Assembly: GCA_020891255.1 (NCBI GenBank) | Contig: BQFW01000015.1 | Coordinates: 1,612,001-1,676,000, forward strand | Direction: 5' to 3' | From: Entomortierella parvispora E1425 | Lineage: Eukaryota; Fungi; Mortierellomycota | Length of the DNA stretch: 64,000 nucleotides | Notes under the pieces: generated by a model | Databases searched by the model: none | Told to the model about the DNA's origin: nothing | The model's input: the letters and a program-made list of their open reading frames with translations, nothing else | Program-made: the position numbers and the translations under genes | Shown: positions 1 through 64,000 of the stretch, one piece after another | Layout: the number at the start of each line of letters is the position of its first letter | Position numbering within the stretch: position 1 is the stretch's first letter

Positions 1-9
1 CAAGTGTAC

Positions 10-224
10 CTGAAAGAAACCACCGGCCCTACTTCGCTGAAGATCTCGATCAGTTGTTCCTCTGTTTGTTCGTAGGGGATATTGCCCACTGTCGCGCAAA
101 AAAGGAAAGAAGACATGTATGTTAGCTGCATGTATGAAATGCGGTGGCAACATTGATGCAGAGTCGCAGTCTCGCTTAAGCCTATAATCCTGTGCATACC
201 GAAAACGACCTTTGACCCGCTCAT
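10..224 (-). CDS. RNA15: Cleavage stimulation factor 64-kDa subunit (Rna15/CSTF2), 5' part only; gene continues off the left edge
   Basis: Exons 224-200 and 88-10 joined across a GTATGC..AG intron give [35 protein letters not shown], the RRM RNP2 start of CSTF2/Rna15. The next donor GTACAC begins at 9. Not in the ORF track. Confidence 0.9.
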
Positions 225-462
225 GATGTTGATGTAGATGGACAGGTTGAGAATGAACGGCAATCTGTCAATGGTGGCGAAGTGAGAAGGCAAAGAGGCG
301 GATCCACGTTCATGATTCTTCACGTACAACAGACTGGGTGACGTCACCTGACCGGGGTCACATGATTCCCGCAGTTTTCTCCATATAAATTTTTTCTTGC
401 TTCTGTTGTGTTCCTTCACCCCTTTCCCTCCACACTTCCCCTTTGTATATATCCATCGTACC

Positions 463-1234
463 ATGTCCGATATTCAGAACCTCCAGTCTTACGGTAAGAA
501 CACCCGACACTGACCTGCCGCAACTTCACGGATGATTCCAACGGGCAACCGATGAGGGCGATTACCCTCACGGATCTAGATCAGTGTGCTCATCAGATGA
601 TCCTCTTTCTTTGATCTATAGATCCCTTTGCCGACATCGGTGATGCCGGCAACACTGGCGATCAGCAGAGCTATATCCGTACGTGTTTCCTCCCTGACTG
701 GCTGTCAAACTCATCAACGTCCTCCCCTCCATACAAACACACAACCCTTCCCCATCCACAGGGGTCAAAAGTGATGATAACTTTTTTATAACCGTAGCGG
801 GGCTTTGACAAACCGTTTTGGTTTGTTTCCTGTTCTGTCGGTAGTATATTTTATATACGCCATTGTCATAGTTACACTGATTTATTTTGTTGACCCCTCC
901 CCTCCCCTTCCCCCCTTTCACCTATCGTGTCCATTGTATGCCAGCTGATCCCACTGACTAACACTGTGTGTTTTAATGTCAAACAGATATCCGTATCCAG
1001 CAGCGTAACGGACGCAAGACCTTGACCACCATCCAAGGATTGCCTGCCACCTTTGACCAGAAGCGCATGCTCAAGATCTTCAAGAAGGATTTCGCTTGTA
1101 ACGGTACTTTGGTCGAGGACGAGGAGTTGGGATCTGTCATTCAGTTGCAGGGTGATCAGCGTACCAAGGTCTTGACCCTCTTGACCACCGAGGGTGGCAT
1201 TGACAAGAAGCAGATCAAGCTCCACGGATTCTAA
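463..1234 (+). CDS. SUI1: Translation initiation factor eIF1 (3 exons: 463-493, 622-678, 987-1234)
   Basis: Spliced product [15 protein letters not shown]...[20 protein letters not shown]...KKDFACNGT...VIQLQGDQR...IKLHGF; canonical GT-AG introns. Confidence 0.98.
761..897 (+). ncRNA. SNORD46: Intronic box C/D snoRNA, U46/SNORD46 (yeast snR63) type, in eIF1 intron 2
   Basis: Box C GTGATGA 771-777, box D CTGA 877-880, terminal stem GGGGTCAA (761-768)/TTGACCCC (890-897). The D-guide GTCATAGTTAC (865-875) is complementary to the LSU rRNA helix-69 sequence GUAACUAUGAC; the D+5 rule points at the second A (yeast Am2256 equivalent). Confidence 0.88.
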
Positions 1235-2529
1235 ATCCTGTCCCCTGTTGCCAACAAGAGAAGAAGAAAAGAAGAGACGGAGAGCCACCGCCATTATATC
1301 CAGCATCAAGTCTTTTTCCCAACGTTTTTTCTTCTCAGAAATCCCTATTCTGCTGTTGATCTACCCTCTCTCCTTGTATTTATATATGTACTGTATTATT
1401 TTTTTTTCTTTTTTTGATTTTCATAATAATATTCTCAATTGAAGTCAACCATGATTTACTTTCAGCTCTTTTTTTGTGGATGGATGTATGTTTGAAATGT
1501 TTATTTTTTTTTGTCGCGGAAATTGAATTGTGAGTGGTGGCGCTTTTGGCGTCGGTTTGTTTTGAATTCTTTTAGATGCGCCTGTGGCAGACTGCTTTCT
1601 GTCGCCAACTTGACGATGATGCCCTTTGTTCAATTGCCCCTTGATACCGCCCCAGCCAAATCCACATCTTGTGCAACAAGCGTGGGCAAGCATTGGGTAT
1701 GCTCGTGCAAACGTCGCGTTGAGGTTGCGCTGAAGTCTGGACAATGTTCTTTTTATGGTGAATAGGTGTAACATGCAACATCATGAACGTGGTTTGCTCG
1801 CACGACTTTGAAACGCGTCCCGCACTCTCTACATGATGTTGTGCATGCAGAACGTTTTTCGCGAGATAAAAGCGAGGGAACAGAAAGAAAACGTTCATCC
1901 ATCCCATCCTTCCCATGTCTTCTCAGTCATTTATCCCTCTGCGTGAAAAGGGATCACCCCTCAAGTTTTTTTTACTCGGTGCTTGGTTGGGAGCTGTCTC
2001 CTTTTCTCTCCCTGCATCTCCCTCATCCTCCCTTAGGCAAACTTTGTCTTCGCTCTTTGTCCGCACTTTCGGGTCTCCCGTGCCCGATGCCTCTGAACGC
2101 AGGCTTTGATACCGTCGGTTGATTTAGGCATGTCAGGGAGAATCAACACAGTGGCCGCAAAGACATGATCAATTAGCTCGCACCACACCCGCCTCTCTGC
2201 CTCTCTTTTTCTTCCACTCTTGCATCGCATATCCTTCCACTTCCACTCTATCTCTTCTCTCTCTGTCCATCTCGCTTTCCATCTTCCCCTCCTCTCATCC
2301 TCCTCTCCTCTTATCCTTGCCCCCCTCGCCATGACTCAGACTTAAGGACTCTTGTCTCCTTTCAGTTCAACGACTCTTTTTTTCACCCTTTGTCCTCTAA
2401 TCTCATTTTTGATATCACTCGCAGATCATAGCGTGAACAAACCTCGTTCCCGACACCATTGTTCATTTTTCATCGCTCGCATCTCGTTCTACGACTCGCG
2501 AGCTCACTTCAGTATCAATTACCCCTTTC

Positions 2530-5500
2530 ATGCCTCTTCCCATCCCCAAATTGCCGTACTTTATGGGCCCAAAGGACCAAAAGCAGCCATGGAGGTAACC
2601 AATTCAGCAACCAGTGCAGTCCTTTGCCAACACCCCAGTCCGATCTCAGCAGTTAGTCAGTTGGTCAACGTCGAGTAGCAATGGTGACCCAAGGAGCGAC
2701 CTTGCTCGTGTTGTACATGTACACCCTGGACAGACGGATGACACGCCTCCTTACTGCAAAATGTCAAATTTTTTCCCTCTTGTTTTTGCTTGTGCGACAA
2801 ACACCTATCGCGCGTGCGGCATGCGACATTGTAAAATGTGGACCCTGACCCTGTTTTCCTTTGTTTCCTCTCTTTGTTCTCTTCCACCTCTTTGAACCCA
2901 CACCAACTCTTTCCACCTGTCCTGCCTTCTTGTCTTTCTATCTTATCCTCCATTTCATTTCTCATCAATGATCAGCTACACCGCTCTAGAAACGCACCCG
3001 CCGAGAAAGTCCATCTTAGGATCGCTCAGGAAACGGGAGTACCAGACTCGCCAGCAGCAGGTCAGACGCGGCACGCCTCGTCGCATTGGCTGTCCTCCCC
3101 GACTTTATGACGATGATTCTGCGTTTGTTCATCCTCAACAGGTGGTCAGTCCTCAGGGGTCACCGGAGATCGGAACTAGCGGGAGCCACAGAAGCAGTAT
3201 CAGTGCCGCCAACAGAGGTGTCATCCACCACCCACACAATACCAGTGGCGGCAAGCGCTTGAACTTGGGAAAGGGGCAAGGCGAAGCAGCAGCGGGAAAG
3301 TCATTGCCATCCTCCTCCGCGTCCCTTCCTCCTCACCCTCGTCTGTTCCCCTCCCGAAAGTCTTCCTCCCCCTCACTCTCCAGTTCTTTCAATGCATCTT
3401 CCTCCTCCTCTTCCGTCCACTCGTCCTCCCAGCCACCCTCTCAAACTCCTGCGCTTCATCCACTTGCTTCATCTTTAACCTGCAACGACCACAATCTCGA
3501 TTCTGACGCTATGGATACTTCCCCAGACATGCCAGTTTCCACGTCCGATACAGCCATGGACTGGACGGCGGTATCGACTCCTTCTTCTCCACCTTCCCGT
3601 CGCCTCAGCATCTCCTCTTCATCGTCCGCCTCGACAAAGGGTTTTGTCATGGTGGATCATGCAGTGGCAGGCAGCAGCGGTGGCTCCACCATCGCGTCCA
3701 CACCTTCAGTTATGTCCCTTGGATCGTCTTCTTCGGCCTCTTTGTCGACGACCGACCTCAATGCTAACGTGTCTAGAACCCATGCAGCTTTGATGAATGC
3801 TCATCTCTCGGCGGCACAGCTTGGTGGAGGGGTGGGCAGGAGAATGTCCTCCCCCTCAATTTCAACTACCTTGGCCCCCAATTCCCCTTACAACCACAGT
3901 CCTCCCGGATCATCCACCTCTCTGTCCTGCCGCCGCACCACTGCAGATGTGATGCAGCCCCGTCCTAGTTCTGCTCTTTCAGGAGCCCGCACTTGGGTTT
4001 CGTGTTCCTCCTCAATACCGTCCGTATCTTCGTTTTCGGGCTCTACCTCTAGTGCTGAGAGTCAACCCTCTCTTCAAAGACGCACGTCATTCGTGTCGCT
4101 GAGTCAGCCAAATGGTGCAGTCCCCAAGAAAGACTCTGGAAAGTATCTGGATGGAACGGCAGACATTGTGAGCTCGCGCATGCCATTGATTGTGGCCGAG
4201 CGAGAATATGCCATGAATGGGCACGACAAGATCTTTACGGCCAAATGGATCTCCAGTGACGAGGTGCTGATGGGAACCAAGTGCAACAAGGTAAGTCGTT
4301 TGGAAAGGGGGTTGGGGTTGATAAGGAGCCTTTGTATCCCAATGCCCAATGCCCAATGCTAATTTTTGTTTTTTTTAATTTTTCATTTTGGCATGATTTT
4401 TTATTATTTTATTATCATGTCGCAGCTCTTTGTCTTGGATACTCGGACCAACAGACGTATCTCGTTGGGTCGATTGGATGAATCCCTTTGTGAATCTCAA
4501 GAAAGTGTTGTTTCTAGGATGAGCGAGCTTCATACAGAGTACGAGAAGAGACTCAATACTCCCATTGTGGCGTCCACACGATTCATTTCGAGGAGCAGTA
4601 ATTCCCGCAACAACTCTGGAACGAATAGCAGTAGCAGTAGCATCTCCAATTTCAGCATGCTGAGCGGGAGCAGTACCATTGGACTGGCCAGCAGTCTGGA
4701 AAGGGGTCTTCGCTTCTTCAATGCAGGACGTCGTTCGTCCACCCCTTCTTTTTCCTCTGCGACCTTGGTGCCTTTCCCTCAACCAGGTGCTGTCGTGACC
4801 CACACAGCAGCTACCACAGTCAGCAACATCAGCAACAATACAGATCGTCACCCGAACAACGATCTCCATATGACTACGAATGCAAACCCCAACACTAATG
4901 CCAACACTCAAACTGCAGCGGGGACAGAGATTTCAGGCTCCAATCATACCATTGCTGCGACTTCAACCTCTGCAGGTATTCGATCCTTGTCGATCAACCC
5001 CTCCAGGACCCTGCTGGCCGTGGGATCAGGAGATCCCTACCAAGTGACTATCTACTCCGTTCCCGAATACGAGCCCGTGGGTATGATGTACGGTCACACA
5101 GACCTGGTGTTTTCTTTGACTTGGATCTCGGACACGGTCTTGGTCTCGGGTGCACGTGATGGGTCTATGAGAGTCTGGTCCATGGCCTCCGAAGTGATGG
5201 CGACCTTGCCTGCTGTCTCCGAGCCAGTCGAGGTCCGATTCTCAGTCTTGAAAAAGACTCAAGAAAAGGCCCGTATCCGTGATCTGACCCTCAACCGAGC
5301 CACAGGACAACTCATGACCTTGGCTGCCGAGGGTTACGTGAAGCTATGGGACCGAGAGAACTACAACAGTGTAAGACAACAACCGTTGGTGTACCAAGTC
5401 GATAAGGGACATGTTCGTTTCTTGCCATGTTCCTTGATTAACTGTTTTCTTTTATCTTTTCACCTCCCCACCCTAAAAAATCGAATGGACGAAGCAGATC

Positions 5501-6082
5501 ATGACTCTCAAGCTTATTCACTCAGCAGAGACAGTGTGCTTGACCTCCAACACAAGCGCAAACTTGTACGCGGTTGGGTCTCAATCACACATCTCGGTCG
5601 TGGACCCTCGATCCTCCAGCGTGGTTCATGTGGCTGATTCCTGTGATGAGGGTTGGGGCGTGCGTGCCCTCAACTTCAAGAGTCATATCATTACGACTGG
5701 AGGTGGATTTGGACGGATTGGGTTCTATGACATGAGAGCTCAGAAGTACCTGGATGGATTTGAGAACGGAGCAACCAAGCGGCACTACTTGGACATTGGC
5801 TCTGGATGGCTCGTAAGTTACCACACTTTTTTTTTTCTGTTTTCTTTTTTTTATATGACGCTATTCTATCGTTCCTTCGTTTTCACTCTTGTCTCTAATA
5901 TCTCATCTTGCCTTCTCACTCTCTAGAACCGAGAGACAGCCTATGCCGGAACGATATCAGGCATCACCATCCGAAACGCAGTGTACGCGTTGGAATATGA
6001 TGCTTCTGGTTCGCGTCTCTTTACCGCAGGTGGTCCTCTTCAGCTTGGACTCTGTGGTGCTTACGCAGGACTCTGGAGTTAA
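2530..6082 (+). CDS. DCAF12: DCAF12/WDR40-like WD40 substrate receptor of CRL4, with long Ser-rich insertions
   Basis: Motifs DKIFTAKWISSDEVLMGTKCNKLFVLD, GIRSLSINPSRTLLAVGSG, GHTDLVFSLTWISDTVLVSGARDGSMRVW and C-terminal AVYALEYDASGSRLFTAGGPLQLGLCGAYAGLWS* match DCAF12. Exons approx. 2530-2594, 2976-4290, 4426-5370, 5498-5812, 5927-6082. The start (2530, 2563 or 2968) is uncertain. Confidence 0.85.
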
Positions 6083-6391
6083 GGGCGACTAGGTCCTGTC
6101 CACCCCCCCAAAAAAGACCCTTTCAAAAGCTGTGTCATTCACCTTCACGCTAGATAATAATAGTAGAGAACAATATAGAAGAAGGGTAAACCGGAATACA
6201 AACAAAAATGGCGCGTAAAACTTGCCACGCCTCCTGAGGTTGTTGATTGGGTCGATTGGTTCTATCTCTCTTCTAACTTCTTGGCTGTGTGGCTGTGACC
6301 TTCAGCCAAAAATTTTTTATTCGGATTTTATGAAGTAGAGGACGTGAAAAAAGGATAGTCCCTATTTAGGTCTCTCTCTCTATTTTTTTAT

Positions 6392-7185
6392 CTAGGGCGT
6401 GTAGCGCATGTTTCTGAACTGAGCCTGGGGCACACGTCCATCGGTGGGATACTTGAACTGGCCAGCCCAGTTGATGTCGACCTCTTGGTTGACCTGGGTC
6501 CAAGAGTTGATAGCCAGACGGTACCTGGTGTTGGAGGGATCCGAAGTAGCAATATCGGATCGGTTCAGAACCACGTTGTCATCCACAGACCAGGCCACAA
6601 AGTTCGGGCGCCACTCGAACTCGTACTTGTGCCAGCCCTGGGAGGTGTCAAAAGGCAAATTGATCGAGATGGGGTTTTGCTTTTGATCGTGCCAAATGTT
6701 CATCCAGCCAATCCGGTTGTTAAATCCCGTCAATTCAACGTCAATCTCAGTGTCCTCGTTGGCAATCAGGAAGAACGAGGTGACTTGACCGACAATGTTG
6801 GACGCGATCATTTCGATCGAGTACTTGCCATAGGTCATGTCATCTCGATTGTAGACCAGCTCGCCGCAAGAGTAGGGCTTGAGGTCAGAGTCATGGCCGA
6901 TGGTGATGCGGGTGCCCGCGCTGCTCTCGTGGACCTGGGTCTCGGTGAAGGAGCATCCCCATCTGTTTTCAGACAAGAGGTCAAACTGGTCAGTGAAGAA
7001 CAAGACGATGTTAGCGAGAACAGCTTCTATCAAAAAGGTGCTTACCGATCGGGTCCATATCCATCAGCGATATCAAAGTTGTCGTGGTTGTCCAAAGACT
7101 CGTGGAAAGCCTGTGCGGCTTGGACAGCCGACAGGAAGGGACTCGCCAGTAGGGCGAGGGAAAGAGAAAGCAATGTGAATTTCAT
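6392..7185 (-). CDS. Secreted glycoside hydrolase family 16 (lichenase/beta-glucanase-like)
   Basis: Signal peptide MKFTLLSLSLALLASPFLSAVQA; catalytic EIDVE motif in SFFLIANEDTEIDVELTG; FDTSQGWHKYEFEWRPNFVAWSVD. One intron (7045-6963). Confidence 0.88.
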
Positions 7186-7716
7186 TGGATGTTGTGTTCT
7201 GTAGAATGGATGTTGATTTCGCAAAGTAGGGGTCTGTAGGATTGGTAAAAAGAAGAAAACGGCCGTTGCAGATGTCTGTGATATACCTGCGGATAGTCAG
7301 GGTGGAACGCGATACCTTTGGCGAAGAAAATATTTTTGGATGGCTGGTCTCAAGGGTTCCTATTAAGACAGTTTATCGGCACGAAACAGAATCTGGGACA
7401 AAGTGGGACCCATGGGATGCCAACAGGGTGCCCTATTGAAATCTGCGAAGGCGCCACTGGGGGACGCAGGGAAGAGTGCTTGCAAAATTGAGCTAGGATT
7501 TCTCGCTGCCGATGTGACTTACCGTGAGATCCTTATTCACCCTGTTCAGTGCTCCTTCCACGTGCTAAATGTCCCTTCAGACCTGTTCCTTGAGGGCTAA
7601 TGTCTGGGTGCACGCGTGAGGAAGTATCAGTCACGTGGTCGCTCTTCTTTTTGAACACAGAAGTGACAATTACATGCATGCATCATTGGTTCTTCATTTC
7701 TTCATCCAGACGCGCC

Positions 7717-10467
7717 ATGGACTGGGACCCTTCGCGCGAGTACGACTCGCAGACATTTTCAGAAGATTACAATCTCCATGGAGCATCAGGCCGATCCTTT
7801 GACCATCCCAGTGTCACGCGCGATGACCAATTCCTGCGGGGCGTCCTGAACAACCTTAACAAGGACGACCGGGAGGGTGGAGAAGAAGGAGAGGAAGAAG
7901 GGGGGGAGGCCGATGCAGGGGATACGAGCAGTATTGATGACGCTGACCTGGATTTGATCGTGGATATTGTGGATGGCAAGACCCCTGTTCATGGTCAACC
8001 GCCTTCGCGCCTCCAACAACGGCCCTTGGTCCATCAACCGGATGAGAATTCAGTCAACTCCATTATGCAATATCTATTGGACGGTTCTCAGGACCAAGAG
8101 GAGTTTCAGGACTCGCCTCATTTCGATCCATCAAGACAATACTATCCAGCGGGGGCAGGTCTGGGTAGCTCACACCGTCTTTCCGATCAACAATCCATTG
8201 CAATGACGGAGCACTTGTACGAAAACAACTTTACAGAGCGGTCAGGAAGCACCCCGAAGCGGCAGATGAGGGGAATGGTATGTTGGATTATTGGATAGCC
8301 CACACCTTCGCACTGCGATGTGTTGACTCGGCTATAGTCTTATTTACAGGTCATTCCTGCTTTAATTTATATTTCATGATAGTTGGACGTCAGGAATACA
8401 CCCAAGGGATCACCAATGACTGGCAGGAGGACGACACCGATGCGACAGCAACATTCAGAGCAAATAAGCCGATTGCCAATGCGCAATCGAAGTGTCTCGA
8501 TTGACGGTGTGTTACAGCATCCACTCGAAACTTTGATAGCGATATAAAAACTTTCACCTTCTAATCCCGCAGGTGTTTCATTGTGTCTATAGAGAGTTCC
8601 AAGCCAAGGCCAACAGGGATTCCGCTTCGCTCAGGAGCAGGGGGTTTATCTTCAGCAGCCATGTCACCAATGAGGGCTCCGCAGCAACCAGAGAAGCCCC
8701 CTGGGCAGCGGATAGCGAATTTTGCAGATCTCCCAAAACCAGCTTTTCGATCCGCCATGAAGGCTCCCAAGAACTACAGCGACAGTCAATCCAACGAGCA
8801 GCAGAGCACAAAGAGCAAGCTGAGTCGACATATTCAACTGCCGAGCGAAACTTTGAATGAAAAAGAGGACGAAGGACAGGAGTCATGGGAGCCTGTTGTT
8901 CATCCTCAGGATCCAGGGCAGGAGGAAACCGAAGCGGCCGTAGAGAAGTCTGCGGACGAAATACCTGCTCATACCGAGGTGGATACAGAACGAGCGGCTC
9001 CAGTGACGACAGTTTCAGGCCCATCAAGATTCACACGGATATCAAAAAAGAATGTATCTCCTGCGAAAAAGGCAGTGACTATTATCCCTACTCCGCAAGA
9101 TGAACAGGAAGAGGTAAGTGAATCGCGACCATGATGTGGAGGTGTACGTGCTTTCTCGCTTACAATCGACGTTTTATCCTTGTTTAGGAGCAAAAAGTCC
9201 GCCAGACTGTTAAGGCATTCAAAAAAATGCTCAATCAACTTGGACTGCCTCTGACTTCCACACTAGAGAGTTCACTCAACAGTTTAACAGATGCTATAGT
9301 CGAAGAAGGTGGCCTCTGCGAGATGATAGGACTTGCCCAAAAATTGGGCGGTATGTACGAAAAGCAAACCGAAGTTTTCCATCAAATGACAGACCAACTT
9401 CTTGCTGGTGAAACTGGCGGAAGTAATCATGACAAGGAAGAGTCAGAGAGTAAAATCGCCGAGTTGACACAACAATTGCAGGAGACAAAGGTATGGACTG
9501 TCAGCATGCGAAGGTTAATTCTCATTGTGTTTTTTTTCACTATTTTAGAGCAATTTGTATTAATGATCTCTTATTCTTGGACAGGCCGAGCTGGAAGAGT
9601 CCAAGAAAGAAGCCCAATTCATGAGGGATAAGGAACAATTATCGATACTGGAGCTCATGGAGCTCAGGTCTAAGGTGGAGTTGGCGAAATCTCAGTCATC
9701 AACAAAAGCTGAAACCAACACCGGCGCTATACCCATCTCTCCAAAATGGCAGGATCATGTGGCCAAAATTGAAGAGGAGCTTCAAGCACTCAAGACGACC
9801 TTGGGCTCAATCTCATTGTCATCAGGCGGCGCGACATATCAGGATCAAGAGGGTATGGAAGAGCGCATGATTGAGATTGTTCAAGAGAATCGACGACTAA
9901 AGATGAATAACAGGAGGCTGGCTCAACAAGTTCTCGATATGGCCAAAGATGACACAGGTATATATTTGGTTTTCATCCATTGTCTCCTCTCTCCCTTGTT
10001 ATCTTTGATATCTAATTCTTTTTTTATTTCTGCCAATAGCCATTGATGACAGCGCAGGAGTTATCGCAGAACACAAGACAATACTTCGAAATATTATGAA
10101 TCGAGTAGGCGTGAACCGACAGAGTGATATCCTTCCAGCACTGGGTGAGATTGAACTAGTTGTCCAGGATTTACCTGTCTTGCGAAAGTTTGTTGCCAAG
10201 GTGGAAAGAGTCATTTGGGAACCAGAGATCATGGAAGGGCTCGTGCGAGTGCAACGAGTCCAGTCTGCAGGAAATATCATTAAAGAGAACAAAGCAGGAA
10301 AGGAGATGGATGACTTGGAACCCGTGATCCCTGCAGGCAGAACGTGTTCACAGCCTCTTGAAGGGACGCTACAGAGATTGAGAGAATGGAGCGAGCTGCT
10401 GGATGTGCTGAACCATGTCGAGTTTGCCGACGAGCTGGATGACAATATCACTGTTGTTCCGTCATAG
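7717..10467 (+). CDS. Uncharacterised disordered/coiled-coil protein with a helical C-terminal domain, possibly CEP70-like
   Basis: Six exons join in frame through GT-AG introns (donors near 8278, 8506, 9114, 9491, 9958). Acidic disordered N-terminus, heptad-rich middle, C-terminal ILPALGEIELVVQDLPVLRKFVAKVERVIW...LQRLREWSELL. The gene is well supported; the CEP70 label is weak. Confidence 0.7.
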
Positions 10468-10578
10468 TCTTGAAGATTTTTGCCAAGGGCAAATAACTGT
10501 TATTGATAAAATAATGTACACTATGAACATACAAATACACATGAGTCCTGAATGCTACGCCCCAAACGAGGCTAGATC

Positions 10579-11478
10579 TTAGATCGTGAACTTCATACAC
10601 CTATAGTACGGGATTCGATGTGCAGTGCATTATTCAGTTAGCAAATCACACGCTTTTCAGTCCTTGATCTGTGCGTCTGGATCAAGAATGTTTTACCTTG
10701 TTTCCTCGTGTGTCTTCAAGCATCGAAGGTCACAGTACCGCATGCCGCATTTTGAGCACCGGTACTTGCCTTTCCATCCGCAGACGCTGCAAAATTGTCG
10801 ATCAGGGTATCGACTCGGACCCATGTTGGCGGTGACATAGTCGATTTCCTTTCCTTGTGGGTTCGAATGTTGTTCATCCAAGAGCTGGTTGAGCGGTTTT
10901 TTCGGCAGGATAGGTTTCCGAACAAGAGTCGCTGCGGCCCCTGCGGCTCCGCTTCCTTCTGGCTTCTTATTCTTGAGAGCATTCCTGGATGTGGGCACTA
11001 CAACGGATCCTGCTACGCCTGAGCCTGCACCAGAAGATCCAACCGTGCCCACAATGCCCCCGACCAAGTTGCCTACAGCGTCCATTCCTGGAAAGACACC
11101 GCCCAATTTTGTTGGGTTCAACGTGGCAGGTCCTGGAGCGGCGGCCGCAGCCGCAGCTGTGGCGATGATGGCCTCAAATTCATTCAAGGCTACAAAATTG
11201 TCTCGTTCGAGTGATTCTAGGTGATGACGCAGTTGCCGTTCCCTCGTGTGTTTGTCAAGGACCTTGGGGGCTATTCAATGAAGAGTACCATACAAGGAAG
11301 AGAGGACAAAGAGAGAGGACAAAAGGGGGCGCCATGCCGATCGACAAAACAATAAGGTTAATGCATGCAGAGCAGCAAAAAAGGGTTCTGTCTTGGGAGC
11401 ACAAAAGAATACTGGCGCTATCCAAACGACGGTCGGAGCAGGCATACCCGTTTTGGCTCTGTCGGTTTTTCGGGACAT
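10579..11478 (-). CDS. VPS71: SWR1 complex zinc-finger HIT subunit Vps71/Swc6/ZNHIT1
   Basis: Spliced MSRKTDRAKTAPKVLDKHTRERQLRHHLESLERDNF...YVTANMGPSRYPDRQFCSVCGWKGKYRCSKCGMRYCDLRCLKTHEETRCMKFTI*; both the N-terminal LEND/LERDNF motif and the zf-HIT match ZNHIT1. Confidence 0.92.
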
Positions 11479-11621
11479 TGGACGGTGGTAAGGATGCAAT
11501 GTCCGATGAATGAATGAATGGATGTGATCAAGGGAAGGAAGGAATAGCGAATGTTGATTCGGATGTGCCCGCGAGGTCATGCCATGAAGACCAAGCAGTC
11601 ACTCATTTTATTCGTAGCAGT

Positions 11622-14095
11622 CTATGACCAAGTTTCTCCATCAAATCCGACAAAACCCTGCAAAAGCAATACAAGAAAAACTGTCAGCGTTGCGTGCATA
11701 TCGATCATTAGTCATGACTGAGGCTCATGGAGCAATGCACTTACCGTGAGCAAGAAAATGGGGAAGAAAGGCTTCTTCTCGATCTGCGAGCACCAGTTCC
11801 AGGCAGAAGTCAATCGTCCGTCAATGCAGGAACCTGGCAAAGGAAAAAAGAAGCAGTCTGTGCGTTAGGATCGTTACACCTAATGGACAAAACACAACAA
11901 ATAAGTAGCGAGTTGGATCCCCCGCTTACCGGCAGAGAAAAAGTTGTCTGCTCCCGATCCGTCAAAGGCCATTCTGAAGAAGTCACAGACAATCTGCTTG
12001 CGAAGGTTTGTAACACCTCCAAAGTTTTCCCGAATGTAGGTGTGGATTCCTTCATCCTTTGCAATATCGTCAATCTTCTCAAGCGTGGTGATGATGGGGT
12101 TCAATATCCTGGCGACCTGGTTGTACTTGTCAATGAACATGAACGCGTTGGGTACGTTGCTGTCTCCAAGATGGATGACTGAACTGCCCACCCATGTTCC
12201 TGCTTTTTGTTGAGCTTTGTGCAAGATGGTATGCATCGCCTTGGAGACGGCGGGGCAGCTTTGGAGACGCTGCAAGCCCTGTCCAGTGTCGCGGAGGCGG
12301 TAGTCATTGTCCAACATATCGTCGTCCGACATCATCCAGAGATAGAACATCTCGTGGGCAATCTCTCGCCAGAGATTCAAGGTTTGGTTAATGTACCAGT
12401 ACTGAGTCTCGTGGTTGTGGGTCAAGCGAGCTCCCTGACTTCCAGAGCGGATGGCCAATGAGAAACCATCTTCGATGTTGGTAGGATGGAAAAAAGTCGT
12501 CAAGTACTTGAGCATCTTGTCGCAGGGATCGCTACATGAAGAGATCCATCAGAGTATTAGTATTAGAGGGACATCTTGATACCTTTCACCAAGACCAACG
12601 ATGCGTCTTTCTTACCGATTGGTTCTCAAGAAGGAGTGATTGTCTCCGATAGAGTACAGACAGACCTTGATCTCGTCAGGAGTGAGGTTTCCATTGGCGT
12701 ACTTCCGACTCAGCGCTTCGATAGCCCGCTCCTTCTTTCGAATTTCGAGAGTAATCTGTTGACGCGTCTTTCCATCAGAGATGATCTCCTTGGTGGCATC
12801 TGCAACAAGATCGTTCCTGAGAACATTCAATCCGCCTCTTTCCTCAAGGAATCCATGGACAGTCTTGATAGGAATGATGCAGCTGAATCCCAATGTCGAT
12901 TCAATCTCATCCATGGATGAGTCCATGAGTAAATACATCAATTTTCCGTAAGCGCTCCTCATCTTTTCAGGATTCATAATCTTGTGCCTTCTTCCAATTT
13001 CAAAAATGATCTGGAAAAATTCCTCGTTGTCTTCGAAACTCTTGTCGGCGAAAAGTTCTTGACCACGACGATAGTCGTTCGCGACTAATAGCGTTCAATA
13101 AGATACGTCGTCAATATCGGTGCCACATTGAAAGTGGACCCTAAAAGTCGACAAAACTGAATTTCGATCCTTCTTACCAACAAGTCCTGAAATAATGGCG
13201 CAAAGGTCTTTGATCTGATGGACAATACGCTTCGCTTTGCTGGTGTAAGAGAGAATGTCGACCTTGTCCGTGTATTCGCTAACGTTCAAAGCTGCTTCAA
13301 GGCTAAGATTGAGGAGAGGAGAGGATGCTGTCAACAACAGAAACCAGACACAGCATCAGTTGCTCAATGGACAAAGAGAGAGAGAGAGCAGAGATTGCAC
13401 AAAAAAAAAAAAAAAAAAAAAAAGAAAAACAAGGGGAGGCCTTCAAGACTTACAGACGCAAGAGCTTTCGCTCTCCCAGATCAAGGCGCATCGGAATGTA
13501 CTTTGAACGCTCAAGGATCCAGTCTCCGAAAGTAGAAGAGCCGCTAGAGACGATGACTTTGGCCTCTGGAAGGTCTGTCAACGTTTCGTCGCTGAGAGAG
13601 CTGCCTTTGGACGAGGAGGCCGACACACCATTGATCGATGCCGCAGGGGTAGCAGACTTGCCGTTGGGTTTGAAGATTTCCTTCTTGATGTGCCTGACTC
13701 TGTTTCCTGTGCGATGGATCATGGCTACGGGACCAAAGAAAAGAAGAAAGGAACATACGTAAGGACTTTGGTCGGTCTCCATGCACTCAGAAGACAGCCA
13801 TCGGCCATCAGCCATCAGACTAAAAAGATGGGTGGCAAAAGGAACGGCGATTACCATAGCAAACCTCGCAAAAGTCCTCGGCGCACTGCTCGCAGGAGTA
13901 AAAGGACTCTTGGTCTTTACATTCGACGCAAAAGCCCTCGGCGGTGGCCTGGGCAGCTGCGAGGTCCTCATTCATCAGTTGGTCTTCGTCGGCTGTGTCC
14001 TGGCCTGGCGAGTCATTCTCATTGTCGCTGTCAAAGTGATCTTCACGCTGAAGGATCTCTTCCAGTCTGTGCTTCCGATCAGCGCTGTCCCCCAT
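11622..14095 (-). CDS. UPF0652/DUF2009 family protein with an N-terminal B-box-like zinc finger
   Basis: CVECKDQ..CEQCAEDFCEVCYAMIHRTGNRVRH finger; ERSKYIPMRL..ERKLLRLLEAALNVSEYTDKVD; GRRHKIMNPEKMRSAYGKLMY; GARLTHNHETQY; FDGSGADNFFSAGSCIDGRLTSAWNWCS. Seven exons join cleanly. Confidence 0.85.
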
Positions 14096-14345
14096 GGTGA
14101 GTCAAGGATAGAGGGAAGAGATGGGAAGTCGAAGAGGAGAGGGAGAAGGGAGGGAGAGGGGAGATGTGAACAGGAGAGAAGGAGAGAGGGAGAAAAAGAG
14201 AAAGAGAGAACATGCACGCATGGCGATGCAGCCAAGGCAAGGCACCCATGAGCCTCCCTCCTTCGCCCCCGCACAGGGCAGTCGCATGAAGAACACCCCT
14301 TAAGGGACAGGAGAGAGAGAAACCCGTTTGGTCGTTCGCGACTAT

Positions 14346-14346
<1 letters not shown>

Positions 14347-14378
<32 letters not shown>

Positions 14379-14440
14379 GCGTCTGGCTGTCTGTCTGTCT
14401 ATCTGCCTGTCTATCTGCCTGTCTATCTGCCTGTCTGTCT
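14347..14440. repeat. Poly-T tract plus CTGT/CTATCTGC microsatellite in the divergent promoter between UPF0652 and the HAM1-like gene
   Basis: About T30, then three copies of CTGTCTATCTGC flanked by CTGT units. Confidence 0.9.
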
Positions 14441-14556
14441 TTGCTCGTCTCGTCCTTCATTCCTTCACTCACATAAACACACTCTCTCGATCAACACCAC
14501 CTTGTTTTTTACCGTCCGCATTCACTTCCTCCATCTTCATCCTCCCTGTTGCTATT

Positions 14557-17268
14557 ATGGCTCTGAATTGGATCGCCTCCGACAACAAGACATTTGAAAA
14601 CGAGCCCCTTTGGCCTTTCAGGTAACAGGACTCGGTTGATGATGTTGGACTTGCAGTCCGTAATAACAAACATACCAGCCTGCACCGCTGACAGCTGTCA
14701 CTATTCCTTCTCTCCGTGTGGATGTAGTCGAACAGCAAAGGACACTTTTGCATCACTTCCTCAAATGTGGTTCTCCTCAGACGACCAAGTGCACCCCTCG
14801 GGCGACGACACTTCGAGTTTGAGCACGCAGGAGCTCAAGGACGCGTTCAGCGTCTGGTTCACTTATCTTCGTGAGAAGTTTTACATCGATCGTCTCGTTC
14901 ACGCTCTGTATCTTCCGTCCGCCGACAGCGGCAGGAAGACCATGCAGGCTTTCGCCGCAGAAGAATGTGCTCGCATTGCATACGGTAAGAGTCGCTCTGA
15001 TTGATACGCTTTCGACCGCACCCGCCACTGATCATCCTCCATTACGCACACCAGACCTACGACTTCCAATGATCAAAAGTTATATATATATAAAAGTCTA
15101 ATCAATGGATTCCATTATCTTGTCTTTGGACTTTATACTTTCAATCCCCACACAGTCAATACTGCACGCGTGCGCTTTCCGCGTCCAGCTGAGCTCCAGT
15201 CCGCCCTCCGCATGGCACGCGACCAGAGCTTTGAGTTCCTGACTGCCTTGTTGTCAAACTCGGGATTGCGCTTCCGTCTCTGCATCCTTGCTCACTTGTT
15301 CGAGTCAGCCCTCGCACTCTCCAATGGCGTTTCTCATGTCGAACACCCGCGCGATCTAGACGAGGAGGAGATGGCCTATGTCATTAAGAAAATGCAGGGA
15401 GTCTTTTACGAACTACTCAACGATCTCGAAACAAAGCGTCCGCTGCAGAACTTCTTGGACAGCGTGCGCGATCTAATTGTCAGCCGGGCATTTGTGGTTG
15501 ACAAAGACGACGACGGTGATAGGGAGGAATTCGAGACCCATGCTTTGATCAAAGACATCTTTCCAGTCCTTGCAGCCATCCAGCGCGAGTTTGACAATCT
15601 CGGACTCGAACGTGACAACAAGAAGAACACAGATTTGAGATCGAACGCCGCCACTCTTTGGACCTTCATCAAACTCTCCTTGACTGAAGAGAGATTTGTC
15701 TGCAACCCCGATTACATGGATGCCGCCATAACAATGTTCAAGGCCATTCGTGAATCTTTGAACCTCGAAAACAACAACGGACCAGCCAAGAGACTCCTTC
15801 AAACCTTGGTCAGTACCGCTGACCAGCTCTGGGACGGTGGTAAAGAGACTTATTCATGCTTGGCAATGGAAAGGATCTACGCCTACTTTATCCGTCGGTC
15901 CATCCAGCGTGCCCCTGGCACTTCGAGGAATACACGTCTGGGAGAAAACATCGGCTTTAGCAACAACTGGGACATGATGCAAGATTTTCAATCCTTTGTC
16001 CAGTCTATTGCTCGCAATATCTCCCCAGTTCCAGTACCTGGAATCGCTTGGAAAAGCGAGGGCTATGAGATGAATCTAGAGTCTGTAGTCCTCGAGTTTC
16101 CAAAGTTCTCGCAGCGCAACATCCAATTGACTTCGAGCATGATCTACGATGCACCCTTGGGTACGCTTGTCCGCAAATGGAACTTGAAAATGTAAGTTAT
16201 CATGAAAAACCAGGCAGTCAGCTTTTATATTTGTTGATGTGGTCAATTCTAATTGATATCGTTTGATTTTTCCCTGATAGTTCCGGCATGGAGGTGGTGA
16301 CCGCAAATGTGCAATTCTTCTTTGCCACGACTTCGGCCCTATTCGGCAGGATCACAGACTCTGGAAAAATGAGCCTGAGGATCCCAGAAGACAGTTTGCA
16401 GCTCGAGTTCTCGTTCACCATTTCTCCTCCAAAACTTCCAGAGTACTTGGTCAAGGTGAATCGCCAATCGTTGGACCGACCGATGATGCTAAGACCACCC
16501 GTTTTCCTCCGCGGCCTTTCCATTCCACCCCGTGGTGATCTACGCGGTCCTGAAGAAAGGCCTGGAGTGTCTACTGTAGATGGCCGTCGACACAAAAGAG
16601 GCTCTCAAAGTGTCCACATTCAGCACAGCGGTGCTAGATTCCCTTCTCCCCCCAACTCGGCCACTGGAGATAGCTCGCAAACGGTGAATATCATTCAATC
16701 CATTCTCCATCCAAACATGTCTTTGAGCAAGCTTGTAGATAGCAAAGGAAAGCCCCCTAGTGCTTCGAGTCTTAGCCTTGCTCGCCCTGGTCGCCGTCTC
16801 TCCTACGCCAACAAAATCGATATCCGCGCACTTTATGAGGAGCACGGCCCGTCACTGAGCGAAAATGAGACTGCCAACACAACTTCTGGAAATGGTTTAC
16901 GCCGGCGTCGTCCCTACCAGCGGAGACTAAGATCGGGTCATGACTGTATCACGATCAATACCTGCCTGATTGAAATCCAAAGGTTGGACGTCGATGTGGT
17001 CGATGCAAAGAGACCTCTTCTCTTTGCCATGGTCAAAGGTGCTCTGATCAATCATCTCCGAAAATCCATCGAGCAGACGTTTCTTGAGGCCATTGAGGAT
17101 GTGGTTGATGCTGCGAATGAAGGAGTTGAGCATGTCTCCAACTTTACGGAGGAAGACTTTGAGAAGAGACATGGAAGTCTCCCTAGTCCACCTGTCCAGA
17201 AGCCAACGCGATTCTCTTGGAATGGTGATCAGGAATCCTCCATCTATGCAGCGTACCCTATTTTGTAG
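14557..17268 (+). CDS. Divergent HAM1-like (DUF5923/DUF4449-type) fungal protein
   Basis: Four exons (14557-14621, 14728-14984, approx. 15154-16191, approx. 16279-17268). VPVPGIAWKSEGYEMNLESVVL, ISGMEVVTANVQFFF and IEIQRLDVDVVDAKRPLLFAMVKGALINHLRKSIE recall this family; assignment is from memory. Confidence 0.6.
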
Positions 17269-17354
17269 GAAAGAACATTGCCTTCATAAAACTTTCTGCT
17301 TCAACCCAAGACCCGTCTTCTCTTTCCATAGCAGCAACAATAGCGACCATGTTT

Positions 17355-19231
17355 TTATTTTGGAATGTTGTCTATGTCCACCCGACCAAGTTCGCTCGCT
17401 AGGTCCTCTACCTTGCAATGCTTTTGTTCCATCTTGTCCAAGTCGCGGAAGGTCACTACCCCACGACTCATTTCTTCTGTTCCAATCAAAACAGCGTGGC
17501 TTGCGTTCAGTTTGCTGGCCTTGGCGAGCTGTTTAGGCAGTTGGGATTTGGTGCTGGTAGAGCTCGTTAAGTGCATAAACTCGACTGGAAACCCTTGCTC
17601 TCTGATAGTAGCACTGACATTAAAGGCATGACTATGGAGACCAGCAGCAGAGGTGGCAGAAGGCGCGGAGATTGAGTCAGCCACTGCTCGATCGGGTACT
17701 GGTATAATGGCAATTGGGCGCCTCTTCTTTGGGATATCTTGGTCCTTTACAAGTAGACTCAGTCTCTCCAAGCCTGCGGCCCAACCAATAGAGGGAACGC
17801 CGGTAGGTCCACCCATCTTTTCCACCAGTCCATCATATCGACCGCCGGCCAGAACCGTGCCTTGCTGTGCCCCCAGCAATGGACTAGAAACCTTGAACTC
17901 AAAGACCGTGTCCTGATAATAATCCAATCCACGTACAAGTTTCGAGTTCACAATGAATGGAATCTCGAGATGCTGCAAAGTTTCTGTGATGAATGAGAAT
18001 CGATCCCGAGATGTCTCACTGAGATAATCCGATAGTGAAGGTGCAGCTTTCAGAATCTCGATATCTTGAGGCGACTTTGAATCCAGGATTCTGAGCGGAT
18101 TGGTCTCTAGTCTAGAAGAAGTTCACATGTCACAGTGAAGGGAAAAAGGAAGCAGTTAGATACCTTGTATTTTTTTTTTTCTGTGGCGGACGATGGTACC
18201 TGTTAACACTGTCAGCAGAAAGTCTGTCCTTGTATTCCGACAGGTAATCCTTCAAAGCTGCCCTATATCGCTGCCTCGATTGGTTGTCTCCTAAGGAATT
18301 GACCTCTAGCTATGAAAGAGGTTCAGGGGTTAGTCGCTACTCCATGTCCAAAAGACGAGAAACCTTGTCTTCAAAACTCAATCGTACCGACAGTGACTCC
18401 AGTCCGAGACTCTTCAAAAACTTGGATGCCAACTCAATGGTTTCCACATCGGACGACGCATGGCTCTGACCATATACTTCAACTCCAAATTGTTCAAACT
18501 AGAACACCGAATAAAAATCAAAGGAAGGTAAGATTTCCGTTTAAGTGATCTCGACAGCAACAATGATAGCGCCTATCCTATTTCTTACCTGGCGGAGACG
18601 TCCTTTTTGAGGGCGTTCATGTCGAAACATGGGTCCGTGATAGTAATATTTCTGAGGCAATTCCGTGTATTGTTTTTGACTGATCAAAGCCCTGGTAATT
18701 CCAGCAGTGCCCTCCGGTCGCATTGTCAGTCTTGAACCTCCCTTGTCCTCAAAGCTGTAAAGTTCTTTCCCGACCACATCTGAGTCATCGCCAAGAGTCC
18801 TCTCAAATACTCGAGAATACTCCAGAATGGGGGTCGTGATCTGTACAGCAAACAATAAAAACAACTGTCAATTGAAGATCCAAGCCAAGAGCAACATCTG
18901 TCGTGGGTATAGTCCCTCGAGACTAACCTGCTCAAATCCATAGAGATTAGACAAATGAGCACCTCTATCCACGATCCACTTGAAGCGTCTGTTTTCCTCC
19001 CCAAAGCGATCTTTCATACCACGAACTGGATTCGTTTGCTCTTTTGGTGAAGGATAAAATAAGGAGCGAAAAATATAGAAAGAGTCAGGAACAATGTTTC
19101 CATGCTAGTTGATCATGGCGGCCAAAGGCCGCATTGAATTCCTCTATACCATTGACAGCCTTGGTGCTAAGGCATCGGCAAAGGTTCCTGGCTGGTAGAG
19201 CAGCACGGACTCGGAATGCAACGGCGGTCAT
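17355..19231 (-). CDS. hisS: Histidyl-tRNA synthetase, bacterial HisS type, with mitochondrial presequence
   Basis: [87 protein letters not shown]. Exon 1 (19231-19150) encodes [27 protein letters not shown]. Confidence 0.95.
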
Positions 19232-19408
19232 GGAGTGGATTGAATCATTCTCTTGCTCTGACAGACATTCACGCTTTGTCCTCCGGGAGAGACGGTTGGA
19301 AGCACGTGACCTTTTTTCACAGTCGTTTTCACACTCTGCCCAAAAACTTACGCCTCCTCACTCCATCACTCCTACTACTCCACCTTTCACTCACCAAACA
19401 CAGCCATC

Positions 19409-19651
19409 ATGAGCGGACGACAAAGCGGAAAAGACAGCAGCGGCGGCCAGAGCAACAACTCGGGCGGTTCCTACAAGGGTCCAACCAACTCTGAGATTTA
19501 CAAGTCGGCTGGGGGACAGAAGAACTTCATGGAGTCCTACGGACTCAAGGGTCATGATGGCGGGTACGCAGAGTCGCGCCATATTGCCGAGGCCTTCCGA
19601 AAGGCCGATGTCGATGCCCACAATGAAGCTCAAGGCTCGAACCGCCGTTAA
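19409..19651 (+). CDS. Small intronless hydrophilic protein (80 aa), uncharacterised
   Basis: ATG in CATCATG context after a pyrimidine/CA-rich leader; strongly C/G-ending codons; GGQKNFMESYGLKGHDGGYAESRHIAEAFR core. Confidence 0.75.
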   Translation: MSGRQSGKDSSGGQSNNSGGSYKGPTNSEIYKSAGGQKNFMESYGLKGHDGGYAESRHIAEAFRKADVDAHNEAQGSNRR

Positions 19652-20524
19652 GATGGCCACCGCCGTTAAGATGGGCCCTCTCTCTGACACCTCAAATGTG
19701 AAGAATAACGAAAATCTCGTTTTTTCTTGCCGATATTCTTCAACAAACATTCATTGTCTTCCTTCTGTTCTCGTCGCTTCAGCGTCCACGTTCTGTCTTT
19801 GTTCTCCATCTTCAATTCAATGTCTTCAATAAAACATACTTGCCCGTGGGCGAAGAAACGAAGGTCTCTCGTTGTCACTTTGCCACTTCAGAGGCGGGCA
19901 AGGTGGGGGTATGGGGTTGAAACTCTTTGAGCTGACCCCTTGCCACTACGCTCTCGCTCTCTGGTTCTTTCATACGCGACCTGCGTGTACGATACAATCG
20001 CAGGTTATCTTCCCAAGCACAGTCTTTTCTGGTTGGTCCCTTCCTATCTAGAAGCAAGATGTTGGTCCTCCAGTAATGTCCGTCTCCCGCACGCGTCTCC
20101 CCTACTTCTATGTACTTCCCTGTTTTTTTTGTAGCCTATTTGAAAAGGGGGTTAGATGTGAGAGCGTGGGCAGATTTTCGGGCACGTGGAGCCTTGAGCA
20201 AGCGTTTGGTGGCCAGAAAAAAAGATAAACCCCTCAATGGGCTCGGGTGAGATTGAGAATCAGGCAACATCAATGTCGAACATGCAAACGACGCTCCCAC
20301 CAAGGATGGTGCATGATGTGAGGTATCCACTGATTTTTCACTGGATTTCTTTTCATTCATCCATCCAATAAGGAAGGCTTCTAGGGAGTTCAGGCACCCC
20401 TGTTGCGGAGCTCTGTGACGTGCTTCTGCACAATGAAAATAAGGACTCTTGGTTTGTTCTACATCACTCTTCTTCGAGGCCGTGGACAAGCTCTCTTCTC
20501 TTCTCTTTCATCATCATCTCCATC

Positions 20525-21655
20525 ATGTACGAATCACAGCACCACCACCCACATCACTCGTCTTCGTCCTCTGCTACAGGCGTTGGCATCACCTCGACCA
20601 ACCCTGTAACTGCCCAGGCACAGACGCAGGCTCAGGTCCAACAAGTACAGGGCTCCGCCACGTTGCAACAACAACAACAGTTTGCGCTCGAGTTCTGGGA
20701 GGAGCAGATTGTAGCAGCAGAGCAGTTTGACTCAGACTTCAAGAACCACCCTTTGCCCCTGGCCAGGATCAAGAAGGTCATGAAATCCGATCCAGAGGTC
20801 AAGATGATCTCGGCTGAAGCTCCCATCCTCTTCTCAAAGGCGTAAGTGGGGGGGCTCATAGATACATTCGGACACACAATCAGTTCAGGTTGACCTTAGG
20901 AGGCCTATTTAGGATGTGCATACAATAGTGCGAAGAACCGTATTGCGATCAATGTTCAATGATGTTTTCTAACCATCATCATTGAAAAAAAAAACCAATA
21001 GTTGCGAGATCTTTATCTGTGAGATTACCAGAAGAGCTTGGTTGAATGCCGAGGAGAACAAGCGGAGGACGCTGCAGCGAAGCGATGTTGCTAGTGCAGT
21101 CTCGCGGTCAGACCAGTTTGACTTTTTGATTGATATTGTGCCCAGGGAGGAGCCACCAAAGATGGCCAAGCGCTCGACATCTTCCCGGGAGGACCCTGCG
21201 CCTGAGGTAAAGACCAAAATCCATTAGCAAACATCGGCAAACGGCGAGTCCTTTTGGATCCCTACCTTGTTTTGCTTGACTTTGGGCTAATCCCAATATT
21301 TCTGCTTCTAAAACTATAGCCCGAGGCTTACGAAGACCAGCAGCAGCAACAACAACAACAGCAACCACCACAGCAGTACGCATCATACTATCCTCAGGGC
21401 CCTGGAGGTCTTACCGGATACCCACATGCCATCGACCCCCAATTTTACCAGGCCGTTTCGCATGATCAGTTTCAGCAATATATTCAGTACCAACAGGCCG
21501 CAGCCTACCAAGCGCAGCAACATCAACATCAGCAGCAACAGCATCATGCCGGATCCGCTGGAGCAGGAGCAGGGGCGGCTTCCTCACCTTCCGGTTCAGC
21601 TGCAGGAGATAGTCGGAGTGGGTCGGTTGGTTACGACTCTTCGCGACAGAGCTAA
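20525..21655 (+). CDS. HAP5: CCAAT-binding factor subunit NF-YC/Hap5
   Basis: Histone-fold [30 protein letters not shown]|[31 protein letters not shown]...[10 protein letters not shown]; Gln-rich tail; 3 exons. Confidence 0.96.
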
Positions 21656-21840
21656 ATGAAAATGGTCCCAAGCCTCCATTTTTTTGTGCCTGATCACTCC
21701 TTGGGCTCGGTGCACAAGACTGATTCATTAGCATTTTTCGTTTTTATGTGCAGGCAAACCACACTCATTAAAATACCATCAGTTTTCGTGACATTCACCT
21801 TGAAATTGGCTGCTAAATCTGTTTATTTTTTTAAACGGTT

Positions 21841-23059
21841 CTATGAGTCGCTCGAGGTGCTAGTTTCCGCCGGCGTTGGCTCTTTCTTTTCCTTTTCTTT
21901 GCCTTCAGAATCATACTGGATATAGCCTTTCGTGTGCTTGAGCGTGAACTCCTTCCCGTCTGTCCGCTCCCGATAGGTCTTTTGGATAAGCTCATAAAAG
22001 TACTTGTAGAACCAGAGTATGTCGTCGAATTGGTTTGTATAGGGTCCGAGCTTGTGTGTCGAAATCCATTCCTTGTGAGGAGTGATAATTTTGGATTCAG
22101 AAGTGGATTCCACAGTCTCAGGATCGGCCGTAACTCCTTGGCTTTCAGAAGCGGATGTGGCAGATGTGGCGGATATAGATGGTGACGATGATAGTGGCGT
22201 AGGGACAGGAAGAGTTGTGAGATAGGTCTCATGGTACTCTCGCAAAAAGTAATAAATGGCCTCGATGGTTGCCAAATGATCCCGGTCTTTCCTTTGGTGT
22301 CTCCAAAAGAGTGTCTCGTGGGGCGCAATGGTTACTATAATACGAAGAGTTTTCGATTGTTTGTTAACGAGGTTTGAGGTTGTTGTATCCAAGGGCACAG
22401 ATATCAGAGATCGACCAGTTTCTTATCAGTACCTCGTTTCATCCGGAGCAGAGGACTATCACTCTTTGACATCTTGTTGGCCTGCTCCCAAGTTCCGTCA
22501 ATAACCACCAGTTTGTCAAAAGAGCTGGGATCAATTTCTGAGAGCTGTTTGGCTTCCTATGTAGGCACCAATTTAAACGACAAGGTCTATCAGAGGAAAG
22601 ATTCTCTCTAGGTACAGAAATACGAACAGCACAATTCAAGATAGAGAGAAAAAGAGTACTTACTGGACTTGGGAACAAGAGCAAGAGCCGATCTACGTTC
22701 TCATACTTTGGCATGTCCTTGAATGCGTAGACTTCAACATCGTCAGGCGCCAAGATCTTTGCATGAAGTGCGGTCGATTTTCCGTCACGCTCCTGCTCAT
22801 GCTTGATGACGTCCAATTTGATGGGCAATTTGAGATGAGGAATCGAGCCCTCGGGGCAGTTAACAGGCTTGAGGCACTTGTAACAAAAGTATTTGCAGTT
22901 TTTGTTGCAGGTCGGACAATGCTTCTTTTCGATCGTGTCCAGCACATCGGTCGACGAAATGTCAAACTGTGAAAACGGTGACTTATATCTTTTGTTGAGT
23001 GCCATGCCCTCCGTGTCCTCTCCTGGTGATCTCTTGCAAGGGGTGTCCTGATCGGCCAT
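21841..23059 (-). CDS. DTWD1: tRNA-uridine aminocarboxypropyltransferase, DTW domain (DTWD1-like)
   Basis: CPTCNKNCKYFCYKC zinc knuckle; IKHEQERDGKSTALHAKILAP; LLLFP; VVIDGTW (DTW motif); TLFWRHQ; LATIEAIYYFLREY; FDDILWFY. Three exons. Confidence 0.92.
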
Positions 23060-23299
23060 GGTCTTTTTGCTTGGTTTGAAATGGCAAAACTTGAATGAAT
23101 GAAAAAAAGTCCGTGTTGCCACCAACTCGACAACGCTTACGGGTATGAGGCAGTCACCATTTTTTCATTTATTGTCATTCATTCGCGCCCCACGCGTCTG
23201 TTCTGTTTTCGAAAGGAACCTCTTCTCTTGGCCGTCTCGTCTGCATCCATTCAGTGTCCTTCATCGCATCCATCCGCCCATTTCGACCTCCCCCCAGCC

Positions 23300-25182
23300 A
23301 TGTCTTCCAGGCCTTCAAGGCGCAAGCCTCGCAAAGCCGTCTCCATCAAGTATGCACAATTACATTTCGCATAGTAGCGGCAATGCTTTCTCCACTCGAA
23401 CTCGGATTCAGGCACTCAGTCAATGCTGGTTAATGCTGGTCTTTCATCCAATTCTCAGTCGACAATGAAACTGCATTCTGACGTCCTACTTTCTTTGTTT
23501 TATCTCCATAGCAATGCCCACTATGTTGGATACGTAGAAGAGAACGAGTCCATTGAGGCGATCATGAAAAAATTTGAAGAGCTGGCCAGGATGGAGGAAG
23601 AGTTTGCTAAATCCGCAGGCGCTGCATCATCTTCGGCCTCTGCGCCTTCACCAGGAACAACAGAAGGTGCCCCTTCTTCAACAGCAATGGAAGGTACCGC
23701 CTCTACAGATACGGAGTCAGGATCCGTCCTGTTGGATGGCGGCGGGGAACTGATCCTTGGCGTTGAGAAAGTAACGCAAGCCCCACAGGAAAGTCAAGGA
23801 TTTACAGATGAGCAATTACAAGAGATTTTCAGAAGAACCTCTGGATTTACTGTTCGATCAATGCTCAGAGATACGCCCGAGGATATCTATGAGGAAGATC
23901 AATGGCAGGCAAACATTGCAGATGAAGACTACCTCTACGATTTTGAAGAAGAAGAGTACGTTGAACTGCTGAATGATTCTGGCGCAGGGCTCGGAGCCAT
24001 TTTTTGTTCCTTTTACTAATGTTCTTTATCGTCCTCATTAATAGTGATTATCTCATGGCAATGGATGACCACTTCTGGGATGAGGAGGTTACAGGATCTC
24101 GTAAGCGTGGGCGCAAAGAGAAGGAGCCTCGGGTGCCTCGACCACCAAGAGAGCCAAAGATTAAGGGTGAACGTCGAAGACCTGGCATGAACTCTGATCG
24201 CGAAACAATTTTGCAGAGGTACAAGGTGATGCAAGTTCGGCTTCAGGACCGGAATGGTGTCTTCTTTACAGTGAAGAAGAAGGTCTCCACCATTGATCCA
24301 AGCTTGCCGACCTATGTCCGTATCCCACCTGTACCCATTCCGAGGTCATGGATCCATTCTATTCGTTCCATGGAAAAGCAAATCGAGCTTGTACCCGAGA
24401 TTCCTGGTTCACGGTAAGAGAGCTCTCGCCAATGCGCTGTACATATCCATTAATATCTTGCAATGGCCCGGACTCTAATCACAAATTTTTGTCGTAGATA
24501 TGAGGAGACGGATAATGTTTTGGATTTGGATCTCACAACTTATGGAACAGATTTCCAAGCCATCTATATGGATCCACCACTGTTGCGTGCTGGAGAGACA
24601 CCAGGACCCAACAAAATCACAATGGAGCAACTTTCTACTCTTAACATCGGAGCAATCTTACCTAAGGGTTTCCTCTTTGTCTGGATCGAGAAGGAGTTCT
24701 TGCCAGATATTGTGCAGTTGGCAGAAAAAACCTGGGAAATGCGTTATGTGGAGAACTTTTGTTGGATCAAACGCCTCCCCAACAACCAGATTGCGCGCGA
24801 ACCTTCACCTTACTTCAATTCTTCAAAACTGTCGCTTTTGATCTTCCGCAAGGTAACATATTGCCAGTGTTTCTCAAGAAATATACAAGCGTGAGTGAAT
24901 ATGTTTATTGACCCACACTTCCTTACTCATATTTTATAGGAAGGAGAGGTTGAGTTACGCCATCAAAGAAGTCCGGATTGTATATTTGACTTTGTCAAGC
25001 CCAGGGTGGACACGGAACTTTCAGAGGAGAAGCCCATGTTCATGTACGAGCTGATCGAGACGCTCTTGCCTCAGGCTGTGTATTCAGAAACAAATCCCAA
25101 CGGCAACCGAATGATAGAACTCTGGGCTCGACTTGGCACCAGACGCAAGGGTTGGACCTCAATTTGCCAATTGAAGAAGTAG
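23300..25182 (+). CDS. MTA9: MT-A70 family protein, MTA9/AMT6-7 type (non-catalytic partner in the DNA N6-adenine methyltransferase complex)
   Basis: Five exons. FQAIYMDPPL (degenerate DPPW), GFLFVWIEKE, RYVENFCWIK, LLIFRK|EGEVELRHQRSPD, YELIETLLPQA, RMIELWA..RRKGW. The ELRHQR and IETLLPxA motifs recall ciliate MTA9 rather than METTL3/14/4. Confidence 0.8.
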
Positions 25183-25453
25183 CCAGAAAAGAAAAGAAAA
25201 AGAAGCAGCAAAATAGAATAAAGCATGTCTTTTGAATGTGGAGAAAAGGGACAGCAACGAGAGGACGATTCACATGCCACCCGGTCAAGGGCCGCCGAGC
25301 GCCTTCCTGTTTTGGAAGCACCGTGACAAAGATCGGTTGAACTTTCTTTTGTGCTCCACACTGCTTCCCTCTTTCTCCACTTTCTTGACCGCTTGCTCTT
25401 CTTTTTTCGTTCTCATCCCTTAATCCTCTCCCCTCTCTCATCTCTTTCGAATT

Positions 25454-26443
25454 ATGGCTGTCGCGCGTGCCAGGAAACAAAAGACCTCGCCATGGGCATT
25501 CATTCGCGCCCCTGCGCCATCAAAGAAGAATGTGCATGCAATTCCTATTCTTGGGTACATCTTCATTGCCCTTGTTGTTATTCAGTGGCTCCACGCCACT
25601 TCCCTTGCTGTCAAGATCCAGTGTATCATTGGAGCTGGCCTCTTCAGCTGCACTGGTAAAGAAGATGATACTCGTCCAAAGTCTCTGGTTGCCTCTTAGT
25701 TCCCTCGGTCTGTCTTGCTAACTGCCGTTTCTATTTCTTTTTTTCTCTTCCAGAGTACACATTCTATACCATGACTGTAGAGTCCCCTGATGGCACAGTC
25801 ACTGTAAAGCCTTTTGCTGGACGCCCAGGACATACAGTAAGGATGAGAGAACGTGAACCGCTTTCATGCGCAAAGGATGACTGTTCAATTGAACATTTCA
25901 CTGAGTAACAACTCTTTGTTTGTTAGACCATTCATCAGTACATTATGAATGTTTTCTATATCCCGATTCTCATCCATGGATTCCACGCTCTGATCGGATC
26001 GACTATCCTTCGTATCTTGTTCTTCCCCCTCAACATTTGGATTTTGGAGATCATTCAGGGGTAGGAATACCCTTCATATACCGATCGTGCCATTGTTCAC
26101 CAGACTTTCTGGTAAAATCAAAGTAATCTAACGGTATATCTCCTGCTAAACAGATACACACTGATCTACCTCATCGGATACAATGCTGCTTGGACTTACA
26201 AAGGTATTTTTGCAAGTGAGAGAAGAAGGGGTCAACCAACTGTCAGATCTCTTCATTTGTTCTATGGTCTGACCTCTATGGGCTTTCTGCGATGGATGCT
26301 TAGGATATGACGCTTTTTTCCACGGCACAATCAAGTTGGGATATGTGCATCACTGGTTGATGATGGGTGCTGCTCTCGAGCTCTTGGTCTTGCCCTACGC
26401 CTTGCCACTGACGGAAACTATGGCGGGTTTCCTTTCTTTCTGA
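25454..26443 (+). CDS. Small multi-pass membrane protein, possibly TMEM229/CmpB-like
   Basis: Five exons join to about 170 aa with several hydrophobic segments and LRILFFPLNIWILEIIQGYTLIYLIGYNAAWTYKGYDAFFHGTIKLGYVHHW. The family label is tentative. Confidence 0.6.
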
Positions 26444-26785
26444 TCATACCCCTGTTTAAAATTAAATAACGTTGAATAAAAAAATTAGTCTGGAAAATCA
26501 ACGGGTGACGTGGAAAGCTCTGGTGTCAACTTCCAAGGACTTTCATCTGCATTCAAACCGTTCCTTTGCTGCATCATCCCTTCATCCACCGCCGTCTCTC
26601 CTTCTTTTCTTTATCCCCCATTCATCCTTTGCCACCGGATAGCTGTTGCCCCGCATCTCTTTCCGACCTCTGCCTGTCTCTTCCCCTCTTCCAAATCCAC
26701 CGTCTTTGATTCCCTCGGTGTCATCTGGACGAAACCCTTCATCCTCACGCGTCTCGACCCTTTCGCCTCTGCACCGCTTTTCAAC

Positions 26786-29700
26786 ATGGTACGCCTCTCA
26801 TCTCTCCATCGTCAACTGCACCAGTGCATTATCCCGGCGGGCGTTCGGTAATGAATGCACGATCCATTCATCTCACTCGTCTCAACTTTTGTTCTTTGCA
26901 TCTTAGGGCATGAAATTAGAGATCAAGGTACAATTCAGGCTCTCGCAGCTGGAGATGCGTCTAGAGACAAACCGCGGATGGATGATGACCTTCCCTTCCA
27001 CCTCGGGACCCCATCGTCACTGCTGTGCCCATACAATTACGCTTGAAGCATCTCGAAACACCACGACCTACACGCTGCGTTCACCCTGTTTTTAGGATGA
27101 CTTTGTTAACTCTTCCTCCATTGGGGATCATTAGAAAAAAATGTTGGCTCGCTCTGAGCGTGTCAAGTCCATGGACTTTCACCCTACGGAACCTTGGATC
27201 TTGGCCAGTTTGTATGACGGCCATGCATACATCTGGAATTTTGAGACACAGGTAAGGAGTGATGCTATGGCATGCATGGGCTGCTGGTAGTGAACATGGT
27301 TGACAAGAAAAGAGATGGGCGTCCAACCGTTATTAATATCTCTCTGATTCCACTAACGTGGCATATTTCCCTCGAATCACTAGGCTCTCGTCAAGACCTT
27401 TGAAGTGTCTGATCAGCCCGGTAAGGGATACCTCAGTGCACGAGCTTTGATCTTAAGGAAAATAATACCGACTGTCAACTTACCCACTGTCCTCTCCTTT
27501 TCATCCTATAGTCCGTGCCGCAAAGTTTATTGCTCGCAAAAACTACGTGATTACAGGATCAGACGACATGCAGCTTCGTGTCTTCAACTATAACACACAT
27601 GAGAAGGTCCACAGCTGGGACGCTCATAGCGATTACATCCGCTGCATTGCTGTCCATCCTACTCTTCCCTACGTTCTCTCTGGTTCAGATGATATGACGA
27701 TCCGTCTTTGGGACTGGGACAAGAACTGGAAGTGCATGCAGGTACCGTCAACAGGAAACAGCGTGGACAAATAGACAGTCATGGCACTCTGGACCTGTTA
27801 GCTAATCGGCATTTCCTTTGGAATGTATAGACTTTCGAGGGCCACACTCATTTCATCATGACTGTCACCATTAACCCCAAGGATACCAACACTTTTGCCT
27901 CTGCCTGTGTGGATCGCACCGTGAAGGTGTGGTCCTTGGGATCAAGCGTCGCTAACTTTACGCTGGAGGGACACGAGAAGGGCGTGAACTGGGTTGACTA
28001 CTACTATGGTGGCGAGAAGCCATACTTGGTCACTGCTGGAGACGATCAGTTGGTCAAGATCTGGGATTACCAGAACAAGACCTGCGTCCAGACTTTGGAG
28101 GGACACACTCAGAACGCCACTTTTGCCTGCTTCCACCCCGAATTGCCCATCATCATTTCAGGAAGTGAGGATGGAAGTGTCAAGATCTGGCATGCCAACA
28201 CTTACCGACTGGAGAACACTCTCAACTACGGCTTGAACCGTGCTTGGGCTGTTGCTTACCGTCGCTCCACCAATGATGTCGCTCTCGGTTACGACTTGGG
28301 TTCCGTTGTCATCAAGGTAAAGAAGAAAGGCGGCCTAAAGATGCTACGCTGCTATCATTTATTGGAAAAGTTTTAACTTGACTGCAAAAATGTATTGATT
28401 GTCATTAGTTGGGTCGCGAGGAGCCAACCGTGAGCATGGACAATGGAGGAAAGATCATTTGGGCTAAGCACAACGATATCCAGACCGCCAACATCAAGGC
28501 CAGCATGGGCGACGAGACAAAGGATGGCGAACGCATTGCAGCCCCTGCAAAGGATCTTGGAAACTGCGAAGTATACCCTCAGACATTGCAGCACAGCCCC
28601 AACGGTCGATTTGTTGTTGTCTGCGGTGATGGAGAGTACATCATCTATACCGCCCTGGCCTGGAGAAACAAGAGCTTTGGCAGCGGTTTGGAGTTTGTTT
28701 GGGCTTTGGACTCGAACGAGTACGCTGTCCGTGAATCCACCTCGAAGGTGAAGGTTTTCAAGAACTTCAAGGAGAAGCCCAACCTGATCCGTCTCAACTA
28801 CTCTGCCGAGGGCATATTTGGAGGCACCTTGCTGGGAGTGAAGAGCGCTAGCTTCCTTAACCTTTACGACTGGGAGAGCGGCTTGACTGTCCGTCGCATT
28901 GACTGCAACCCCAAGAATGTGTACTGGTCGGAGACAGGTGATTTGATGACGATCGCTTGCGAGGAGAGCTTCTACGTTCTTCGCTACAACCGCCTTGCCT
29001 ACTCTCAGTTTGTGGAGGCTGGCGGTCAGGTTGGGGAGGAGGGCGTCGAAGAGGCTCTTGAGTTTGTTGCCGAGATTCCAGAAAAGTAAGTACTTGCTAT
29101 AGCTAATATTGCTTCCTGGTTTGACACTTGAAGGCGACATGTATGAGGTATTTCTTCAGCGCTCAGTACTAACTTGATTGCTTCCTAATAGTGTTCAAAC
29201 AGGATGCTGGGTTGGAGACTGCTTCATCTACACCAACACGTCGAACCGCCTGAACTACCTTGTAGGAGAGCAGACGCAAACCATTGCCCATTTCGACAAC
29301 GCCATGTACCTCCTTGGTTACATTCCCCGCGACAACCGCTTGTACTTGGTTGATAAGGATGTCAACATTGTCAGTTACGGTATCTCGCTGACCGTCATCG
29401 AGTACCAGACCGCTGTTCTCCGTGGGGATATGGAGACAGCCGAGACGTTGCTGCCCCGTATTCCTCACGATCAATTGAACAAGATTGCTCGATTCTTGGA
29501 GGCCCAGGACTTTAAGGAGTTAGCCTTGGAAGTGTCCACCGACCAGGAGCACAAGTTTGACTTGGCCATTCAATTGGAGCGTCTGGACGAGGCTGTTGCA
29601 ATTGCCCGCGAGTCGGATTCGGAATCAAAGTGGAAGATGCTTGGTGACACTGCTATGACAAAGTGGCGCGTCAATTTGGCGGAGGAGTGCTTTATCCATG

Positions 29701-30598
29701 CCAAGGATTTGAGCGGACTTTTGCTTATTTATACCTCCAGCGGAAACGCCGAGGGCATGAGGCGATTGGCAGAGATGTCAAAGGCCGCTGGCAAGAGCAA
29801 TATCACTTTTGCTTGCATGCTCGCCCTTGGACAGGTCGAGGAGTGTATCGAGATCTTGATTGAGACAGAACGTATCCCAGAAGCGGCCATGATGGCCAGA
29901 ACTTACTTGCCAAGGTAAAGTGACTTTTTGTGCGCGTTTTGCATGCCTTCATGCTGATCTGAGTCCTCTAGAATATGGGTGTCTTTTTTCATTTTGCAGT
30001 GATTTACGATGACTAAACTCGCATTCTTTCCTCTTTTGACACTTTTAGCGCCGTCCCTCGCGTTGTTCAGCTTTGGCGCGAGTCTCTCATTGCGGCAAAC
30101 AAGAGCAGGACTGCACAGGCTTTGGCTGATCCCCTGGAGTATGAAGACATGTTCCCTGATCTGCAGTATGGGCTCCAGGCTGAGGAGGTTGTCAAAGCTG
30201 CAAGGGCTGCACCTGTACCAGCGACCGCCTACTTTCAGTGGAAGGAACACGCTGATCGCGATGTTGTTTCGGACATCAAATCTGGTCATGGCCTTCCTTC
30301 TTTGAACGATTACCAGGAGCAGATCGATCAGGCCAATGGCGATAGCCACGCTCAGTACTTGGAGGAGCAGTCTGTGAGCGACGATATGAGCCATTTGTCC
30401 CTGGATGTGAACACGACTGGAACTGATTCAGGCATGGTAGGGCTAATTGTTCCTGCTGCGATCTCGTCTACTTTGGACACTGGTGATAGAGTCATCCTAA
30501 CATTGAAAATTCTTTAATCTGCGAAATAGGATGAATACGAGGATTCTGAAGACCATGTGGCTGTTAACGATGATGAAGCCTTTGCAGACCTCTTATAG
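26786..30598 (+). CDS. SEC27: Coatomer beta' subunit (COPB2/Sec27)
   Basis: MKLEIK|[21 protein letters not shown]; WD40 repeats ([26 protein letters not shown]); LGREEP; [12 protein letters not shown]; [14 protein letters not shown]. The first exon may be the ATG alone (26786-26788). Confidence 0.97.
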
Positions 30599-30745
30599 AC
30601 TGTTAAGACGAGTGCTAGAGGGTAGAAGAGGGAGGGCTGTTTGTAAAATCGAGAGGGGCGTCAGGACGCCTCTGAATAAACCACAAGAAAATTATTTCCC
30701 TCATTCCCTCATTCCTCTCCATTTCACTATTTTTTAATCAATCCC

Positions 30746-33250
30746 ATGGACAGCACGGACCGGATTGACGAGGCAACCCGGACATCAATAGGTGGAGATG
30801 GCCATTCATTGTCTCTTGTCCTCGAGAACATCAAGGCTTTTCCTCTTTTGCCTCAGCAAGAGCGTCGCGTAGTGTAAAAAAGAGAGACTTTCGCTTGCAT
30901 GGATGCTGCGGGCAGGAACAGCCCACGAAAAAGACAAAAAAATCATGGAGCTCACAGCGAAACGCAAACTCTGACTCATTCTAGACTGCGGGAACTGGTC
31001 GCGATATGTGATCATTCAGACCTCCAGGTGCTCCAACGACTCTTGGGTCAGACGACCCATTCAGGATACGACCCCGTGTCGATCTTACCGGCCGAGATCT
31101 CGCATGCCATTTTTTTGCAGCTGGAAGGGATGGACCTGGTCCGGTGTCGAGCCGTCTGTCGGCCTTGGCGGGAGATGATCCAGGGTGATGGTGCGTTGTG
31201 GCGGGCCAAGGTCCTAGCCTGGGACCCGGCCGAGTGTTCGCTGTTGAGGGATGAGTGCAGTCATCTTCTCGTTCTTCCTCAGGAGGAGTCTGATTCGCAA
31301 ACCGGAGAGGATGACGAGGGCACGGACGTGGACACAGACACGGACACGGACAAGAATGGCGAGAGAAAGAATCACACGATCAAGGATGCCTCCACGGCAG
31401 TAGAGAATACTCTGAACAAGATTGCCAAGACACCCGGGTTTAGAGGGTGGGAGGCAACCTTAGTTCGGGAATTGGCTCTTCGACAAAATTGGTACCAAGG
31501 ACGGTATGCACATGAGATGACGTTGACCTTGGACCGGAATATCAAGCCCGTGTTGTTGAATTGGCCCATTCTGATCGTCGTTGATGATGCCTCCAGGGTG
31601 TTTTTCATCGATTTGTTCAAGGTGAGGCAAGATCGACATGAGGTCATCCCGGTCTGGGATACGAAATACACCAATATCCTTCAGCCGCAGTCCTATGGAG
31701 CCGTCAGATGTGTCGCCTGGGACTCTACAGGGTATCCAAAGATCGAAAGTCATGACAGGAATGGCGGTCCGTCTGATGATGTGGATGACGACCTGGATGA
31801 AGAGACACCGTACAATTTGGCTTTGGGAGGATATCTCAGGTAAGAGTCTCCCTATCTGTTATTTCCTTCAAGAATGCAGTTTGGACGAAAACTAAAGAGG
31901 CTGACACATTTGCATCATCGACCTGTATCCGAACTGTTGCAGGAGCATTCAAATGTGCGATCCAGTCACTGGCAAAAGTGTCGTGCTACCCGAGGTCCTG
32001 CATGGCGTCCCGCTTCACATCGTTTTCATGCAAGATCAAGTCTTGTCGGTGACACTGGACGGTCTCATCACATATTTCCGGAAGGGAATGGATTATCGGC
32101 CGGTACGATCCTCCACAGTGGATACAAAGGTAAAAATAGACAAAGAACGTTATCTCAACGATTTCGATCTCGATTTCGATTTCAATGTCGATTCTGTTTT
32201 TCTTTTTGTTTTTTTATCCTTGGATTTGTTGTCAAAGAGAACATATTGGCCAAAAAATGTACTGAAAAACGAAATGGATATGTACCGTTTTTGGTATTCT
32301 AGGTTATTCAAGTCGCCGTCGTCTCTTTTGGATCTGGTGTTTATGAACGTAACGTGGGAGGAACGAGCGCAACCGTGTTTTGGAAGGAGGCTGCTTGCTT
32401 TGCACATGAAGGAGGTGTGATTATCAAGGATGAGCATGCCCGGTCCCTTTGCCGTGTTCACTTGGAGCTCGGAGCTCGACTACTTCAGATCCAGGCGATT
32501 GTCGATGGGACACCACCTTATAGGAATGAACTATTGATCCTGTATGAGGAGCCTCTGACGCGACAGCGCGTTGTATTGACAGTCGAGATGGAGCCGGGAT
32601 TCCGAAAAGAGAAGGCTAGAATCCCTTGCCCTCATACGGTCTCGGCTGCGACCCTAGGTCGAGGTGGCGACGCTAGGGACTCCATAGCCATGTACCGAGA
32701 TCGAATCGCGATTGTGAGTCATCGAAACTGCTCTTCGGACCTAGGCCACTATTGTACTTTGCGACTGATCGATACAAGGGAGAACAAGGTCTTGAGCACC
32801 GAGTTTGTCACTAAAAAATCTTCCTCGACAACGTCGTCTTTGTCGTCTCGGCCGGGTCGAGATTCAGAGGAGAGCGATGTTGGTGGTGATGATGAGGAAG
32901 AAGAGGAGGACGAGGAGGAGGAAGAGGAAAAATTGGTTGAGGAGGATATACACGACTCTTTTGCTGTTGACGAAGGGCATGAAGGACGATTGTGCGAGAT
33001 TGATGAAAGCAACGGAGGTCGAGGAGGGAAGGAGACCAAGAGACGGTCTCCTTCTGCACACCCTCCTTCGCCCCATCACCATTCTCGACGAAGAAAGAAT
33101 CCAGCTTGGATCCAAAGGCGGGGGAAAACAATCAGTCTGAGCGACCTTGCCGACAACAACAAGGCTGCCTGCAGGATTCTGGCGATGGATCATGCACGGA
33201 TCGTGTTGGGCATGGGTCCGCGAATCGTCAAGATCCTGTGTCTGGTCTAA
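30746..33250 (+). CDS. F-box protein with a divergent beta-rich C-terminal region and acidic inserts
   Basis: F-box DPVSILPAEISHAIFLQLEGMDLVRCRAVCRPWREMI. An upstream exon 30746-30873 splices to 30985; an alternative ATG lies at 30899. Further introns 31840-approx. 31942 and approx. 32130-32300. Confidence 0.85.
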
Positions 33251-34225
33251 TAATGAACCAAAATAAATCCAAAATGTGTTTGCCTAGGCTGCTTCCTCCC
33301 GATTGCTACGGCGGATAAAAGGAAAATAAACGGCTATGCAATTACCTGAAGAGTAAAAGGGAGTCCAAGTCGACAGTCGATGAGACCTGAGGAGTAGACG
33401 GGGCACGGTAAAACCCCTAGTAAGGCGTCCTTGTGGCCATCGAAGAGCGTTATCAACGCCAACAAACTAACAGTGTCAGAGAGAGCGAGAAACAAAGAGG
33501 AGAAAGAGAGAGAATGAGACAACACCAGGCGCGCACTGCCGCAAGAGCAAGGGAAAAGGCAACAAACAATTAGGGCGGCTCTCCTATCCTGTGGATCAGC
33601 ACCCCTCCTTTGACCTCCCGCCAGACGGCAGAAGACAAGACGAGCGATTGACCGAGCGCGCAAAAAGGGACGAGTGAAGGGCCACTCGACTGGCACTCCA
33701 TCGGCAGCACTTCAACCACAGCACGTTATGTAGCGCAGAAACCAGAAACGCAGAAACCAGAAACGCGGAAGCAAAGGGGACCACCCCCAACTCCTTTCCC
33801 GCCCGAATGGCGATATCCAACAGCAACATGCAAAGTAAAAAAAAAAAAAAAAAAGAGACGCGACTGGGGTTGAATGGGTGAATCGACGCGACCCTTTTCT
33901 TTTTGGACAGAGCCGACCGACAGGGCGGATGAAAGGAAAGAAAGAGACCTGACGTGACTGAAAGAGTGAATGCATTGGCACATGGCATTGCCCTTTCTCT
34001 CTCTCTCTTTCTCTTTCTCCTCTTTCTTTTTCTTTTCTCTTCATTGACTCATTCATTTATTCTTTTCCATTCTCTTTCATTCTCATTATATCTCCGTTCA
34101 TTCTCACCCTCCTCTCCTCTCTCTCACTTTAACCAAACCGACGGCCGGCCCTCAGTCTTGTTCCCCAACACCCACCCCGCACCTTCACTCTCCTCCCTCC
34201 TCCCTCCTTTCCGAAACACGAACCC

Positions 34226-35416
34226 ATGCGACAGGGCTCGATGCACTGCGAACATGCAACGATCCTCGCTGCGCGGTCGAATCCCCTGGCAAAGATCGAC
34301 TCGTCCAGCTTCAAGGCATGTCCCCCTTCCGTTCTTTCCATTCATTCACACACCACACCACACTGCACTACACTGCGCTGCACTACTACAGCCACACCGA
34401 CACCACCTACCCACACACTCGGGACCGACTAGGACGATAGATAAACAGACTGACAGACTGACAGCCTGACAGAGAGGCAGACTGACAGACTGACAGAGAG
34501 GCAAGAGACAGGAGAGAGGAGGGATGCAGCACATTCATCCACCCCACCCTTTATTTCCTTCCCTGTTATCATATCCAGTCAATGGCAGGACATGAAACAG
34601 GAAAGCAGGAACCTGGCTGTGTGTTGACCGACTTGCTCTCTTCATCCCACCCATGCACCCGAGCTATTGTCGGTCCTCCCTTTTCTTCCTTTCCTTTTCT
34701 TTTTTATCTCTTTCTCTTTTTGTCTCTGTCTGTGTCGAAGCCTGCTATGCCTTGTCCTCGTCATCCATGGCCCTTTTTCTTCTCCTCTTCCTCTTCCCGC
34801 TATTCCATTTGTATTTTTTATTTTATTTCATGGGGCAGTCTGTTGCCAACCTGCTTGCCAGCCGGGAGAGGAGAGGAGAGAGCAAGAAACGGCAGACAGA
34901 TAAAAAAAAAAGGGTCCAGTATCCTTTTTTTGCGCTCTGCTACCTTCATGGCCTCAATGCGTCTTCGCTGCCAGGCTCCTCCTGTTGCTCTTGTCGGAGT
35001 TATGTTTCCCCACACTGGCTTGGGCTATATCTCTTTCTGTCTATTCTGTTGAAAAGGAGGCGCGTCTCCGAAAACGCCCAGGGAACCAAAAAAAAGAAGG
35101 AAAAAAAAAAGACGGATGCCGTGGCTGTGTCTGTCCCCCTCCCTTTAGATTGATTGAAAGATCACTTGTTCTTTGCATTGCTTCTTTGATCGCTTGTGGA
35201 TGTCCTGTCGGTGGATCAGAGATCTCGCTTCTTTTCAAAGCCGACTAGAACTAACGCGAAAACGCCTTGTCATTCTATAGAAGAACCTGGCTTCTGCAAA
35301 CCTCAAGTGCGATGGATGTGAGGTCAGAGTCCCAAAGCTTTGGATCTGTCTAGAGGTAAATGGCGACCCTTCCACTTCACTCAGCAATGGATAGATGATA
35401 TCATCAAGGACTGGTC

Positions 35417-35450
<34 letters not shown>

Positions 35451-38400
35451 AAACATTGCTGGCTTGTGAATAGCACGATATCGTTCGCTCGAAAAGGGCG
35501 GGATGGACAATACACAGACAGTGGACAGAGTGAGTTTGAGCGGCCCAGGTGGTGGGAGCGTGCAGTAGACATCGTTGTGCTTGTTTGGCACCCAGACCAC
35601 ATTGGACGCATTTTTTCATTTGTTTCCCAGAAATCAAACGGACCAGTGCAACAATCCAGGGCAAACATGTTTTGTAATCTCAATAGGGCCTGACATACCC
35701 CCTAATCAGCAGGACAATGGCGCAGGAAGTTAAAAGACGTTGTTATTGTTGTTCTCCTTCAACCAAACCCCCTGTCTTTTTGATGGACGCATCATGTCCT
35801 TGCCCACTCTGCCGTGGCAAACAGGCTGAGTTGGAAAAGCAAACAGTGGATGGGCAAAACCACTAACAGCTGCGTGTACTGTCATTCATGGACCATAGCC
35901 GAGCTGCCGCACTGTTGTCTGCACGACGTCGCATACTTCGCACATGAATAGCCACTACAAATCACTACACAAGGTAATATCACTGTTCTATGGAAGACTT
36001 TAAAGCAGGCAAAGCACGATGAAGTGATTCCTAAAAAGTGATTGATCCTACTGGACTGGATCGACTTTGTTATCTTAGGAGGCTGTGAAAGATGCATGCC
36101 ACTGTGTGTTCATGAATCCAAGGTAAGCAAACTGTCTTCCTGCTTGTCCACAACCAGTGGGCTAGTGAGTAGCAGCTCTTGAAGTCTTGTGTTCTAACCG
36201 GGTATGTTGCATGTCATCTCGACCAATGGCAGAACATTGACTATCTGGTGCTACCGGTGCGATTGCGAGCTAAATCCTTTTATGGATGGCACTCTTATTT
36301 CCGCAAGCGGCAAGCATTTCTTGAAAACTGTGGTCCGATGCATGGTAGGTGTCCGAAGGTCAATGCCCGATCCGAGTCAAATCGTTATTGCTCTTCCCAC
36401 TGATACTCATATCTCGACTGGATTGTTTCTCCCTAAATAGCAAGGGAAAAAGAGCAAACAGGACGGAGACGGCGGCATTCTGGATCTGGACATGCCGGGA
36501 TTGGTTGGGCTGAAAAACCTCGGCAACACCTGTTATATGAATGCCGCTCTCCAGGCACTCTCAAACACGTAAGTGGAACGAATGTTGAACCTTGATCATG
36601 ACGGGACATACCGATCCTGACTGAGCAAGTATCTGATAACCCCTCGTTGCTTTCTATCAATAGTCCTGCGTTAACCTACTACTTTCAGAACTGCGAAGCG
36701 TTTATACCCGAAGCAAGGATGTTGGAATATGCAAGACAAAAGAACCACACATTGGTGGACAGTTTTTTCCACTTTGTACACACCATGTGGAGTGGAAAGA
36801 GGTAAGCAGATGAGATTTAATAGGACTCCCTTTTTTCCGTAATGATAATCAATGGTGCAGTGTCGATCAAACTCTGATATTCGATCTGGCACGATGATAG
36901 CGCGATACTCTCACCTGTCAACCTAGTGTCGGATGTGAAAAAGTGCAACGATATGTTTCAGGGCTCATCACAGCAGGACTCACAGGAGTTCCTACGTTGC
37001 ATCTTGGACAAGCTACATGATGAGTTGACATATCCAAGACGAGTGGAATCGCCTTCTCAAATTATACCCATCCAGGACGAAAAATTGAGCAAGATGAAGT
37101 CTGTTCAATTACCCATGTCAATTTCGACCTCTAGTGCAGGAACCTTCAAGGACAGTGGAAAGTCCAGTAGCACCACCAAAGGGACAACGAGCAGCGTTTC
37201 CTATGCCTCCTCCCGGTCATCAACGTCATCTCGATCTGCTCAATCCTCTGAAAACTCGTCTCTGACAGAAAATGCAGAAGTGACTCCTGCGAGAGCAACG
37301 GCCCCAAGCATCATCAGCGACATCTTTGAAGGCACGCTCGAAAGTCGAGTTCGGTGTCTTAGCTGCCGCAAGGAATACATCAAGGAGGACAAATTCTTCG
37401 ATTTGTCCATACCCATCGACAAAAAGAGCAAAATCATTGACGACACTCCAAACGACAAGGGCAGTAAAGACAAGGAAGGAGGTGTTTTTGGATCGCTGGC
37501 CGACTCCTTTAGCTGGCTTGGGTACGTTTTCCCTTTTTGTTTCCGAGCTAAACATGACTTTGGGAGAGCATGGTATCTAACCTTTTTTTTTTCTCTGAAA
37601 AAAATAGTATGGGCAATCGCACCATCAAGCTGCAGGATTGTCTTGCTGCCTTTTGTGCAACGGAGGAGCTAACGGGCGAGGACCGGTACAAGTGTACTCA
37701 GTGCGATGCACTCAACGACTGCCGGAAGACCTTTCGAATCACGCAACTGCCGGAGACCCTCTGCATACACTTGAAGCGATTCCGATATGACAGCTACTCT
37801 TCAAAGATCAACACGTACGTGCAGTTCCCACTTGAGGACCTAGACGTAACGCCATTTTTCAAGTCGACAGATCCAAAAGAGCTGAAAAATACGAAATACG
37901 ATCTGTACGCGATGGTCCGTCACCGTGGTGCCGTTGGAGGTAAGGAAGGACAGACTCCAAAAATGAACCAACTCTAGAGACCGTTGAGGATGCAATAATG
38001 ACTCTGTGTTAACCATGGCATCTTATCTTGGTGTAGGTGGACACTACATTGGCTATTCCAAGCACGCAGTGGACGGCTGCTGGTATGAGTTTGACGACAC
38101 GGTACGCTTTGTTGTGCAGTGACCTTTCTCTAACTACACATAACTATGCGGAGCAAAAATAATATTTGGCGGCGACTCATCCTTTCTTTTTCCGTTTTCT
38201 TTGGGCTGGATGCAATTACACTAGTACGTAACCAGGAAGGCACCAGCCGATATTGCGAAGATGGAGGCGTACATTTTGTTTTACAAACGCAGATCAAGTC
38301 ATCGAGATGAGGATCGTACAAGGATATCAAAGTATATGACCAAGCCCTTGATGCAAATCTATGACAAGGCATTGATGGTTTATATCTCTCGACTCTGGTT

Positions 38401-39744
38401 CTGTCGATGGACTTATCTCACCAACGTAAGGCAACAGGAACATTGTAAATCAGACCAAATGCTATCATCATCAAAAATAGAGTCTTTTAAACTAACGAAC
38501 TGGATTGCATATCCTGCTTCCTCCACAGCCCGGACCGATCAGCAATCACGATTTTTTATGTCCTCACGGAGGTATGTGCCTGGATCTCAAGTCTCAATTT
38601 ACCAACTTCTTGGGGTGGACACTAATCTTGAACATGGCTTGCGAATAGGTATCAATGTGGCAATAACTCGGAACGTGATGGACATGGTGATGCCGATTCC
38701 CAGAATCGCATGGGATGCCCTGGTAGAGCTTTATGGAACAGATGGAAGTCCTGTTGTCAACATTAGCGCTTTGGAGTCTGAGAGGGAGATGGTCTGCGAC
38801 ATTTGCGCCGTAAGAGGAGAAATGAGACCTCTGTTGTTTACAGTCCACATCAGTCGCTTCAATTGTTTTGTATTTCTAATCTCGACCTACGTCTCTTTTA
38901 CTCTCTATGACCATGATTTGAATCCTGTAGTTTGAAGAAGCAGAACTGGATAAGCGACGCAAACGCGAGGACCATGATGTGACCCGACTGGACTCGAGTG
39001 CGATTGCCAATGGCGAACTTTGGTACCTTATCGGCGCCGACTGGCTCAAAGAGTGGCATGCATTCAAGACGGGTGATCGTCCACCAGGTCCCATCCGCAA
39101 CTCTCAATTCCTGAAAGACAATGGCCAACCAAGAGCGGGAATGAAACGAGGTGCGTGTCTATCACAACATCAACTCTTTACAATCTCAAAAGACTGTACT
39201 CGCGAGACGGGAGTCAAATACTCACCTTTGGAGACTTCGAATGTATGAATAGGCGTGGACTACCGCGGCATCAACAAGAATGTGTGGTACTACCTCCATT
39301 CTATCTATGGCGGCGGCCCTGAATATGTCAGAGGTAAAGAGAGCAAACAGGGGTGCAAGATGAAACTTTTCTCCATCTATTTTTGTACTAACCTCATGAT
39401 ACCACATAGGCGCATTGGATTTGTATGCACCGGATCCCAAGACGATTCCTGCACCACCTTCCCCAAGCAATTCCCGCATCCAGCACTCCCATTCACACCC
39501 ACACGTGCTCACCTACAACCACAGCCACAACCACAGCCACAGCCACGGTCATGGTCACCCACAATACATGCCTGCGCCTCGCCATAACTATAACCAGCCT
39601 TTAGTCCTACCCAACTCTATCCCACAGCTATCACCCCAACATTTCCAACAGATGCCGCTGTACCCACCGAACCCTACAGGATACTACTTGAATGGTGAAA
39701 GTCGGAAAGCACCGCCCACCATGCCTGTGAGGATCTTAGGTTAA
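34226..39744 (+). CDS. USP20: Ubiquitin-specific protease, USP20/USP33-like (zf-UBP + USP + DUSP domains)
   Basis: zf-UBP assembled from MHCEH..., [39 protein letters not shown]; Cys box [21 protein letters not shown]; QQDSQEFL; His box GGHYIGY..WYEFDD; [23 protein letters not shown]. Start at 34226 or 34241. Confidence 0.9.
34445..34500. repeat. CTGACAGA-type microsatellite containing five TGACAG hexamers, inside USP intron 1
   Basis: TGACAG at 34451, 34459, 34467, 34483 and 34491. Confidence 0.9.
35418..35449. repeat. (AG)n microsatellite in USP intron 2
   Basis: About 16 AG units. Confidence 0.95.
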
Positions 39745-39982
39745 GTAGCGAGATTAGGAAGAAAAGAGAAAAAAAACCAGCAAAAAAGAAAAAAAAAAAG
39801 GTAGTCCACGGGCTTTCTTCCCTGAACTCCATAAATTTTGCGTCCTAATGCTCAATGTGGCTCCATGTTGATAAGAGTATTTGTATTGATGATACTACAT
39901 GATGATGTTGAGAGAGCGACAAAAAAAAACAGACAAGAAAGAGACAGGGACTATGGACGAGTTGAAGAAAAGTTGCTTTTTT

Positions 39983-40912
39983 TTAGATCTTGTGGGGGGC
40001 AGTGTGGAAGGGAGACCAGATACCACGGACGGATTCTGTTGTGGAGATGACAGGCTTCTTGAAGACCTTCATCCTGTTTCCTGCAGACTCCTTCAAGAGG
40101 TTGACCTTTCCAGCAATATCTGTGGGCTCCATGTTGCGTACACAAACGACCTTGTCCTTTCCGTTGACTGGGATATACAGGCAAAGGCAATATATCTCTG
40201 GTTAGAAAGATCACTCCTTTTCAAGCAACATTTTACAAAAGTTGATCGTCAGTAAGAGGCGAGGAATACATACGGTATAAGCCGCGAATAACGGGGTGCT
40301 TGGAAGGGCGTGGCGTGACAATGACCTCGACATGGGGGTGCTCCTTTGCGAACTGGATCAAATCCTTCTTGAGGTATTCACTATCACACGGTGAGGATGA
40401 AATGTGAGTGATAAGATACACAACAGTATATTCCAGTCCAGTCAAAGGTCCACAACTGATCGGTTCCTGTAATCACTCCAGAAGCATAGCCTGAATCCTA
40501 GACGACCAGACTCTTTTTCAAAGATTCCTCTGCCATGCGATGAAGTGCCATGATCAGAACAAGCGCTGTTCTGCTGTTGTTTTTTCTGGTGGCAAGTCCA
40601 TGACCGAGTCCGAGTCCGAATCACCTCCTTTCGGCTAATCCATCTTCAATCTTGCTGTTTCCTTCACATTCTGTTGTTTTCCTCCTCGAACTGATATCCG
40701 TGCTGTAGTGATTGTGTTGAGATGGGATCCTGTGTCCAAATTCTTTGGTTCCTGAGTTATTCGTCCTGTCAAGAGATCAAGGCACGATGTATTTACATCA
40801 TGCCACGGGAGCTTCCGCTGCGCTCGCAGTAGTGGAAGACGAGACGACGGCACTGGGGAATGAAGGCGCCGACGCCGTTCTTGAGCACAGGGTGAAGCAT
40901 AGGTGCAGGCAT
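39983..40912 (-). CDS. MRPL51: Mitochondrial ribosomal protein mL43 (MrpL51)
   Basis: NGVGAFIPQCRRLVFHYCERSGSSRGM|IEYL...FAKEHPHVEVIV..RPSKHPVIRGLY|LNG..KVVCVRN...STTESVRGIWSPFH; 3 exons. Confidence 0.95.
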
Positions 40913-41109
40913 TATGGGAATGTGTATGTGGGTATGAATGAATGTGAAGATGTGAATGCATCGGATGCATTGCATCCGATCAAAAGGGCACTGGTGTTTG
41001 GAGAGAAAAGCCAGTCACGCTTTTCATAGATTTTGGTTAAAAAAATTGGGAATAAAAAAAGCTTGTATTAATAAGTTTCTGGGCTGAGCCTGAGTTCCTC
41101 GCTCCTATC

Positions 41110-42731
41110 CTATGCGGACTCGTTGCACTTCATGAACCCAGCCATGGCCATCTCCTTGTCCTTGACAGTATCGCTAAAAAAGTAGTGTGTCTGGCCATTT
41201 CTCAACTGGACAAAGAAACTGTTGGGGATCAGCACCTCCAAAGAGGCATCTGCCAAGTGTGCCACCTGACCGCCCAACTTCATATCCGAGATAGGCTGAC
41301 GACCGTTCTCGTCCCTGAACAAAGACAGGACCTGGCCTCTCATAACATAGAATCGACGCTTCCAGAAGGGCGAGCCTGCGACCTGAATCGTAATATAGCC
41401 CGAGAGTCCTGATCCGCGCAACTTTTCCATCTCAATCAACTGTTTCTTCATCGCCTCGCGCGCCAGACGATCCGACTCTTCCTTGCGCTGACGCTCCAAG
41501 GCGAGCGCTTGCTTCTGGGCAAACAACTCTCGCTCACGCGCCTCACGCTCCTGGGTCTCTCTCTGTCTCTTGGCCACCTCGGCCTGCTTCTGACGCTCCA
41601 TCTCCTCTCGGACCTTTCGCTCAGCAGCCTCAATCTCAAGCTGGCGCTCGGTCCTAGGCGTCGAAAGGCCAGAGCGTGGCGATCCTGTGCGAAGAGGGCT
41701 GGACACCTCCGATTGTGGTTGAGATGGCTGGATCTGTGGTTGCATCACAGTATCGATGCTGACAGGGGCGGGGGCAGGGGCCACAGCTGGTGGGGGAGAG
41801 ACGGGAGTGGCGGGTCTAGGTGCTGGCACGGGTGCTTCTGCTGCCTGGACGGGGGTGGAAGGTGTAGCAGGAGAGCTGGGATCGGGTGTTGGGGGTCCCT
41901 CCACCAGTCCCAAACGAGCACGAACTCTGTCCTCGGTCAATTCTGCAATGCTCGAAGTGTTGATCTGGACGTTGCTAGCCTTGAACAAGGCCGCAATAGC
42001 CTTTCCATGCACAAGAGCGCGAGCACGTCGGAGACCACTGATGGCGAGAAGGCAAGAAGAGGAAGAAAAGAAAGAAGGTCGAGAGCCGTGTCGTTAGTAG
42101 CAATTATGGTCTGAAAGACGGTAACACACATTTTCTCCAAACAGGTCTTGGCCTCATATTCCACCGACCGTCCTCCTGCACTGCCGTTGCAAGCGTTCCA
42201 ACAATAACAGTGCAACAGTGCCTGAATTCACCGCCTCTTCTTTCATAGCAGACAAAAAGGAGTCAGGGCAATAAAGTGGACGTACCTGACCTGCTCCGAG
42301 ACATATGCCAGGAGAGCATAGCGATCTTCGATCCTGACAAAACCGTAAATGACCTCCTCCTTGAGGTGGGTCGTCAATTCATCGAGACCACCAGTACCCT
42401 TGGAGTAGAGGGAGATCTTGTCGCGGGTATCATGGTAACCGAGAATGAGCCTACGTGGAAAAGTGGGGAGGGGTTTTATATGAACGTTTAGTTGCCATAA
42501 ACTTTCTGATAAAAATAACCAGAGGGTTGGAGCAATAAGGAACCTGGCCACTGTCGACTCCTCGGGTCGAGTCCAATGGGAGAAAGAATGCGAGAAAAGG
42601 GCGTAGGTGTAGATGCATGCGAGTAAGCATGTCGCGAAGTGGGAAGGTTTTTTTTACCAGTTGGTAGGCGTGCCTGCGAGGATGTCCTGGTAGGCCTCGA
42701 GGATGGCGGGATCAGTAAGGTCGCAAGACAT
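41110..42731 (-). CDS. ADF-H/cofilin-like domain + Pro-rich linker + coiled coil + PH domain protein
   Basis: MSCDLTDPAILEAYQDI...NWLILGYHDTRDKISLYSKGTGGLDEL...YGFVRI...AYVSEQVSGLRRARALVH (drebrin/Abp1-type ADF-H); C-terminal LSGYITIQVAGSPFWKRRFYVMRGQVLSLF (PH). Confidence 0.85.
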
Positions 42732-43094
42732 TGTTGTTCAAGGGCTGGTATATTTTAGTGGAGAGTGAAAGAGATGGAGTGTGATGGCCGAGTCGGATGG
42801 GCTGGAAGAAAAGAAGGAATCACTAGTGCGAGAGGGAGAAGGATGCAGGGAAGGCGCGGTATGGCAGCAAGGGGGGTCCAGTACTCGGGAGGGAAGTAGG
42901 CGAAGGAGAGATGGGAGGAACGAGATGGGCGGATGAAAGAAAGAACGAAAAGAAAAAAGAGATGAAGAGAGCAGAGCGGTCGAGCCTGTCCTGTCTGCTG
43001 TCGGGTCTGCTCTCTTTTTCTTTTTTTTTTTTTTTTTTTGCTGTATTTTTACCAAAGGTGATTTTATGTGTATGGTACAGTTGTATATCGACAT

Positions 43095-45286
43095 TTATCC
43101 TTGCTTCCTCCGCTGCTCCTTCTTGAGCGCCTCTTCTCGCTCTACCATCATGGTGTAGAACGTCTTCTTGCTCGGATCGTATACTAGCTTGGATCCGGAC
43201 GACATTGACGCGCTGGACAGTCCTCGGCCAACGCCTGGTGGCCGACATCCTACTTCCACGCCGTCTCCTTCTTCAAACTCATCCTCTTCTACTTCGCCCT
43301 CCATGTCGACTGAGGCTCCGACATTCTCAAAGAACCGTCCAATCTTGTGTCGGTCCCGTCCAAGCAGAGTCACTTCGTCCTCAATGTCCATGGACTCGCC
43401 TTCTTGCTCGACATCATACTCGCTACCTTCGTCCTCATCAGCGTAGGCAAGATATGGGTTTTCATCATCAAAGGAGTCATCCTCTCCATAAAGGTCCTCT
43501 CGGTCCTCATAGCCATCATCGTCATATTCGTCAGTGCCAATGTCGTATGGTATATCGTCGTCAGAGTCGGACTCGCTGCCTTCATACTCGTCCTGATTGT
43601 AGTTGTAATGGTTGCCTTGCATGCCGCCAGGAAGACGCGCGAAAGCATCGTTCTCGATATCAGAAAGACCCTCCTGATAATCCTCCTCGTCTTCTGCGGC
43701 TCCATTCGCCGGCTGTGTGTGACCATTGTGACGCTCATACTCTTGCTGTCTGTCATAGAGATCTGCCCTTTGCTGAACTGTCAAATCTTGGACAATCCAG
43801 CCTTCACTACCACGACGGACATGGGTTGGAAATTGAGCCTGTCCGTTTCTGTGGCCACCATTGGGATGGTTACAGGGATGGGGCGAATCAGGTGTACCCA
43901 AAGAACTCGGGTTCCTGCTCCTGCCTCTAAATGGTCCCCTCATGGACGAGGTGGTGTAATCGGAAACAAAGGTTCGCTCCTGACGCTTGGAGGTCTGATA
44001 CTCTCGAGGTGGCCAGATCAACGCTGCATCCTTGTCATCCAAGACTTCAAAATCGGTTCCTGTTCCCAACATTTGTTGCGGCCACAGCCACAGCCAAATA
44101 TTGGGCCCCAGCACCTGTAGGTAATTTTTCCAGCAGCCAACGTCGTAGGGATACAATATCTGAAAAGGTTCAAGAAATAGCAATCGTTACGACTTAGTCA
44201 CCCCTCCACAAATTGATACACAAAGAGCCCAGATCAAGCTCAAACAATTATTCCCCCACCTTGCGTATCCTGCCCTTCTTGATCATGGCCTCGACTTTCT
44301 CTTGCTCCCAGGCTTCAATCGTGGAGGTGTTGCTCATCATGCTCCAGAGATGGTAGACACAGAGAGTTCCGACCGCCAAGAGAACGCCTCCATCCACAAG
44401 AATGTTGACGACCATGAAAATGACCTGGACTTTGGAAGGGCCATCTGTCCGATACTAAAAGAGGATGCGGTTTAGAAAAGGTTGGGCATTACACAACATT
44501 GCTTGTTGCTAATAAAAAAAACCATGGACGAAAGGACTAGCATCCTGTATTTACCATGTAATATGTCTCGTTCTTGATCCCGTCCATGACTCTCCAGACC
44601 AGAAGAACCATACAGAACAAGGTAGTGATTGTGACCCAGCAGACGAAACGGACGAAATGACCATAGTTGAAGTGGCCCACGCAATTGTTGATCCAGGGAC
44701 AGTGGTGATCCATCCTGAGAACGCATTTTTTGCAGATTCGGCAATGATGTGATCGGGGCGGCTTGAATCCTTCACAGTTTTTACAGTATCGTGGCAGTGG
44801 CTTCTTTTTCTCTTTTTGCTCTGCTGCTGCAATGGCGGTCCCATTGGATCGATCCTTGAGTCCTGTTAGTCGAGAGTCATTGACATCCAATGCTGTGGTT
44901 GCAGCTTGTGATGATGATGACAAAGACTCTTCAGTCTTGCTTTTGGGGTCCTATTAAGCCAATTTATAGATTTATCCATTAGACGCGCGGACGGGTATAA
45001 AAATAGCCCTGTCAGACACAGAGCACAGACAGCTGCAGGAACAGTGGAACAATGACGGTACCCCCCATCCTGGAGGTGGTGAGCCAGGTTCGGTAGTGCA
45101 TGCAAGGTAGTAGTGCCAGTAAATAAATGCGACGCCGAGGTTGAATGGGCCCAGGACCTGGAGCATGCGAGTGGTGGAGATTGTGGACAACCATGGCACA
45201 AAGACGAAGACCTGGCTGGTGATGGCGATGTAAGCAATCAGCAGGGTTACACCTGCGACGATGTACCTGCTCCCTGTGAAGAGCAT
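43095..45286 (-). CDS. PFA4: DHHC palmitoyltransferase Pfa4-like, with a long acidic C-terminal tail
   Basis: TM1-2, [58 protein letters not shown] (TTxE), [16 protein letters not shown]; 4 exons. Confidence 0.92.
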
Positions 45287-45704
45287 GACTCTGCGAGGAA
45301 GAGAAGGAGCGGGCGGAGAACGAGAGAACGAGAGAATGAGAGGAAGAGAGAAAGAGAGAAGGGTAGGTAAGGGTGCCAGAAGAGAAGGAAAGCATGCATG
45401 CATTTGGCCACCAGGAACAAAGAACGGCAGAGATCACGTGCACACTTCCTGTTCCCCTCTGCACATCCATCCCGTTCCCCCACAGCCCAAAGCTTCCTTC
45501 TGTTCTTTTGTTCTTTCTGCGATTATTCCTCTCCTTCCTCTGCATCCATCTCTTCTCTCCCCTCTTTTCGCATTGGTCCTTTTTCCGGTTGCCTGTCTGT
45601 CTGTTTGTCTGTCTCTCTGTCCGTCTCTCTGTCTGGACTCATCCTGCTCAACAAACCTCGACTCGGAACAGGAACAGAAACAGTCATAAGAACATCTCCA
45701 AACC

Positions 45705-48428
45705 ATGGCCACCGACTCAAGCGCCATCCCTTCCAAGGGCGACTCGCATTCCACCACTGTATCGCCTGCATTAGACTCTGCAGCGAAAACTGCTCTTCCC
45801 TCATCTTCTGCAACTACAGTTTCCTCCCCAGATGGAGTCAATCCCTCCTTTCGACCCTCCCCTACTGCCGAGGAAGACTTTGCAGGTATGGGCCCAACTG
45901 TTCACTCGGATCATGCTGACCACACCGCATGGACTGGCGAGGGCCCTGACACTGCCGTTTCACTTTGCTGTACTTTACTGACCACCTCGGTCCATCCCTT
46001 ATAGACATTACTATATTTCAGGCCGCACAAATGGGAAAGCTGGATATCATTGCTCGCCTCGTCGATGCTGACCCGAAGCTGGTCAAGAGCAGGGACTTTC
46101 AGGACGTGACCGCCCTGCACTGGGCGGCCATCAACAACCAGATCCCGGTCGCAAAGTGTCTGCTGGATCATGGTGCAGAAGTCGATGCGATCGGAGGCGA
46201 GCTCATTGCAACTCCACTGCACTGGTGCGCAAGGTAAGAATACCATGTCACTTCGCCCTTTCTATGCGTAGACGATCGTCCTCTCCTCGTCCGACTCACC
46301 TTGTCCTGGATTGCCTTCTCTGTATAGGAATGGCCATTTAAACATGACGAAACTGCTGTTGAAACACGGAGCCGATCCGATGTTGCAGGATTCTCAGGGA
46401 TTCAACGCGTTGCATTTGGCAACCCATTCCTCCAACGCCATGCTGGTTCTGTATTTGATCATGGCAGGGGATATGGCTGTCGATACGGTTGATACGCTGG
46501 GACATACCAGTCTCATGTGGGCAGCCTACCAAGGCGACAGTCTCAGCGTAGATTTGCTTCTTAAATATGGCGCACGTGTAGACACCAAGGATCGAGAAGG
46601 ATTCACGCCATTGCACTGGGCTGTCGTCAAAGGAAACAGGGACTGCCTCTCAAAGATCTTGAAGGCAGGTGGCGACGTCAAGGCTGGAGACAAGTCAGGC
46701 AAGACCCCAGTGGATATGATCAAGGAACTCAAGGGAACCACGATATGGCAAAGGGCATTGAGCGACGCAAAACTCTCAGACGATGGTCAGTCTCGGAGAA
46801 GTCGCTTTGAGAAGGTATACCTGCACTTCTGGAATAGAGGCTCTTTTCTAGTCTGTCGATTGGATACCATACCATATTTTTGGCCCATTAACTAACAATA
46901 TGTGGCTCCATTGAACTTGACAAAACTCTAGAAAACGACCAATACCATCATCTACTTTATACCCTATGTGACATTGTTCTTTACCTTGGAGCTCATGGTC
47001 CTGTTTCCTTGGTACATTGCTCTTCCTCTGGCTGTGGGTCAATTCCTTGTGGGTCACATTGGATCCGTCAAGTTTTTGCTCCGAACAAAAACCCCCAATG
47101 ATATGTTGCAGACGCCCTACTACACGGCCGTTTTTCAAGCCAGCGCATTCTGGATTGGAGTTATCTGGATCCACCGCATTGTTTTGAGTAAGCTTTTATT
47201 TCTGAACTTTGGGTAACTCAGCTAAATGAGTCTTGACATGTAGTGATTTCTGACTCGTATTGTTCAATGGCTGTAGACACATCACACCTGTTGTGGCTGA
47301 ACTTGGGATTCATTGCTACGTATGTGACCGCATTGTATTTCTTCTATGGTGCTGTTATGGCCGACCCTGGCTGGATCAAAAGCAACACATCGATCGAAGA
47401 ACAAAAGGCCTCAGTTCTCCAGATGGCGGACCGAGGACTGCTTGATGTCCGTCATTTCTGCGCAAGTTGCGTCACTCAGAGACCATTGCGTTCCAAGCAC
47501 TGCAAGTTTTGCAACCGCTGTGTGGCCAAATTTGACCATCATTGCCCATGGATTTTCAACTGTATTGGAGCCAATAATCATCGGGCGTTCATGATTTTCC
47601 TTGTCCTATTCATCCTGTGTGTACCCATGTACGCCTATCTGTCCTTTGAATGTGAGTATCCTCTCCCTAACGTTTTCTATTGTGGACCGTTTTAACTGCT
47701 CAGACAAATAACTAAAACGTGTTGCTCCGACATTAGATCTCTCCATTGTCTCCCCCAAGTATGAACCAGTACCTTCCAACCCATGCCTGCTTGGAGAGAC
47801 CATGTGTAGCTACTTTCAGTATGATGCATTTGCCACTATGCTCGCCATTTGGTCGATACTCCAGATGACCTGGCCAGGATTACTCTTTGTCGTACAGCTT
47901 TATCAAGTCGGACAGGCCAAGACTACAAACGAGGCCATGAGCCATCAGCGGTATAACACTGTGGGTCGTGGACTCAGCATTCGCCAACGTATTTTGCGCT
48001 CGTTGAGTGAAATTGACTCGGAGATGGCAGGAGCAGGACACCCATTGCAGGAGGAGAGCATCAATCTGTTGGAGGCTGGTGGAGGAGACGACGATTCGAC
48101 GCTTATTGACAGAGAGGATGAATTCAAAGCAGATAGTGGTGACCACCATGGACATGGTCATGGGCACGGTCATGGCCATCGTCGAGGAGGTGGAGGCGGC
48201 ATGTGGGGTCTCTTGGTTGGCACTGCTCGGGGACGGAGGCAGCACGGGGATGAGCCCGAATCAACGAACCCATTCGATTTTGGATTCTTGCAGAACTGCG
48301 TGGGCTTTTGGACTCAGGGTCGACGAGGTCCCATGAGAGGCGTGAATTGGTACGCGTTCTATGAAGTAGAGCCTACACGGACGGTCATGTCGTCTTCGTC
48401 TCCTGCATCATCTCGCAGGATGCACTGA
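45705..48428 (+). CDS. AKR1: Ankyrin-repeat DHHC palmitoyltransferase Akr1/ZDHHC17-like
   Basis: Ankyrin repeats ([41 protein letters not shown]); TM segments; [32 protein letters not shown]; TTNE; NPFDFG. Confidence 0.95.
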
Positions 48429-50038
48429 CGATGCAGTTGAATATAAGAAATAGGCCCCATGTTGCCCTATGAAGCTTGCGAGATCCATAATAAAAAACCA
48501 AGATAATAATACTCACAGGCACGACACAGCAGATCTACTCGAGATCTTCACAAACAACAGCGCAAGGAATGGAAGGGTCAGTGCAAAGGGCGAGGGCTAG
48601 CATGCGATAACTTTATTGTGGATAAACAAACACAGGGTGCGCCACCTGTCAACGGCCGATCGATTCACAATTCCAGTGACAAACAAGGTTGGCAAGCTGG
48701 CAAACACTCTGCCTTTATCTCTCTCTCTGTTCTTGCTTCATCATCTCCCTTCAAGGGACGAGGCTGTCTTTCGCATGCAGGGACGGGTGAAGGAAACAGC
48801 CAAGCTACTGCGTCATAACTCACTCCATGCTTTTGTGAGAAGAGACAAAAAAAAACAACAGGCCACTTTTTCAACTACTCCTTGGCTCGCCTCTGACTCC
48901 CTCCTTCCGTTTGAATTCCCTTCCTTCTTTCGTTCCGTCGCCCCTCGAGCTAAAACAACCTCTAACGTTTCGAAATCGGATGGAAGGAGAAGGATCTAAG
49001 ATAAAAAAGAAAAGACGGGAAGGCAACGAGAAGTAGGCTGCATGGAAAGGGTAAAAAAAATAAAATCCCACGTTGTCCCTCGTTCAAATAGCCGCCCTAC
49101 AGTACTCTTGTGGGTGTGCATGTGAGAGAGCTTGTGGGAGCGAAAAGGCCACGATGAGCAAAAGGGTAGTCATATCTGATCCGGAAAGACGGGGTGGAGT
49201 GGTAGCGGCGACGAGAGGGGATTCAAATAATATCCACGGGCCAGTTTTTTTTCTTTTTTGTCTACTCAGTCCCGGAAAGCCCAACATCGGACTTCGGGGG
49301 AATCTTCGAGGCGGATATCGTATGAGTAAGGATCGGGCGAGTGAGATGAAGACACGGTCAAAAGTTCGAGGCAATAGACTACATTAAAAAAACGCCAAGC
49401 ACCGCAAACACGCTACCGGGACACACCTCTCCTCAGCCTTTGTCCCACACTACCCTCCAAGGTTGCCCTTGGGGTACTATATTATAGGCCTCCTCAATCT
49501 ATTTGCATCCTGTTGCTGCTTCGTCCTCTTCCCAAATTGCCTTGTAACCATGATCTTTTGCAGCAAACATGACATCGTTGTCTTTTTTTTTCTCTTTTCA
49601 CGCAGGCGGTCATTGGCTCAACTATTGGCCCGACCGAACATCATCGACGATCGTCTTGGCGAGGAGAGATAAAATAAAATAAAAGAGAGACCAGAGGACA
49701 GACACGACGAGTGTACCGGTCGTTCCAAGGGTCTGTCCAATCAAGGCACGGTCCATTCATTCCAGGTCCGCCTTTTTCTTTTTCCTTATTGAACAGCTTG
49801 TTCGATATACACTCGTCCCTTTCTATTTCGCCTCTTTTCCTTTCTCTCTTTCTTCTTCTTCTCTTCACCTCTCTTCTCTTCACCTCTCTTCACTTCGATA
49901 CCCTCCTCCTTTATATCTCTCGCTCATCCTCGCAAAGGGACTCTTTATCGACTTTCTTCCGCCTCGCCACCACTCTCCCTCTTTATTTTCTCTCCCTCTC
50001 CCCAGTCGGGTTCAGTTTCAACGACACCACAGCAAATC

Positions 50039-53000
50039 ATGGGTTCGTTGACCGTCCCTGTCCAGCGGACAACCCGTTCCTCCATCAAGAAGACAACCCT
50101 CAATAGAAGCAGCAGTAGCAGCAGCAGTGACGACAGCGACAGTGAGACCGTTGAGCGTCTCTCTGTCCTGTCCCGAGCCTCTTCCATCTCGTCCTTGGAT
50201 GATGACCTCATGTCAACCACCGCTACCCCTGTCACTTCCGCCACTGTCAAGGTGGTCAAGCACGAGGAAAAGATTCCAGAGATCACCACCAAGAATGACT
50301 TTTCAGTCTTGAGCGAGCCCTGGAAGTTGACCAACTTTTACAAAAAGCTGGATTGGGTGCATGTGTTGGGCTTGGTCTTTATGCCCATTTATGGATTTTA
50401 CATGGCTTTCACGTCTGTTCCACTTCAACAAAAGACGGCCGTCTTCGTAGTAGCTTACTACTTCTTCACAGGACTTGGAATTACTGCTGGTAAGATTTGT
50501 GTGTTTTTGTAATTGTGGTTATCTCCCTTCAGTTGCATTGTTCTACGAACCCACCCGTGTGGCAAACTTCAGGAAGGGAACAAAAGCTGCTTGTGCTTTT
50601 TTTTTTTTTTGGGTTGTGGGTGGTTGAGTTTAGTTACTGCTCGAAATTTGCTTGACTTTTTTGGAAGGCTGGCGACCCCAAAAAAAGATTGAGTTGTTGA
50701 ACAAAAGCAGGGAGGAGGGGGTGAAGGTGAAGGGGAGGACTTGCCAGGGATGAACATGCTCGCTTCCGTCTTGGCCTCAACCGCCTCTTGTGGGCGAACA
50801 GTCTTCTCCATCATATACCCACACGCCATGGATCCGCTACCTTTTCTTTTTTTTCGACAGATACCCGTCAAAAAGGGTTTTCCTCGACGTGCGACAACTG
50901 CGAGAAAGGACGCAAATGCACTTCACGCCAGAGTACAAAAAAAAGAGAGCAAAGGGCGAAATATCAAAAAAGTCGAGAGGGAACGAATCGCCTTGCTTGT
51001 TTTCCGTTGGCCTTGAGAGCAATTGAGGGAAACAAGAGAGAGAAAAAGTAAGAATACTTTCAGGGTCGATAAGATTGCGATGAAGGAAACGTGTGGGAAA
51101 AAGGTCGAATGACTTTTTGGGTGCTCACAGCCACCTTGATCACATCCGCATCCATTGATTCATTGGCACACCTACGCAACCTTCACTCCGGGATTCTTGC
51201 CGAGGCGCCGGGCTTTCGTGATCATTGCCCCGGAACCCCGATCGCCGTGTCACTGGCCAGTGACACACGCACTCTTGATTTGGTCGCTCCTCTTCCCCTT
51301 CAACCCCCACGATCCAGTTGAGCCTCCTACCCCTTCCCAAGGGGCACTGCACCTGCTCTCGTGCAGGATTCCTCGTTTACCCTCTCCCCATTGCAATCAA
51401 AACACTGAACGGGAAGGACGTTTGAAGGCAAGCGCCATCTGCAAGGCGAGTGCCATCTGCAAGGCGAGCGCCATCTGTTTTTCTTGGTTTGGTCTGCAAG
51501 TGCAGTAGTTGTTGCCCACCGGGAAATAGACCGACCCAAAGAACAACCCAACCCGACTCAACTTTATCTGCCTTTTGCTCTCTTTTTCTTTATTTTGTGC
51601 AATCGGTCCGGCTTCTTCTTTTTGGGCCACAGGGATCAAAAAAGCGAAAATGAATTAGACCACGCTTCCGGCTTTTTTTCTAGGGCCGACTTCTTGGGTA
51701 CTTCGACTTGTAAAATTGAATCTGAAAAATAACCTACTCTTTTTTATGAACTTTTAGGATACCATCGTCTCTGGTCTCATCGCGCCTACTCCGCTGGACC
51801 TTTGCTCCAGTTTATTCTCATGTTGGCCTCGACGGGAGCCATGCAAGGATCCATTCGTTGGTGGTGCAGAAACCATCGCGCTCACCATCGCTACACTGAC
51901 ACTGAGAAGGTACATGCTGCAGACATCATCACAACAACAGCCCATTTTATTTCTTGAACGTTGGAGTAAACGACTTTTTTTTTGTGTAACATTTCCTCTA
52001 ACTCATCTCGACTGTTGTTGCCAATCTTTTTTCCCCTTTAGGATCCTTATGGCGCTCAAAGGGGCTTGATCTGGTCCCATATTCTCTGGATGTTGGTCCG
52101 TCAGGACCCCACCACAGTGGGATGGGCTGATGTCTCGGATTTGAAGGCAAACAAGTTGGTTCGTTTCCAACACAACCAGTTTTTGTGGTTTGCTCCCTTG
52201 ATGTCTTTGGGCGTCCCCACTTTGGTCGCTGGATTGGGCTGGGGCGATTACTGGGGCGGATTGATCTATGGAGGCATCATCCGTCAATTTGTGGTCCACC
52301 ACGCCACTTTCTGCGTCAACTCTTTGGCCCACTGGCTCGGTGACATGCCCTTTGATGACCGCCATACCCCTAGAGATCATATCCTCACCGCTTTGGTCAC
52401 CCTGGGAGAAGGGTAATGCAGTCCACATGAATGTTGAGCAGAGAGAGGGCAACTCTTCATTTTTTTTATTTTATTTTTTACTAACTCTTCTTCTCACTCT
52501 ACATCCGATTCTAATAGTTACCACAACTTTCACCACGAGTTCCCATCAGACTACAGAAACGCCATTCGCTTTTACCAATACGACCCCACGAAATGGCTGA
52601 TCTCTGTCTGCGCTTTCCTTGGATTGGCCTCGGACTTGAAGCGTTTCCCCACCAACGAGATCAAGAAGGGTCAACTCCGGATGAAGCAGCAAGAATTGGA
52701 CCGCGAGAAATCCCGTCTGATCTGGGGCACACCCTTGGCCAAGTTGCCCGTTTACACGTTTGAGGAATTCCAGGAGATGGCCACTGAGAAGGGCATGGCC
52801 GTGACTTTGATCGAGGGCATCATCTACGACATTGAGTCCTTTGTGGACGAACACCCTGGAGGTCGCTCCCTGATCAAAAGCGCGATCGGCAAGGATGCCA
52901 CCACGTCCTTCAATGGCGGTGTCTATGATCATTCCAACGCGGCCAGACATCTATTGGAGAGGATGCGTATTGGCGCTGTGGCTGGAGGCGGCTATGTCGA

Positions 53001-53088
53001 ACATCGTCAAAGCTCTACTGCTGCCCCAAAACTCTCGACCGTACCTGCAGGTTCTTACCCTCCTTCCAGCCATTTCTTTTCATCTTAA
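50039..53088 (+). CDS. OLE1: Acyl-CoA delta-9 desaturase with C-terminal cytochrome b5 fusion (514 aa as spliced)
   Basis: Exons 50039-50489, 51758-51909, 52042-52412, 52518-53088 (1545 nt). His boxes HRLWSH, HRAHH, HNFHH; b5 motif HPGG. Confidence 0.96.
51247..51266. other. Perfect 20-bp palindrome in desaturase intron 1
   Basis: GTGTCACTGGCCAGTGACAC equals its own reverse complement. Confidence 0.95.
51425..51478. repeat. Three 18-bp tandem repeats in desaturase intron 1
   Basis: AAGGCAAGCGCCATCTGC / AAGGCGAGTGCCATCTGC / AAGGCGAGCGCCATCTGT. Confidence 0.95.
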
Positions 53089-53629
53089 AAAAGAAGGACC
53101 CCTCCATCGTCTTCCTATCACCCCCCTAGTTGTCCATTATTATTTTCGACCATCTCTTGTTCATCCATCTTATCCCATCTTGCAAATTACATACTACCCC
53201 TCCATTCCCTTCTCAAGAAGAAGAAGAAAAAGATATTTCATTAAAATTGTGTACATTAATATATGAAAAAGAGAAACCCAAAAAAAAAAAAAAAAAAAAA
53301 AAAAAATGGTATATGTTGAAACCAAAGCAGTCAAACAAGGGAACGATCAAGATTGGGGAATGCGGGCGAATTTTTTTTTCTTTTTTTGGTAGAGAGACAG
53401 AGAAAGGAGGCAAAGCATGGGATGGAAAACAGATGGGTGAGAATGGGTAGAACAGTCAAGGCAACATATTAAAAAAAATTACAGAACAGCATGGAAAGGG
53501 CAAACAAACTGAAAAAAAAAAAAGAAAGAACAGAAAAAAAAAAATCTAGAAAAGCTACAAGTCGCACATGTAAAAGAGACAGACCGCCGCACAAGAGAGG
53601 CAGAACATCATTCCTGTTCTTTCATGCAG

Positions 53630-56600
53630 TCATAACGCCTTTGACTGTGAACTTGGTCCATGAGGCGTTACTTTCGACTCGGCCGGGCGGGGATCTTGAC
53701 GACCGTACTCGTCCATGTGCACCTTGTTCATCTTCACCTCTTTCACCGCTTTCATCTTCTCGAGTCGCTCCATATCCTCCTGCTGCTGCTGTTTGTCCTT
53801 GTCCGAATCGTTGGAATCATCTGAAAATCCGGACGGTTGAGAATTAGACTCTGTGGGTGACGCCTCGGTCGATAAGGGAGGAGACACGGACGAAGTTCCT
53901 TCCGTATCTGTGGTTAAAAGGCTCAGAGGTGAGAGCGGGGAGACCATTGGTTGGAACAACATTGGGAGATGTTCTCTGGACAAATGACTAGGAGACGTGG
54001 CCCGCTTGATTCCATCAGGGGAACTGTCCAGAGGGTGAAGGTCAGGAGACCCTTCGGTGCTTAGACCCAGGCCACGACGCCACTCTCTCTTGGAAATAGA
54101 GAATGCATCTGAAGCTCGGCGAGAGAGCAGGGCGCTCTCAGGAGTAATTGAACCAAGTGGGTGAGTGGGAGGCGACTGGCCATGCAATGCGATCTCACTT
54201 TGGGAACGTCTGGCGGTTGCATTCCCATTAGAACCTAATCCATCCACAGGTCGCCTGAATGCTCTGGGGGCCTCCTGTCGACAGGGCCGGCCGGTCGATG
54301 ATACAGAGGTCAAGGTGGACACGGCATCCATTCCGGCTGCATCCGATCCTGAAGCATCCCCACCGGCATTTCCCCCGCAACCCAAACAGGGAGTAGGTCC
54401 ATTATCCGTCAAAGACAAATCCGAAACGCTGCCGCTGGGGGATTTTCCTTGGAAGACGGCAGATGAGTGCGAATGTTCTTTGAGCGTTGGACTACCTCCT
54501 TGACAATGGGGCGAACTGCAGCGGCTTTTGAGAATAGCCATGGCAGACGCAAGACATGCCTTGTTGCGATCCGCAATAGTACCACTCAGCCACCGACCCA
54601 TGTACTCGTTGAGAACCCGCTTCATCTCCAAAAGCGCAAAAGGCTTCGTCATGAAATCGTCCATTCCTGCATCCATGCATCTCTCCTTGTCCGACCCCAT
54701 GGCCGAGGCTGTAAGCGCGATGACATAGATATCCTTGTAATCCTTATACGAACGAGGCTTGACCTTTTCTTTCAGCCCAGGAGCCTTGCAGTCCGTCTCT
54801 TCGCTTGGTGGGGTGACGACAAGATTCTCGCCAGGCTCTTCTGGTGACTTTTCTGGTGACTTTTCTGATGTCTCCTCTGGCGACGTTTCTGAATTTGCTG
54901 GCGTCTTATCTGGGTATTTTTCTGATGACTTTTCCAGTGGCTTTTCTGGTGATTTCCTTGTTGACGTTTCCGAACGCTTTTCTGGTGTCTCTTCTGGCGA
55001 CTCATCTGGTGACTCTTCCGGCGACTCTTCCGGCGACTCTTCCGGTGACTCTTCCGTTGATGGATCTAGGAAAAGATTATGCTCAGCAAGAAGCGCGCGC
55101 CTCCGGCGATCCACAATCGTCCTGGTAGCATCGATACCGTCCATCATAGGCATGTTCACATCCATCTGGGATACAAAAAACAAGTATTCAAAATTAGTTT
55201 TAAGTGCCTTGCTTCACGAGGTCCTGATACTGATTGATAAAATCCACGGAAATGAACTTGGCTTACCAGAATGACATCGTAAACCGACCCGCGGTCCAAT
55301 TTGTCAATCACCTCTAGACCATTTTCTGCCACGTCGACCTTGTCGTAACCCAACTTTTTAAGAACGCCAACAGCAATTTTTTGGTTCACTATTTATCAAT
55401 CGAGAAGCAGCACGAACATGTTAGAAATCAAGGCCAGGAGTCCAGTGTAAAAAGATATCGATACCATTGCCCATCCCGCTGGCTTACCCTGATTGTCCTC
55501 TGCCAGCAATATCCGGAGAGGGATATCGTTGATCATCAGTGGCTTCAACGTCGATTCGACCACCTTGGCGTAGGAAGGCATGGCCGACTTTCCGGTGCTT
55601 GATGAGCTGGATGGGGGAGTGACAAGGGTCTCAACAGCCTTTGACACAGTCTCTGGAGCCTTAGGCGCTGTTACTGTAACCTCTGGAGACTTCACTGCAG
55701 GCACAGGCATAGCCAGCGGGTGCTCGATGGCAGCTGCAGGTAGCTGCATTGATTGTGGCACTTCAATTTTGCTAGCTTCTGCCTGCTTAGGCGTCGACAC
55801 TGGCGAGGGCGGTGCAGTCACAGAGGGGTGCGAATCGGTTTCGGAAGAAGGACAGACGGTGAATGGAATCGTAAACGTAAATCGAGAACCCACTCCCTCC
55901 GTGCTCTCCACCCAGATATTGCCTCCCATCTTTTCCACCAAGCTTGCGCTAATGGCCAATCCGAGGCCAGTGCCACCAAACCGTGTACTGACAGAGATAT
56001 CCACCTGAGAAAAGGATGTGAAGAGCTCCGTGATCTTGTTGGCTGGAATGCCAACTCCTGTGTCTGATACTGAAAACTCTAGGATCACAGAGTTTTCGTC
56101 CATTGCATCGCGTTCCAGAGAGTTTGCCGTTGGTGCCACAACCGTTAGAGAGGGCACAGTAATGGTTGTTGACTGTCGTGGACTCTCTCTCGTCTGTGGA
56201 GCCTGTACAGCAGGAGCAGGCAAGGGCGTGAACCGCTTGTCAGCCTGTCTGCGTCGAGAGGGTGCCGGTGACGGTTTGTGATGGACAGGGTTGCCTGTTT
56301 CTGAGCGGACATCGTACCGTTGTTGGAACACCATAGATGGCCTTGGATCACTTCCAGACAACATGGGTGACGATGGTAACGATGATTCAGATTCTTCCGA
56401 GTATGAAGAGTAGATGTGGCTTCCCTGTGGTGAGTTTCGTGTAATTGTTGGTGTACAGTTGGGTCGAATGGTCGGGTATTGAGGCGTCGGTCTATGAACA
56501 GACACACGTACAGACACACGTCCTCGCTGAGTAAATTTGAGTGAGTTGGTGCAAAGGTTGATGAGGACCTGCCGCAGCCGAGTGATGTCACCGAGCAGAT

Positions 56601-58881
56601 GTTCAGGCACATTCGTGTCTATACTCCAGAGCAGAGGCAAGACATTTGTCTCTTGCACTTCCGTGAAAGGTCCAAGGTCATCCATCTCTGGAGGCCACTC
56701 TATTACGCTGATCGACCTCGATACGTCGTGCAGTGGTGTCAATCCTGCCAAACTCACAGCATCTGAAAAAAGAGAGGTATGTTAGAAAATTGTTTAACAT
56801 GGGCACGGATCAAATTATTGTCTCGTGTAATCAGTTTGGAAGCTTGAGGAATACCTTTAAGACACTTTCGAAGACTAAGAGGCCGCCTCTCGAGCAAAAA
56901 CTTTACGTCTTGGTCAATCCGTGAAATGTCCAGCACATCATTGATCACCTAAAATATATTGAAAGGAAGTATCAGTTCGGCTATTGAATCTGGAGACTGG
57001 AGACCTGCACTTTACTTGAAAACATGATGGTACAACTTACCGTCAAAAGGTGCTGTCCGCTAGTCCTGATGACCTCAATATAGTTTGTTTGCTCATCCGA
57101 AAGTCCATCCGTGTCCAAAAGAATGTCTGTGACGCCAACCACAGCATTCATCGGGTTTCTAAAGGCACGCGTGTGGAATATAAGTAAGACATTTGACACG
57201 CTCAGCTTCCCCTTCTTCAGTAGCAACCATCTTCTGTACCTAATTTCATGAGACATATTCGCCAAGAATTTTGTCTTGTTTTTGGCCATGCTCTCGGCAA
57301 CATCACGAGCATAGACGAGGTTGGCCTCAATCTTCAGTCGGTCCAGCTCGTTTGCAACGCGGACCCCGACCTGTTCCAAAACAATCTGCACAATCGATCC
57401 GTCTTGCTCAGTCAACTTCTTGTCATGGATCACCCCAATGACGCCCACAATTTCACCTTGTGCCGTCTCCAGCCGCAAGCCAACATAAGACTCGATTGTG
57501 GTGTCACTGAGACAATCGGCAATATCCGGATTACTTTCTGTCAAGCCACTGTGAATAGAAGTCGACTTTTCCTGAATAGTGCAGTCAGCGAGATATCCTT
57601 GGAATGCGTGTGGGTTGATATTTGGACTACGATTTCATTCAAAGAGACAATGTAAGCATGAGGGGAACACGGGAATGATGCAACCGAATATAAGCTCAAA
57701 ATTAATGAAATACTTACTCGCCCGGATAATTAGAGATGTTGTGCATCACGCCGTCAATAGGGGGTAGAAGTCCCCCAAATTGCTCGATCAGGTTCATGTA
57801 CTCTGTTGGGTCCAACTCCTTGAGCTCCTCCAGACTGACAAGTTGTGAAATGAATGCATACTTGACACCCAGATGGAGGGCAATTTCCTCCACGACAAGA
57901 TCAAAGAAATGATCACCATGACAAGTCATCAAACTAGTGGCAATTGGCGCAAGGTATGGGAAGTAGGCGTCGTCCCACTCCATCTCTAGCCGTGGTCCTG
58001 CTGGGACCAGGGATGTTAAAAACATTGGATCTAATGTAGGCGCAAGTGAGTTGTGGTGGATGACGAGTTGACTCTTGTCTGCAGAGGAGGAGACGCACAC
58101 GGACAGCTGAGCGCCCGAGGAGGTTGAGGAGACCGCGGTGGTTGCGATGGACAAAGCTCTTGGCCTCATACTAGGCGAGCCCGAAAAACCAGCAGAGCGA
58201 TCAAACGATGGGAGTGCTAGTAACTGCCCCAAGGACGTGGATCGGGTTGAAGAGCGTGCCGTGGACGATGGTTCAGACACGGGCAGAGAGATACTGTTAC
58301 TGCGACTTTGTAACAGGGAAGGGGCAGCTGATGCTGATTCGGGATTGCCAAGAGCGTGCAGGCGGTCTAAGGACGCACAAGACGGAGCATGGAACAATGT
58401 TATCAAGAGAGATTAATTAGCATCCTTTCCCTTATTAAAAGTGGGTCTCTTTGAAGCGGGGGGAGAAAACACCGCTGACGGTGTTTATGTTTTTTTGTCG
58501 AAGTACAAGGTCAACAGTATGTGTCACCCCTCTCTTTCTCTATCCCTCCCTCTTCCCTCCCATCGACCTTGGCCACAACATGTCCAGGTAGTAAAGAAGC
58601 AAGACGCACGATGACGCGCTGGAGGGATGAATCGACGGAGATGACAACGCAACAGAGCGAAGCAATCCGAATGCAAGGCACAGCAGACTGAGCCCATGGT
58701 TTACGGTGCGCTTGCCTGCTCTTGTCTCTTTGCAATATGTCCTGTCCTGTTCCTGGCGATGGCTATTCGGGTGAGCTCTACCAACTAGTCAGACTAGCCC
58801 GTCCTTTGGGTTCCTGAAAGGGATGAACCTCTAAGTCGACTAAATCCTGATGACGATGTTCTCAAGGGGGCACAAAAATAA

Positions 58882-58924
<43 letters not shown>

Positions 58925-59996
58925 CACAACGCAGATACACGACTCTCTGGTCAAAAAAAGGACATAGCCCGCAGCGCCAAGAATTCTTCCCATCAGACCA
59001 AACGTGGGTCTGACTATGGGAAATATCCAGCAGAGACTGGGTTGGTTTACCTTGACTCTGGTCGGGGTCAAAGGGCGATATTGATGCCGGTGAGGCAGAC
59101 AAGCCTGTCCATGACGTAGAGCGGTCGAGACTCGAGGGTCTTTGCCGAGCATCGGTCGCTATTGAAGCCTCCTTTTCTGGCTGAACAATATGGTCGCTGC
59201 TGAAATCTACTTTTGGCTCGAGGCTGCCTATTGCTGTTTCGCCAGGATGTATCCTCGGTGTGGCTGTGGTGCCGGATGACGCGCTAGGCGAGGGCACGGC
59301 CACGGAGGTGGTGGTTAGCGAGGTGAGATCTGTGAAGTAGACAGCAAAGCCGACAAGAGCATCCGACGGTAGAGGCGGAAAGGAAGGATGACGGGATGCT
59401 GTGGAGGTAGAAGTCGAGAAGGAAGGGATGTGTTCGCTGTCCTCGGGCGCAGCACCGCCAGGGGTAAATTGGATAATACTGCTTGAATTGTTGTTGTGGA
59501 TGCTGCTGTTGTTGTCGCCGTAGTCGTTGGTATCATCGCCCTGTGGAGAGTGCGCAGGGGAAGGAGGGGTGCCTGCTGCTGTTGTTGTTGTTGCTGCAGC
59601 TGCTGCATAGACGGGCGAGATGGACTCGAGAAATGTTCTCGGCGCTGCACTGCTTGGAACCTTCCTGCTCATGACCCTCTTGAGCGGGGCAGTCGCCTCC
59701 AGGGCACGGATCTGGGCTGGGGTGGATGGGTATAATTGTGCCGGAGATGAAGGTGAAGAAGAGAGGAGCAGCTGGTTCAGATCCTTGCCTAGGGCCTGCT
59801 TTGAGGAAATTCCAAATGTAGTCGCAGCGCCCTGGTTCCAGGCACAAACATGGCCATGGATATCGCAGGCAATGATGGGATCGATTGAGGATGCAAAGAG
59901 CGAGAAGATCCAAGAGTGAAGTGAGGGTGGATGATGATAGTTGTGGTTTATACTGGAGGAGGCAGCTGATGTTGGTGTTGTTGTGGATGGCATCAT
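53630..59996 (-). CDS. Hybrid sensor histidine kinase: PAS - GAF - HisKA - HATPase_c - receiver
   Basis: PAS SIDPIIACDIHGHVCAWNQGAATTFG; GAF FFDLVVEEIALHLGVKYAFISQL..IESYVGLRL; H-box FLANMSHEIRNPMNAV; N/G boxes RLRQVLINLCTNSLKFT, VSDTGVGI, GGTGLGLAI; REC LLAEDN, MDVNMPMMDG, IALTASAM, DDFMTKP. Eight exons. Confidence 0.95.
54989..55060 (-). repeat. Coding 12-bp tandem repeat (SPEE units) inside the kinase receiver domain
   Basis: Six near-identical units such as CTCTTCCGGCGA on the + strand, encoding STEESPEESPEESPEESPDESPEETPE on the - strand. Confidence 0.95.
58891..58922. repeat. (CA)n microsatellite in kinase intron 1
   Basis: About 16 CA units. Confidence 0.95.
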
Positions 59997-60131
59997 GGTT
60001 CCTGTTCCCGAGCGTGGAGCGGAGAGGCAAAGCAAGGCGGGAGAGTTGATTGCAAGGGAAGGACTAGAGTGGACAAGAGGAGGGATTGAACCAGAGAGAG
60101 AGGCAGCGAATGCGAATGCGCATGAAATGTA

Positions 60132-60195
60132 AATGAATGAATGAATGCGAGAATGAATGCGAGAATGAAATGAATGAGTGAATGAGTGATGAATG
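60132..60195. repeat. Degenerate (GAAT)n microsatellite upstream of the kinase ATG
   Basis: AATGAATGAATGAATGCGAGAATGAATGCGAGAATGAAATGAATGAGTGAATGAGTG. Confidence 0.85.
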
Positions 60196-60808
60196 CAAGA
60201 TAGAATTAAAAGTGAAGAAAGAATAGTAATGTATGGATTGCAAGAGGATTGATTAATAAAAGGGCGGGCAGGCAGAGAGAGAGGACAGAACAGAGCGAGA
60301 GAACAGTGTGCGGGCGGGGCGGGGGTGTGCAGTTTGTTGCAAAGCTGCACTTGTACGTGAAGGGATCCACCGCGCTAGTCTTCACTAGTGCGGTGTACGT
60401 GCAGATGTGTGTGTATCTTATGTTGGTTATTATGTATGTCGGTCTGTCGGTCTGCGGTGGTGGCTTTCTTTCTTTTCATCCGTCCGTCCTCCCTTGGCTC
60501 CTTCGTGTCTGTGAGTGGTGACTCGATCATCGCACTCCTTCTGTGACCTGATCACAGAGTCACACATGATGAACAAAACCAGCCAACCAGCAGCCGACAA
60601 CTGCTCACTGCTGTCCGTCTCTCGCCAGGCGAGATGATGTCGTGTCATCAGGGGGATCATGCGAGCACGGGCGATCGTCATCTCTCTTTTTCGTTTTCTT
60701 CTTTTCTCTCTTCATTCCATCTCTTTTTCTCCTTCTCTTTCCCGCTCTCCCTTTCATTCCCCCATCCATCCCTCCTCCCTTTCTCATCTCTCCATCACGT
60801 CCTCGTAG

Positions 60809-63800
60809 ATGGCATCCTATCCGACGCCACAGCCGGGCTTTCGCCCTGCCCAGGCAAGACCCCCCATGCAACAGCAGATGCAGCACCCTGGTCAACCTGG
60901 ACAACAACCTGGACCCTATCCCCAGCAACAGCAGCGGCCGCAAAACCCCATGCAGCCTCCCATGAACCGCCCTGGCACCCCAGGCATCCCACAGCAAGGA
61001 CAGCAGCAGCAGCAACAGCCAGGACTGCCAGGACAGCAATTCCGCCCTCGGCCTGCTGCCACGTCGCCTGCAGGAATGCCTCGACCTCCCCTTGGTCTTG
61101 ATCCATCTGGCCGTCGCCCCTCTGCAGCCGGACCCATGCCTCCATCACCCTCGAGCCAACGCCCCCCCATGGCCTCACCCTCATTCGGGTCCCATCCAGG
61201 ACAGCAGCATCCTCCAGGCAGTCAACCTTTGCAAAGACCGCCTCCTATCGGAATCCAACGCGCTCCCTCGCCCATGATGCGGCCCACCATGGTCGCTCAG
61301 CCAGGATCTCCAGCACATCAGCGCCCGTATCAGTCTCCCCAGATCCAGAACCGACCCCCTCCTAGCCCGTTCATGGGCCACGGTCACCAGCAAGGCGCGC
61401 CTGCGTCCCCTGCCATGAACCCCATGGGATTTAATGCTACTCCGAACGGATATGGCTCAAATCAATCGCAGCCTCCAACGCCAAAGATGCAGAACCAGCC
61501 GCCACAGCACCAGCAGCACCAGCAATTCCAGCAAAACCAGCAGTTCCAACAAAACCAGCAGCAGCCACCACCACCGCATCAGCAGCAGCAGCAACAGCCA
61601 CAGCATCAACAACAGCATCACCAGCAACAACAAATGGCTCCGCCCAACGCCCAGGGAGGCTTGATTCCCGGTCCACCGACACCAACGCCACAGGCAGGAG
61701 GAGCAGGAACGCACAAGCCCAAGAGGATGTATCCTACAGGAATCAACTCGTACACGGAACCTGCACCTTCTTATGATGCCATCCCCAATCCTGGATTTGT
61801 CCCCGCCGCCGGACCTGGACCTGCTCCTCCAGCACCTGGATTGCAGCCGATGGCCCAGCCTCAATTCTTTGTGCCAGGAGAGAAACAAGGTGTACCTGCC
61901 CCCGGCTATCAACAAGGCCACCAGCCTCTTCCAGGACAACAGAGTCAGCCGAATGTGAACCAACTTGCACATCAAATGGGAGGCATGAATGTCAGCAACG
62001 GATCGTTTGGTGGCCCAGGAGTGCCAGTATGTGACATGTTTTATGAATACCCTGTCAGCCGACCGTGAATGGATGACTTGCTAACGTTGACTTTCTTTTT
62101 CTGTAGCAACTGTCAACCGTGGCGTTAATGGGCTCCGCACCAAGAATTCTGGATCTGGATCTGCCTCCTCCCCCCATCAACCTTCCAGCAAACGTAAGGA
62201 CCTGTCAACATTCATAAAACAAAAAAGGGCATCCGATATGGAGCAGTATCGAAGGTCAAAGGTTGCTTGGCGACTAATCATTCGTTCATCCTTGACTGTT
62301 TCTTATAGGCATCGATCACCCAGTCTCCACATGCCAACTGCGACCCATCGTACAAGAGATCAACCCTGAATGCCATCCCCGCCACCTCTCAGCTCTTGTC
62401 AAAGTCGCGTCTGCCTTTTGGACTCGTTATCACCCCCTATCGCAGTGTCAAGGAAGGAGATGTAAATCCCTCGATATTCGACTAAGACTATTGCGCTATG
62501 TCAGTAGATACAGGAACTAATATTCATTCTCGCGTTTACCCCAATTTTTTAGGAACCGGTCCCGGTCGTGTCAGACTCAATCATTGCCCGGTGCAGGAGA
62601 TGCAGAACTTACATCAATCCATATGTAAAGTTTGTGGAAGGAGGTCAGCGTTGGAAGTGCAACATGTGCTACACGCTGAACGAAGGTAAAATAAGCTACC
62701 TGCTGTATCTGCATGTAGATTCGTTGATGTGACGCTAACTGCTTTTTTTTTTTTTTTGACTCTACCTGGTCACAGTTCCATCTTCGTTTGACTACGACTC
62801 TCAGACGCAACAACCCGTGGATCGCTGGCAGCGCAAGGAGCTCAACCACGCGGTTGTGGAGTACATTGCCCCTACAGAATACATGGTCCGCCCTCCTCAA
62901 CCTTTGGTGTACATGATTTTGATTGATGTCTCTTACCCCGCCATCCAGTGTGGCATGGTGGCCACAGCAGCTACTACGATTCTGGAGTCTCTGGACAGGA
63001 TACCGAATGACGAGGGCAGGACCAAGATCGGAATTATTACTGTGGACAGCTCTATTCACTTTTATAACCTCAATGTAAGCGTCCACTCTAGTCTTCTTTT
63101 CTGGGCTTCCAACCTCGGAGACAAACGCAGCTACTTATTCTCTGCATTGTTGATCAATAACATAGACCGCCTCTGGAGAACCCCAGATGCTTGTGGTGTC
63201 GGACCTGGAAGAGCCTTACCTTCCTCAACCCGAGGATCTGTTGTGCAACCTCAGTGAATGTCGCCCAACGCTCGAAACCCTCTTGAACAGACTCCATGAC
63301 ATGTTCAAGGATACACAGAATGTCGGCAATGCTCTTGGCCCAGCTCTGCAATCGGCCTACAAACTTATTTCCCCCATTGGCGGCAAAATTCTTTGCTTGC
63401 AGTCAAGCTTGCCTAACTTGGAAGGTGGTGCGCTCAAGGTGCGCGAGGATCCGAAGCTCCTCGGAACTTCAAAGGAATCCACACTTTTGCAGTCTGGCTC
63501 ATCTTTCTATAAGAACTTTGCTGTGGACTGTTCAAAATCCCAAGTGTGTGTGGACATGTTCCTTTTTGGATCACAGTACTCCGATGTGGCCACTCTGAGT
63601 AAGCTCTCTTTTTGGTTCCACTGCGATGTGGTATTGTTTGTCAAGGACAGCACTGACTTTACGGCCCTTTCTTTCTCCCCTATGCGATAGGTTGCCTTCC
63701 TCGATTTACTGGCGGAAGTACTTTCTTCTACCCAGCATTTACAGCAGCAAAGTCAGAAGATGCCCTCAAATTTGCTCACGAACTGGCAGAGTTCTTGTCC

Positions 63801-64000
63801 CAGAGGATCGCTCTCGAGGCAGTCATGAGAGTTCGCGCCTCCAAGGGATTGCGCATGTCAGCATTCTATGGCAACTTCTTTGTTCGGTCCACAGACCTTC
63901 TTTCATTGCCCAATGTCCCTCGCGACCAGTCTTATTCGATTGAGATCAGTTTTGACGAAAACCTGAACATTCCTGTTGTCTGCTTCCAGACTGCGCTTTT
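60809..64000 (+). CDS. SEC24: COPII coat subunit Sec24 (Sec24A/B type), truncated by the right edge
   Basis: Pro/Gln-rich N-terminus; [25 protein letters not shown]; zinc finger [18 protein letters not shown]; [16 protein letters not shown]; vWA LIDVS; [11 protein letters not shown]; [13 protein letters not shown]. Confidence 0.97.

Follow-up and report, generated by a model that had tools for sequence, protein, structure and literature searches.

The question raised by this locus is whether intron 2 of a very compact eIF1 (SUI1) gene of the fungus Entomortierella parvispora encodes an snR63/U46-type box C/D snoRNA, which rRNA nucleotide such an RNA would modify, and whether its location within eIF1 has a meaning of its own. 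The window referred to in the text is the whole stretch of DNA analysed, 64,000 nucleotides of contig BQFW01000015.1, with positions counted from its first letter. The host gene comprises three exons, which together encode 111 residues:

463-493, plus strand: eIF1/SUI1 exon 1, with the ATG at 463, corresponding to residues 1-10 of Mortierellaceae eIF1
494-621, plus strand: eIF1 intron 1, GT..AG
622-678, plus strand: eIF1 exon 2, a 19-residue peptide, placed by spliced metatranscriptome contigs
679-986, plus strand: eIF1 intron 2, the snoRNA host, 308 nt, with GT at 679 and AG at 986
987-1234, plus strand: eIF1 exon 3, with the stop codon TAA at 1232-1234, placed by its translation and Pfam SUI1

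The identity of the host as eIF1, proposed in a first-pass annotation of the window, is borne out by exon 3, on which the searches were run: it gave a Pfam SUI1 match of 2e-23 and found Mortierellaceae eIF1 proteins as its best protein matches, with 86-96% identity. The junction between exons 1 and 2 is present in one metatranscriptome contig. Positions 678 and 987 are joined directly in contigs of two soil metatranscriptomes, originating from close relatives, which establishes intron 2 as a real intron that is spliced out. Its likely branch site is the motif TGACTAAC at 955-962.

Within intron 2, the following elements of a box C/D snoRNA were located:

761-768, plus strand: 5' strand of the outer stem, GGGGTCAA, forming 8 bp with 889-896, as read from the sequence
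771-777, plus strand: C box GUGAUGA (DNA GTGATGA), with little or no variation in 17 of 18 homologues
865-875, plus strand: antisense guide GUCAUAGUUAC (DNA GTCATAGTTAC), 11 nt, invariant across intact homologues
876, plus strand: spacer base A between guide and D box
877-880, plus strand: D box CUGA (DNA CTGA), conserved in homologues
889-896, plus strand: 3' strand of the outer stem, TTGACCCC, read likewise and pairing with 761-768

The C box, D box, 8-bp stem and 11-nt guide that had been annotated in the 308-nt intron were thus all found in their proposed places. Their arrangement is that of the box C/D class: a C box of the form RUGAUGA lies near the 5' end and a D box CUGA near the 3' end, the terminal pairing (AAA/UUU and the 8-bp stem) unites the two boxes, and an antisense element of at least 10 nt ends one base upstream of the D box, with its fifth base opposite the methylation site. 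The AAA at 768-770 can pair with the UUU at 881-883, between the outer stem and the boxes. The fold of 755-903, closed by the outer stem, has a free energy of -41.5 kcal/mol and a z-score of -3.25, and an outer stem as stable as the observed one occurred in none of 500 shuffles of the downstream flank. Even the nearest relative, the metagenomic locus L029, does not share the 8-bp stem; terminal pairing in relatives consists of short A/U or other stems, and the common part is a short A/U stem beside the boxes.

The guide points to helix 69 of LSU rRNA. Its perfect complement, GUAACUAUGAC, is present in the genome's own LSU rDNA, where the helix 69 sequence GGGAGTAACTATGACTCTCTTAAGGTAGCC was found at four places, all four rDNA matches containing the target. 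Counting upstream from the D box, the fifth base is T872, and it stands opposite the second A of the loop sequence GUAAC in helix 69, so that the match to the genome's own rDNA upholds the earlier claim of complementarity to helix 69, with the D+5 base opposite the equivalent of yeast Am2256. In yeast, Am2256 of the helix 69 loop is guided by snR63, and pseudouridines 2258 and 2260 match E. coli 1915 and 1917 (PMC2794176); it is the numbering from these two pseudouridines that identifies the target A as A2256. The D-box guide therefore selects the same A of the helix 69 loop (A2256 in yeast, A3739 in human) as the snR63/SNORD46 group. In Dictyostelium, the methylation has been mapped as Am2522, assigned to the guide CD4, and equated with that of yeast snR63 and with Am3739 of human U46 (PMC8817022). 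Boxes, guide and target site thus agree with the proposed snR63/U46 type.

Rfam, searched at gathering scores over the whole window, gave zero matches, and no family passed the gathering threshold for the snR63/SNORD46 group (clan CL00061). When a permissive Rfam search was run on 650-1000, the best full-length match was DdR4, with 24.8 bits and an E-value of 0.13 against a gathering score of 70, and SNORD46 obtained 15.6 bits against a gathering score of 40, in an alignment confined to model positions 81-98. The elements of relatives gave weak full-length matches to snR63 (16-17 bits, against a gathering score of 50) and also weakly matched snoR442, whose consensus has the same guide. The covariance-model check foreseen in the first-pass annotation had, accordingly, a divided outcome: no family rose above threshold, but the sub-threshold matches are to families for the same site. 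Because distant lineages share only the boxes and the guide, the element is filed as a functional orthologue by its target, and not as an Rfam hit.

To follow the element through related fungi, their eIF1 loci were obtained by exact protein look-up. The state of the snoRNA in eIF1 intron 2 was as follows:

Linnemannia hyalina (L010, L011): present
Mortierella polycephala, two assemblies (L012, L013): present
Mortierella polycephala, second paralogue (L019): present
Actinomortierella ambigua (L014): present
Lunasporangiospora selenospora (L015): present
Calcarisporiella thermophila (L020): present
Entomortierella chlamydospora (L009): degenerate copy

The snoRNA was absent from the eIF1 loci of Basidiobolus meristosporus (L021), Batrachochytrium dendrobatidis (L022) and Pleurotus pulmonarius (L023), and from those of Gigaspora rosea (L034) and Gigaspora margarita (L035), although in the latter two an intron at this position persists. 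Furthermore, metagenome contigs were scanned with a pattern consisting of the C box, a gap, and the guide plus D box, which gave ten loci. Two of them, L029 and L031, are Mortierellaceae eIF1 genes with the snoRNA. In another two, L027:528-666 and L032:1420-1552 (minus strand), the host is a divergent eIF1 gene, and the snoRNA again occupies this intron position, just ahead of the exon encoding RxQQRNGRK. The eIF1 of L027 and L032 has only 60-70% identity to any fungal eIF1 retrieved; L032 has 29% G+C and an additional intron at the same place as in Gigaspora. The same guide and a GUUUU hairpin were also found in L028:9911-10040 (minus strand) and L033:464-593, there in an intron just upstream of an exon of Fcf2 (Pfam Fcf2 about 1e-39), which is involved in pre-rRNA processing. 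Four of the ten loci have no assigned host, L025 and L030 being the same sequence. Five named Mortierellaceae species, Calcarisporiella and four metagenome contigs thus share the placement in this intron. In a pairwise comparison of eight intact Mortierellaceae copies, mean identity was 0.82 from the C box to the D box, 0.36 in the 80 nt upstream and 0.39 in the 80 nt downstream. The comparison of SUI1 intron 2 that had been suggested at the outset therefore speaks for the snoRNA, as intact relatives keep the boxes and the guide within a core that is conserved far beyond its flanks.

The sequence between the boxes is structured as well, with the following parts:

792-841, plus strand: internal structured domain, defined by covariation in ten Mortierellaceae copies (alignment A2)
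792-794 with 839-841, plus strand: helix 1
795-796 versus 834-838, plus strand: asymmetric loop, UA opposite UCUGU
797-801 with 829-833, plus strand: helix 2
807-814 with 820-827, plus strand: helix 3
815-819, plus strand: five-base apical loop GUUUU
844-858, plus strand: second small hairpin, 844-849 with 853-858, two pairs of which show compensatory change

In the ten copies of alignment A2, 97.7% of the cells pair in the chosen register, and changes on both sides affect 10 pairs, compared with 3.2+-1.3 in shuffles, none of 500 reaching the observed number. Slid partners gave 0-2 both-side-changed pairs, and the register preferred by RNAalifold for helix 2 was slightly worse than the chosen one. 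All 18 homologues of alignment A1, among them the Calcarisporiella copy and those with an Fcf2 host, have a C-GUUUU-G loop that caps a covarying stem. The asymmetric loop is laid out like a kink-turn, with a three-base bulge followed by G opposite A; its UCUGU strand reads UCUGA in three relatives and CCUAU in E. chlamydospora. The motifs CCGUA and CUGWCGG (UGUCGG in the window) may represent a degenerate D'/C' pair. A second guide upstream of a D' box was rejected: after the C box only UAACUU is kept, followed by variable sequence, and ahead of the C'-like motif stands a covarying stem. A pairing of the C box with the guide, returned by RNAalifold, was likewise set aside, all its columns being invariant and the pairing being in conflict with the C/D kink-turn.

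It has been described that human U46 belongs to the snoRNAs with conserved extra rRNA pairing, and that such pairing can be provided by the loop capping a stem located between D' and C' (van Nues et al. 2011, PMC3116282). For the GUUUU loop, the candidate partners are AAACGG, five bases before the target (-11 to -6), and, further up, ACCAAG..GCGG (-25 to -13). The best rRNA site for such duplexes varies between homologues, and the real loops scored better than shuffled ones in no more than about 50-95% of trials.

A combination of boxes and complementarity could also come together in an intron by accident, since chance alone would supply 0.43 occurrences of an 11-mer, one mismatch allowed, in each 64-kb window. 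The guide followed by the D box occurs once in the 38.9-Mb genome. Four one-mismatch matches to the guide plus D box lie elsewhere (on C2, C6, C8 and C9), and the reversed pattern also matches twice; the one-mismatch matches were taken as chance, the one on C8 (L007) having no upstream C box and none of them being matched by the covariance model. This model (R1), built from the ten Mortierellaceae copies, found one place only in the genome, the window copy, with 153.6 bits. Against an accidental origin of the window element stand its presence in the same intron in at least six named species, the covarying helices, and the guide and D box identical to those of SNORD46. The probability that remains for it is vanishingly small, and the comparative data effectively rule it out.

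The history of the host gene bears on the state of the element. About 210 kb before the window, the contig carries a second eIF1 gene (C15:1401432-1401680, minus strand; L016). Its exon 3 protein is 95% identical, its intron 2 is about 337 nt long and G+C-rich, and no trace of the snoRNA was found in that intron. The window copy adjoins a gene with CSTF2-type domains, according to relatives' records, and so do L010, L014 and L019. The 5' end of this neighbour occupies positions 1-240 of the window on the minus strand, the same gene lying upstream of eIF1 in these three loci, and the records of L010 and L019 give it RRM_1, CSTF2_hinge and CSTF_C domains. In one assembly of M. polycephala, the snoRNA is intact in both paralogues (L013:468-612 and L019:1848-1984), and the duplication of the host therefore carried the snoRNA along. 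In E. chlamydospora (L009:1799-1937), the C box has become GTGATAA, the guide holds a T-to-C change (GCCATAGTTAC, GCCATAG) and the C'-like motif is altered, yet the decay of the snoRNA has spared both its internal helices and the host gene. Such a distribution fits a duplication of host and snoRNA, followed by the loss of one redundant snoRNA copy.

A clearly decaying copy in a relative, together with Rfam scores below threshold and a degenerate C' motif, could suggest that the window element is itself a non-functional relic, the site being served by another guide or by an enzyme. However, its two boxes (C and D) and its guide have canonical sequences that do not vary among intact homologues, and its core is far better conserved than the surrounding intron. 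A relic is further disfavoured because this is the sole copy in the genome, without which a deeply conserved methylation would have no guide; we consider such a state highly improbable. It is, on the other hand, very probable from sequence and comparative data that positions 761-896 represent an intron-borne box C/D snoRNA, orthologous to snR63, U46/SNORD46, CD33 and CD4/DdR4, and it can be predicted with high confidence that this snoRNA is a functional guide for methylation of the A2256-equivalent.

Parts of the stretch were found in contigs of three soil or peat metatranscriptomes, which as contigs cannot show RNA ends. RNA over the snoRNA body is represented by only one low-depth metatranscriptome contig, 197 nt long, derived from a relative and covering 789-883, and it could originate from pre-mRNA or from DNA carry-over. 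According to the proposed mechanism, the snoRNA would be transcribed within the eIF1 pre-mRNA, the splicing of intron 2 being seen in relatives' RNA. Snu13, Nop58, Nop56 and fibrillarin would assemble on the C/D kink-turn, and exonucleases would shorten the spliced-out intron until a mature RNA remained, roughly 115-120 nt long and spanning about 766-885. The guide would then pair with the helix 69 loop and fibrillarin would 2'-O-methylate the second A of GUAAC, the A2256-equivalent, this position being predicted by the box D+5 rule. Such an RNA would have no second guide between its boxes, where the chain would fold into a conserved domain of stem-loops that contains a degenerate C'/D'-like kink.

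Intronic snoRNAs are generally hosted in highly expressed translation genes. As this is the usual arrangement, hosting by eIF1 is not evidence of a link to start-codon fidelity, and the host probably just supplies strong, growth-linked transcription. The first-pass annotation had held that this lineage moved the snoRNA into eIF1. This is contradicted by its presence in the same intron of Calcarisporiella thermophila and of two divergent metagenomic eIF1 genes, a shared placement that makes eIF1 hosting older than the Mortierellaceae. The coupling of a start-codon fidelity factor to helix 69 modification, also put forward there, does not hold either, considering the second paralogue devoid of the snoRNA, the decaying copy in a relative and the Fcf2 hosts elsewhere.

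A genuine snoRNA could in addition act in cis, its assembly in intron 2 tuning the splicing or the output of eIF1. The association with the same intron persists in the Mortierellaceae, in Calcarisporiella and in two divergent metagenomic lineages, and about 65-80 nt separate the snoRNA from the likely branch site downstream of it, a distance at which snoRNP assembly and splicing interact in vertebrates. However, the 337-nt intron 2 of the genome's second eIF1 paralogue does without the snoRNA, as do the eIF1 genes of Gigaspora, Basidiobolus, Batrachochytrium and Pleurotus; in E. chlamydospora the snoRNA decays while its host gene is intact, and in other fungi the host is Fcf2. A cis role is accordingly unlikely, and a methylation guide that eIF1 simply hosts remains the preferred reading. 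More tentatively, and as a possibility that we would not put at even chances, the pairing of the snoRNA with eIF1 intron 2 may be ancient, predating the split between Mortierellaceae, Calcarisporiella and at least two further lineages, and later lost or moved elsewhere, while the C-GUUUU-G hairpin on its kink-turn-like C'/D' may be an accessory element that docks pre-rRNA just upstream of helix 69 or binds a protein.

The snoRNA belongs to a familiar class, as an unremarkable member, and had not been listed for these fungi before. Searches of the literature turned up neither a snoRNA catalogue for Mortierellomycota nor a survey of Mortierella, and the main text of the fungal snoRNAome paper names neither the snoRNA family nor the genus. 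An annotation gap is thus filled, concerning a gene missed by Rfam thresholds, and methylation of the helix 69 loop, conserved from Amoebozoa to humans, is predicted also in these fungi. The locus further offers an example of how snoRNA hosting evolves, in which an old pairing of snoRNA and intron is followed by duplication of the host and the loss or decay of one copy. The findings give no support for regulation that specifically connects eIF1 with helix 69.

Among known systems, CD33 of Neurospora crassa is likewise an intronic box C/D snoRNA, 102 nt long, with a 13-bp D-box guide for 26S Am2218, and it is listed as a homologue of snR63 and U46, its host gene being unnamed in the main text (PMC2780460). 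Dictyostelium CD4 (PMC8817022) would, from the shared guide, correspond to DdR4, a name absent from that paper. DdR4 (RF01572) has in common with the window element GUGAUGAUAAC after the 5' end, as well as the guide and D box, whereas its internal region is unrelated and its consensus is without the GUUUU hairpin. Yeast snR63 is independently transcribed. Like the window element, it is a D-box guide for Am2256 in the helix 69 loop (PMC2794176). Its Rfam model (RF01259) has 255 positions, whereas the window element is about 115-120 nt long and intronic. Human U46 is hosted by RPS8, unlike the window element with its eIF1 host. Human U46/SNORD46 (RF00218, clan CL00061) is also intronic and targets 28S Am3739, which is equated with yeast Am2256 (PMC8817022). 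The greater part of U46 is unaligned to the window RNA, which is longer and has a structured internal domain. On the other hand, the common end with human U46, put forward in the first-pass annotation, proved accurate, as the 18 nt UUGUCAUAGUUACACUGA ending in the D box are identical to positions 81-98 of the SNORD46 consensus.
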